Source of the DNA: Alphaproteobacteria bacterium
Lineage (GTDB): Bacteria > Pseudomonadota > Alphaproteobacteria > Rs-D84
Direction of reading: 5' to 3'
Assembly (NCBI GenBank): GCA_017451625.1
Contig: JAFTNY010000001.1
Span: 1 to 54,934 of the forward strand
DNA: 54,934 nt
Made by a program: the position numbers and the translations under genes. Positions 1 to 54,934 of this stretch are shown piece after piece. Positions within the stretch are counted from its first letter, which is position 1, and each line of letters opens with the position of its first letter. The notes under the pieces were generated by a model. The model had not been told where the DNA came from, did no database searches, and was given only the letters and a program-made list of their open reading frames with translations.

Positions 1-230
1 GAGGTTTAATATGTAAACCTACTACCTGTCTAGGATATGCACATTTGACTTAGTCAAAGTTTGGATATTCCAAATTCAACTGTCTGCACATCCCTTCTTG
101 AATTTTTGATGAGCTGCTTTTATTCACAATGTTTGCGTGTTTTACAAGAACCCTTTTCATACCGTTCGTTCCGTAAACCGCAGAATTTCAGGGGTTGAGT
201 TTCTTTTTGTTTTGTTGTCTCAACTTGAAA

Positions 231-267
231 GCCCGCATATTATTTGCTCAAACTTTCGAAAAGTCAA
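231..267 (-). promoter_or_regulatory. Strong sigma70-type promoter firing off the left end, stable-RNA (rrn-like) architecture
   Basis: Minus strand: TTGACT (262-267), then AATAAT (239-244, 17-nt spacer) or TAATAT (237-242, 19-nt spacer), then GC-rich GCGGGC discriminator. Long A/T tracts lie upstream (about 270-410). There is no credible ORF in 1-230. Confidence 0.5.
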
Positions 268-438
268 GCGGAATTTCGAAAATAATTTTGAGAAAATTTC
301 TAAATCAGGATTTTTTGCCAGAAATCCGCCGTTTTTTGTCCGAAAAAAATTTTCATTTTTTATTTTAGCGGCCGTTTTTCTGATTCGGTTTTAGTGTTTT
401 TTTGATTCGGATTTGGAATCGAATCGTACCCAAAGGCA

Positions 439-1233
439 TCAAAACCGGTATGCAAAGCCCACTTTTACCATAGGGAACAGCCGAAAATCAGATAAATCAC
501 GATTCGCATCGCGCTGGGCCGAGGCAACATCCGATTCCAGTTGGGGAATTGAAACCGGCGACCAAGTTTGGGATTCTGTATTATATATATATAATTGTTG
601 GTTTGGTATATCCAGTGTCAGGTGTGCGGGGCGCGACGTAAATATAACCCCAAGGTCCACAAACAAAGAAAAGCCGCAAAACAAGCCAATATCCCAACCT
701 GTTCCGATGTACGGCCCATGAAAATCCCAATTTATGTTTGCAGAACCATTAAAATTATTCCCGTTATAGTAATAATGATCGCCGGCCAGATAAAAATAGA
801 ATCGATCAGACGGTGCATTTGCAACCGTACCATAGATTGCAGATGTTAAATCCGCCCCAGCCCACGCATAGCCGCCACTGATTCGCCATGCGCCCGCCAT
901 TGGATAAAAGTCCAGCAACATCGCCCCATGCCACGAATCCAGCGAACCGTCATCGATTCGCACGCCGTCGCCAACATCAACCCCATCCCCCATAAAGGAA
1001 TCGATGGCGGAATCGATGGCAGACTTTAACGCATCTGTGCCGGCGACATCGATTCGCACACCAAAATGACGCAACCAATACGATTCGAAGCTTGGATTAT
1101 GATATCCTGCGACCACGTTCATACCGGTGGTTCCAGATACCCCCACACCAAACTGCAGTCCACGCAACACCGACGCGTCCGCCAGCGTCGGCATTGCAAC
1201 AAATAAACAGAATATTGGTATAAATTTTTTCAT
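439..1233 (-). CDS. Outer-membrane beta-barrel protein
   Basis: Signal peptide (MKKFIPIFCLFVAMPTLADA), alternating amphipathic strands rich in G/Y/W/F, and C-terminal BAM-type signal MVKVGFAYRF. Confidence 0.75.
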   Translation of the reverse strand: MKKFIPIFCLFVAMPTLADASVLRGLQFGVGVSGTTGMNVVAGYHNPSFESYWLRHFGVRIDVAGTDALKSAIDSAIDSFMGDGVDVGDGVRIDDGSLDSWHGAMLLDFYPMAGAWRISGGYAWAGADLTSAIYGTVANAPSDRFYFYLAGDHYYYNGNNFNGSANINWDFHGPYIGTGWDIGLFCGFSLFVDLGVIFTSRPAHLTLDIPNQQLYIYNTESQTWSPVSIPQLESDVASAQRDANRDLSDFRLFPMVKVGFAYRF

Positions 1234-1307
1234 ATACCAAAATATATACTAATTACACACGCACGACAATGGGCGTATATTCCACAACATACTGACATCA
1301 TGTCATA

Positions 1308-2294
1308 TCAGTCTTTGGTGCAGAGCCACCCCTTAAGATTATCCGGATCGCCGGAACACTTAAACGTGAATACAGTACCAGAGGCCGACGCGTTATATAC
1401 GGCTTGGCTTGTATTGCTAACCCAACAAGATTTGGCAATTAATTCAGAACAAGGATTATAATACAATTCGAGTCTGTCGTCTGGGTCTTCTGTATAAAAA
1501 CAATTTGCAGTACGCTCGTAAGTACCAACAGCATCCACATACGTACCGACAGGTTGATAACACTGGGTAATCTTGGTTGCACCACCGACCGGCGATGTCA
1601 TGGCATTTGCCAGCCCTGTTTTTTCGGCACACGAATAACATGTCGGAACCGACGTTGAACCATTGGCGGTTCCACCATAATATCCAGACGCACAACGATA
1701 ATATGAGGTACCGCTGCTGCACGTGCCATCGTCTTGGCAAACACGACTGATTTGCCTTCTTTGTACGCCAGTAGTGTATGCAGTCCAATCTTGTTTGTCA
1801 TCCCAACAGATTTCGTCATATTCACATACAAATTTTCGATAATTTGTTATTGTATATGATGTATTCCACGAATAGTATTGGGAACTGATTTTTAGAACTT
1901 CGTTTCCCATTAGCGTACGCTGCATTATCATATCACAAAGACCCAACTCGTCCTGATAGCCGGCCATATCATCATCCATACAAACCAATACAGGTGCGGC
2001 ACTAACATCATTTAAAGGCACCACCGCCGGCATTCCAAAACCTTGGGACGCAAAAGAACTGCATACACCAGAATAGTAACCATATTTAGTACAGACATAC
2101 CCAGTATCATACGTTCCCATCATCCCTGCAATCGCACCGCATATATGGTATGCATCCCCCGCATAACTGCCACCACTCATAATATCAGCACAACTGCCCA
2201 ACGGTATTAATTCGGGCACCCCTGGCGTTTCTGCCAATGCATCACACGTTCCCACAAATACAGCCAAAACCAAACCGACGTTTAGATTCGGCAC
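1308..2294 (-). CDS. Cys-rich exported hypothetical protein (GTG start uncertain)
   Basis: Hydrophobic N-terminus ending DALA, about 20 Cys, and module YRCASGYYG...TCYSC...GGATKITQCYQP...NCFY. An in-frame stop at 2328-2330 limits upstream extension. Confidence 0.7.
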   Translation of the reverse strand: MPNLNVGLVLAVFVGTCDALAETPGVPELIPLGSCADIMSGGSYAGDAYHICGAIAGMMGTYDTGYVCTKYGYYSGVCSSFASQGFGMPAVVPLNDVSAAPVLVCMDDDMAGYQDELGLCDMIMQRTLMGNEVLKISSQYYSWNTSYTITNYRKFVCEYDEICWDDKQDWTAYTTGVQRRQISRVCQDDGTCSSGTSYYRCASGYYGGTANGSTSVPTCYSCAEKTGLANAMTSPVGGATKITQCYQPVGTYVDAVGTYERTANCFYTEDPDDRLELYYNPCSELIAKSCWVSNTSQAVYNASASGTVFTFKCSGDPDNLKGWLCTKD

Positions 2295-2402
2295 AAAGTG
2301 GGAGATAAAAAATGCAGAAATCTGGGATTAAATTTTTGAATATTATGCCGAAGACAATCGTCCCATTGGATTCAGCAGTTATTTTTATCTTGTACGCCAT
2401 AC

Positions 2403-2431
2403 ATTTTACCGCGTACAGCGATTTTTTGCAA
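2403..2431 (-). promoter_or_regulatory. sigma70-type promoter for the Cys-rich protein gene
   Basis: TTGCAA (2426-2431), 17 nt, TAAAAT (2403-2408) on the minus strand. Confidence 0.55.
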
Positions 2432-2470
2432 GTGATAAAGTTGGACACATAATGATAAAAAAAACAAAGG

Positions 2471-2509
2471 ACCACCCCGCCCTGCGGGCACCCCTCCATA
2501 GGAGGGGAA
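2471..2509. repeat. Double-hairpin REP-like element
   Basis: ACCA-CCCGC/CCT/GCGGG-CA-CCCCTCC/ATA/GGAGGGG-AA: two adjacent GC-rich hairpins in an AT-rich intergenic spacer. Confidence 0.6.
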
Positions 2510-2535
2510 CTTTAAAAAAGAAATACATAAAACAG

Positions 2536-2562
2536 TGGATGCCGGCCTGCGCCGGTATGACG
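2536..2562 (-). repeat. Solo CGTC-tagged REP-like palindrome, same family as the repeats flanking the GIY-YIG gene
   Basis: Minus strand CGTCATACCG-GCGCAGGC-CGGCATCCA, compared with TGTCATTCCC-GCGCAGGC-GGGAATAGG at 46631. The GTCAT tag and 8-nt centre are identical and the stem changes are partly compensatory. Confidence 0.7.
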
Positions 2563-2575
2563 ATGTTTGGGCAAT

Positions 2576-2603
2576 AAAAAATCCCGCCGGTGGCGGGATT
2601 TTA
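2576..2603. terminator. Bidirectional intrinsic terminator
   Basis: AAAATCCCGCC-GGT-GGCGGGATTTT, located just after the stop of the 1057-aa gene. Confidence 0.8.
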
Positions 2604-2617
2604 TTTGGACTAACAGA

Positions 2618-5600
2618 TTATTCCATGCTGGTTGAAATCACATCGCCGTATGTGCCGACTTCGTCGCCACCGATAAAGCAACGGATTTTCGAACCGACGT
2701 TGTTCATAAATTCGTCGATTGCTGCACGTTCGGCCGAATCCAGATTTGCCTGTTGGATACTGTCGGTGATTGTGTACCCCAGTATACCACCAGCAATCGC
2801 ACCAACACCGGCACCGATGCCTGCGGCTGCGCCTGTGCTTAAGCCCTTTTTATCTGTGGTGGTTGTATCACCATTTTCAACCAACTGTCTGCAGACATTT
2901 GCCAGTTTTTCAATTTCTTTGTTGGCTTTGTTTTTTGCTTCGGATTTGGCCGCACTTTCGTTCCAATCAGACTGACAAATCATAACAACATTGCCTTTCT
3001 CGTTTCTCGATTCCACCTTTGGACATTCGATCGTTGTCTGGGCGGCGGCATTGATTGCTTCGCGCGCAGATGCAATATTTGCCGTTGCAGTCTTGCCAGA
3101 ATCCATGTTTTCTACGGCAGTAATCAAACTGTTGCCATAGAATTGTGCATTTTGACCGTTGGATTCGTAGGTATATGCAGATGCCAAACTGGTGCAACGT
3201 TCTGCCGTCATTGTGGACGCCTTTTTAGAATCCTTGCCGATACCGGTCAGACCGCTGAATACATCGCCCTTTTGGATGCCTGCGCCCATATATGCGCCAC
3301 CGGCACCACCGCCCAATGCACCCAGTGCGGTCATCCAACCCTTAATCTTGGGCTGGGATGCCTTGGCATCGGCACGTGCATCTGCGCCGGCCGCGTTGGC
3401 CAATTCTTCCAACTTATCATTTGAAATCCATGAACCACATGTGAACGCGTCACCGGCCGCAAAGTATGCAACCGCCCAATCTGCGCCATTGTTAATCGCG
3501 TCTTGGATGCGCTTGTCATCAGAATGCAATGACACGCGTACACGACAGAACGAACCGTACAGGTCGTTGCTGGCCACGAATTGATTTGGTTTCAAACCGG
3601 CCACACTGTAGTTTGTTGGGACCTTGTTCGAACGCAGTTTTGCCCACATAAATGTAGAACCCATATCTTTGTTGCCCAAAATGCCACCGGCGTTGGACGA
3701 CATACACATATTCTGTTGCTGGGTCAATTTGGCATTGTATTTAGCCTGCGCTTCGATTTCCAAATCGTAAATCAAGTCTTTGAACAATGTGCTGGCCGCC
3801 TGTGTTTCAATGTATGTTGCATATGAAATCTTGACCGGTTGGTCATACACTGCGCCAGACGCATCAACGGTATAGCACACGCCTTGGTCGCCCTTGGCAT
3901 TTGTGCACAGGTCGTTTCCGTTTTCATCGACGGCCTGAACCTGTTCCATGGACAATTCCATATCAGATGTGCCACCTGCATCAATCCAGTCAGAACGGAC
4001 AGAACCAGTCCCCCAAGATGATGCCGATGAATTATTTGCGATTTTCAGTTTGTTTGTTTCAATCGCCAAGTGTTCAGAACACACATCTGCGTTTTTAACC
4101 GTATCAACACACAATCCCAATACGATTGTGTAATCCAGAACACCACCAACCTTGTTCATGGATTTATCAAACGCTGTGTCGCCAGAATTGGTCAGAGACG
4201 AATAGATGTCTGTACGATTGCGATAGCAATTTACATAATCCGAACCACACATTGACTTTACACAACTGGTTGCGACAGATTGACACTGCTTTTTCATCTT
4301 GGCAATGGCGGCATCGCTGTAATTATTCGCCAATGATGCATTTAACGATGCAATAACGCCGATTGGATCAGATTCTGCGCCGTCATCATATTCTGGGAAC
4401 AGTGTATCGAACGCATCTGCATCGATATAAGAATATGCATATGTGCCGGTCGCATTTGGATTCTGGGCGGCATATTTACAATTTGCATCAGTGTTGATTA
4501 CAGATGCGCACCCTGTCTTGATTTCATTGCGTGTGTAATCGTTGTTGATTGATTTGTCAGATGCACCAAATACCTGAGAATAACAGGCCGCACCCGAGCC
4601 ACCACCACAGACACGCATTGCGCACGCCTTGATTGTATCAACACATTTTTCTTTGGCGCGTGTATCAAATTTGTTAACCAAATCGGTGATTTTTGCACGC
4701 ATACCTGAATTCATGCGGGCAGAATACGCCAAATCATAGACTTCTTCTTGGTTGTCTTCGTCGCGCAGTTGGGACGATGTTGGCATTTGACCGTCGCCGA
4801 TAAAGGTTGCATAGCAATATTTATTGGAGCCAACCGTATCCAAACAAGAATTTTTGATATAGGACGAAATGTTCGATTTGCTGATAATCGCCGTTGCATC
4901 GGCAACCGCGGTAATATCTGTGCCGTTTGTAATGGCATCAACAATGTTTACCGTTTCAGCAGTCGCATTTTCATAGCACTTGTACGGATTTGCAGTACAT
5001 GCATTCAAAATACATTGGTCAACCACCTTGTAGCAGGTTGAAACCGCATTTACCGCGGCAAGGGCCGCCCCTTCGGCAATCATTTCGCCAATACGGCTGG
5101 ACGCGGATGGCGTTGCCGTTGTTGACGCGGTGCCGAACAGTTCAATTAAACCTTCGCTTTGGCAGCGGGCCAATGTGGAATCACAGAATACGCGCTGCTT
5201 TTTAAATTCAGAATTTGTTGTACACAATTCAAAGTCTGCGCCGCAAACACTGTCTTTGCGCAAACATGATGAATAACGACGAACACAGGACGATGTGTCG
5301 TATTTGTTTTCAATCGCCGCGGCAGAAATCATCTGGCCCAAGACACTGCCGTCTGTGGGGTATGTGTAATCTGTGATTTCGCCGTATGAATTTTTCGTTG
5401 CAACGTTAGACAATGCCGACACAGTCGATGTACCAAACAAACTGGACACGCCGGCCGATGAACATTGGGCCAATGTACTTAAACACTGGGGCATTTTGGC
5501 GTGAAACAGAACCTTGGTCGTGCATTCTTCGAAATTTGCACCACAGGCATCGCCACCCTTGATACACTGGGTATAGGCATCAATGCATTCGGCATTTGCC

Positions 5601-5791
5601 AACAAAGACGACGCAGTTGTTGTCGTCGTTGAAGTGGCACCACCGGTTGCACCAGTAATGTATGCCGACATCGTTGGCATGCGACGCGCCGTCGTTGCGT
5701 TCAGAACACTGGGGCGCGCGGTAACCGCGTATGCCGCAGGAATCACGCTGAACAATGCGAATAAACTGACTGTGTTTTTGAGAAAAGACAT
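2618..5791 (-). CDS. Large Cys-rich exported protein with internal repeats and two glycine-zipper-like hydrophobic segments
   Basis: Signal peptide and Thr-rich linker. Two repeats with exactly 100-aa period (C69/76/83/90/103/110 and C169/176/183/190/203/210), further CxxxxxxCxxxxC modules, and hydrophobic segments ALGALGGGAGGAYMG and GAAAGIGAGVGAIAGGILG. Confidence 0.85.
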   Translation of the reverse strand: MSFLKNTVSLFALFSVIPAAYAVTARPSVLNATTARRMPTMSAYITGATGGATSTTTTTASSLLANAECIDAYTQCIKGGDACGANFEECTTKVLFHAKMPQCLSTLAQCSSAGVSSLFGTSTVSALSNVATKNSYGEITDYTYPTDGSVLGQMISAAAIENKYDTSSCVRRYSSCLRKDSVCGADFELCTTNSEFKKQRVFCDSTLARCQSEGLIELFGTASTTATPSASSRIGEMIAEGAALAAVNAVSTCYKVVDQCILNACTANPYKCYENATAETVNIVDAITNGTDITAVADATAIISKSNISSYIKNSCLDTVGSNKYCYATFIGDGQMPTSSQLRDEDNQEEVYDLAYSARMNSGMRAKITDLVNKFDTRAKEKCVDTIKACAMRVCGGGSGAACYSQVFGASDKSINNDYTRNEIKTGCASVINTDANCKYAAQNPNATGTYAYSYIDADAFDTLFPEYDDGAESDPIGVIASLNASLANNYSDAAIAKMKKQCQSVATSCVKSMCGSDYVNCYRNRTDIYSSLTNSGDTAFDKSMNKVGGVLDYTIVLGLCVDTVKNADVCSEHLAIETNKLKIANNSSASSWGTGSVRSDWIDAGGTSDMELSMEQVQAVDENGNDLCTNAKGDQGVCYTVDASGAVYDQPVKISYATYIETQAASTLFKDLIYDLEIEAQAKYNAKLTQQQNMCMSSNAGGILGNKDMGSTFMWAKLRSNKVPTNYSVAGLKPNQFVASNDLYGSFCRVRVSLHSDDKRIQDAINNGADWAVAYFAAGDAFTCGSWISNDKLEELANAAGADARADAKASQPKIKGWMTALGALGGGAGGAYMGAGIQKGDVFSGLTGIGKDSKKASTMTAERCTSLASAYTYESNGQNAQFYGNSLITAVENMDSGKTATANIASAREAINAAAQTTIECPKVESRNEKGNVVMICQSDWNESAAKSEAKNKANKEIEKLANVCRQLVENGDTTTTDKKGLSTGAAAGIGAGVGAIAGGILGYTITDSIQQANLDSAERAAIDEFMNNVGSKIRCFIGGDEVGTYGDVISTSME

Positions 5792-5853
5792 CCCCTAACT
5801 CCATATTTTATTACTTTATTCTAGCATAAAAAGCGGCGTTAGGAAAGGGAAAA

Positions 5854-6813
5854 TTAGATATTTTCAAGCAAATATTTTAATTCCAACATGTCGTCAGGCA
5901 GACGCGTTTTAAAGCGCATTTGTTCGCCGGTTGTGGGGTGCGCAAACTCTAACACTTCGGCGTGCAACATCTGGCCGTCGTGGGTGCGCAGAAAATCCAA
6001 CAAATCTTGGTCGCGAACAGACCCCAGACGTGATGCACCGCGACCATACAATGGATCACACAACACAGGAAATCCATGTGCCGACAAATGAACGCGAATT
6101 TGGTGCGTGCGCCCAGTAAACAGCGTGCAACGCATTTGGGACACACCCGCACGCGACCACGCATTTACAACCGCGACATCGGTGTGGGACGGTTTGCCGC
6201 CGGTCTTGACCATGGTCATTTTCTGGCGATTGCGGGATGAACGCGCAATGTTGCCGGTGATTTCGGCCTCTTCCCAATTTGGGATTCCCCAGACAAAGGC
6301 GATATATTTTCGTGTTAAATCGTGTTCAGAAAAAATCTTGACCAAGCCGCGGAACGCCGCATCAGATTTCGCAAAAACCATAACACCACTGGTGTCCTTG
6401 TCCAGACGATGCACAACCCCCGGGCGTGTTTGGCCCCCCAATGCAGACAGATGTGTGTGCGCCAAAATATTCTGGACCAAGGTGCCGGTTTTATTGCCTG
6501 CGGATGGGTACATTACAACCCCACGTGGCTTGTTCACAACGATAATATCATCGTCTTCGAACAGGATTTCCAAATCAAAATCAGACGATATGTTTTCGGT
6601 CGCAACGTCGGTTTGGGCATCTGGAATACGAACAACAAACGCATCGCCAATGCGAATTTTTTCAGACATTTTTACCGGCGCGCCATCGGCACGTGTGGTT
6701 TCGAAACGCTGAATCTCGCTGCGTGAAAATTCGGGCATTTTGGATGCCAAAAACCTGTCCAGACGGACAATCTCATCAGTATCTGCAACAATAAATTCAC
6801 GTGTTTGTGTCAT
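5854..6813 (-). CDS. rluD: RluA/RluD family 23S rRNA pseudouridine synthase
   Basis: S4-like N-terminus (RLDRFLA), NKPRGVVMYP, HRLDKDTSG and GRTHQIRVH. Confidence 0.88.
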   Translation of the reverse strand: MTQTREFIVADTDEIVRLDRFLASKMPEFSRSEIQRFETTRADGAPVKMSEKIRIGDAFVVRIPDAQTDVATENISSDFDLEILFEDDDIIVVNKPRGVVMYPSAGNKTGTLVQNILAHTHLSALGGQTRPGVVHRLDKDTSGVMVFAKSDAAFRGLVKIFSEHDLTRKYIAFVWGIPNWEEAEITGNIARSSRNRQKMTMVKTGGKPSHTDVAVVNAWSRAGVSQMRCTLFTGRTHQIRVHLSAHGFPVLCDPLYGRGASRLGSVRDQDLLDFLRTHDGQMLHAEVLEFAHPTTGEQMRFKTRLPDDMLELKYLLENI

Positions 6814-6831
6814 GATAGAAAAATAATACCT

Positions 6832-7290
6832 TTACTTGTAATCATCCCAATCGGGTCCAACGGTACAGTCAGATAATTTAATCGTTAATTCACGTCCATC
6901 ATCCGATACAGGACAGGTTAAAATACCGGTTGTCGTCGCCTGATCTGCGTCGCGGGTGGCGTTGCGATATGCAAACTTTATTTCAGTCGGTGCCGCCACA
7001 CAGGCAATCGCCAAATCATTGTCAGATTTGCCATCAGGGCCAATCCAGACACGAACGCCAAACCCCAGTCCATAGCATGGAAAACCGTCCAGATAATACA
7101 ATACCAAACCGCGACCAACCAAACGTTTATCTGATATAAATTTGCCACTGTATTCGTTTAGTGTGCGACCGGTTACCGCCTGCCAGTCGGTGCTGGTTGA
7201 AAAAATACTGACGCGGGGCGCGGGGGCATCGGCAGCAACGGCCGATGTCAGTGCAAAAATTCCACAAAGTGCAAAAATTATTCGCTTCAT
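6832..7290 (-). CDS. Exported hypothetical protein
   Basis: Signal peptide MKRIIFALCGIFALTSAVAA; overlaps the upstream gene by 4 nt (coupled). Confidence 0.7.
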   Translation of the reverse strand: MKRIIFALCGIFALTSAVAADAPAPRVSIFSTSTDWQAVTGRTLNEYSGKFISDKRLVGRGLVLYYLDGFPCYGLGFGVRVWIGPDGKSDNDLAIACVAAPTEIKFAYRNATRDADQATTTGILTCPVSDDGRELTIKLSDCTVGPDWDDYK

Positions 7291-7814
7291 TCTTTTTCCC
7301 CTGATGGAACCTGAAATTCTGCCAGATGGGCAGAAATCTTTTTAACACCCGCCGGCTGGGGCGACAAAATGTGCTTAAATTCAACAGATGCACCAGAATC
7401 CAACAATGTCGCAGACGGCATAAACTTTTGCTGGGCCAAGACACGACCGTCGTCATCGGTTGACACGATTATCAAATCAGGCATACCGTAAATTTCATCA
7501 GATACGTTTGTGATTGTGCCACTGACCACAATGTGGGTTGCGCCATTTTCATCGGTCGTTGTATCAACAGCAGACACCGCCGCAACCAATGGACCACGTG
7601 TGGCGGTTGTGGCCTGATGATGCGTGATGACCGCAATCGCAAATATTATCGCCGACAGCAATGCGCACAAGGACGCAAAGAACATCAACCACGTATTCTT
7701 GCGCGGGGGTGGCGCAACACGCCACGTATTGCCACAAATTGCACACTGGACAGGCCCCACAGACACATCGTCTGTGTTATATTCGGTTTTGCAAAAATCA
7801 CATTTAATCTTCAT
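7287..7814 (-). CDS. Zinc-ribbon (MJ0042-like) membrane protein with DUF3426-like periplasmic domain
   Basis: CDFC...CAIC zinc finger, a single TM helix, then Ig-like VVSGTITN...LDSGASVEF. Confidence 0.75.
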   Translation of the reverse strand: MKIKCDFCKTEYNTDDVSVGPVQCAICGNTWRVAPPPRKNTWLMFFASLCALLSAIIFAIAVITHHQATTATRGPLVAAVSAVDTTTDENGATHIVVSGTITNVSDEIYGMPDLIIVSTDDDGRVLAQQKFMPSATLLDSGASVEFKHILSPQPAGVKKISAHLAEFQVPSGEKE

Positions 7815-7834
7815 AATTATACTTATACCACAAA

Positions 7835-9151
7835 TTATTGTAAATTCAACTGATGATATTTGGCGCGTACGCGTTTCTGGATTTCTGTGATTGCATTCAT
7901 ATAGTCTGCAACGGTGGCATTCTGATTCGCCGCAACGCCCCCAAAAATCTGGCCAGAATATGTCGCAGAATCGCCGTCATAACGCGTGGCCAAGGCCGCC
8001 ATACGGTTCAATTCTACGAATGTGGCATCTGACAAATTCGCACTTTTAGACCCAACGTCCCAATAGTATTCGGAATTTATCGAATCTTCGATACGGTCAT
8101 AGACAACCAATCGCGGTGTCATAGATCCGGCAAATCCAACACTGACAAACATCGCATCAATACGGCCAGATGTCATATCCAGTGAACGATTTATCTTTAA
8201 CAGGGCAAAATCATCCGACGAACTGACCGAAATATCACCCAATGTCAGGTTCGACACCCATAAATTTTCGGCCGTCAAAGACGTTAACTTGGCCACATCT
8301 GCAAATGACAGATTCCCCGAAATATCAATATTCTTGGCATCAGATGACAACATACCAGATACAGTGGATGCACGTGCAACAAAATCATAATCCAGCGTTG
8401 CACGATTTTGAAAGATTAGATTGTTGGCAACACCACGCGACAGGGTTAATCCTTGGCCAAATTCAGCATAATCTGCATTGAAAAATTTTGCATTGACGAT
8501 ATCGTGTCCGCCCAAGTTCAATGCAGACATCATTTTAGAATCGTCTGGTTTTTCCGATGGCACGCGCCACAGATACAGCGCATTATCACGATTTACAGAC
8601 GTTGTTTCAACAATACCATTTTCAATGTCGACCCCTAGATCAACACTGTCGGTATGCCACGTACCAAATGTGCCATAGGCGTGTTTGCCGTCAACAAATC
8701 CCATAGAACCACCAGACAGATTTACAATTTCGCGTGTACGCAATGGCGTAATGTCATCAGACACACGAACAACCACACCCTGCAATGTGGCATGGCCATT
8801 AACGTCGCTGGATTTAACAACGCGCAACTGATACACATCATCACCGGCGGACAAAACAGATTCAGGAACACCGAACGTCGCCAAATCTGCGACATTAACG
8901 CGGGTTATATTCTTGCCAACAGTGCGCAACAATTCGGCACGATTTGCAACAATGTATCGTTCCAGCGCAACCTGAATTTCCGCCATTTGGTTGGTTATTG
9001 CAATATTCTGGGCGCGAACAACGGCATCTTGTTGATATTGAAAAACAAACGGTATTATAACCGCGGCCAGCGCAACACTTAACAGCAATTCAACCAGCAT
9101 ACTGCCACGTGAATTATTCTTGCCAGAAAAAATATGTTTACAGGTCTTCAT
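7835..9151 (-). CDS. Large type IV prepilin, PilV/shufflon-N-like
   Basis: Prepilin site SRG/SMLVE plus hydrophobic helix. YLWR...KMMSALNLGGHDIVNA resembles the IncI PilV constant-region motif. Confidence 0.7.
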   Translation of the reverse strand: MKTCKHIFSGKNNSRGSMLVELLLSVALAAVIIPFVFQYQQDAVVRAQNIAITNQMAEIQVALERYIVANRAELLRTVGKNITRVNVADLATFGVPESVLSAGDDVYQLRVVKSSDVNGHATLQGVVVRVSDDITPLRTREIVNLSGGSMGFVDGKHAYGTFGTWHTDSVDLGVDIENGIVETTSVNRDNALYLWRVPSEKPDDSKMMSALNLGGHDIVNAKFFNADYAEFGQGLTLSRGVANNLIFQNRATLDYDFVARASTVSGMLSSDAKNIDISGNLSFADVAKLTSLTAENLWVSNLTLGDISVSSSDDFALLKINRSLDMTSGRIDAMFVSVGFAGSMTPRLVVYDRIEDSINSEYYWDVGSKSANLSDATFVELNRMAALATRYDGDSATYSGQIFGGVAANQNATVADYMNAITEIQKRVRAKYHQLNLQ

Positions 9152-10369
9152 TTAGTTTATTGTCGATATTGTTGTTTGTATTGTGTCCTGCCAGCCGGTG
9201 CGCAGCAATGGCCCAAATTCGCCACGTGATGGCATTGAGGGGCGCGTCGCACGCGACAGTGTAAATGATGAAAACTGGGGCGGGGTTGTGGACGGAAATA
9301 CCCAGTTGCCAATCTTTAGCGGCGATGTTGTTGACATCAATAATTCACCAGATATTGTCAGACCAAAGTTGTCATGGAAAATCATTTCTTCGGCCGAGAC
9401 AAATGGAACAGCAACAGAACTGACTGATATGCCGGTAAAGTCGCTGATGGTGCGACTGGTGTCTGATTTTATTATCATGTCATTCGCAACATTGATTGAA
9501 TTAGTTATAGTCGCGCGATCGGTAATTATTCGGCCGGTGGTTGTATAGCCATGACCATTTACATTGTCTGCATAGATGTTTTTAAACCCAGACATATCAC
9601 CCGACACACGTACCGCCCCCAACGATACGTCGGAACCACTGATATTTGCCCCAGATGAAAAATACGCGGTGGTTGCAGTAATATCTTTGGCATCGACAAA
9701 CAAGGCGTTGCCATTTTTTATCTGGGCAGATGATGCAGCCACCCCAGAAACATTATAGACATGATGATGTGCCATATCTAAATCGCGCCCCATGACGTTT
9801 AAATTATCTTCGCCAGATGTGCCACGATGCAAATACTGGGACGTGTCTGTGCCGGCAACATCACGTGATATTCTGTAAATCAAATCGCCAGACAAGAAAT
9901 CAGGCGCCGCAACCGCCCACGTATTACCATACGCAATACCATCGTCATCCACAACCGCCGCATCACCACCAATGTGGCGCGCGATTTTGTTTGTACGCAA
10001 ATCATCATCAGGCGTTTCGAACGCCAAATATACATCTGTGATAACCGCGCCGTTTACTGCATACTTATCAACCAAGCCGGCGGACGCGTCCGGCGATATT
10101 GATGCCAATTCAGATTCATCCAGACGAATTTGTGCCGCATCGGGCCATTTGTCTTGATTCATACGGACAAAATTCAACACACTGTCGCGCGTTGACATAA
10201 TGCGACGGGCAACCGCAATATCATGCAATGTATGACTGGTGCGGGCAATTTGACTGTATACAAATGGCGTTGCCATCGCGACAATCGCCATGGCCAATAA
10301 TACTTCGACAATACTGGCACCGCGCGCAGAATTATTGAAAAAATGTTTATTTAATACAATCACTGCCAC
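9152..10369 (-). CDS. Large type IV prepilin, PilV/shufflon-N-like
   Basis: ARG/ASIVE plus hydrophobic helix; motif YLHRG...NLNVMGRDLDMAHHHVYNV. Confidence 0.7.
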   Translation of the reverse strand: MAVIVLNKHFFNNSARGASIVEVLLAMAIVAMATPFVYSQIARTSHTLHDIAVARRIMSTRDSVLNFVRMNQDKWPDAAQIRLDESELASISPDASAGLVDKYAVNGAVITDVYLAFETPDDDLRTNKIARHIGGDAAVVDDDGIAYGNTWAVAAPDFLSGDLIYRISRDVAGTDTSQYLHRGTSGEDNLNVMGRDLDMAHHHVYNVSGVAASSAQIKNGNALFVDAKDITATTAYFSSGANISGSDVSLGAVRVSGDMSGFKNIYADNVNGHGYTTTGRIITDRATITNSINVANDMIIKSDTSRTISDFTGISVSSVAVPFVSAEEMIFHDNFGLTISGELLMSTTSPLKIGNWVFPSTTPPQFSSFTLSRATRPSMPSRGEFGPLLRTGWQDTIQTTISTIN

Positions 10370-11705
10370 CTGCCATTAAACACTGTTTGATGTCAATTCT
10401 TTGTTCCAGACGCTGCCAGAAAACATATTGGCAAATCAAGTACTGGGCCAACGACGACTTGTTATACACACCTTCGTATTCTGTGATTATTGTTTTGCAA
10501 TCAACAGTATCACCATCGTCGGCGGACGGCGTGTCGATAATCGCAAACGTATCATTGTTTATTGATGACAATAAAACATCTGGCAACAACGTTGTGCCTG
10601 CGGGCCGAACATCCAATATAACCGCACCAGATGCGCCATTGGACAGTGCATTGGATGTCTGATCACGAACGGTGATGTTGGATGTGTACAGGGTTCCCAC
10701 CTCTATCCCCGATTTGGTATTATACGTCAAAGTATCCGCATCAATAAACACGTCTTGGCCACGTGTTGTGTTTAGATAAGACGATATATCCAGACGCTCA
10801 ACACTGAAATTGATGTAATTAGACACAACATTGCCGCGAATATTCCACGCAGACGGACCCGTAAAAGCCGTACGACCGGCCGTCATAGACAAATCATACA
10901 CAGACGCATCTGCAACATACAAATTACCTGTATCACCGAACATCGATATTGTTTTTGTACTGACACTGTTGGCGTAAAGTGTACCCTTGCTTAATGTCAA
11001 TGCGGATTCACCGGTCTTGCTTTGAAATACCGCCTTGTCGGCAATGACCTGCTGTATCTTATTGCGCTGTTTTTTTCCACCTTCGATACCTGATATGGTC
11101 AGGGTGTCAAACTGGGCGGTGTCAAATGTGCCAGATACAGTAAATACATTTACTGCGTTATTAAAAACAAAACCACCCATATCCAAGTCAGCCAAAAAGC
11201 CACTGTTGTCCAAATTGGGTTCATTGCGACGCACAACATCAGAATAAATGTCAGACAATTCAATACCAACCTGAATCGCATCTGCAGTTGGGGCCGCATA
11301 AAAACCAACACGACGCGCCAATTCTGCACGCGACAATGTATTTAAATCACCACCCGTCAATTCAAGATATGCAGACACAGAAACAGGTGTCTTGTGAATA
11401 ATCAGCGCAATATCCTGTCCCAGTGCGGTGCGCGGAACAAACCCCAGTGGTAATCCGTAGGGTTCTAAAATATCTGCAAATTCATTACCGGCAATTACCG
11501 TCGTATCATATGGAATACTGGTTGCGTTTTCGCGAATAAAAATACGCGCGGCTGTTTGTGCAGTATCAATCTGGCGCGTGGTGGTAAACATACGTGTGTC
11601 TGCGGTACGGGCCGCCATCTGGCGCGCCAAAAATGGAATAAACGCAAAAATCAGCCCCAACGCCAGCAGGGCCTGTAGTAGAAAATTTCCGCGTTCTTGA
11701 TGCAA
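10347..11705 (-). CDS. Large type IV prepilin, PilV-like, lacking Glu5 (TTG start)
   Basis: ERG/NFLLQ plus hydrophobic helix; motif VVRRNEP...FLADLDMGGFVFNNA. SD AGGAGG at 11715-11720. Confidence 0.65.
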   Translation of the reverse strand: MHQERGNFLLQALLALGLIFAFIPFLARQMAARTADTRMFTTTRQIDTAQTAARIFIRENATSIPYDTTVIAGNEFADILEPYGLPLGFVPRTALGQDIALIIHKTPVSVSAYLELTGGDLNTLSRAELARRVGFYAAPTADAIQVGIELSDIYSDVVRRNEPNLDNSGFLADLDMGGFVFNNAVNVFTVSGTFDTAQFDTLTISGIEGGKKQRNKIQQVIADKAVFQSKTGESALTLSKGTLYANSVSTKTISMFGDTGNLYVADASVYDLSMTAGRTAFTGPSAWNIRGNVVSNYINFSVERLDISSYLNTTRGQDVFIDADTLTYNTKSGIEVGTLYTSNITVRDQTSNALSNGASGAVILDVRPAGTTLLPDVLLSSINNDTFAIIDTPSADDGDTVDCKTIITEYEGVYNKSSLAQYLICQYVFWQRLEQRIDIKQCLMAGGSDCIK

Positions 11706-11729
11706 GGAATGCCCCCTCCTACGCAGGAC

Positions 11730-11758
11730 AGCATAGCAATAGAAAAAAAATATTGCAA
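11730..11758 (-). promoter_or_regulatory. sigma70-type promoter of the prepilin cluster
   Basis: TTGCAA (11753-11758), 17 nt, TATGCT (11730-11735), followed by the SD. Confidence 0.6.
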
Positions 11759-11875
11759 TCAGTTTTAAGTTGTTTTAATATCGTGTGTGTTGAGTTTAAT
11801 AGCGACAAGGAGAACAAATAAAAGAAAAACAAGGTCGCTGTTAAGTAGGTTTATTTCCTGTTAAAAAGAAAAGAT

Positions 11876-12190
11876 ATGCAAAATAGAAAAAATCAATCCA
11901 ATGTCGGACAGATGATTCAACGGTGCCATAAATGGCGGCAGAAAAGAAAACAATATATCGACCAAGCACGTCAGACGGCCGACGAAATTGAACGCGAACG
12001 CCTGTTGCAGGCGGCAGAACACTATGGCCGTATGGTAAACACTGAACAGGGCAAGATTGATTCAACGCGCGATCCAAAAGAAAAAGCCGCCGCAGAAAAA
12101 GCAGCTGCCGAACAGGCCGCCGCAGAATCACAGGAATCTGGCGAAGACGAAGATACAGGTTTTCCAGATTTTATTACCAATCTGAAATAA
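11876..12190 (+). CDS. DUF4167-like protein
   Basis: QYIDQARQ...ERERLLQAAEHYGRMV resembles the alphaproteobacterial DUF4167 core; acidic low-complexity tail; terminator at about 12199-12220. Confidence 0.6.
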   Translation: MQNRKNQSNVGQMIQRCHKWRQKRKQYIDQARQTADEIERERLLQAAEHYGRMVNTEQGKIDSTRDPKEKAAAEKAAAEQAAAESQESGEDEDTGFPDFITNLK

Positions 12191-12277
12191 TTACTTTTTC
12201 GCGCCAAATGGCGCGTTTTTATTTGTTGAAATTCGGTCTTGTTTTGCTATGCTGGGGCAAAAGGAAGTTTTTTATCG

Positions 12278-13858
12278 ATGGAAAATAATAATTATACTGT
12301 TTTAGCGCGAAAATATCGCAGCCAAGATTTCAAATCACTTATCGGGCAAGACGTTCTGGTCAAGACACTGACAACGGCGATTAATACGTCGCGAATTGCA
12401 CACGCGTATATCTTTACAGGTATTCGCGGGACCGGTAAAACCAGTACGGCACGTATTTTGGCCAAGGCATTAAACTGTCTGTCCAGTGATCGCGCAACAC
12501 CAAATCCATGCGGAACGTGCGAAAACTGTCGTGCGATTGCCGCCGGTCAGCATATTGACGTTATGGAAATTGACGCGGCATCACATACAGGCGTTGACAA
12601 TATGCGCGACATTCTGGACGCGGCACAGTACAGACCAACAAACGGACGGTACAAGGTTTATATCATCGACGAAGTTCATATGCTGTCTGTATCGGCGTTT
12701 AACGCATTGTTAAAGACACTGGAAGAACCACCTGCACATGTTATCTTTATTCTGGCAACAACCGAAATTCGCAAGGTGCCGGTTACAATTTTATCACGCT
12801 GTCAACGATTTGATCTGGTGCGCGTGCCGGTCGAAACGCTGAAAAAACATTTTGCATGGATTGCAGAGCAGGAAAAAATCGAACTGACGGACGAGGCAAA
12901 CGACCTGTTAGCACGCGCGGCCGACGGATCGGTGCGTGATGGTTTATCGTTGTTGGACCAAGCAATCGCACAGACCGGCGGACACGTTGATGCGACGGCG
13001 GTTTTGGATATGCTGAAACGTGCAGACCGCGGTGTGGTGGTTGACCTGATGAAAACATTGTTGTCGGGCAATACGGCGGCAGCACTGGCCAAGGTTGACG
13101 AAATCTATAACAACGGGGCGGATTTGGCGATGCTGTTGACCGATATGATGGAATGGACACACTGGGCAACGCGTATGCATCCGGCATTGCATGCGGGGGA
13201 TGTATTAAATTCGCCATACACCGTTGATCAACGCGAACAGATGCAAGATTTGAACAATCGTGTGTCGCTGAATACACTGTCGCGCATTTGGCAGGTAATG
13301 GTGGCGGCGGTGCCAGAGATGCAGGCGGCCGGAAATCAAAAACAATGTTTTGATATGCTGATTATTCGTATGATGCATATTGCAGATATGCCGTCGGTAC
13401 CAGAACTGTTAAAACAACAAGAATCTGCAAATCGTATGCGTGATGTAAAAAATATTTTGGCAGACCGTATGGCCCAGCCGACAGGCGACAGCAACAACAC
13501 CGCCGCAACAGATAAACCACAGGCCAAGAAAATAACATCGGCAATTGAATTAGCCAGCGCACTGCAAGAATCCAAGGAAATATTATTATATTCTTATTAC
13601 AGCAGTAATATCGAAGTGGCAGAATTTGCAGACGGCAGAATCAAGTACTTTGACCGCAAGGGCGATGGGGATTTTGCACATAAATTGGCATCGTGGCTGA
13701 TGGACAAGACGGGACATACGTGGGCATTGGAACGCGTGATGGAAACATTGAACGTCCATACGATGAGTGAACAAAAACAAGAAGAAGTAGAAGCAGACCC
13801 ATTGGTCGCCAGCGCGATGAGTTTGTTTGAAAACGCAGAAATAGTTGGGGTGAAATAG
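12278..13858 (+). CDS. dnaX: DNA polymerase III subunit gamma/tau
   Basis: LARKYR, GIRGTGKT, CGTCENC, EIDAAS, DEVHML, LKTLEEPP and SRCQRF. ATG 12278 is preceded by TTGAAA-16-TATGCT. Confidence 0.97.
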   Translation: MENNNYTVLARKYRSQDFKSLIGQDVLVKTLTTAINTSRIAHAYIFTGIRGTGKTSTARILAKALNCLSSDRATPNPCGTCENCRAIAAGQHIDVMEIDAASHTGVDNMRDILDAAQYRPTNGRYKVYIIDEVHMLSVSAFNALLKTLEEPPAHVIFILATTEIRKVPVTILSRCQRFDLVRVPVETLKKHFAWIAEQEKIELTDEANDLLARAADGSVRDGLSLLDQAIAQTGGHVDATAVLDMLKRADRGVVVDLMKTLLSGNTAAALAKVDEIYNNGADLAMLLTDMMEWTHWATRMHPALHAGDVLNSPYTVDQREQMQDLNNRVSLNTLSRIWQVMVAAVPEMQAAGNQKQCFDMLIIRMMHIADMPSVPELLKQQESANRMRDVKNILADRMAQPTGDSNNTAATDKPQAKKITSAIELASALQESKEILLYSYYSSNIEVAEFADGRIKYFDRKGDGDFAHKLASWLMDKTGHTWALERVMETLNVHTMSEQKQEEVEADPLVASAMSLFENAEIVGVK

Positions 13859-13859
13859 G

Positions 13860-14318
13860 ATGAGAACAGAATCTGGACGGTCTTTGATAGAAGTTATTGG
13901 GGTTATGGCAATCGCAGGTATTATGACGGTGTCTGCGGTTGGGGTGTACAATATGATACGCGCAAATCAGACGCGCACTATTGCAGACGCAGAACTGGAA
14001 CAAATCGCACAGGACACAAAACTGTTGATGGAAATGCGTGGCACGTACGAAGGTGTGTCGGTCGACTATCTGATAAAAGCGGGTGCATTAGAATCAGATG
14101 CCGCACCGATGGGGGGCGATGAATGGTCAGTGGTCGCCAGCGCAGACGGACAATCGTTTTCAATTAACTTGGTCGATTTGACGGCAGGCGAATGTGATTT
14201 CTTTGCAACCGCCAAACCAAAGTGGGCCAGCGCGATTTTAGTCAATGGGTTCGAGGCAGGAATAACAGAAAACTGTTTTGAATCTGATACAAATCAAGTT
14301 TCTTTTATAATCGAATAA
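13860..14318 (+). CDS. Type IV pilin
   Basis: MRTESG/RSLIEVIGVMAIAGIM prepilin motif with Glu5; 152 aa with a C-terminal Cys pair. Confidence 0.85.
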   Translation: MRTESGRSLIEVIGVMAIAGIMTVSAVGVYNMIRANQTRTIADAELEQIAQDTKLLMEMRGTYEGVSVDYLIKAGALESDAAPMGGDEWSVVASADGQSFSINLVDLTAGECDFFATAKPKWASAILVNGFEAGITENCFESDTNQVSFIIE

Positions 14319-15002
14319 ATGCATTGGACACGAAATATTTCTTTGGCATTATTGGTGTGCGCGATGGGCGCATGTATGCCGTACACCAGTCCAAATCGTG
14401 CCACATGGGCAAAGTACCTGAACGGGGCCAGTTTCACAGATATGACCGAAATGTCGCGCGTTGCAAAGCGGCCGGTTTATCTGGGTGCGGGGGGCCGATT
14501 GGTTAATGATGCGGTCAAATCGTCCGACGCAATGGATTATGGGGACAGGGCAACAAACGATAATGCGATTGCAACACAGTATATGATGACACTGGAATAT
14601 GCGCTGTATGATGCGTTGCGCAAACCTGGGATTTCAGTTCAACGTGCAGGCACAGATGTGGTGGTTATTCTGGTTCGTGATGCGATTATGGAACTGAATG
14701 TCGCCGACATATCAGATACAGGCGATGACACGCTGAAAACGATTGCCAAGATATTAAAGAAATACGACGCGACATTTGTGGAAATTGCAGGTTATACCGA
14801 TGCAATGCGTGATATGGGGGCGGCACGCGCGTTGTCGTTGGATATGGCGCAGCGGGTTGGTGTACACATGTCCCAACATGGAATAAATACGGCACGTATG
14901 TTTATTGTTGGACGGGGTTCGGCACGACCAATCGCCGCCCAAGATGATGTTGGACGACTGACCAATCGGCGCGTAGAACTGCGCATTACACCGGCGCGAT
15001 AG
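14319..15002 (+). CDS. OmpA-family lipoprotein (divergent YiaD-like)
   Basis: Lipobox MGAC; OmpA_C-like motifs IAGYTD and NRRVEL. Confidence 0.8.
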   Translation: MHWTRNISLALLVCAMGACMPYTSPNRATWAKYLNGASFTDMTEMSRVAKRPVYLGAGGRLVNDAVKSSDAMDYGDRATNDNAIATQYMMTLEYALYDALRKPGISVQRAGTDVVVILVRDAIMELNVADISDTGDDTLKTIAKILKKYDATFVEIAGYTDAMRDMGAARALSLDMAQRVGVHMSQHGINTARMFIVGRGSARPIAAQDDVGRLTNRRVELRITPAR

Positions 15003-15074
15003 CGCAATCTGCGAATTCCGGCGGTGGGTTATTGTGCCTTGAAAAGCGCAAAGTTATATTTTATACTGCAGGGT

Positions 15075-16133
15075 ATGAAGATTTTAAACCGATATTTTTC
15101 ACGACAGTTGGCGGCAATTTTTGTGATGCTGTTGCTGGTGCTGACGGGACTGGCATGGATGATGCAGATTATGTCCATGATGAAGTTCTTGTTAAAGTAC
15201 GGCATTGATGTGGCCAGTTTTTTAGGACTGACCGCGCTGATGATTCCTTTTATCGCGTCGATTATTGTGCCATTTGTTTGCTTTATCGCGGTGATTTTCG
15301 TTTATAACAAACTGATTTCGGATAATGAAATTACTGTTATGGCGGCATCTGGTTTATCGCCCAGACAGATTGCACGCCCTGCCCTGCGGATGGGTGTGGT
15401 ATTGACCGTATTGAATTTGATTTTAAATATCTGGATTGTGCCGCAGACACAGTCGCTGTTTTATGATACACAGTGGAATTTACAATACGGTATGGCACAT
15501 ATGAAATTGCAAGAAAGTGCGTTTACAGAAATTTCTGATGGACTGGTCGTATATGTGGACAAGGTTTCTGGACACGATTTAAGTCAGGTTATGTTGTCTG
15601 ATATGCGCGATGAAAACGCCCCCAGTATGATTTTCGCAGAAAAAGGTAAATTGGTGTCGACGGTGCGTGGATTGTCGCTGGTGATGACAAACGGGTCTTT
15701 GCAGGCAACAGGACAAAGCACGATAACAGGCACGTTCGAAACATTTGATATGGATTTGAATGTCGTGGACAAAGAAGGAAATAATTCTTTCCGCGTACGA
15801 CGGATTCCAACGTCGGAACTGATGCGGATTGCGTTTGATGCAGAAACAAAAAAACAGCACAAGATGATTTTGGCGGAATTGTGCAACCGGTTCTTTAGCC
15901 CGATTATGAATCTGATTTTGGCGGCATTGTGTGCGACGATTTTATTGCGGTCTTCGTTGTTGCGTCGGCGCGCCAGTTTTGCACCAATTATGGCCGTTGG
16001 CGCGATGGCAGGCGTGATGGCGTTGTATATGTCAACATCTAATATGATCAGCAGTTTAACCCAGTTTGCAATGCTGGGGGGTGGATTGATGGTTGTGCTG
16101 GGCGTGATATTTGTGGTATTGGCAAGAAAATGA
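15075..16133 (+). CDS. LptF/LptG family LPS export permease
   Basis: MKILNRYF, DNEITVMAASGLS, 3+3 TM helices around a periplasmic beta domain; directly upstream of lptD. Confidence 0.9.
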   Translation: MKILNRYFSRQLAAIFVMLLLVLTGLAWMMQIMSMMKFLLKYGIDVASFLGLTALMIPFIASIIVPFVCFIAVIFVYNKLISDNEITVMAASGLSPRQIARPALRMGVVLTVLNLILNIWIVPQTQSLFYDTQWNLQYGMAHMKLQESAFTEISDGLVVYVDKVSGHDLSQVMLSDMRDENAPSMIFAEKGKLVSTVRGLSLVMTNGSLQATGQSTITGTFETFDMDLNVVDKEGNNSFRVRRIPTSELMRIAFDAETKKQHKMILAELCNRFFSPIMNLILAALCATILLRSSLLRRRASFAPIMAVGAMAGVMALYMSTSNMISSLTQFAMLGGGLMVVLGVIFVVLARK

Positions 16134-18145
16134 GAAAGTGGTTTGTATTTTTTACATCAGCAATGGCGACTGTGAACGCAGGCGCGATGTCTGTTAATAT
16201 GAACGAACCGCGAACAATTACCGCCGACAAAATCGAATATGATGTTAAGCAAGAAACAATTAAAACATCTGGGAATACAGAAATCGTTAATGCATCGGGA
16301 CAACGGTTGACGCTGACTGATTCTTATATCTCGCAACAGGGCGAAGAATTATCAGGCGATGATATTAAGTTGTGGTTGGGTAATCACGTCTATGTTGAAT
16401 CGGACAATATTACCAGAAAGGGTGATTTGACAATCGCACGACGTGCAACATTTACAGCATGTGATGATTGCGATGCGTATGGGGATGCGTGGGAAATTTC
16501 AACATACAAGATTATCCACGATATGGAATCACGTATGTTAAAGTTTTACAGTCCGGTTTTGCGCACTTATGACATTCCGGTGCTGTGGTGGCCATACTTT
16601 GAAATGCCAGACCCTGGGGTTAAGTATAAGACAGGGTTCTTGATGCCGGACTTTGAATCAACGAACAAGATGGGAACACAGATAAATTTGCCGTTGTATA
16701 TATCGCTGTCTGAAACACACGATATGACGTTTACGTTTTCATATCTGACCCAAGAAAACCCACTGTTTCAATTAGAACATCGGTTGAACGGCGACCATTC
16801 TGAATACAGAACGCGGGGGTCGTTTACACATAATCGCGAAGGCGAAAATCGTTGGCACATCTTTAACGACGATGTTATCGAACTGGGCGAATATGCGCGG
16901 GCGACGGTGTTCTTGGAACGCGCGTCTGATAAAACATATTTGCAGAAATATGGATTCTATGATGACCAGCCGTATTTGGATTCAGGGGCAAAATTAGAAC
17001 TGTTTGAGCAAAGCAGTTATGTCGTGGCGGACGCACATATATTCCAAGAACTGCGCGACAGTACGGGACGTTGGTCTGCACCAGACGGTAATATTTTGCC
17101 AAACATTCGTGCAGTGCATCAGACCGCGCCACTGTTCGGGGAAACATATGCGACGTTTAATGCAGACGTGTTGGGAATTTCAGGGGACGGAACATCGGCC
17201 CAGCGTATGATTGGGGATGCGCGGTTGACAACACCTTGGACGTTGTGGGGGGGCAATCGCCTGACCGCCAGTGTGTCAGCACGATATGATTTGTACAACT
17301 TTGACAATACAGAAATGGTTGATGGATCTGTATATTCTGGTTTGAAAAACCGTTTCTTGCCCAGTGGGTATTTGGAATGGGGGCTGCCTTTGTTCAAACC
17401 AACAGAAAAGTGGACACAGATTATTGAACCAAGGGCACGTATTACAGTTATGCAACGGTTGGACGCAGAAGAATTTGCGTTAAATAATGATTCTGCGGGG
17501 ACGATTTTAACAGATTCCACACTGTTTTCTAATAATCGGTTTTCGGGGCTGGATTTATGGGAAAATGGAACATATGCAGACTATGGCGTGCGGTGGGCCG
17601 CGTTTAACGAAGACGGTCAGACAATCGAAGTGTTCTTGGGGCAGTCGTATGACTTTACAGACAGACCGGCAATCGATTTGCAAAACAGCGGATTTCACAA
17701 TGGATTTTCAGACTATGTAGGGCGCATCAGTTATAACAATATGCGGTGGTTGAATGTGGCATCGCGTTTCAGATTAAATCAGGAAAATCTGTCGTTGCGA
17801 CATATGGAAACATCGGCAAATATTGGAACGGCGCGGAACTTTTTCAACATCGGCCATATTTGGTCGCAGCATTTAAGTGCCGACATGATAGAAAACACAG
17901 ATATTAACGAAGCGATTGTCGGCGCGGGGTTTCAGTTGACAGACCGCTGGTCGGTACGGTGGAACGCAATATACAATATGGAACTGGGCGCATTCCAGCG
18001 TCATACAGGTGGTTTCTTTTATAATCATCCATGCTATTATCTGTCGGTGGAATATCGACGCGATAATGCGATAAAAGAAGACTATGTTGGGACAACCACG
18101 TTCCAGTTCAGATTTGGTATGGCAATCAATGGCCAACAGTATTAA
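16130..18145 (+). CDS. lptD: LPS-assembly protein LptD
   Basis: OstA-like N-domain, FTACDDC, TGFLMPD, NRFSGLD, and a C-terminal barrel with CYYLSVEY. Confidence 0.92.
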   Translation: MRKWFVFFTSAMATVNAGAMSVNMNEPRTITADKIEYDVKQETIKTSGNTEIVNASGQRLTLTDSYISQQGEELSGDDIKLWLGNHVYVESDNITRKGDLTIARRATFTACDDCDAYGDAWEISTYKIIHDMESRMLKFYSPVLRTYDIPVLWWPYFEMPDPGVKYKTGFLMPDFESTNKMGTQINLPLYISLSETHDMTFTFSYLTQENPLFQLEHRLNGDHSEYRTRGSFTHNREGENRWHIFNDDVIELGEYARATVFLERASDKTYLQKYGFYDDQPYLDSGAKLELFEQSSYVVADAHIFQELRDSTGRWSAPDGNILPNIRAVHQTAPLFGETYATFNADVLGISGDGTSAQRMIGDARLTTPWTLWGGNRLTASVSARYDLYNFDNTEMVDGSVYSGLKNRFLPSGYLEWGLPLFKPTEKWTQIIEPRARITVMQRLDAEEFALNNDSAGTILTDSTLFSNNRFSGLDLWENGTYADYGVRWAAFNEDGQTIEVFLGQSYDFTDRPAIDLQNSGFHNGFSDYVGRISYNNMRWLNVASRFRLNQENLSLRHMETSANIGTARNFFNIGHIWSQHLSADMIENTDINEAIVGAGFQLTDRWSVRWNAIYNMELGAFQRHTGGFFYNHPCYYLSVEYRRDNAIKEDYVGTTTFQFRFGMAINGQQY

Positions 18146-18160
18146 AAAAGGAAAGGAAAG

Positions 18161-18991
18161 ATGAAGCAGATTAAAACCGTTGTGGGGTTGGTTTGTGCGC
18201 TGATGTGCGGTGGGCCGGCATTGGGGGCCAGCGTTGTCGCATCTGTAAACGGAACACCAATTACAGACACAGATATAACGGCACGAACAAAACTGATGGC
18301 CAGACAGGGACAAACATCAACCGACAATCGGCGTGTGGCACTGCAAAACATAATTGATGATAATGTAAAATTGGCATATGCGGCGAACTTTAACGCGGTA
18401 CCAGATGACGAGACAGTGGAAAAAGAACTGAAGAAAATGAATCTGGGCGATATGACTGCGTCTGAAAAAGAAATGGCAAAGAATGCCCTGCGGGCGGAAA
18501 TCGCATGGCAGATTATTGTTGCACGAACCGTTCTGCCGACAGTCAGCACCAGCGACGAAGATATTGCCGCAGAAAAGGCAGGTTTGGCGCGGGAACATGG
18601 TTTGCCAATCCAAATGACGATTGTCAGACTGACAGATATTCCGGCCGATGTGGCGGCAAAACTGACCAAGCCAAAGACATGTGATGCGGCGGTAAAAATG
18701 GCCGAAGATTTGGGTGGCGTGCCACAAAAATTTACGGCGATGCAATACGAACTGTCGCCGGATATTCGCGAACGCGTGGCGACGTTGCCACAGATGACGT
18801 GGTCAAAGCGCGAAGATAATTCGGTGTTGTTGGTATGCAGCACCAAAAAGACAGATGAATATAAAAATCTGGATGATATTATTAAACAAAACACACAATA
18901 TAAACAGGCAATGTTTATGGCAGACCAGCAGTTAAAACAACTGCGCCGGCGTGCCGTCATTGTCATAAACGATGACAGATACAAGTTATGA
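18161..18991 (+). CDS. surA: SurA-like periplasmic chaperone (short)
   Basis: Signal peptide, VVASVNGTPIT, QLKQLRRRAVI; lptD-surA synteny. Confidence 0.75.
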   Translation: MKQIKTVVGLVCALMCGGPALGASVVASVNGTPITDTDITARTKLMARQGQTSTDNRRVALQNIIDDNVKLAYAANFNAVPDDETVEKELKKMNLGDMTASEKEMAKNALRAEIAWQIIVARTVLPTVSTSDEDIAAEKAGLAREHGLPIQMTIVRLTDIPADVAAKLTKPKTCDAAVKMAEDLGGVPQKFTAMQYELSPDIRERVATLPQMTWSKREDNSVLLVCSTKKTDEYKNLDDIIKQNTQYKQAMFMADQQLKQLRRRAVIVINDDRYKL

Positions 18992-20094
18992 TGAAACCAA
19001 TTTTATTTAACCTTGCAGATGCGGAATTAACACAATATCTGGCCGATATGGGACAGCCGAAATTTCGGGCCAAGCAAATTCGCGAATGGTTGGATCGTGG
19101 CGCCCCAGACTTTGCATCTATGAAAAATATTCCAGATGCGTTGCGACGTGATTTAGATAATGTGGCACAAACACTGCCGGTGAAAATTGTAAAAAAACTG
19201 GAATCCGCAGATGGCGAAACAACCAAGTTCTTGTTAGAACTGAACGATGGCGAGCAGATTGAATGCGTACTGATGCGCACAACGTATGGCAACAGTGTTT
19301 GTGTCAGTTCACAGGCCGGTTGCGCAATGGGATGCAAGTTCTGTGCCAGTACACTGTTGGGATTAAAACGTAATTTAACAGCAAATGAAATCTTGGCACA
19401 GATTCTGGTGGCACAATGGGAACTGCGCAGCGACAGATTCAGCGACAAGCCAATTCGCCCAAATGGCGATGCGAACAATGGGGACGTGTCGCACATTGTA
19501 ATTATGGGAACCGGCGAACCGTTGCAGAACACAGAAAACGTTATTAACTTTATCGAACAGGCAAACAGCAAACTGGGGATTGGATGGCGAAGAATAACGG
19601 TGTCAACGTGTGGGATTGTTGATGGGATTGACAGACTGATTGAATGGGGGCGGCCAATTAATTTGGCGATTTCACTGCATGCACCAACAGATGAATTACG
19701 GTCCCAAATTATGCCGATTAACAATAAATATAAATTAAACGAAGTTTTGGACACAGCATGGCGTTTCACAGATTTACATAATCGTCAGTTGATGATTGAA
19801 TACATCTTGCTGGGGCGGCGTGATGCCAATGGCGAAACAATTTTGTACAACGCAACACCGGAATATGCGGAAAAGTTATCAGAACTGTTGGCGGGCAAGA
19901 ACTGTATGGTAAATCTGATTCCATGGAATGCGGTTGATGAACGCGACTTTGCATCGCCATCAGGTAATGCAGTACACAGATTTCAAGACATTTTGATAAA
20001 AAATGGAATACATACGCGGATTCGTCGCGAACGCGGGACAGATATTGGTTCTGCATGTGGGCAGTTGCGGCTGAATAACGCAAAAGGTAAATGA
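18988..20094 (+). CDS. rlmN: 23S rRNA (m2A2503)/tRNA methyltransferase RlmN
   Basis: CVSSQAGCAMGCKFC, MGTGEPL, ISLHAP and DIGSACGQL. Confidence 0.96.
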   Translation: MMKPILFNLADAELTQYLADMGQPKFRAKQIREWLDRGAPDFASMKNIPDALRRDLDNVAQTLPVKIVKKLESADGETTKFLLELNDGEQIECVLMRTTYGNSVCVSSQAGCAMGCKFCASTLLGLKRNLTANEILAQILVAQWELRSDRFSDKPIRPNGDANNGDVSHIVIMGTGEPLQNTENVINFIEQANSKLGIGWRRITVSTCGIVDGIDRLIEWGRPINLAISLHAPTDELRSQIMPINNKYKLNEVLDTAWRFTDLHNRQLMIEYILLGRRDANGETILYNATPEYAEKLSELLAGKNCMVNLIPWNAVDERDFASPSGNAVHRFQDILIKNGIHTRIRRERGTDIGSACGQLRLNNAKGK

Positions 20095-20843
20095 TGAAGT
20101 TAAAATATATTACATGTTCTGATCCGCGTGAAGATGTGTCTGTCAATGATATGATGCGACTGATGCGGTATGCGCCACAGGTTGAAATTGGTATTCAGGC
20201 ACACCCCAGCGCAATGTCAAATGGAATGCCACGAAACGCATGGTTTAAACATCTGATGACGTTGGTTTCAAATATCGATATGCCGATGAATGTCGCAGTG
20301 CATGTTAATTACCAATGGTGTGATATGCTGTGTGGTGGCGGAATGCCGGATGAATTGGACAAATGGTTCAAGATGACGCGATATGGCACACAAACACCCG
20401 CCATTCGTCGGTGGCAGCTGAATATCGGCGATGGGACGAAAAACTGGGACGCGAATGCGGTGGCAAAGTTAATTGCGGAACATCCACAAAATGAATTTAT
20501 ACTGCCATACAACGCAGGCGTTGCGCAAAAGATTGAACAACTGAATAAAACAGGGGCGCAGTTTTCATTGCTGTATGATTCTTCGTATGGTTATGGCATA
20601 ACCCCAGAAAAATGGGATGCGCCGGTGTATGACACACATCCGATGGGGTATGCAGGCGGATTGTCGCCAGAAAATGTGGCGACACAGTTGGCAAAAATCG
20701 CACAGCAGGTGCCAACAGATTACACAACGTGGATTGATGCCGAAGGACGGTTAATGCGCCCCAACACACGCCAATTTGATGTTACGCGTGCAATCAGTTA
20801 TGTTGAAAACGCCCTGTGTTGGACCGAAAATAAAACACGTTAA
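20091..20843 (+). CDS. TrpF-like TIM-barrel protein of unknown function
   Basis: LLYDSSYGYG...GYAGGLSPENV...WIDAEGRL resembles the phosphate-binding end of PRAI-like barrels; ATGA overlap with rlmN. Confidence 0.55.
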   Translation: MMKLKYITCSDPREDVSVNDMMRLMRYAPQVEIGIQAHPSAMSNGMPRNAWFKHLMTLVSNIDMPMNVAVHVNYQWCDMLCGGGMPDELDKWFKMTRYGTQTPAIRRWQLNIGDGTKNWDANAVAKLIAEHPQNEFILPYNAGVAQKIEQLNKTGAQFSLLYDSSYGYGITPEKWDAPVYDTHPMGYAGGLSPENVATQLAKIAQQVPTDYTTWIDAEGRLMRPNTRQFDVTRAISYVENALCWTENKTR

Positions 20844-20848
20844 GAATA

Positions 20849-20872
20849 AAAAATCCCCAGATGGGGATTTTT
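20849..20872. terminator. Bidirectional intrinsic terminator
   Basis: AAAAATCCCC-AGAT-GGGGATTTTT between convergent genes. Confidence 0.85.
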
Positions 20873-20873
20873 C

Positions 20874-22448
20874 TTATTTTCGGGCCTTGGCCGCGGCGGC
20901 AACAAATGCATTAAACATTGGGTGGCCGGTATATGGACTGGATTGAAATTCAGGATGAAATTGACCGGCAACAAAAAATGGATGATTGGTCAATTCAATG
21001 ATTTCTGGTAATTTACCGTCTGGACTGCGGCCCGATATTTTCATACCCGCATCTGCAAATTTCTGTTCCAGTGAAATGTCCATTTCATAGCGATGACGAT
21101 GACGTTCTGATATGCTGGTCGCGCCATATATTTTATGCGCCAATGTATTCGGCGTGATTTCGCATGGATACGCACCCAGACGTAATGTCCCACCATAGTT
21201 TTCGGCATCGTGATCTGACATAATATCAATCACAGGGGTGCAATCAGATGTAAATTCCGTAGAATTTGCATCTGTGATTCCCAAAACATTGCGCGCGAAT
21301 TCAATAACGGCGACCTGCATCCCCAGACATATTCCCATGTATGGGGTTTGGGTTTCGCGGGCGTATCCTGCGGCGGCAATCTTGCCATCGACACCACGTG
21401 CGCCAAATCCACCAGCAACCAAAATACCATCAATATCACGGCATGCGTCGGGGGTGAAATTTTCCGCGTCCAGTTTATGAATATTGACATGAACATTGTT
21501 CTGGATGCCTGCGTGGAACAATGCATCATTCAGGGACTTGTACGCGTCTGGGACATTAAAGTATTTTCCAACAACGCCAATATTAACCGTCGGCAGGTCG
21601 GTCGACAAATATCGTTCGATACGTTCAAAACGCGTCATATCACCACGTGCATGTGGCAGGTCAAAGTGATCTGCAATTATGTCAAAGACATGTTGCGCTT
21701 CGTACGCCAATGGAATTTTATAAATATTGTCAACGTCGATACCGCTGATTACACTTTTGGCCGGCAGGTTGCAGAACATACCAATTTTATCGCGTTCAGA
21801 TGCCGTCAACATACGTGGCGTGCGCACAATCAGCATATCGGCCTGAATCCCGTTTTCCAATAATTCACGTGCAGACATCTGGGTTGGTTTGGTCTTTAGT
21901 TCGCCGGACTTTTCCAAATATGGTGCCAAGGTCAGATGAATAAACATCACATTATGACGGCCAACATCGTTGGCAAACTGACGTATGGATTCAAGGAATA
22001 TTTTACCTTCGATGTCGCCAACGGTGCCACCAATTTCGCATACAACAAAGTCAGTATTGGTTGGGGCAGAAATGTATTCTTTTATCTTGTTCGATACGTG
22101 CGGAATCATCTGGACCGTCGCCCCCAGATAATCGCCACGACGTTCTGCATTCAGTACATCCCAATAAATGCGCCCCCCCGACACAGAATCATTGCGCGAC
22201 AGTTGCGCGCCCAAGAATCGTTCATAATACCCCAAATCAAGATCTGTTTCATAACCATCATTTGTCACATAAACTTCGCCATGTTGAAATGGCGACATCG
22301 TCCCAGGGTCTATGTTTAGATATGGGTCAAATTTACGTGCATGAACGGTATAGCCACGCGATTGAAGAAGGGTGCCACAACCTGCCGCTGCGACACCCTT
22401 GCCAAGACTTGATACAACACCACCAGTTATAAATATATATTTTGCCAT
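20874..22448 (-). CDS. pyrG: CTP synthase
   Basis: MAKYIFITGGVVSSLGKG, GICLGMQ, RHRHRYE and QFHPEF. Confidence 0.98.
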   Translation of the reverse strand: MAKYIFITGGVVSSLGKGVAAAGCGTLLQSRGYTVHARKFDPYLNIDPGTMSPFQHGEVYVTNDGYETDLDLGYYERFLGAQLSRNDSVSGGRIYWDVLNAERRGDYLGATVQMIPHVSNKIKEYISAPTNTDFVVCEIGGTVGDIEGKIFLESIRQFANDVGRHNVMFIHLTLAPYLEKSGELKTKPTQMSARELLENGIQADMLIVRTPRMLTASERDKIGMFCNLPAKSVISGIDVDNIYKIPLAYEAQHVFDIIADHFDLPHARGDMTRFERIERYLSTDLPTVNIGVVGKYFNVPDAYKSLNDALFHAGIQNNVHVNIHKLDAENFTPDACRDIDGILVAGGFGARGVDGKIAAAGYARETQTPYMGICLGMQVAVIEFARNVLGITDANSTEFTSDCTPVIDIMSDHDAENYGGTLRLGAYPCEITPNTLAHKIYGATSISERHRHRYEMDISLEQKFADAGMKISGRSPDGKLPEIIELTNHPFFVAGQFHPEFQSSPYTGHPMFNAFVAAAAKARK

Positions 22449-22524
22449 AAGCGCCCCCTTATGGAATTCAATCATACGAAAAATTTCGTTGATTGGCAAT
22501 CGAATAAATTCCTATACTTTTTTC

Positions 22525-24444
22525 ATGCGGGATTGGATTGAAAATCAATATCAAAATGTGTTCTTGTACGTGCCGTTCTTGTTGGCAGGTGGGGCCGCGG
22601 TTTATTTTACGCGCGCGGTTGAACCAAATCTGATTTTTGCACCCATAATTTTATGTACGTTGATTGCGGCACTGTTTATACAACGGATGCCGATTATACT
22701 GCGTGGGGTTATAATTGGACTGATTGGGTTTGTCTGGGCCGGTATTTTTACAGATATTATTGACACACCAAAAATGCGACATAATGTCTTTGACCAGAAT
22801 ATTGTCGGGACGGTTCAAAAGATTGATCACACGTACGATAAAACCAGAGTGTATTTATCTGTTAATGCAGACGATATTGGGGCGGATGGTGAACGCGCCA
22901 CTGTGCGCGTGTCAATCTGCCCAGAATGCGTAATACCCCAGATTGGAGATGTGGTGCAGGTAAACATTGGACTGTTTCGGCCAAATGCAACGTATGCGCC
23001 GGAAACATTTGACTATGCACGATGGGCATATTTTAATGGGCTGACCGCGACAGGGTATGCGAATAAAATTGATGTAATCAGGTCTGGGGACGGTGGTGGA
23101 ATTAACACACTGCGCGAAGGTTTGCACAATCGATCAAAGTCGTTTTTGGTTGATGCGTTGGTGCTGGGGTTCAAGGCGGCGGTGCCAGAATCTGATACGC
23201 CAATTTGGACCGCCAGCGGTGTGGGACACGTCTGGTCAATCAGTGGATTTCATATGACACTGGTTGGGGGATGGCTGTTTATTATATTCTATTTTATTTT
23301 TCGTTCAAGTCCATATGTCGTGCGACGGATTCCAGCAAAAATTCCGGCAATGGGTTGTGCGTGGATTGGACTGGTGTGGTATTTGTTTTTATCGGGCATA
23401 GATGTCGCAACAGTACGCGCGTTCTTGATGACAACACTGGTTATCGCGGCGTTTATGTTTGGGCGCAGTGTGATTTCACTGCGTAATGTTGCGTTGGCGT
23501 TTTGCGTGATATTCCTGTTTAATCCACACTATGTAATGCAGGCGGGATTTCAACTGTCATTTGCCGCGGTGTTCGGATTGGTGTGGGTATATTCTGTGTT
23601 ACGGCCGAAAATGCCGCAGAATAAACTTATCGCGTCAATTTATGCATGTGCATTGACATCTGTGGTTGCAACTGTTTTTACCGCGCCATTTGTGGCGGCG
23701 CACTTTGGCGCAATTCCGATTTACGGTTTGATTGGAAATCTGGTTATATTGCCGATATTTTCATTTGCAATTATGCCGTTGGTGTTAATTGGGGTTGTGG
23801 CCGGTTTCTGGGGATGGTATGGCCCGAAGAATCTGGCATATACGATTTATGAATTTGCACTGAATATTGCCCAGAATATTTCAGAACTGCCCCATGCGGT
23901 GGTGGATGTGCCACATATTTCAAACGTGGCAATGGCGTGCTTTGTATGCGCATTTATGGCATTGATATTTATTAAAACAGTCAAGATAAAGGTAAATTAT
24001 ATTTTATTTGCGACGTTCTGTGTGATTGGGGTGGCGATTGTAACCATAGCACCGCGGCCGATATTCTATGCAACGCATGATAACGAATTGGTGGCGTTTG
24101 TTGGCGATGACGGGAATTTAGAATTTAATAAATCGCGCGCATCCAAACACTATTTTGCATTTGATACATGGAAACAGATTAACGGCGATGCCATCGGTAA
24201 ACCGAACAGACGCAGAAAGCATGACCGCGGTGTCTGGCGGTACGGTAATATTGTTTATATTCAGAAATTCGTGCCGTTAATGCAGAATATTGGCGCGTTG
24301 TGTAATGATGACAGTGTCAGATATATTGTATCGTATTTCAATGTTGTCGCACCCAGTTGCCAACACAAAATCCTGCGTGGCGGTGCACTGATTTACGATA
24401 GTGGTCGGGTTGAATATGTGCAACGCACGCGCAGGTGGCATTAA
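22525..24444 (+). CDS. comEC: ComEC/Rec2 competence DNA-uptake channel
   Basis: HVWSISGFHM, VATVRAFLM, NPHYVMQAGFQLSFAAV and LIGNLV; multi-TM; no C-terminal metallo-beta-lactamase domain. Confidence 0.92.
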   Translation: MRDWIENQYQNVFLYVPFLLAGGAAVYFTRAVEPNLIFAPIILCTLIAALFIQRMPIILRGVIIGLIGFVWAGIFTDIIDTPKMRHNVFDQNIVGTVQKIDHTYDKTRVYLSVNADDIGADGERATVRVSICPECVIPQIGDVVQVNIGLFRPNATYAPETFDYARWAYFNGLTATGYANKIDVIRSGDGGGINTLREGLHNRSKSFLVDALVLGFKAAVPESDTPIWTASGVGHVWSISGFHMTLVGGWLFIIFYFIFRSSPYVVRRIPAKIPAMGCAWIGLVWYLFLSGIDVATVRAFLMTTLVIAAFMFGRSVISLRNVALAFCVIFLFNPHYVMQAGFQLSFAAVFGLVWVYSVLRPKMPQNKLIASIYACALTSVVATVFTAPFVAAHFGAIPIYGLIGNLVILPIFSFAIMPLVLIGVVAGFWGWYGPKNLAYTIYEFALNIAQNISELPHAVVDVPHISNVAMACFVCAFMALIFIKTVKIKVNYILFATFCVIGVAIVTIAPRPIFYATHDNELVAFVGDDGNLEFNKSRASKHYFAFDTWKQINGDAIGKPNRRRKHDRGVWRYGNIVYIQKFVPLMQNIGALCNDDSVRYIVSYFNVVAPSCQHKILRGGALIYDSGRVEYVQRTRRWH

Positions 24445-24445
24445 A

Positions 24446-25324
24446 TTATTCTGCGCCAAAGTCCATATCGCGCAATTTTTCAGCACGTGGTGAAATCTTG
24501 CGAATAGATGTTTGCAACTGTTCAATATCCGTCAGGGTCATATTGAAATGCCGTTCAACGTTTGTTGCGCGTTCGTTTAAACGTCCCAAATCTGCCAGTA
24601 ATGCGTCCAATTCTATTTTTATCTGATTGGCAACACGTTTTATCTTGATGTCAGATAATACCGCGCGAATTGTGTTTAATGTCGCCCACAATGTCGATGG
24701 GGATACAATAAATACTTTTTGGCGTGCGGCATATTCAATCGTCGCAGGAAATTGGCGGTGTAATGTTTCGAATATAGATTCAGATGCAATAAACATCATT
24801 GCAGATTCTGCGGTCTGGCCGGCAATGATATATTTTTCGCCAATCGCATCGATATGACGGCGAACGTCCAGTTCAAATTGCTTTTTCGCCATTATATCTG
24901 TGTTATCGGCCATCATTCGGTTATAACTTTCCAGTGGAAATTTACTGTCGATGACCATGTCCCCTGGGGGATAGGGCAATCGAATAATACAATCTGGTCG
25001 GACACCTGTGTCCAGCGTGGTTTGAAAGGCATAGGTTTCTGGGGGCATTATGTCTGCGACAATATCGGCCAGTTGGCGTTCGCCGAACGTGCCACGTGCC
25101 TGTTTATTGCCCATCAGAATGTTTTTAAAATTCGCAATATCGCCACTAATATTTTTCAGTTCGATTGCATTCTGGCTTAATGCGCCCAATCTTTCTGCCA
25201 ACTTTTCACGCAGGCGGGCATTATCTTCGCGCAGGGCAGAAATATCAACAACTGGCCGACGCATCAAAATCGCCAGTAATAAAAAAATGATAATCCCCAG
25301 CAACACAAAAATATAAGTTGTCAT
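24446..25324 (-). CDS. rmuC: DNA recombination protein RmuC
   Basis: N-terminal TM, KQARGTFGERQL, RPDCIIRLP, IDSKFPL and IVSPSTL. Confidence 0.93.
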   Translation of the reverse strand: MTTYIFVLLGIIIFLLLAILMRRPVVDISALREDNARLREKLAERLGALSQNAIELKNISGDIANFKNILMGNKQARGTFGERQLADIVADIMPPETYAFQTTLDTGVRPDCIIRLPYPPGDMVIDSKFPLESYNRMMADNTDIMAKKQFELDVRRHIDAIGEKYIIAGQTAESAMMFIASESIFETLHRQFPATIEYAARQKVFIVSPSTLWATLNTIRAVLSDIKIKRVANQIKIELDALLADLGRLNERATNVERHFNMTLTDIEQLQTSIRKISPRAEKLRDMDFGAE

Positions 25325-25365
25325 TTCCCAATCCTTTGCTATGATTATTATAAGAGGTTTTGTAT

Positions 25366-25869
25366 ATGTTGCAAATGAAACTTTGTGGTGATTTGGTTCT
25401 GCGTACCAAATGTTCGCCCATTGAACAAATAACACCGGACGTATTGTCGACCATGGATGAAATGGTCGATATGATGCGTGAACAAAATGGCGTTGGATTG
25501 GCCGCACCCCAGATCGGAATCTTGTCGCGATTTTTGGTTATGATGGATCCTGATTCTGAAACAGTGTTCCGTATGATAAATCCAAAAATTATTTCACGCA
25601 GTGATAAAACCTGCACAATGGAAGAAGGGTGTTTGTCTGTTCTGGGGAATGACGGATTGCCGGTTTATGCAAATGTTGTGCGACCTGAATCTGTGATTGT
25701 GGAATGGACCGATGAACATGGCGCAAATCAGATGGCGGAAATGTCGGGTCTGCCGGCGCGAATCGTTCAACATGAAACAGATCACTTGGACGGGAAATTG
25801 TTTGTTGATTACCTGTCGCCGGTGCGTCGTGAAATGTTAATGCGCAAGGTTAAGAAGTTTAAAAAATGA
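25366..25869 (+). CDS. def: Peptide deformylase
   Basis: GVGLAAPQIG, EEGCLS and QHETDHLDG. Confidence 0.97.
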   Translation: MLQMKLCGDLVLRTKCSPIEQITPDVLSTMDEMVDMMREQNGVGLAAPQIGILSRFLVMMDPDSETVFRMINPKIISRSDKTCTMEEGCLSVLGNDGLPVYANVVRPESVIVEWTDEHGANQMAEMSGLPARIVQHETDHLDGKLFVDYLSPVRREMLMRKVKKFKK

Positions 25870-26672
25870 AATTAGTCTTGATGGGCACAAATGCGTTTGT
25901 GGTTCCAATCTTTGATGCGATAAAAAATGCAGGTCATGAAATTATGGCGGTCTTTACACGTGCGCCAAAACCAATGGGGCGTAAACAGGTACTGACCCCA
26001 TCGCCGGTACACGCGTGGGCAGATGAAAATGGACTGACGGTGCATACAAATATAAATGAATATAATTATTCGCCTGATATGGTGGTGGTGATTTCGTACG
26101 GTGTGATTTTGCGTGATAACGTTTTAAAATCTGCGCCATGCGTAAATATTCACCCCAGTGATTTACCAATGTATCGCGGACCGTCGCCGATACGTACGGC
26201 GCTGTATAATGGCGACCGGAAATCTGCGGTGTGCTTGATGGAAATAACACCGGAAATGGATGCGGGCGATATATTTATGCGACGTGAATTTGATATTGGG
26301 ATTGATGACACAAACGACACGATTGAAAATATGGTGTCCAAAATCGGCGCAGATATGATGATTGAATATCTGAAAAGTCCAGCGGATTACAGCGCAACAC
26401 CACAGGTTGGCACACCAACATTTACACGTAAATGGACGGGGACGGATGAAATCATAGACTGGTCCCGCGATGCCACAGAAATCCATAATCAGATTCGTGC
26501 ATTGGGTTGTGGGCGTACCAAGATTAGTAATATTGATGTAAAAATATTAAAAACAAAATTAAATGGCGATAATTTAGAAATATTGCAGATTCAACCCGCA
26601 GGCAAAAAAACAATGGATTGGAAAAGTTTTGTTAATGGTCTGCGTGGTGCAGAAATAAAATACGGTGAATAA
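25866..26672 (+). CDS. fmt: Methionyl-tRNA formyltransferase (short)
   Basis: MKLVLMGT, NIHPSDLPMYRGPSP and MDAGDI; def-fmt-truA synteny. Confidence 0.93.
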   Translation: MKLVLMGTNAFVVPIFDAIKNAGHEIMAVFTRAPKPMGRKQVLTPSPVHAWADENGLTVHTNINEYNYSPDMVVVISYGVILRDNVLKSAPCVNIHPSDLPMYRGPSPIRTALYNGDRKSAVCLMEITPEMDAGDIFMRREFDIGIDDTNDTIENMVSKIGADMMIEYLKSPADYSATPQVGTPTFTRKWTGTDEIIDWSRDATEIHNQIRALGCGRTKISNIDVKILKTKLNGDNLEILQIQPAGKKTMDWKSFVNGLRGAEIKYGE

Positions 26673-27404
26673 ATGACGCGTTATAAGGTTGTTCTTGAAT
26701 ATGACGGTACGGATTTAATCGGATGGCAAGAAAATCGCCAAGGGCCGTCTGTTCAGTCTGTAATGAAAGACGCGATTGAAAAATTCTGTGGTGCGCGGCC
26801 AGACATCGTTGGCGCGGGTCGCACCGATGCAGGGGTGCATGCCGTTGCAATGACGGCACACTTTGATATTAATGGCGACCACAGCGCACAAACAGTTATG
26901 CGCGCACTGAATTTTTATCTGACTGAAAAACCGGTGTCTGTGTTATCGTGCGAAGTGGTATCAGATGAATTTAATGCACGTTTTGACTGTACTGCGCGCC
27001 ACTATAAATATATTGTTTTAAATCGTGGTGCGGCACCAGTGTTGCAAAAAAATCGTGTGTATTGGGTGCCAAGAAAACTGAATATTGATGCGATGCGTGT
27101 GGCGGCCGAAAAATTAATTGGGAATCACGATTTTACCAGTTTTCGCGCCACACAATGTCAGGCAAAATCCCCAATAAAAACGTTGGACAGAATCGAAATC
27201 ATACAAAATGGGGACGAGATAATATTTGAATTTTCTGCGCGGTCATTCTTGCACCATATGGTACGAAATATTGTCGGAACGCTGATTGAAATTGGACTGG
27301 GGAAACCATATGATATTGATGAAATATTGGCGACGCGCAATCGCAGTGCGGCCGGTCCAACGGCCCCAGCGTCTGGTTTGTATTTTATTCATGCAGATTA
27401 TTAA
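26673..27404 (+). CDS. truA: tRNA pseudouridine(38-40) synthase
   Basis: YDGT, GRTDAGVHA, HDFTSFRA and FLHHMVRNIVG. Confidence 0.97.
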   Translation: MTRYKVVLEYDGTDLIGWQENRQGPSVQSVMKDAIEKFCGARPDIVGAGRTDAGVHAVAMTAHFDINGDHSAQTVMRALNFYLTEKPVSVLSCEVVSDEFNARFDCTARHYKYIVLNRGAAPVLQKNRVYWVPRKLNIDAMRVAAEKLIGNHDFTSFRATQCQAKSPIKTLDRIEIIQNGDEIIFEFSARSFLHHMVRNIVGTLIEIGLGKPYDIDEILATRNRSAAGPTAPASGLYFIHADY

Positions 27405-27430
27405 AAAATCCCCCGATTGGGGGATTTTTT
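27403..27430. terminator. Bidirectional intrinsic terminator
   Basis: AAAAAATCCCCC-GATT-GGGGGATTTTTT. Confidence 0.88.
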
Positions 27431-27444
27431 AATGTTTTAATGGA

Positions 27445-28083
27445 TTATTTATTTGGAATAATCTTGATTTCAACACGACGGTTTTGGGCGCGACCCGCGG
27501 CCGATGCATTTGATGCAATCGGATTTGATGAACCCAATCCCAATACTTCAAAGCGTGATGCCTTGACACCCTGACCCTGCAGATATGACGCAACAGACTG
27601 AGCACGTTCACGCGACAGATTCAGATTGTAATCTGCGCTGCCGGTGCTGTCGGTGTGGCCAGATACCATAACGGTTGAATTGCTGTATTTATTTAAAACC
27701 TTGGCAACAGAATTTAAGACAGGATAGAACGATGAATTGATGTCGGCAGAATCTGTCTTGAATGTAATGTTCCCAGGCATGATTAGGCGAATGCTGTCAT
27801 CAGATTCAACAACCTGAACACCGGTGGATGCCAATTCTGCACGCAGTTCGGCCGCCTGAACGTCCAGATAATAACCGACACCGCCGCCAACCGCACCACC
27901 AGCCAGCGCACCGATTAAGGCGCCTTCGCTGCTTTGTGTGCTGCCAATCAAGGCACCAGCCGTTGCGCCAATCGCCGTTCCCCATGTTGATTTGGCGGTC
28001 TGGGTTTGACCAGTGTATGGATTTATAGTTGTGCACGCAGATACAAATGACAACAACGCCAAAATAGAAATTGTTTTCTTCAT
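27445..28083 (-). CDS. OmpA-family lipoprotein with glycine zipper (YiaD-like)
   Basis: Lipobox VSAC, GxxxG zipper, GHTDSTG...LSRERA and NRRVEI. Confidence 0.92.
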   Translation of the reverse strand: MKKTISILALLSFVSACTTINPYTGQTQTAKSTWGTAIGATAGALIGSTQSSEGALIGALAGGAVGGGVGYYLDVQAAELRAELASTGVQVVESDDSIRLIMPGNITFKTDSADINSSFYPVLNSVAKVLNKYSNSTVMVSGHTDSTGSADYNLNLSRERAQSVASYLQGQGVKASRFEVLGLGSSNPIASNASAAGRAQNRRVEIKIIPNK

Positions 28084-28172
28084 GTTTTCTCCCTTTTGTG
28101 TGATATTGCGTTTGGTATTGTAAAACATGCAAATAAAAAATACAGTAAAAAAACGCCCAGATGGGCGTTTGA

Positions 28173-29159
28173 TTATTTTTTGCGTTGTTTTGTTTCTTGT
28201 AAAAATGCCATTTGCATAAATTGAACAATGCTGTTTTTAGAAAATTCAGGGCGCGTAGCATTGCCAGATTTATAAAATACGTTCGATAACACATCGCGCG
28301 CAGGACGACGTGGTTCGCGTGGGGCAACACTGTCGCGTTCTTGGGACAATTCTGCAATACGATTGTTTGTGTTTTCCAACTGTGTTTGCAGTTTTTCGTG
28401 CGCAGACGTGTCATCTGGGCGTTTATTCTTTTTGGTGCTTAATGCCTTTTCCTGCCTTGGCAGAACGTCGTACATCAATCTTTCTATTTCAACAGTCAAA
28501 TCTTTGTGGCGTTTTTCAAATGCGATTTTATCAACATCTATCAAACCGAACTTTTTTCCAAATGTTTGACCGTATTCTATGCCCAGAAAAGACATTTTTT
28601 GACGGTACAAATCTTGGTAATATTTCATGTCGCAAATCGGCATCGAAGACATTACTTTTTCAATCGCGTACCATGTGCATTTATTCACATACTGATTTAA
28701 ACGTGTCGCCAGCATCGCGGGCAGTGGCGCATTTGAATCCTGAAGCCCCTGAATCAACAGCGCGTTTTTGCGCATAAACAGCCCCAATGGTTTGCCAGAA
28801 CGATGTGCGTGGTCGCGCGCAATAGAACGATAAATTTCATATTTGCTTTCTTGTTCTGTGGCCGTTTTCGCATCAGGCGCAACCATTTGCGGACGTGCAA
28901 TGTCGTACGCAAACATGTAATCGGCAACTGTACAGGCCTGATGTATCTTTCTGTTGCGGCGGGTCATCAGTCCACCGTACAAAGAATCCAACATATCAAA
29001 TGAAATATTTGACACAAATGGGCCACGTGGTTCCTGATCACCTGTGATGTCTGTTGCGTGCATGGCAATGCGCCCTTCGGCATCCAAAATCACAAAGGTA
29101 TAGCCACGTGGGGCATATTTATTCATTTTTCGGATAAACCAACCGCGTTCAAAAATCAT
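28173..29159 (-). CDS. Hypothetical cytoplasmic protein with C-terminal coiled coil
   Basis: 328-aa ORF filling the space between two terminators; no signal peptide; ends ETKQRKK. Confidence 0.7.
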   Translation of the reverse strand: MIFERGWFIRKMNKYAPRGYTFVILDAEGRIAMHATDITGDQEPRGPFVSNISFDMLDSLYGGLMTRRNRKIHQACTVADYMFAYDIARPQMVAPDAKTATEQESKYEIYRSIARDHAHRSGKPLGLFMRKNALLIQGLQDSNAPLPAMLATRLNQYVNKCTWYAIEKVMSSMPICDMKYYQDLYRQKMSFLGIEYGQTFGKKFGLIDVDKIAFEKRHKDLTVEIERLMYDVLPRQEKALSTKKNKRPDDTSAHEKLQTQLENTNNRIAELSQERDSVAPREPRRPARDVLSNVFYKSGNATRPEFSKNSIVQFMQMAFLQETKQRKK

Positions 29160-29216
29160 TTATTATAATCCCTTTGGTTTGCACAGAAAAAAAACGCCCG
29201 ATGGTTGGGCGTACTG

Positions 29217-29444
29217 TTATCTGGTTTTTATTGTTTGTTGTACGACCCGATGCTTTATTGTGTCATATGCAGTGATTACAGAATCACGCGACAGTGAATC
29301 AAGCTGTTCGGTCTTGGGTTCCTGTTTCGTGTGTGTGGTATTTTTTTGCTTTTCAAAAACAGAATGCAGATGGAAAATAATAATCCCAACCGCGGCACAT
29401 ATTAACGTTTGTTCAACAAGTTCCTTGATATCTGATTTGTCCAT
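29217..29444 (-). CDS. Small hypothetical protein, one hydrophobic segment
   Basis: ATG 29444 (MDKSDIKELVEQ) downstream of the tRNA terminator; ends QQTIKTR. Confidence 0.55.
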   Translation of the reverse strand: MDKSDIKELVEQTLICAAVGIIIFHLHSVFEKQKNTTHTKQEPKTEQLDSLSRDSVITAYDTIKHRVVQQTIKTR

Positions 29445-29497
29445 AATGAAAAACCGTTTAATTTTTTTGATAAAAAATCCGCCATGGGCGGAAAATT

Positions 29498-29574
29498 TGG
29501 TGGGTGTTGAGGGACTCAAACCCCCGACCCTCTCGGTGTAAACGAGATGCTCTAATCAACTGAGCTAAACACCC
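29498..29574 (-). tRNA. tRNA-Val(TAC)
   Basis: GGGTGTTTAGCTCAGTTGATTAGAGCATCTCG-TT-TAC-AC-CGAGAGGGTCGGGGGTTTGAGTCCCTCAACACCCACCA; cloverleaf with encoded CCA; hairpin terminator at about 29472-29497. Confidence 0.96.
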
Positions 29575-29631
29575 AAAACTGACATTGCGGGTGGTATAAT
29601 ATAATATATTTTTTTATTTGTCCAGTATTTT

Positions 29632-30360
29632 TTATTTTATTTCAGTACCATCGGATACAGAAAATTTCTGGTCTGATACAGTGATTGTGCCATCGGCATA
29701 GGTTGGCGCCGCAGACACGTCAACCGACGCGCGCCAATAAATCGTACCGTCAGATGTCGATATTGCATACAGATTATTATCTGTGGCGACCACAAAGGCA
29801 TAGTTGCCGGCAATCACAAATGGTTCTGCAACACCAATATCAAGACACCATGATTTTACACCAGTTGCGGCAGATAATTTACAAAACGCATCACCCAAAC
29901 CGCCTGCATACACAAATTTACCGTCTGGGACAATGGGGGCGATAATATCAACCATTGATGCGCCACCGGTCAGATTACTGGTGCGATAAACGTCGGCAAT
30001 CCACGAAATCTGGCGCGTGGTGGGATTTAATTTGACCACTTCGCCGGTGGTTAACCCCGCATAGATGTATTTGCCACTGCATATTGGGCGCCGATTGGCG
30101 GCCACAGTATTGTTGGTGGAAAAACCACTGAACACGCGGCGATCGCCGTCCCAGATTACATTGGATGAATCTTGGCTATATGGACAGGCAGAATTGTTTA
30201 TCACAACAGATTCTGTGGGGATATCTGTAATTGTCTTGTTCGCCACTGTGATATTCGCACCATCAAAAATGGCAATGCGATGTCCAGACAGGATTGGATC
30301 ATGCTTATCACACGCCGCCAGAACAATCAGACAACATAAAAATGCGATTGCGTTGAGCAT
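29632..30360 (-). CDS. bamB: PQQ-repeat beta-propeller lipoprotein, short BamB-like
   Basis: Lipobox LAAC, repeated W-x-x/G-x-x-x-x-W propeller motifs; follows a YfgM-like gene. Confidence 0.6.
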   Translation of the reverse strand: MLNAIAFLCCLIVLAACDKHDPILSGHRIAIFDGANITVANKTITDIPTESVVINNSACPYSQDSSNVIWDGDRRVFSGFSTNNTVAANRRPICSGKYIYAGLTTGEVVKLNPTTRQISWIADVYRTSNLTGGASMVDIIAPIVPDGKFVYAGGLGDAFCKLSAATGVKSWCLDIGVAEPFVIAGNYAFVVATDNNLYAISTSDGTIYWRASVDVSAAPTYADGTITVSDQKFSVSDGTEIK

Positions 30361-30382
30361 TGGATCAGTACCTTTTTTCCCT

Positions 30383-31033
30383 TTAACGTAAACCGACCGC
30401 AGCGGCGGAAATTACAGATGGCGCAGATGCGTCGTTAATGATTTTATCCAGCCATTTGTTTGCGGCATCGCGATTGCCATCGGCCAGATACTTTTGCGCA
30501 ATGGTCAGGCACGCAGTATAATAGAACGGCGAAGATTTGGTATTCAAGCCAGACAAATATTTTTCAACATCGGCCGCCGACATGTCATCGCCACGCAGCC
30601 CGACAATATGCAGGCGTGCCAAATCACGAAAATCGCGTGTGTTGCCAGAATCGGCCAGACGTTCCAACTTGGCCACGTCGTTATCTAAAATATATGACTG
30701 GAACAAGGCCAAGTCGGCAGTTGCACCAGACGCGTTTTCAGACAAAGATGCCAGCGCATTTGCATCAACGGATTCAACGGCCGCTTCGTATGCAGTGGCG
30801 GTGGCAATTTTATGCGCATTGTGCGTGCGAATACCAATCTGGATAGATGTGGCGATAATCAAAATCACAAATGCCGCAACCATCATGTGTTTGGAATATT
30901 TTTTGATAAACTGTACAGTCTTTTCATTATTTACTTCTTCCCATACTTCGCGGTACAAGGCATCTTCGGCGTGTTCGGCGCGTGTTTTCTGGGGGGCTTT
31001 GACCTTCTTGTTTCTTTCCAACATAGTAGCCAT
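30383..31033 (-). CDS. YfgM/DUF2659-like TPR membrane protein
   Basis: ALYREVWEEV, a single TM, helical periplasmic domain; yfgM-bamB synteny. Confidence 0.75.
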   Translation of the reverse strand: MATMLERNKKVKAPQKTRAEHAEDALYREVWEEVNNEKTVQFIKKYSKHMMVAAFVILIIATSIQIGIRTHNAHKIATATAYEAAVESVDANALASLSENASGATADLALFQSYILDNDVAKLERLADSGNTRDFRDLARLHIVGLRGDDMSAADVEKYLSGLNTKSSPFYYTACLTIAQKYLADGNRDAANKWLDKIINDASAPSVISAAAVGLR

Positions 31034-31089
31034 GGTTTTAATATCTCCTGTGCTTGATAATTATTAATTTATGGTATACTATAAAAGTT

Positions 31090-32004
31090 ATGAAAAAAGA
31101 AATCAAGAACGCTTTGCCAGCCCAAAAAACAACCAGTATTGTCGCCGCACGTGGGGTCAACGATGATACTTCGTTGGCGCAGTATATTCAAACGGTTCAG
31201 AAAATACCGGTACTGACCGCAGAACAGGAATATGAATATGCCACACAATGGGCCAAACAACATGACCAGTTTGCAGCAGAAAAATTAGTCGCCAGTCATT
31301 TGCGAGTGGTGGTGTCGGTGGCGTATGATTATAAAAACTATGGCATTCCGGTCGGTGAACTGATTGCCAGTGGGAATATGGGACTGATGCAGGCGTTGCA
31401 AAAGTTTGACCCAGACAAGGGTTTTAGGTTTTCAACATATGCAATGTTTTGGATCAAGGCCGAAATATATGAAACAATCTTGAACAACTGGTCAATCGTG
31501 CGAATCGGAACATCGGCAAATCAAAAACGTGTGTTCTTTAATCTGGCACGTGCAAAGCGCGCACTGGGGATTATGGATAACAATTTGTCCGATGATCAAA
31601 CCAAGCAAATTGCCGAATATCTGGAGGTGCCAGAAAAAGACGTGCAACGTATGGCCACGCGTATCGGCGCGCGCGATGTTTCACTGAATGCGCCAATAAA
31701 TTCTGATGATGGGGCGACCGATATTCTGTCAAATATGACAGATGGTGGCGACACAATCGAAGATACGTTGGAACAGGTTGAATTTAGACGGCGTGGTTAT
31801 GATCTGTTGAAAAAACATTTGGCAAAGATGTCTGAACGCGATCGTGAAATTTTGGTGGCACGAAAACTGCGTCAGCCGGTGGCAACGTTGGAATCGCTGT
31901 CCCAGAAATATGGTATTTCACGTGAACGCGTACGCCAAATCGAAGAACGTGCATACAATAAACTGCGCGATGCAATTCTGACAGAAACCAAAGGGCAAAT
32001 TTAA
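31090..32004 (+). CDS. rpoH: RNA polymerase sigma-32 factor
   Basis: LVASHLRVVV, GNMGLMQALQKFDPDKGFRFSTYA, RpoH box NQKRVFFNL and SRERVRQIE. Confidence 0.93.
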   Translation: MKKEIKNALPAQKTTSIVAARGVNDDTSLAQYIQTVQKIPVLTAEQEYEYATQWAKQHDQFAAEKLVASHLRVVVSVAYDYKNYGIPVGELIASGNMGLMQALQKFDPDKGFRFSTYAMFWIKAEIYETILNNWSIVRIGTSANQKRVFFNLARAKRALGIMDNNLSDDQTKQIAEYLEVPEKDVQRMATRIGARDVSLNAPINSDDGATDILSNMTDGGDTIEDTLEQVEFRRRGYDLLKKHLAKMSERDREILVARKLRQPVATLESLSQKYGISRERVRQIEERAYNKLRDAILTETKGQI

Positions 32005-32006
32005 AC

Positions 32007-33032
32007 ATGTTTGGTACAAAACGTATGGTTGTGGCGGTGGCAATATTGGCCACAACGCCGGCGGTGGCAAATGCACTGCAATATGATATGGGTCGGGTGA
32101 ATTTAAGACTGACGGGGTATGGAACCGCGGGAATGATTGAACCGGATTTTGAATCACCATTGTTTATTGGCGATTGGCGTGTTCGTGGCCAGATGACATA
32201 CGCGGCAAATGAAACAAACAAACTGGGGCTGGTGTATGCAATGGACCAATCGGCCATTGATAAAGGTAATTTTTCCCGCGAAACATTTGGGTTTTGGGAA
32301 ATTCAGAATTATGGGCGAATTGAATTGGGGTGGACAGATTCAATCGCACGCAAACTGGGGGTTGGATTGCCAGATGTTGGGGGACTGCGTATCAATGACC
32401 GACCACTGTTTAATGAAAAGATTATTCCAGATGGACCGGTTATCGCAGATACCACACTGACATCAGGACGAAATGCGCCACGTGTAAATCTGGTGTCGGC
32501 ACCAATAAATGCAGTACAATATGGCGTGTCGGTCGCAGGTTTGGCGGATGACTATGATTGGGCAATGGATGCAGGGCTGAAAATCCGCCGACCAAATGGC
32601 AAGGTCAAGACCGCATATTCGTTGGGCCTGTCGTTTATGGACAATCCTGAAAACTTTGATAACGAGGTTTATACAGCCGGTGTCACCGCGGATTGGCGTG
32701 CACAAATGTCAATGGGGATGAACCTGCAATATAACAGTTGGATTTGGGGACTGACGGGGCGTGTGATATATGATAAAAACCCAATCGGCGAAATATCAGA
32801 CGGATTTGTTGTCGGCACAGGGGTCAGTTATGATTTACTGAAATACAGTGTGTCGTTGACATATATGCTGTCAGATACAGGCGTGTGGCAGGATGACGTT
32901 GCAGACTTTGTCGACCATATGGCAATCGCATCGTTCAGATATAAATACAGCGAATTTGTTGACGGGTGGATTTCGGGTGGAATTACATCACAAACGCCTT
33001 TTATTTCGGCGGGACTGCGTATATCTTTCTGA
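32007..33032 (+). CDS. Porin-like outer-membrane beta-barrel
   Basis: Signal peptide, YGRIELG and C-terminal SAGLRISF. Confidence 0.7.
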   Translation: MFGTKRMVVAVAILATTPAVANALQYDMGRVNLRLTGYGTAGMIEPDFESPLFIGDWRVRGQMTYAANETNKLGLVYAMDQSAIDKGNFSRETFGFWEIQNYGRIELGWTDSIARKLGVGLPDVGGLRINDRPLFNEKIIPDGPVIADTTLTSGRNAPRVNLVSAPINAVQYGVSVAGLADDYDWAMDAGLKIRRPNGKVKTAYSLGLSFMDNPENFDNEVYTAGVTADWRAQMSMGMNLQYNSWIWGLTGRVIYDKNPIGEISDGFVVGTGVSYDLLKYSVSLTYMLSDTGVWQDDVADFVDHMAIASFRYKYSEFVDGWISGGITSQTPFISAGLRISF

Positions 33033-33044
33033 TAGATGGATTCC

Positions 33045-33073
33045 TTGCATGTGTATAAAATCACTGGTATAAT
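33045..33073 (+). promoter_or_regulatory. sigma70-type promoter
   Basis: TTGCAT, 17 nt, TATAAT upstream of the HAD gene. Confidence 0.65.
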
Positions 33074-33105
33074 CGGCGCGAATACAAGAAAAAAGGGTTT
33101 ATTAT

Positions 33106-33702
33106 ATGCTGAAAAAAACAGAAGTTGTTTTGTTTGATTTTGATGGGACGCTGTCGGCATTGGATTCAAATGTGGCGTTTGCAAAATACTGCTTTCGTCG
33201 CAGTGTGCGACCATGGCTGTTCCTGCCATTGATGGGGATTTGTGGAATTTGCAGATGGGTTAATCCAGATGGTGTGTGGTGGCGCGAAAATATTCGCCGC
33301 TTTATGACACCACAGATGGTGAAAAAATACGCAGCGGGATTTATTAAACAGCACAAACGCGAACGTTTTGGATGGGCCAAGGAACGTGTTCAGGCCGAAC
33401 GCGATGCAGGGCGCAAGGTGCTGATGATTTCGGCCAGTCCGGATTATCTGTTGCCGGCATTGGTGCGCGATATGAAGTTTGACGCGGTGTTCTGTTCGAA
33501 AATGAATAAAGAAAAACCATGGAAATATGAATTTTTGTGCTGGGGGCGGAACAAGGTTTATGCAATGGACGAATGGGCCAAAGAAAACAAAATTATTCCG
33601 TATGTCGTGCGCGCATATTCAGACAGCAAATCCGATTTACCAATGATGGAAATCGCCGAAGAACAGGTCTGGATTGACAAGAAAACAGGTTTAAGAAAAT
33701 AG
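33106..33702 (+). CDS. HAD-IB family phosphatase
   Basis: FDFDGTL, ISAS and AYSDSKSDLPMM. Confidence 0.88.
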   Translation: MLKKTEVVLFDFDGTLSALDSNVAFAKYCFRRSVRPWLFLPLMGICGICRWVNPDGVWWRENIRRFMTPQMVKKYAAGFIKQHKRERFGWAKERVQAERDAGRKVLMISASPDYLLPALVRDMKFDAVFCSKMNKEKPWKYEFLCWGRNKVYAMDEWAKENKIIPYVVRAYSDSKSDLPMMEIAEEQVWIDKKTGLRK

Positions 33703-33742
33703 TCCTGATGAATTTTTCTGGCAAATATCTTACAGTGTTTTC

Positions 33743-34012
33743 ATGGTTATCGTGGAAACACTGTTTGATTTATTAAGCGCATCGGCCGGTGCAATTTTGG
33801 GCGCATTGTTTGCGTTCTTTTTAAACCGCAAACGACGCAAACAGATGGCGAATCAGTTGGTCATCAGTCGCAGCGCATTGGAAAAGGTAAAGTTAGAAAA
33901 CGAACAGCTGTTGACACAGATACAAGAAAAAGAAAATTTAATATTGCAGTTAGAGATGCAGATTCTGGGCGATAAAAACGCACAGAAAGAAAAAGATAAA
34001 GGTAAAAAATAA
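33743..34012 (+). CDS. Small bitopic membrane protein with coiled coil
   Basis: TM SAGAILGALFAFFL, then NRKRRK and a heptad region; terminator 34011-34034. Confidence 0.6.
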   Translation: MVIVETLFDLLSASAGAILGALFAFFLNRKRRKQMANQLVISRSALEKVKLENEQLLTQIQEKENLILQLEMQILGDKNAQKEKDKGKK

Positions 34013-34039
34013 TCCCGCCTGATTTGGCGGGATTTTGTA

Positions 34040-34312
34040 TTATTTACGCAGACCTAACTTTTTAATCAGGGCTTCGTAGTCAGATACGTTGCGCTTTTTG
34101 ATATAAGCCAACAATTTCTTGCGACGATTAACCATCAACAACAGACCACGTTTTGAATGGTTGTCTTTGTGGTTTGCCTTCATATGTTCTGTCAAGTTGC
34201 GAATGCGTTCTGTTAAAACAGCAACCTGTGATTCAACCGAACCACCGTTGTCGTTTTCAGACACTTTATATTCTTGAATCAATTCAGACTTTTTTGTCTT
34301 GGTAATGGACAT
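34040..34312 (-). CDS. rpsO: 30S ribosomal protein S15
   Basis: [26 protein letters not shown] and LIKKLGLRK. Confidence 0.98.
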
Positions 34313-34332
34313 TGTTTTTTCCTTTTTTGTTT

Positions 34333-35211
34333 TTAAATTGTTCGTTTTGGGCGCAGAACACCATCAGACACCACACCAATACCGATAAATTGATCATCCG
34401 TATAAATGCGATGCAGACCATCGTTCGTTGCCGTTCTTACAAAGCCGCCATTTCTGTAAAAATCTGCGTCCTTGTCAGACAGATTCAGAACCGGAATGTC
34501 CCCCAGTCCAAAATCAATCGGTTTCAGGTTTTCCCCGAAATTGCCACTATTATTAAACACTTTTTCTAAAAAATCAAGTTTTACAGCATCTTTTATGTCA
34601 AAACCGTTCGTTTTGGTGCGCCGTATCATATCAACTGTCGCGATTGTTCCACATTTTGCGGCAATATCGCGCGCCAAACTGCGCACGTATGTGCCGCGAC
34701 TGCACACTGTGCGAAAGTGCCATGATGCGCCATCGCGCCCCATAAATTCCAGTTCGTAAATTTCAACACTGCGTGGGGGGATTTCAACCGCCCTGCCCCG
34801 ACGTGCCAGTTCGTGTGCGCGAACCCCATCAATATGCACCGCAGAATACATGGGTGGGGTTTGTAAAATTGAACCACGCAAAGATTCCAATGCCGCCAAT
34901 ACGACAGATTCTGGGGGAATAACATCTGTGCGGGCGATTTCATGACCGGTGATGTCCAGTGTATCGGTTTCAAATCCAAACTGGCACGAAAACAGATATT
35001 CTTTGACAGATGGGGCAACATCTTCAACAAACGGTATCATCTTGGTCGCGTCGCCAATCGCAATCGGCAAAACGCCAGTCGCCATCGGGTCCAGTGTGCC
35101 AATATGACCAAACTTCTTGGTCCCCAGCATACGTGCAATACGACCACCCGCCGTTCGTGAAAACAGCCCAGAATCTTTGTCCAAGATAATCCATCCAGAT
35201 GTCATTTTCAT
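34333..35211 (-). CDS. truB: tRNA pseudouridine(55) synthase
   Basis: [30 protein letters not shown] and [13 protein letters not shown]. Confidence 0.96.
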
Positions 35212-37745
35212 AAATCAAACAAATTTAATTGTGGTGGGCGTTCGTCCGATACACAGGGCTTTTTACGCGCAACTGGTTGTGGCGGACATTCCGGTGTTAT
35301 TGGTGTCGACGTTGGCGCGTCGTGCGATTCCAGCGCATCCAGAACACTTTGCGCACGCGCAACCACAGATGATGGCATTCCGGCCATACGCGCAACGTGA
35401 ATACCATATGAACGGTTTGCAACCCCAGATACAATTTTATGCATAAAGACGATTTCATTATTGTGTTCACGAACATCAATCGTCAAACACGAAACATGCG
35501 ACAACATTGGCGACGTGCCACATGCCAGCGCAGTTAATTCATGATAATGCGTCGCGAACAGTGTTCGTGGCTGTAATTCATCCAAGTATTCCAATACCGC
35601 CTGTGCGATTGCCATACCGTCGTATGTCGCGGTGCCGCGCCCGATTTCGTCAAAGATAATAAAGGAACGCATGGTTGCGCGGTTTAGAATATTTGCTGTT
35701 TCGGCCATTTCAACCATAAATGTCGATTGGCCCGCCGCCAGATTGTCCGATGCACCGACACGACTGAATAACTGGTCGCAGATGCCAATGGTTGCGGTTG
35801 TGGCCGGAACAAACGATCCCAGATGTGCCAGTACCACAATTATTGCATTCTGGCGCAGATATGTGGATTTACCCGCCATATTTGGACCGGTCAACAGCGC
35901 AACAGAATGTGCGTTTAAATTACAGTCGTTTTTCACAAAATTATCGCCGCGTGTACGCAGAACAGATTCAATCACAGGATGACGGCCACCCACAATATCA
36001 AACGCACAATCGTCTGTGATTTTCGGACAAACCCATGAATAGGTGTTGGCAACGGTTGCCAAAGACACCCAAACATCGGCATCAGCCAATAAATCGGCGG
36101 TTGACAATAAATCATCGGCAATTTCACGAATAGATTCAATAAACGAATCTATGATTTCTGATTCGATGGCGGCGGCCTTTTCGGCGGCACTGCGAACATC
36201 GTTATCAAGGTCAATCAGGCGCGACGTTGTAAATCGCATGTTGCCAGACATTGTTTGACGATGAATAAAGCCAGAATCTGGGTTCATCAAAACTTCGGCG
36301 CGGGTGGATGGAACCTCGATAAAATATCCCAGAATATTATTATATTTTATCTTTAACGTTGTGATGCCTGTCTGGGCGACATATTCAGACTGCAACGCGG
36401 CAATCGTTTCACGCGCACCATGCGACAGACCGCGCATATTATCCAGCGATATATCAAAGCCATCACGAATTACACCACCATCGCGAAAGAACGTCGGTAA
36501 TTCGTCAGACAATGCACGCTGTAATCGCAACGCCAATTCATCGTGTGTGCGGATGGCCGCAAAGCGATCTGCGAATCCAGAATCCAAGCGCGACGATAAA
36601 ATCTGGGCGCGTGGCAATGACAACATAAATTCTGAAATATGACGCATATCACGTGGCGTGCCGCGACCCGACAACAGGCGCGACAGCGCGCGCCCCACAT
36701 CGGGTACAGATGACAAGACATTTGAAACCATTGCCATAACATCTGGATTTACAACAAAGTGCGAAATATGTGCCTGACGCAGGGTGATTTCATTTATATC
36801 GGCCGACAGATTGCGCAGATATGCGCGCAGTTTTCGTGCGCCGGCGGCGGTGTGCGTTTTGTCTAAAACATCAATCAGGCATGCACCACCGTCATTTATT
36901 GGTGAATCTATTTCCAGACTGCGCCATGTGGCAGAATCGATTAACAGTTGGCGACCAGACTTGAACGTATACGGCGCGCGAAATGTTATTGATGCACCGC
37001 GCTGGGTATTAAATAAATAGCCCGCCAACAGGCATATTGCACCATCAGAATTACGCGCAACAGATGACGCATCAACCGCACCACCAAACACACGCGACAC
37101 AACCATATCAATGTCGGCGCGATGATATAACTTTTCGTACACAGGGGTGGATTTAAATAATTCGCGCAGTTTTAAAACTGTTTTATCTTCGGCGGTTGAG
37201 AATGGAAATATAACCTCGGCCGGATTGATACGAACCAAATCATCGATTGCATCGGCGGTTTGACCAACAAAAAATTCACCGGTTGAAATATCACAACCTG
37301 CAACATCGTATTTGCCGCCAGACAGCGGAACAACCGCCACCAAAAAATTAGACTTGGTCGGGGTCAACAGATTTTCATCTGTTAACGTTCCAGATGTCAA
37401 AACACGCACAATTTGACGGTCAATAAATTTATGGCCGCGGGCCTTGGCCTGTGCGGGGGTTTCCATCTGTTCAACCAATGCAACCTTGTGTCCGGCACGA
37501 ACCAAACGGCCAAAATAGTTGTCGGCCGCATGCCATGGAATACCACACATCGGAATATCAACACCATCACCGTCGGTGCCACGTGCCGTCAAGACCAATC
37601 CCAATGCGGAACTGATGATGCGTGCGTCTTCGAAAAAAGATTCATAAAAATCACCCAACCGAAACATCAACAATGCATCTGGATTTTCTGATTTCATATC
37701 CATGTATTGTTGCATAACAGGGGTCAGTTTATTTTTTTCTGCCAC
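35208..37745 (-). CDS. mutS: DNA mismatch repair protein MutS
   Basis: TPVMQQY, FRLGDFYE, GPNMAGKST and DEIGRGT. Confidence 0.98.
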   Translation of the reverse strand: MAEKNKLTPVMQQYMDMKSENPDALLMFRLGDFYESFFEDARIISSALGLVLTARGTDGDGVDIPMCGIPWHAADNYFGRLVRAGHKVALVEQMETPAQAKARGHKFIDRQIVRVLTSGTLTDENLLTPTKSNFLVAVVPLSGGKYDVAGCDISTGEFFVGQTADAIDDLVRINPAEVIFPFSTAEDKTVLKLRELFKSTPVYEKLYHRADIDMVVSRVFGGAVDASSVARNSDGAICLLAGYLFNTQRGASITFRAPYTFKSGRQLLIDSATWRSLEIDSPINDGGACLIDVLDKTHTAAGARKLRAYLRNLSADINEITLRQAHISHFVVNPDVMAMVSNVLSSVPDVGRALSRLLSGRGTPRDMRHISEFMLSLPRAQILSSRLDSGFADRFAAIRTHDELALRLQRALSDELPTFFRDGGVIRDGFDISLDNMRGLSHGARETIAALQSEYVAQTGITTLKIKYNNILGYFIEVPSTRAEVLMNPDSGFIHRQTMSGNMRFTTSRLIDLDNDVRSAAEKAAAIESEIIDSFIESIREIADDLLSTADLLADADVWVSLATVANTYSWVCPKITDDCAFDIVGGRHPVIESVLRTRGDNFVKNDCNLNAHSVALLTGPNMAGKSTYLRQNAIIVVLAHLGSFVPATTATIGICDQLFSRVGASDNLAAGQSTFMVEMAETANILNRATMRSFIIFDEIGRGTATYDGMAIAQAVLEYLDELQPRTLFATHYHELTALACGTSPMLSHVSCLTIDVREHNNEIVFMHKIVSGVANRSYGIHVARMAGMPSSVVARAQSVLDALESHDAPTSTPITPECPPQPVARKKPCVSDERPPQLNLFDL

Positions 37746-37767
37746 AATAAATCCGTTTGATTAAAAA

Positions 37768-37962
37768 TTATGCGCCAACTTTTAATGTTTCAATTTTCAA
37801 TTCGGCTTCTTTTAACAACTGTTCGCAATAGGCCTTTAATTTTATGCCCTGTTCATAGGCCGCAACAGAATCCGCCAATGGTAATTCACCAGATTCCATC
37901 TTTTTTACCAGTTCCATTAACTGCTTGTACGCGTCTTCGAAAGATAACTTTGTTTCGTCCAT
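37768..37962 (-). CDS. xseB: Exodeoxyribonuclease VII small subunit
   Basis: SFEDAYKQL...MESGELPLADSVAAYEQG...L..AE; SD GGGGA upstream of ATG 37962. Confidence 0.95.
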   Translation of the reverse strand: MDETKLSFEDAYKQLMELVKKMESGELPLADSVAAYEQGIKLKAYCEQLLKEAELKIETLKVGA

Positions 37963-38017
37963 AATTGTCCCCTTGGATTGCAAAATTACGATACAAAATG
38001 AAAGGCGAAAAAGCAAT

Positions 38018-38047
38018 AAAAAATCCCGCCGTTTGGCGGGTGTTTTT
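38018..38047 (-). terminator. Intrinsic terminator after ybaB
   Basis: AAAAAATCCCGCC-GTTT-GGCGGG. Confidence 0.75.
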
Positions 38048-38342
38048 ATGGCAATGGGATGCCGGCGGTGGCATCGCCCATTACTTTATCAATCATAGCA
38101 TCTGCCTTTTGCTTGGCATCGCGATATGCCGCCGCAACAATATCTGCAACAGCATCTGCGCCACGCGACAAAACATCTGGGCGTATAGTTAATTTAACCA
38201 AATCATATTTGCCGGTCATATCAACAATGCACGCGCCATCGGCGGCAATACCCTTGACCACAGTTTGGGCCAATTGTTCTTGGGCGACGGCAACCTTGTT
38301 TTGTAATTCTGCGGCCTGTGCCATCAATGCGTCCATATCCAT
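38046..38342 (-). CDS. ybaB: YbaB/EbfC nucleoid-associated protein
   Basis: MDALMAQAAELQ, VKGIAADG and IVAAAYRDAKQKA. Confidence 0.9.
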   Translation of the reverse strand: MDMDALMAQAAELQNKVAVAQEQLAQTVVKGIAADGACIVDMTGKYDLVKLTIRPDVLSRGADAVADIVAAAYRDAKQKADAMIDKVMGDATAGIPLP

Positions 38343-38358
38343 TTTTAATCCCCCCGTT

Positions 38359-38721
38359 TTATCTTTGTTTATCGTTGACGTGCAACATTTGCAGCATCTG
38401 TGCGGGAACGCCATAGGCATCTGCCCAGAACGACGTTAATTCCAGTTTTGGAATAATCTGTTCGTTGGCATGTTTGGCCGCCGCGGCATGTGTATCAAAA
38501 TGCACATCCGATGATACAACAGGAACAACACGCGGAAACCCAGATGGCGTGTCATGACGACGCGTCAACAGGAAACCATACTTGCGTGATGTTTTATATT
38601 TTACAATCGATGCACAGTATGTATCTGCCAGCATTTTTTTGATGTACTGCACCTGTGCAGGGGCACACCCAAGGTGTGCCGCCCACTGTGCATCTGTCCA
38701 CGTTAACTGTTCTGGTGTCAT
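38359..38721 (-). CDS. Hypothetical protein
   Basis: 120-aa ORF fitting between pnp and ybaB in an operon; ends VNDKQR. Confidence 0.65.
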   Translation of the reverse strand: MTPEQLTWTDAQWAAHLGCAPAQVQYIKKMLADTYCASIVKYKTSRKYGFLLTRRHDTPSGFPRVVPVVSSDVHFDTHAAAAKHANEQIIPKLELTSFWADAYGVPAQMLQMLHVNDKQR

Positions 38722-38725
38722 ATGA

Positions 38726-40897
38726 TTATTCCTTTACAATTTCATTGCCTGTTTTCTGGTCGATACCAACCATGGACATACGTGTCTTGCCACGTTTATC
38801 TGCACCCAGATAACGAACATAAACTGTGTCGCCTTCTTTGATTTTGGTATCTTCGATTTTTGCAATGCGTTCACCTGTGATTTCAGAAATATGAACCATT
38901 GCTTCGAACCCGTTCATGATTTTCACAAACAGACCAAAATCTTTCATACCAGAAACTGTACCTTTGTAAATCATGCCAACTTCGGGTTCGGCAACGATGT
39001 CTTTGATACGCGCAATGGCATCGTCGGCTTCTTCCTTGGTTGTGGCCATGATTTTAATTGTACCATCATCCGACAGGTCGATTTGTGTGTTTGTTTCACG
39101 TGTCAGGGCCTGAATCACAGAACCACCCTTGCCGATAACTTCACGAACCTTGTCTGGGTTAATCTTCATGGTGTATGCCTGTGGCGCGAATTCAGAAACG
39201 GTGCTGCGTGGCTTTTTGATTGCTTTTTCAATCTTGCCCAAGATGTGCATACGACCGTCTTTGGCCTGTGCCAAGGCGCGTTCCATAATTTCAAACGTAA
39301 TAGATGTGATTTTGATGTCCATCTGCAGGGCGGTAATACCCTGATCTGTACCTGTTACCTTGAAATCCATGTCGCCCAAGTGATCTTCGTCGCCCAAGAT
39401 GTCTGTTAAAATAGCATAGTCGTCGCCTTCCTTGATCAGACCCATTGCGATACCGGCAACAGGACGCTTCATCGGAACACCGCCGTCCATCATTGCCAAT
39501 GTGGCACCACATGTCGTCGCCATTGACGAAGAACCGTTTGATTCCAAAATGTCAGACACAATACGGATTACATAGTCAAATTCACTGCGAGATGGTACCA
39601 TTGGGTGAACCGCACGCCATGCCAAATTACCATGACCGATTTCACGACGACCTGGGGACTTTAAGCCCTTGGCTTCGCCAACGGAATACCCTGGGAAGTT
39701 ATAGTTCAGGATAAAGTCGCGTTCTTCGGCACCGTCCAAAGATTCGATTGGCAATGCGTCTTTGCCACCACCCAATGTCAGGGACACCAATGCCTGAGTT
39801 TCACCGCGTGTAAACAGCGCCGAACCATGTGCGCGTGGTAAAACACCCAATTCAATTTCAATTGGACGAACAGTTTTATTGTCGCGGCCGTCGATACGTG
39901 GTTTACCCGCCAAGATGTTGCCACGCATAATGCGTGCAGTCAGGTTTTCAACAACTTCGTCTGCCCATGATTCCAATGTTGATGATGCACGTTCGGTTTC
40001 TGGGAACAATTCTGGGATGCGTGCCTTGGCCGCAGCGTGAATGTCCGCCAATGTTTCCAAACGAACCAATTTTTCTTTGATTTGCAACGCTTCTTCGATT
40101 GCGCCTGCAAACTGTTCAAAATCAGATTCCATGGCAATGTATTCTGGAGACTTTTCAGGTGTTTCCCAGCGCGCTTTGCCGGCGGCATCGGCCAATTCAT
40201 TGATGGCTGCGATTACAGACTGCTGCGCGTCAAAACCAAATTTTACCGCACCTAATACAGTCGCTTCGTCCAGTTCGCCAATTTCAGATTCAACCATCAA
40301 AACACCGTCTTTGGTCGCCGCAACAACCAAATCCATTTCGGATTCTTCGATGAATTTTTTAGATGGATTTAAAACATACTGGCCATCTGCATAGCCAACA
40401 CGTGCCGCACCAATTGGCCCTTGGAACGGAACGCCAGACAGTGCCAATGCCGCAGACGATGCAATCATTGCCAAGATGTCGGGCTGATTCTTTTTATCAT
40501 ATGAAAATACCTGTGCGATAATCTGAACCTTGTTCTTGAATGTTTCTGGGAACAATGGACGGATTGGACGATCAATCAGACGCGCAGTCAATGTTTCAGC
40601 AGTTGATGCCTTGCCTTCGCGACGGTCGCGCGACCCTGGGATACGACCGGCAGATGCAAATTTTTCCTGATAGTCAACAGTCAAAGGAAAGAAATCTTGC
40701 CCTTCGACGGCCGATTTTTCTGCGCAGACAGTTGCCAGAACCATTGTGCCACCCATTGTCGCCAAAACAGAACCGTTGGCCTGTTTCGCCATACGGCCGG
40801 TTTCCAAGCGCAATGTTTCGTCGCCGTATTGAATTTCAACCGCAACAGGGTTGTTTAATTTTGTTTTTTCGTCTTTGTTAAATAAACCAAATAACAT
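38726..40897 (-). CDS. pnp: Polyribonucleotide nucleotidyltransferase
   Basis: RLIDRPIRPLF, RREIGHG, SNGSSSMA and GDMDFKV, with KH and S1 domains. The start was chosen from SD GGAG 9 nt upstream. Confidence 0.98.
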   Translation of the reverse strand: MLFGLFNKDEKTKLNNPVAVEIQYGDETLRLETGRMAKQANGSVLATMGGTMVLATVCAEKSAVEGQDFFPLTVDYQEKFASAGRIPGSRDRREGKASTAETLTARLIDRPIRPLFPETFKNKVQIIAQVFSYDKKNQPDILAMIASSAALALSGVPFQGPIGAARVGYADGQYVLNPSKKFIEESEMDLVVAATKDGVLMVESEIGELDEATVLGAVKFGFDAQQSVIAAINELADAAGKARWETPEKSPEYIAMESDFEQFAGAIEEALQIKEKLVRLETLADIHAAAKARIPELFPETERASSTLESWADEVVENLTARIMRGNILAGKPRIDGRDNKTVRPIEIELGVLPRAHGSALFTRGETQALVSLTLGGGKDALPIESLDGAEERDFILNYNFPGYSVGEAKGLKSPGRREIGHGNLAWRAVHPMVPSRSEFDYVIRIVSDILESNGSSSMATTCGATLAMMDGGVPMKRPVAGIAMGLIKEGDDYAILTDILGDEDHLGDMDFKVTGTDQGITALQMDIKITSITFEIMERALAQAKDGRMHILGKIEKAIKKPRSTVSEFAPQAYTMKINPDKVREVIGKGGSVIQALTRETNTQIDLSDDGTIKIMATTKEEADDAIARIKDIVAEPEVGMIYKGTVSGMKDFGLFVKIMNGFEAMVHISEITGERIAKIEDTKIKEGDTVYVRYLGADKRGKTRMSMVGIDQKTGNEIVKE

Positions 40898-41006
40898 TAG
40901 TCTTTTCTCCATTTTAAGTTTTTTGATTTTGCGAAGAAAAATCATTCGTTTCTGTATTCTGGGGGCCGATAACAAATACACAAATGAACAATTTCATCTT
41001 CGCCCT

Positions 41007-41042
41007 TGGGGTAAATTATAAAGTATATTTACCCCATTGCAA
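41007..41042 (-). promoter_or_regulatory. pnp promoter overlapped by a 10-bp inverted repeat
   Basis: TTGCAA (41037-41042), 16 nt, TATAAT (41015-41020); IR TGGGGTAAAT (41007-41016) / ATTTACCCCA (41027-41036). Confidence 0.65.
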
Positions 41043-41114
41043 GTTATTAAAATATGGATTTTTTACATAAAAAACGCCGACATTTGCCGGCGTTTGTGTT
41101 TTTTTATTTAGACA

Positions 41115-41780
41115 TTAGAAGCCTTGGGGTGTGTCCATGGTAACCTTGGACACTTTTTTATCCAATGCAGACACAACTTCGTTTGTGATGTCCAAGTTCG
41201 CGGCATCGGCACCTGTGCGCGCCATGCGGCCGTCGATAACCAAAGACAAATTTTTCTTGGCAATTACGCCTTCGATAATTGGATCCAAGTGTTTTGACTG
41301 CAGTTCGTTCAAGGCCTTTTGATAAGATACTTCGATACTCTGTGCGCGTTCGGTCAAATCACGCTGTAATTTTGTGACCTTGTTTTGATAATCAACAACA
41401 CGACGTTGCAGCGCTTCGCGCGACAAGACATCTTGGGATTTTTCAATTTCTGCCTTTTCTTTTTCCAGTGCCTTTTGGTCGCGGGTTAATTCTTCGCGCA
41501 ATTCTGATTCATATTTTTCTTTCTGGGCGCGCAGGTCTTTTAACGCAACCGCTTCGCCCTGAATTGCATCCATACGGATAACTGCAATACGCAGGTTTGC
41601 ACCACTGGCGGCATCTTCGCTGACCACTGTCATGGCATCTGCCACAGATGCGCCATTATCAGAATTTAATGCCGACACAGCCCAAATACCCAACGCCGCA
41701 ACCGCAATAACAACCGCCGCGACAATACCGGTCTTTTTATAGTTTTTTACAACTGTATTTTCTGTTGAATTTTTTACCAT
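41115..41780 (-). CDS. skp: OmpH/Skp periplasmic chaperone
   Basis: RIAVIRMDAI, long coiled coil, NLSLVIDG and DITNEVVSALD. Confidence 0.85.
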   Translation of the reverse strand: MVKNSTENTVVKNYKKTGIVAAVVIAVAALGIWAVSALNSDNGASVADAMTVVSEDAASGANLRIAVIRMDAIQGEAVALKDLRAQKEKYESELREELTRDQKALEKEKAEIEKSQDVLSREALQRRVVDYQNKVTKLQRDLTERAQSIEVSYQKALNELQSKHLDPIIEGVIAKKNLSLVIDGRMARTGADAANLDITNEVVSALDKKVSKVTMDTPQGF

Positions 41781-41891
41781 TTTTCCGTCCTTTTGTTTGT
41801 TATGATGTAAACTATAGCAACAAAATATAGAAAGTAAAACAGAAAGTTATTCCAATAAAAAATCCGCCGTTTGGCGGATTTTTCTGAATCA

Positions 41892-42959
41892 TTATTCCTG
41901 AACAACCGTTTCGACAGTCGCGGATTCAACCACAGGGGTTGGTGCAGGTTCGACCGGTGCAGATGGTGCGTTCAATTCCGCAATCAGCCCTGTCAAACGT
42001 TCCACTGTTTCTATGTCATTTAACGCAACAGCGATTGTATACGACGATTCCAAATCACTGCGTGCGCCATCAATATTGCCCATATTCAAATTTAATGCCG
42101 CAGACTTTTCAAAATAACTCATCGCGCGGTTGGACAATGATTCGCGTTCTTCCATTGTTGGCGCACCCTGAATCTGTTCCGAGATTACGCGAATCGCAGA
42201 TGCATAGTCGTTAATCGCGTCGGCATAATTGGCCAATGCAGTGTACGCTTCGGCGCGTTCGGCATAAACAGTTGGATTTACTGTGCCATCTGGACGGGCC
42301 AAAGAATTTGTGTAATCTGCAACTGCGCCCTGCCAATTTTTCAACCACAGGTTCAACTGGCCACGTTTGGCATACAAATCACGCATTTGCAAAATCGCAC
42401 TGGGGTTCGATGTGTTTGCCGCCAACGCATTGTTAATGTCGTTCATTGCTGCATTGTAATCTTCCAGACGTGTGTTCAACAAAGAACGATCATAGTATGC
42501 AACCGCGTTTGCAGGGTCCTTGCCCAAGGCCGCATTAAAGTCTGCCATTGCATTGCGATAGTCGCCAGACTGCATGTACGCTTCGCCACGCAGAATGTAT
42601 GTATCAACAGATGCGGCACCGGCATCAATCGCCGCCGTCAGGTCAACGATGGCATCTGCCAAATTGCCGGCCAACAATTTTGTTTTGCCGCTTTCATAAA
42701 AGTCGCCAGACTGCAACAATACTTCTTCGGTAATTTCGACGTTGTTGGTGGTTGGCTGAATATTATGGGCGCGCCCCAAAATATAAAATGTTGCCGCAAT
42801 AAAGAACAAAATGATAAACCAATAAACGTAAATCGACAATGACCATGGATTAAAACATGGTTTTGTTTTTTCTGGTTTTACAGATGGCTTGGTTGCCACA
42901 GGCCGCACACGTGTGCGACTTTTTGTGTTAACTGTTTTTTTCGCAGGTGTTTTTTTCAT
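41892..42959 (-). CDS. TPR-repeat membrane-anchored protein
   Basis: Basic N-terminus, a single TM and multiple TPR motifs (YILRGEAY, AYYDRSLL, YAERAEAY). Confidence 0.85.
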   Translation of the reverse strand: MKKTPAKKTVNTKSRTRVRPVATKPSVKPEKTKPCFNPWSLSIYVYWFIILFFIAATFYILGRAHNIQPTTNNVEITEEVLLQSGDFYESGKTKLLAGNLADAIVDLTAAIDAGAASVDTYILRGEAYMQSGDYRNAMADFNAALGKDPANAVAYYDRSLLNTRLEDYNAAMNDINNALAANTSNPSAILQMRDLYAKRGQLNLWLKNWQGAVADYTNSLARPDGTVNPTVYAERAEAYTALANYADAINDYASAIRVISEQIQGAPTMEERESLSNRAMSYFEKSAALNLNMGNIDGARSDLESSYTIAVALNDIETVERLTGLIAELNAPSAPVEPAPTPVVESATVETVVQE

Positions 42960-42989
42960 TATAAATTCCCCCCTTGTGTTAATGGAATA

Positions 42990-43688
42990 TTAGAGAGATT
43001 TTATCGTTTCGTCAATTGTTTTCTGCGATATCTTTTTTATTTTTCCAACACCTAGATTTCCAAGGGTAATTTTTCCGTACGAAACACGATGTAATTTTCG
43101 TACAGGACAACCGCATGCACGCAGTACAATTCGAACTTCGTTCTTTTTTCCTTCGGTTATCGTGATGCGTAAATTATTAGAACCGATTTCTTCGACAATC
43201 ATCGGCGAATACTTTACCCCGTCAACCGTTATGCCACGACGCGCGTTATCCAGTTTGGAAAAATCTGTGCCATTTACCGTCGCAATATATGTGCGCGGAA
43301 TATTAGATGATGGTAATGTTAGTTTGCGCGCCAAATCACCATCGTTGGTCAGCAATAATAAACCTGTTGTTTTATAATCCAATCGACCAACATATTTTAA
43401 ATTGCGATATTCGGGTGGCAGACAGTCATAAATAGTCTTGCGCCCATGCGGATCACGCAACGTTGTCATTGTATTTAGCGGTTTGTGAAATGCATATAAT
43501 TCTGTTTCTGTGCGCAAAGTTATTGTACGTCCATCCAGCGCAACCACATCATCGTTATCAACAAAGAATACCGGCGTATCTATGACAACACCATTTACAC
43601 TGATACGGCCGGCAGAAATCATATCTTCGGCGGCGCGGCGCGATGCGATTCCAGAATCTGCGATGTATTTGGCGATACGGACACTCAT
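42990..43688 (-). CDS. rluB: RsuA/RluB family rRNA pseudouridine synthase
   Basis: S4 domain (RIAKYIADSGIASRR), VGRLDYKTTGLLL and ITEGKKNEVR. Confidence 0.85.
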   Translation of the reverse strand: MSVRIAKYIADSGIASRRAAEDMISAGRISVNGVVIDTPVFFVDNDDVVALDGRTITLRTETELYAFHKPLNTMTTLRDPHGRKTIYDCLPPEYRNLKYVGRLDYKTTGLLLLTNDGDLARKLTLPSSNIPRTYIATVNGTDFSKLDNARRGITVDGVKYSPMIVEEIGSNNLRITITEGKKNEVRIVLRACGCPVRKLHRVSYGKITLGNLGVGKIKKISQKTIDETIKSL

Positions 43689-44350
43689 TTAACCACCCCT
43701 GATGCCTGTGCCACTGCAATGGATGCCGCCAATTCGGCACGCAATATTGTTCGCCCCAATGATATTCCATGTGCGCCAGATGCATCCAACGCAGAAAATT
43801 CAGAATCTGAAAAGCCACCTTCGGGTCCGACCAAGACAGTCGTTGTACCGGTGGGAATTTCGGACGTGGTGGCACCGTATGCAGCGCGTTCATCTGCAAA
43901 AACAACGTTTGACAAATCCAATTCTGAAAAACGAACCGGCGGTAATATCACAGGAACCGTATTACGATTGGATTGTTCGGACGCTTCGATTACTATTTTT
44001 TTCATACGTTCCCAATTAATGTGGTGCGCGGTTGTGCGTTCGGTTATTACCGGCTGAAACTTTGCAACACCCATTTGGGTCGCCATGTTTAGTAAATCAT
44101 CGGTACGCTTAATCGGTGCAAACATTAATGTAATTTGGCCAGATGGGTCTGGGTGTGCGGTCTGCGCCCCAACAACCAATGTGCGACCATCATCAGATAA
44201 ATTTGCCGAATATTCATTACCGTCGCCAAAAACCAAACATTGGGTCGTGCGCATAACGCGCGTCAGATAGTGCGCAACATCACGCGCAACTGGAATCTGG
44301 GTGCCGGTGGCGATGTGTGGCCCGACAAAAATTCGCGGAATATTTTTCAT
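43685..44350 (-). CDS. rsmE: 16S rRNA m3U1498 methyltransferase
   Basis: HYLTRVMR, EASEQS, VGPEGGFS and LGRTILRAE. Confidence 0.95.
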   Translation of the reverse strand: MKNIPRIFVGPHIATGTQIPVARDVAHYLTRVMRTTQCLVFGDGNEYSANLSDDGRTLVVGAQTAHPDPSGQITLMFAPIKRTDDLLNMATQMGVAKFQPVITERTTAHHINWERMKKIVIEASEQSNRNTVPVILPPVRFSELDLSNVVFADERAAYGATTSEIPTGTTTVLVGPEGGFSDSEFSALDASGAHGISLGRTILRAELAASIAVAQASGVVK

Positions 44351-44405
44351 AAATTCTTATTTCCTGATTTATAAATTGTCTTTTTTCTGGTATAATCTTA
44401 ACACC

Positions 44406-46616
44406 ATGGCAGTGAAATTCAACATTTTATCGGCATCAGGCAAAGGGAAAGGTCTGAACATATTCCGTTCATCAGCGTACAAGGAACATGAACAGACACC
44501 ATTGGCGCGTGAATTTTGGTCTATTCGATGGGCGATTATTGTATGGCTGATTGGTGCACTGATGTTCGCGTGTGCGTTCCCGATTGAACATATTTGGCGG
44601 TACGGTTGGTCGCCGGCCAGTAAACAGTGGCTGATAATATACCTGCAAAATATGCTGATGTCAGGTGGGATTTCTGTGCTGGCCGAAGTTCCGTCGTGGA
44701 TTGCGCGATGTGTGATGCGGCCTGATATTCCATGTATAACACCATTGTTGCCGATTATTGGTTATTATTTTCTGTCAGATGGGACAATGTCAGACGAATT
44801 TAATCCACACAGCAAAGATAAGTTTGATGAAAAATCTTCGAACAAGGCATCCAAGACCGACATTGAAAAAATGGGGTTGTTAAAGGGCTTTATGATGGTG
44901 CTGGGGTACTTTAAGAAAAAGCCGTTGATGATGAACGAATGCCTGTCAACGTTGTGTGTCGCGCCCCCAGGGACCGGTAAAACCCAAGGTGTGGTTCTGC
45001 CGACGATTTTTGAATGCAACAACGTGTCGATGATTATTAACGACCCAAAGCCGGAACTGAAACAAAAATCTTCGGCGTATCGTGCGACCATTGGGCCTGT
45101 GTTCATTATGAACTGGGCAGGACAGGACGATCCGGCACGCGGAATTTACTATCCATCGTGGAATCCACTGTCCCCAGGACATGTGCCGTTTAATACCGAA
45201 GAACGCGACCTGTACGTTGATTCGATTGCGAATACACTGATACCAGACCGGTCATCTTCGTCGGCCGACCCGCACTGGACAATCACAGGGCGCGCCGCAT
45301 TAACAGGATTTATTCAATATATTATTTCCAAGGTTGAACGCGCCAAGGCCGATGATTATTTCTATGCCCGTATGTCGAACGGTACATTTAATGCCGAAGA
45401 TGCGGCGGTGTTGGGGGATTACTATCTGTCGATGGCATCTGATCCGAACGCGTATGCGGCGCACGCATTGCTGCAACGTGGGGAATTGAACGCAATGAAC
45501 TATGTCCATGTTGGTACGTGGGAAAATATCCCAGATGCATGGCGTGGACGCGAGGCATCACTGTCGATGATTCTGGACTGGTTAAACGCATCACAAATCG
45601 CGATTGCCGAAGATATTGAAAATCGTCGCCGCCAAGGAGACCAAATGGTCATGATGGCCGATCCAACCAAAGACATGTTTATGAAAGCCGTAGACGAGGC
45701 ACGCCGATACGCATATTCGCATCGTGCGGTCCAAGAACTGACCCAGTTGGCCAGTACACCTGACAAAGAACGTGGTTCTATTATGTCGACGGCGTTGTCT
45801 GGGCTGAATATATTCCGTAATGCCGCGGTGCGCAACCGTACCAGCCATTCAGACTTTCACTTTTCTGACCTGCGCGGAATGATTGACCCACGCGACGGCA
45901 AGATGAAGCCGGTGACGGTGTACCTGTCGATTAATATGGTGGATGCACAGGCATTGAATCCGATTACCGCAATCTTTATCGAATTGATGTCTAATTTCTT
46001 GCTGGCAAACAAACCCGAAGAATACAGAAACGGCGAAAAATTGGGGCCGTATCCGGTGCTGTTCGTTATGGACGAAATGCCCAAGATGCAGAAACTGCGC
46101 GCGGTTATCGAAGGGCCAGATTTGGGACGTGGTCAATCTATCTCTTATCTGATTATCGGACAGGATTTACACCAGATTGCCGAAAAATATGGTGCAGATG
46201 CCGCTGCGACCATTATTTCAACCACCGCGGCCAAGGTGGTGCTGCGCCAGAATGACCCAGATACTGCGGAACGCTTTTCCAAAATGATGGGTTATAAAAT
46301 GAAAAAGAAAATGGTCAAGGGGCCAGACGGCAAAGAAAAAGAAGAAACCAGTCAGGATTTTCTGTATTCAACAATGGATATTTTAAAACTGGATCCAAAG
46401 AAACAGTTGGTAATATTCCAAGGTTGGTATCACCGACCAATCGAGGCCGACCATCAGCAGGCATGGCAAGACCCACGATTACTGGGATTTATGAATATGG
46501 GTGAATGTGCGCCACTGCCTGAATTTTTGGTGCCGGCACATCATCGTGCATTGGGTTATTCGGGTACACCACGAATTTACGACCCACAGACCAAGCAGGT
46601 TAAAGAATTGGCATAA
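44406..46616 (+). CDS. virD4: VirD4/TraG type IV coupling protein
   Basis: N-terminal TMs, Walker A APPGTGKT, INDPKPEL, WNPL, Walker B VMDEMP and GRGQSISYLIIGQDLHQI. Confidence 0.9.
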   Translation: MAVKFNILSASGKGKGLNIFRSSAYKEHEQTPLAREFWSIRWAIIVWLIGALMFACAFPIEHIWRYGWSPASKQWLIIYLQNMLMSGGISVLAEVPSWIARCVMRPDIPCITPLLPIIGYYFLSDGTMSDEFNPHSKDKFDEKSSNKASKTDIEKMGLLKGFMMVLGYFKKKPLMMNECLSTLCVAPPGTGKTQGVVLPTIFECNNVSMIINDPKPELKQKSSAYRATIGPVFIMNWAGQDDPARGIYYPSWNPLSPGHVPFNTEERDLYVDSIANTLIPDRSSSSADPHWTITGRAALTGFIQYIISKVERAKADDYFYARMSNGTFNAEDAAVLGDYYLSMASDPNAYAAHALLQRGELNAMNYVHVGTWENIPDAWRGREASLSMILDWLNASQIAIAEDIENRRRQGDQMVMMADPTKDMFMKAVDEARRYAYSHRAVQELTQLASTPDKERGSIMSTALSGLNIFRNAAVRNRTSHSDFHFSDLRGMIDPRDGKMKPVTVYLSINMVDAQALNPITAIFIELMSNFLLANKPEEYRNGEKLGPYPVLFVMDEMPKMQKLRAVIEGPDLGRGQSISYLIIGQDLHQIAEKYGADAAATIISTTAAKVVLRQNDPDTAERFSKMMGYKMKKKMVKGPDGKEKEETSQDFLYSTMDILKLDPKKQLVIFQGWYHRPIEADHQQAWQDPRLLGFMNMGECAPLPEFLVPAHHRALGYSGTPRIYDPQTKQVKELA

Positions 46617-46628
46617 AAAAGACCGCGT

Positions 46629-46658
46629 TTTGTCATTCCCGCGCAGGCGGGAATAGGG
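46629..46658 (+). repeat. Left inverted repeat (REP/dRS3-like palindrome)
   Basis: TTTGTCATTCCCGCGCAGGCGGGAATAGGG; contains ATTCCC-N8-GGGAAT. Confidence 0.9.
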
Positions 46659-46659
46659 A

Positions 46660-46989
46660 CTATGCTGTTTCTTTGTTTTTCCAAAATTCTATGTTTTTCT
46701 CTAAATCGTCTGCCAAATCAATCCAATTTGGATTCATTGTTTCTATCAGGCGATATTTCCACGCACGTTTCCATTTCTTTAACTGTTTTTCACGTGCGAT
46801 TGCATTATCTACATATTTGTAATATTCAAAATAACCCAATTTGTGAATATTGTGTTCTTTGGTATAACCTTCATCTAATCCCATTTTGTGTTCGTACATT
46901 CGGCGTTCAAGGTTGTTTGTTATACCAATGTATGTTCCTTTGGCACGTTCATCAAATAATATATAAACCCAGAAATTATAATCTTTCAT
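46660..46989 (-). CDS. Small stand-alone GIY-YIG nuclease
   Basis: WVYIL...TYIGITNNLERRMYEHK...AIAREKQLKKWKRAWKYRLIE..NPNW; 109 aa from ATG 46989 (alternative ATG 47007). Confidence 0.9.
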   Translation of the reverse strand: MKDYNFWVYILFDERAKGTYIGITNNLERRMYEHKMGLDEGYTKEHNIHKLGYFEYYKYVDNAIAREKQLKKWKRAWKYRLIETMNPNWIDLADDLEKNIEFWKNKETA

Positions 46990-46998
46990 AACGCTAAA

Positions 46999-47027
46999 AT
47001 TGTACAATGGGACATTTATATTTTCAA
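46999..47027 (-). promoter_or_regulatory. Promoter of the GIY-YIG gene inside the right IR
   Basis: TTGAAA (47022-47027), 17 nt, TACAAT (46999-47004), 9 nt, ATG. Confidence 0.7.
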
Positions 47028-47029
47028 GA

Positions 47030-47059
47030 CCCTATTCCCGCCTGCGCGGGAATGACAAA
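47030..47059 (-). repeat. Right inverted repeat (REP/dRS3-like palindrome)
   Basis: CCCTATTCCCGCCTGCGCGGGAATGACAAA is the exact reverse complement of 46629-46658. Confidence 0.9.
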
Positions 47060-47207
47060 GTTTATTTTTTTAGTTTTACAACAAGACAGTCTTCTACTTA
47101 TAATTTTTGCGGGGGTAGGATGCAGAAGTGATAATTTTTACGCAGACACAAAGATAAATTATTGTTCTCGATTCTTTGTAAAAAAATCCCGCCGGATGGC
47201 GGTTGTT

Positions 47208-47756
47208 TTATTTCGCAGGCGCGACGATAATCGATTTTGTTCGTTCGTCTGGCTTGGATTTAGATTCCAATGCACCACGATCGCCGATAATTTCCAAAAT
47301 GCGTGCAAATAATTCGGGAACTGCGTCTTTGCCGCGGGCCAGAACTTTTTTTGACCCCTTGGTCATAACAGATACTTTGACCTTGTTGCCTTCGGCCAAA
47401 AATTCCAGCACCTTTTTCATTTTGATGTTCAGGTCGTTTTCTTCGATAAACGGTTTGACCCAAACTTCTTTCATTTCGATACTTTTTTGCTTTTTACGTG
47501 CCTCGGACGCGCGTTTCTTTTGTTCGTACTTGAATTTGCCATAGTCCATAATTTTAACAATTGGCGTTTGACCATTGGCGTTGATTTCAACCAAATCCAG
47601 CCCTGCGTCCATTGCCATCTGCAGCGCGTTCGATGTTGGCATAATGCCCAGATTCTGGCCATCAGACGAGATTACTTGAACCGTCTTGGCGAAAATTTTA
47701 TTGTTCATACGTGGACCTGCGTCACGACGATTATCACGATTATTTAAAGGTTTAAT
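47208..47756 (-). CDS. infC: Translation initiation factor IF-3 with ATT start
   Basis: GLDLVEI, VKIMDYGKFKYEQKK, IEENDLNIK and FLAEGNKVKV. The in-frame ATT at 47756 is 6 nt after SD GGAG and adds IKPLNNRDNRRDAGPR. Confidence 0.95.
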   Translation of the reverse strand: MKPLNNRDNRRDAGPRMNNKIFAKTVQVISSDGQNLGIMPTSNALQMAMDAGLDLVEINANGQTPIVKIMDYGKFKYEQKKRASEARKKQKSIEMKEVWVKPFIEENDLNIKMKKVLEFLAEGNKVKVSVMTKGSKKVLARGKDAVPELFARILEIIGDRGALESKSKPDERTKSIIVAPAK

Positions 47757-47795
47757 TGTCTGCTCCTTTGTTAACTATGCGCGAATTATTGACTA

Positions 47796-54934: not shown

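Follow-up and report, generated by a model that had tools for sequence, protein, structure and literature searches.

The 54,934-nucleotide stretch of DNA analysed here, referred to as the window, harbours a 431-bp cassette in which a small gene for a GIY-YIG nuclease, ssn, is enclosed by two inverted hairpin repeats (SRMs). The neighbours of the cassette, a gene for a VirD4-type coupling protein and infC, are those named in the preliminary description of this DNA. The features of the locus are the following.

46629..46658, + strand: left SRM, 3' of the gene, reading TTTGTC-ATTCCCGC-GCAG-GCGGGAAT-AGGG, with the hairpin at 46635-46654
46660..46989 (stop codon included), - strand: ssn, gene for a 109-aa single-domain GIY-YIG nuclease, identified through Pfam, homologue columns, the alignment to SsnA and AlphaFold
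46999..47027, - strand: promoter-like TTGAAA-17-TACAAT, 10 of 12 positions matching, 9 nt to the ATG
47030..47059, - strand: right SRM, 5' of the gene, the identical 30 nt on the - strand, with the hairpin at 47034-47053
46615..47180, no strand assigned: 566-bp segment that varies between strains, found in three contigs besides the window and swapped in 14 contigs

Architecture of the cassette

The arms at 46629-46658 (+) and 47030-47059 (-) are exact reverse complements over 30 nt (TTTGTCATTCCCGCGCAGGCGGGAATAGGG), an arrangement that appeared in none of 100 shuffles, and the repeat lengthens to 33 nt at 97%. The dRS3 pattern ATTCCC-N8-GGGAAT was found at two sites when the 54.9-kb window was scanned, and these are the two cassette arms. 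Folding yields an 8-bp stem and a 4-nt loop, ATTCCCGC-GCAG-GCGGGAAT, with about -9 to -10 kcal/mol as single-stranded DNA and a z of about -3. The asymmetry of loop, TGTC tag and AGGG tail identifies the copies as inverted, with their tags pointing outward. The left copy follows the stop codon of ssn at a distance of 1 nt, and the right copy precedes the start codon by 40 nt. The perfect inverted repeats, their match to the dRS3 pattern, the outward tags and the single base (46659) between the TAG of the gene and the left arm had all been noted before and are upheld here, whereas the hairpin had been given as 6 bp enclosing 8 nt, which the fold replaces. Compensatory C-G to T-A changes in the stem were observed in a cassette alignment (A2) that was unselected for hairpins, and an Rfam scan of 46300-47400 returned no meaningful match. 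Hairpins of the AGGG type are represented in the 55-kb window by the two flanking copies only, and hence no repeat population is visible in this piece of the genome. We note that a divergent, CCA-tailed solo hairpin is present at 2535-2562.

The 109-aa open reading frame matches the Pfam GIY-YIG domain at residues 6-79 (2.5e-16) and contains no other independent domain, the sole further hit being a weak, overlapping match to T5orf172. Predicted catalytic residues are Y9, Y20, R30, H34, E67 and N86, among which Y9, Y20 and E67 are invariant in an alignment of 26 homologues. In the AlphaFold model (pLDDT 85), the protein consists of a GIY-YIG core and one C-terminal helix, and the best matches in a fold search of the PDB are the UPF0213 protein 1ZG2 and Slx1. 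A sequence search of the PDB with the window protein gave no match, no Ssn structure was present in the PDB set searched, and NCBIfam contained no matching model. The gene had been proposed to possess its own promoter, and TTGAAA-17-TACAAT-9-ATG is indeed present, but the match by itself is no better than chance in such an AT-rich stretch; the TTGAAA element, placed right behind the hairpin tail, is kept in five of six related cassettes. No Shine-Dalgarno sequence is visible upstream of the ssn ATG, and the 9-nt gap between promoter-like site and ATG suggests that the ssn mRNA would be leaderless or nearly so. The cassette has a G+C content of 35.5% and the gene one of 32.1%, compared to 45.4% for the window, in agreement with the AT-rich interior described earlier. 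In line with the same description, neither a transposase gene nor a target-site duplication was found at the cassette; five other cassettes and 34 doublets (see below) showed no target-site duplication either.

Membership in the Ssn family

A system with these components has recently been published. According to Chenal et al. (Nat Commun 2025, PMC11893778), Ssn proteins are single-domain GIY-YIG nucleases paired with NTS/SRM hairpin repeats, which form a superset of the Neisseria dRS3 repeats and flank ssn genes across many phyla. The 94-aa single-domain GIY-YIG protein SsnA of Neisseria meningitidis (class cd10448) is reported to bind the oriented NTS, CGTCATTCCCGCGMAVGCGGGAATCYRG, solely as single-stranded DNA and to cut a few nucleotides upstream of the NTS, on the NTS strand only, with cleavage abolished by mutation of the catalytic Tyr, Tyr and Glu and with the C right after the palindrome as the most important base for binding (PMC11893778). 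Ssn enzymes of Neisseria and Wolbachia are both described there as binding and cutting the cognate hairpin in single-stranded DNA only, and the tested relatives as leaving double-stranded DNA uncut. The suggestion in the preliminary description that a GIY-YIG nuclease recognizes and cuts such hairpins has thus been demonstrated for members of the family. Repeat variants are anticipated by the same authors as NTSvar, and NTS-ssnA-NTS is likened by them to an insertion sequence, to RAYT/REP/BIME and to IS200/IS605 (PMC11893778). A 2026 preprint already employs 'SsnA-associated NTS repeats' as a benchmark repeat class.

The repeats themselves have a longer history. CGTC-tagged REPs were defined by Di Nocera et al. 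2013 (PMC3733652), mostly in Alphaproteobacteria, as hairpins tagged (C/T)GTC, with a 4-nt loop and a stem of 8 bp that opens with AT; the family CGTC-1 includes Neisseria dRS3 and Rickettsia RPE-6, inverted dimers are frequent, and the repeats were stated to 'apparently lack a dedicated transposase'. Chenal et al. 2025 supplied the enzyme for CGTC-type REPs, the question left in 2013. The pairing of a GIY-YIG nuclease with hairpins, as put forward in the preliminary description, is therefore right but constitutes a rediscovery of a published system. None of the outcomes listed there as contradicting this reading has come about. What the present analysis adds to the main text of the 2025 paper is the polymorphism at virD4-infC, the sharp cassette ends in other contexts and the gene-less doublets and solo copies.

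For comparison to the family, the gonococcal SsnA orthologue served as reference in place of N. meningitidis CAX49033.1. It was taken from NZ_CP119142.1 (L113, 1474-1773), a gonococcal chromosome mislabelled as a plasmid, and comprises 94 codons with a numbering that reproduces the published Y6, Y17 and E64. The window protein shares 46% identity with it in a gapless alignment of 89 of the 94 residues (84 bits, pairwise E 8e-28; tblastn E 6e-18 with 7.3 Gb searched), in which Y9, Y20 and E67 fall, again gaplessly, on Y6, Y17 and E64 of Neisseria SsnA. As marks of an Ssn locus we used a single GIY-YIG domain in at most 150 aa, a BLAST match to Neisseria SsnA that has E < 1e-10 and covers 75% or more of its length, the catalytic Tyr/Tyr/Glu, a tagged hairpin within 500 bp on both sides and the full SRM string. 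The window locus displays the size, the BLAST similarity, the catalytic residues and the two-sided hairpins, and its repeat departs from the full string in the tail. Specifically, the arm agrees with the published NTS consensus at 25 of 28 positions and with the SRM string HGTCWY..RNCYNB through the palindrome, where the tail then reads A-G-G-G in place of the required C-Y. It is because of this AGGG, instead of C-Y-R-G, that the published SRM search string misses the window hairpin. The AGG tail is restricted to the window's own protein clade and, since it places an A where the C mattered most for binding by Neisseria SsnA, may alter the hairpin specificity, as judged from the sequence. In conclusion, the locus is a new Ssn member with a variant hairpin tail, in a system itself published in March 2025, and the 431-bp unit is very probably an SRM-ssn-SRM cassette of that system, i.e. 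a gene together with its cognate hairpins.

This assignment is accompanied by a strong association of gene and hairpin. We analysed GTC-tagged hairpins at 80 homologue loci from species-representative genomes, spanning Alphaproteobacteria, Gammaproteobacteria, Bacteroidota, Chloroflexota, Planctomycetota, Patescibacteria, Acidobacteriota and others. Their density is 5.4/kb within about 150-190 nt of the gene as compared to 0.26/kb at more than 400 nt, an enrichment of about 20-fold beside ssn homologues, which bears out the flanking-palindrome enrichment that had been predicted. At least one adjoining tagged hairpin is found at 67 of the 80 loci, hairpins on both sides at 49 and outward tags on both sides at 47; upstream copies are forward in 55 cases and reverse in 10, downstream copies reverse in 60 and forward in 21. 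These figures are in line with those given by Chenal et al. 2025, who report an SRM close to 71% of SsnA homologues and on both sides in 42% (PMC11893778). Across the 80 loci the stem sequences vary from locus to locus with complementarity kept, and the tail is CCA in 97 copies, the AGG tail being confined to the closest relatives, metagenome-assembled genomes of gut Alphaproteobacteria with at least 72% identity. The left and right hairpins of one cassette usually match each other, and this, together with matching gene-less copies on the same contig, suggests cognate pairing of protein and repeat.

Distribution of cassettes, doublets and solo copies

Comparison of 17 contigs that encode an identical IF3 revealed the cassette in three (from ERZ28654584, ERZ27256817 and GCA_017935465.1), which are 99.8-100% identical to the window, and its absence from the virD4-infC spacer in 14. 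In the empty alleles, 45-60 bp of unrelated spacer replace the 566 bp at 46615-47180, that is, the 431-bp cassette plus flanks of 14 bp towards virD4 and 121 bp towards infC, and no hairpin was found in them. The cassette is a discrete unit that has been gained or lost at the virD4-infC spacer. The comparison for an empty site suggested earlier shows the locus to be variable, but neither a clean empty site nor an excision product was found in the virD4-infC comparison. As the swap exchanges 566 bp for 45-60 bp and filled and empty strains differ by 2-3% in the flanking DNA, allelic replacement by homologous recombination explains the polymorphism as well as insertion would.

Similar cassettes occur in at least five other gene contexts in related gut Alphaproteobacteria, with the ends TTTGTC...GACAAA. 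Cassettes of 77-86% identity are located at gidA...ompH, at rpmJ-virB3-virB4 and upstream of dedA-rbfA-lepA. The stretch of similarity between cassettes runs from T(T/C)TGTC to GACAA(A/T), beyond which the flanks are unrelated and mostly A/T-rich. The boundaries are consequently placed 2-3 nt outside the TGTC tag, at about the position where Neisseria SsnA cuts; that boundary and expected cleavage position coincide we infer by analogy and not from measurement. Protein cluster P0010 shows either of two 3' flanks, the divergence setting in exactly after GACAA. The cassettes of L001, L103 and L096/L099, on the other hand, occupy an orthologous site at 75-78% DNA identity (22-25% divergence), indicating long vertical inheritance of some cassettes. 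The L091 cassette and the window have ompH in common (79% identity), with differing neighbouring genes, so that the window does not serve as an empty site for that cassette.

The repeats are also found without the gene. A metagenome scan with the AGGG-type motif yielded at least 120 loci, and the matches listed include at least 8 gene-containing cassettes of 422-471 bp, at least 51 gene-less outward pairs of up to 200 bp, at least 6 outward-facing pairs of 201-390 bp and at least 61 solo copies. The gene-less doublets, 90-200 bp long and present in related metagenomic contigs, resemble cassettes at their termini: several have a block of 57 nt (89-96% identity in BLAST) in common with one type of cassette at its 3' end, of which about 27 nt (GGCTCGC-N4-GCTCGCACTGYATAG) extend past the hairpin, and the other doublet end starts like the promoter side of the cassette. 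In a global alignment of doublet and cassette with cheap gaps, the fragmented internal blocks are noise and the terminal blocks alone are BLAST-supported. From these termini, the doublets look like internal-deletion derivatives of cassettes.

On the 696-kb contig OJAR01000001.1, a single cassette and a single doublet, together with two lone copies, carry an identical hairpin (ATTCCTGC-GCAG-...-AGGG), one of the lone copies being without a partner in the sequence examined, and another assembly contains at least four related doublets over two contigs. The REPIN-like spread copies envisaged in the preliminary description are thus present in relatives, but the window has only the flanking pair. 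Its further prediction that repeats track the gene agrees with this contig and with the published figure that an SsnA homologue is encoded by 81% of the genomes in which SRMs exceed 200, as reported in PMC11893778.

Proposed mechanism, alternatives and known systems

By homology to the characterized family members, we propose that Ssn would bind the hairpin motif only in single-stranded DNA, and only on the strand reading (T/C)GTC-stem-loop-stem, and would cleave the bound strand by hydrolysis, on the 5' side of the tag and a few nucleotides away from it. If the enzyme acts like Neisseria SsnA, the left cut would fall on the + strand near 46627/46628, about 3 nt 5' of TGTC, and the right cut on the - strand near 47060/47061. 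With inverted motifs and outward tags, each predicted cut comes to lie immediately beyond one end of the cassette, the two being on opposite strands. Both the single-strand specificity and the cut position are carried over from experiments on homologues and may apply to the window protein as well. DNA cleavage by GIY-YIG enzymes is generally regarded as a hydrolysis that passes through no covalent intermediate. Ssn can therefore not be a transposase in the HUH sense, and the host would have to provide any rejoining after hydrolytic cleavage.

Against this background, Ssn could mobilize the cassette and the doublets as an analogue of RAYT or IS200/IS605 TnpA, with the outer cuts releasing the unit, or priming its copying, in single-stranded DNA and the process being completed through repair or ligation by the host. 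Cassette similarity that ends 2-3 nt outside TGTC, about where SsnA cuts, is compatible with this, as are the absence of target-site duplications, known also from IS200/IS605 and REPINs, the doublet ends that match cassette ends, the several doublets per genome and the alternative 3' flanks of P0010 that start exactly at GACAA. However, GIY-YIG enzymes have no known rejoining activity, virD4-infC has provided neither an excision product nor a clean empty site, cassettes persist at one locus over large divergence, and the sole in vivo role shown for the family, according to PMC11893778, is the restriction by Neisseria Ssn of incoming single-stranded DNA in transformation. We accordingly regard mobilization by Ssn as possible but unlikely. 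Rather doubtful, too, is the proposal that SRM-ssn-SRM is an autonomous transposable element moving via single-stranded DNA, with the doublets as its non-autonomous derivatives. If true, a new class of prokaryotic transposons would be driven by a hydrolytic GIY-YIG nuclease together with host repair, CGTC-type REPs, dRS3 and some Rickettsia RPEs would have their enzyme, and the AGGG-tailed clade would represent a separate specificity group.

Alternatively, the hairpins may mainly be recombination or insertion targets for other enzymes, such as IS110/Piv-type recombinases or RecA working on short homology, with the gene as a passenger whose product restricts single-stranded DNA, which we consider quite conceivable, if on balance improbable. 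The transformation phenotype in Neisseria fits such a role, and REP-type repeats, those of Neisseria included, have been reported as IS insertion targets (PMC3733652, citing Tobes and Pareja 2006); work on the integration of Neisseria filamentous phages by their own transposase, cited in PMC11893778, and the polymorphic segment that exceeds the cassette, as allelic replacement would predict, point in the same direction. Yet the empty virD4-infC alleles hold no hairpin to serve as a target, the paired hairpins and the gene-less ones on the same contig match, suggesting cognate pairing, and the association of gene and hairpin spans many phyla. The GIY-YIG domain, the small, AT-rich and selfish-looking gene and its presence/absence polymorphism could also evoke a free-standing homing endonuclease gene of the Seg/I-TevI kind, which would cut the double-stranded intact allele and copy itself by repair. 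This we rejected as very improbable: the nuclease core of about 95 aa is not joined by a DNA-binding domain, the closest folds are UPF0213 and Slx1 and not I-TevI, homologues number zero in 50,697 phage records, and the tested relatives do not cut double-stranded DNA, as described in PMC11893778. That the gene merely happens to lie between two ordinary terminator or REP hairpins, palindromes being common in intergenic DNA, is ruled against by the shuffle test and the 80-locus association, with zero such 30-mers expected, only two copies in the window and the same layout beside homologues in many phyla; we rejected this reading as extremely improbable. The locus makes the mobility of the NTS-ssn-NTS unit directly testable, through a natural presence/absence polymorphism between near-identical strains, cassette ends that can be placed with a precision of a few bases, at the position where cleavage is expected, and a doublet family of apparent internal-deletion derivatives as material for the question. 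The variant tail at a key binding base could, in addition, help to map how very small Ssn proteins read their target, which is of practical interest as Ssn proteins have been proposed as programmable cutters of single-stranded DNA.

Among known nucleases, the UPF0213/YhbQ-type and Slx1 proteins (PDB 1ZG2, 4XLG and 6SEH) would be the best structural matches judging from the predicted model, all of them minimal GIY-YIG ('URI') domains, with a similarity to the window protein too low for sequence search; Slx1, moreover, needs Slx4 and cuts branched double-stranded DNA. I-TevI and Seg combine the nuclease with a separate DNA-binding domain in a phage or intron setting, whereas the window protein is single-domain and has no phage homologue. 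IS200/IS605 TnpA is alike in recognizing a subterminal hairpin in single-stranded DNA and cutting a few nucleotides away, but makes cuts on the same strand and rejoins them, as opposed to the predicted opposite-strand cuts and the lack of a known joining activity here. The RAYT/REPIN systems resemble the locus in the small enzyme gene between inverted tagged hairpins, the dispersed gene-less doublets, the absent target duplication and the largely vertical inheritance; with an HUH Y1 transposase and a GTAG tag there, as compared to GIY-YIG and a GTC tag here, the architecture alone is in common. CGTC-1 REPs, including dRS3, share the (C/T)GTC tag, the 8-bp stem starting with AT, the 4-nt loop, the mostly alphaproteobacterial hosts and the inverted dimers, and differ in the usual CCA tail as against AGG in the window repeat, in the many-copy criterion as against two copies within 55 kb, and in that no dedicated enzyme was found for them in PMC3733652, where ssn is present here. 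Ssn/NTS of Neisseria, finally, corresponds to the window locus in the single domain of about 100 aa, the Tyr-11-Tyr-47-Glu spacing, the repeat on both sides of the gene and the hairpin core, with GTCATTCCCGCGCAGGCGGGAAT lying within the NTS consensus. The tail is C-Y-R-G there and AGGG in the window, copies number hundreds per genome there and two in 55 kb here, and the copies nearest to the gonococcal ssn locus have their tags inward, in contrast to the outward tags of the window cassette, whose host is an uncultured gut alphaproteobacterium.

Hairpin types at the cassette ends

In many Bacteroidota and other loci (L026, L038, L054, L058 and others), the hairpin upstream of the gene is of the ATTCCnGC type with a 4-nt loop, whereas the downstream hairpin has a 5-nt loop and belongs to a different stem family, e.g. 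ATCCTGAA-CTTGA. A single cassette can thus carry a different repeat type at each end. Just inside the 3' hairpin, the motif GGCTCGC-N4-GCTCGCACTG(C/T)ATAG is common to gene-less outward hairpin pairs (doublets L134, L145, L146, L159, L219 and L226) and to one cassette type (L223, L233), and may constitute a second recognition element. The window also contains a hairpin that stands alone:

2535-2562, minus strand: solo SRM hairpin CGTCATACCGGCGCAGGCCGGCATCCAC, matching the full published SRM string (PMC11893778), CCA-type tail included

This hairpin, with one mismatch in its stem, occupies an intergenic spacer immediately ahead of a terminator-like hairpin and is of another sequence type than both gene-flanking copies.

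The cassette encoding protein P0010 (L093-L102) is found with one 5' flank and two alternative 3' flanks, which split exactly after GACAA. Contigs with this cassette are mostly shorter than 2 kb and several terminate at the hairpin, as expected of an assembly-breaking repeat. In L001, arrays of 3'-type hairpins (TTTCCCTATTCCTGCC..GGAATGACAAG..) adjoin the cassette at 2300-2400 and 2940-3040; the downstream array has a spacing of about 50 bp between copies.

Surroundings of the cassette and empty alleles

On the infC side, the cassette is followed by a further candidate element:

47075-47212, plus strand: strong promoter-like site (TTTACA-18-TATAAT, 11/12 positions) and terminator region

The promoter-like site falls in the strain-variable 121 bp adjoining the cassette, with the bidirectional infC terminator about 85 nt beyond. 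Transcription from this site to the terminator could yield an RNA of about 100 nt that is antisense to no annotated feature; its fold does not surpass that of shuffled sequence (z -0.48).

In the empty virD4-infC spacers (L081, L082, L086, L090), CACTAAC-like units (CCACTAACACTAACCACTAA...) occur in variable number, e.g. at L081 4527-4568. VirD4 of these alleles is one residue longer (737 versus 736 aa) and differs at its C-terminal end.

Type IV secretion genes directly adjoin the cassette in two of its distinct contexts, namely virD4 (window 44301-46616) and virB3-virB4 (L111 1187-3124), and type IV secretion machines are handlers of single-stranded DNA. As cassette contexts are so few, this closeness could be coincidence.

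Comparison with Neisseria

The gonococcal locus L113 (NZ_CP119142.1, 1880219-1883485) lies on a 2.17-Mb N. gonorrhoeae chromosome labelled 'plasmid' in PLSDB, the incomplete gene table of which does not list its ssnA orthologue. At the expected start codon position, this orthologue has ATT/ATA. The NTS copies nearest to the L113 gene have their tags directed towards it, opposite to the layout in the window. The hairpin arrays of L001 are reminiscent of the mosaic repeat clusters of Neisseria.
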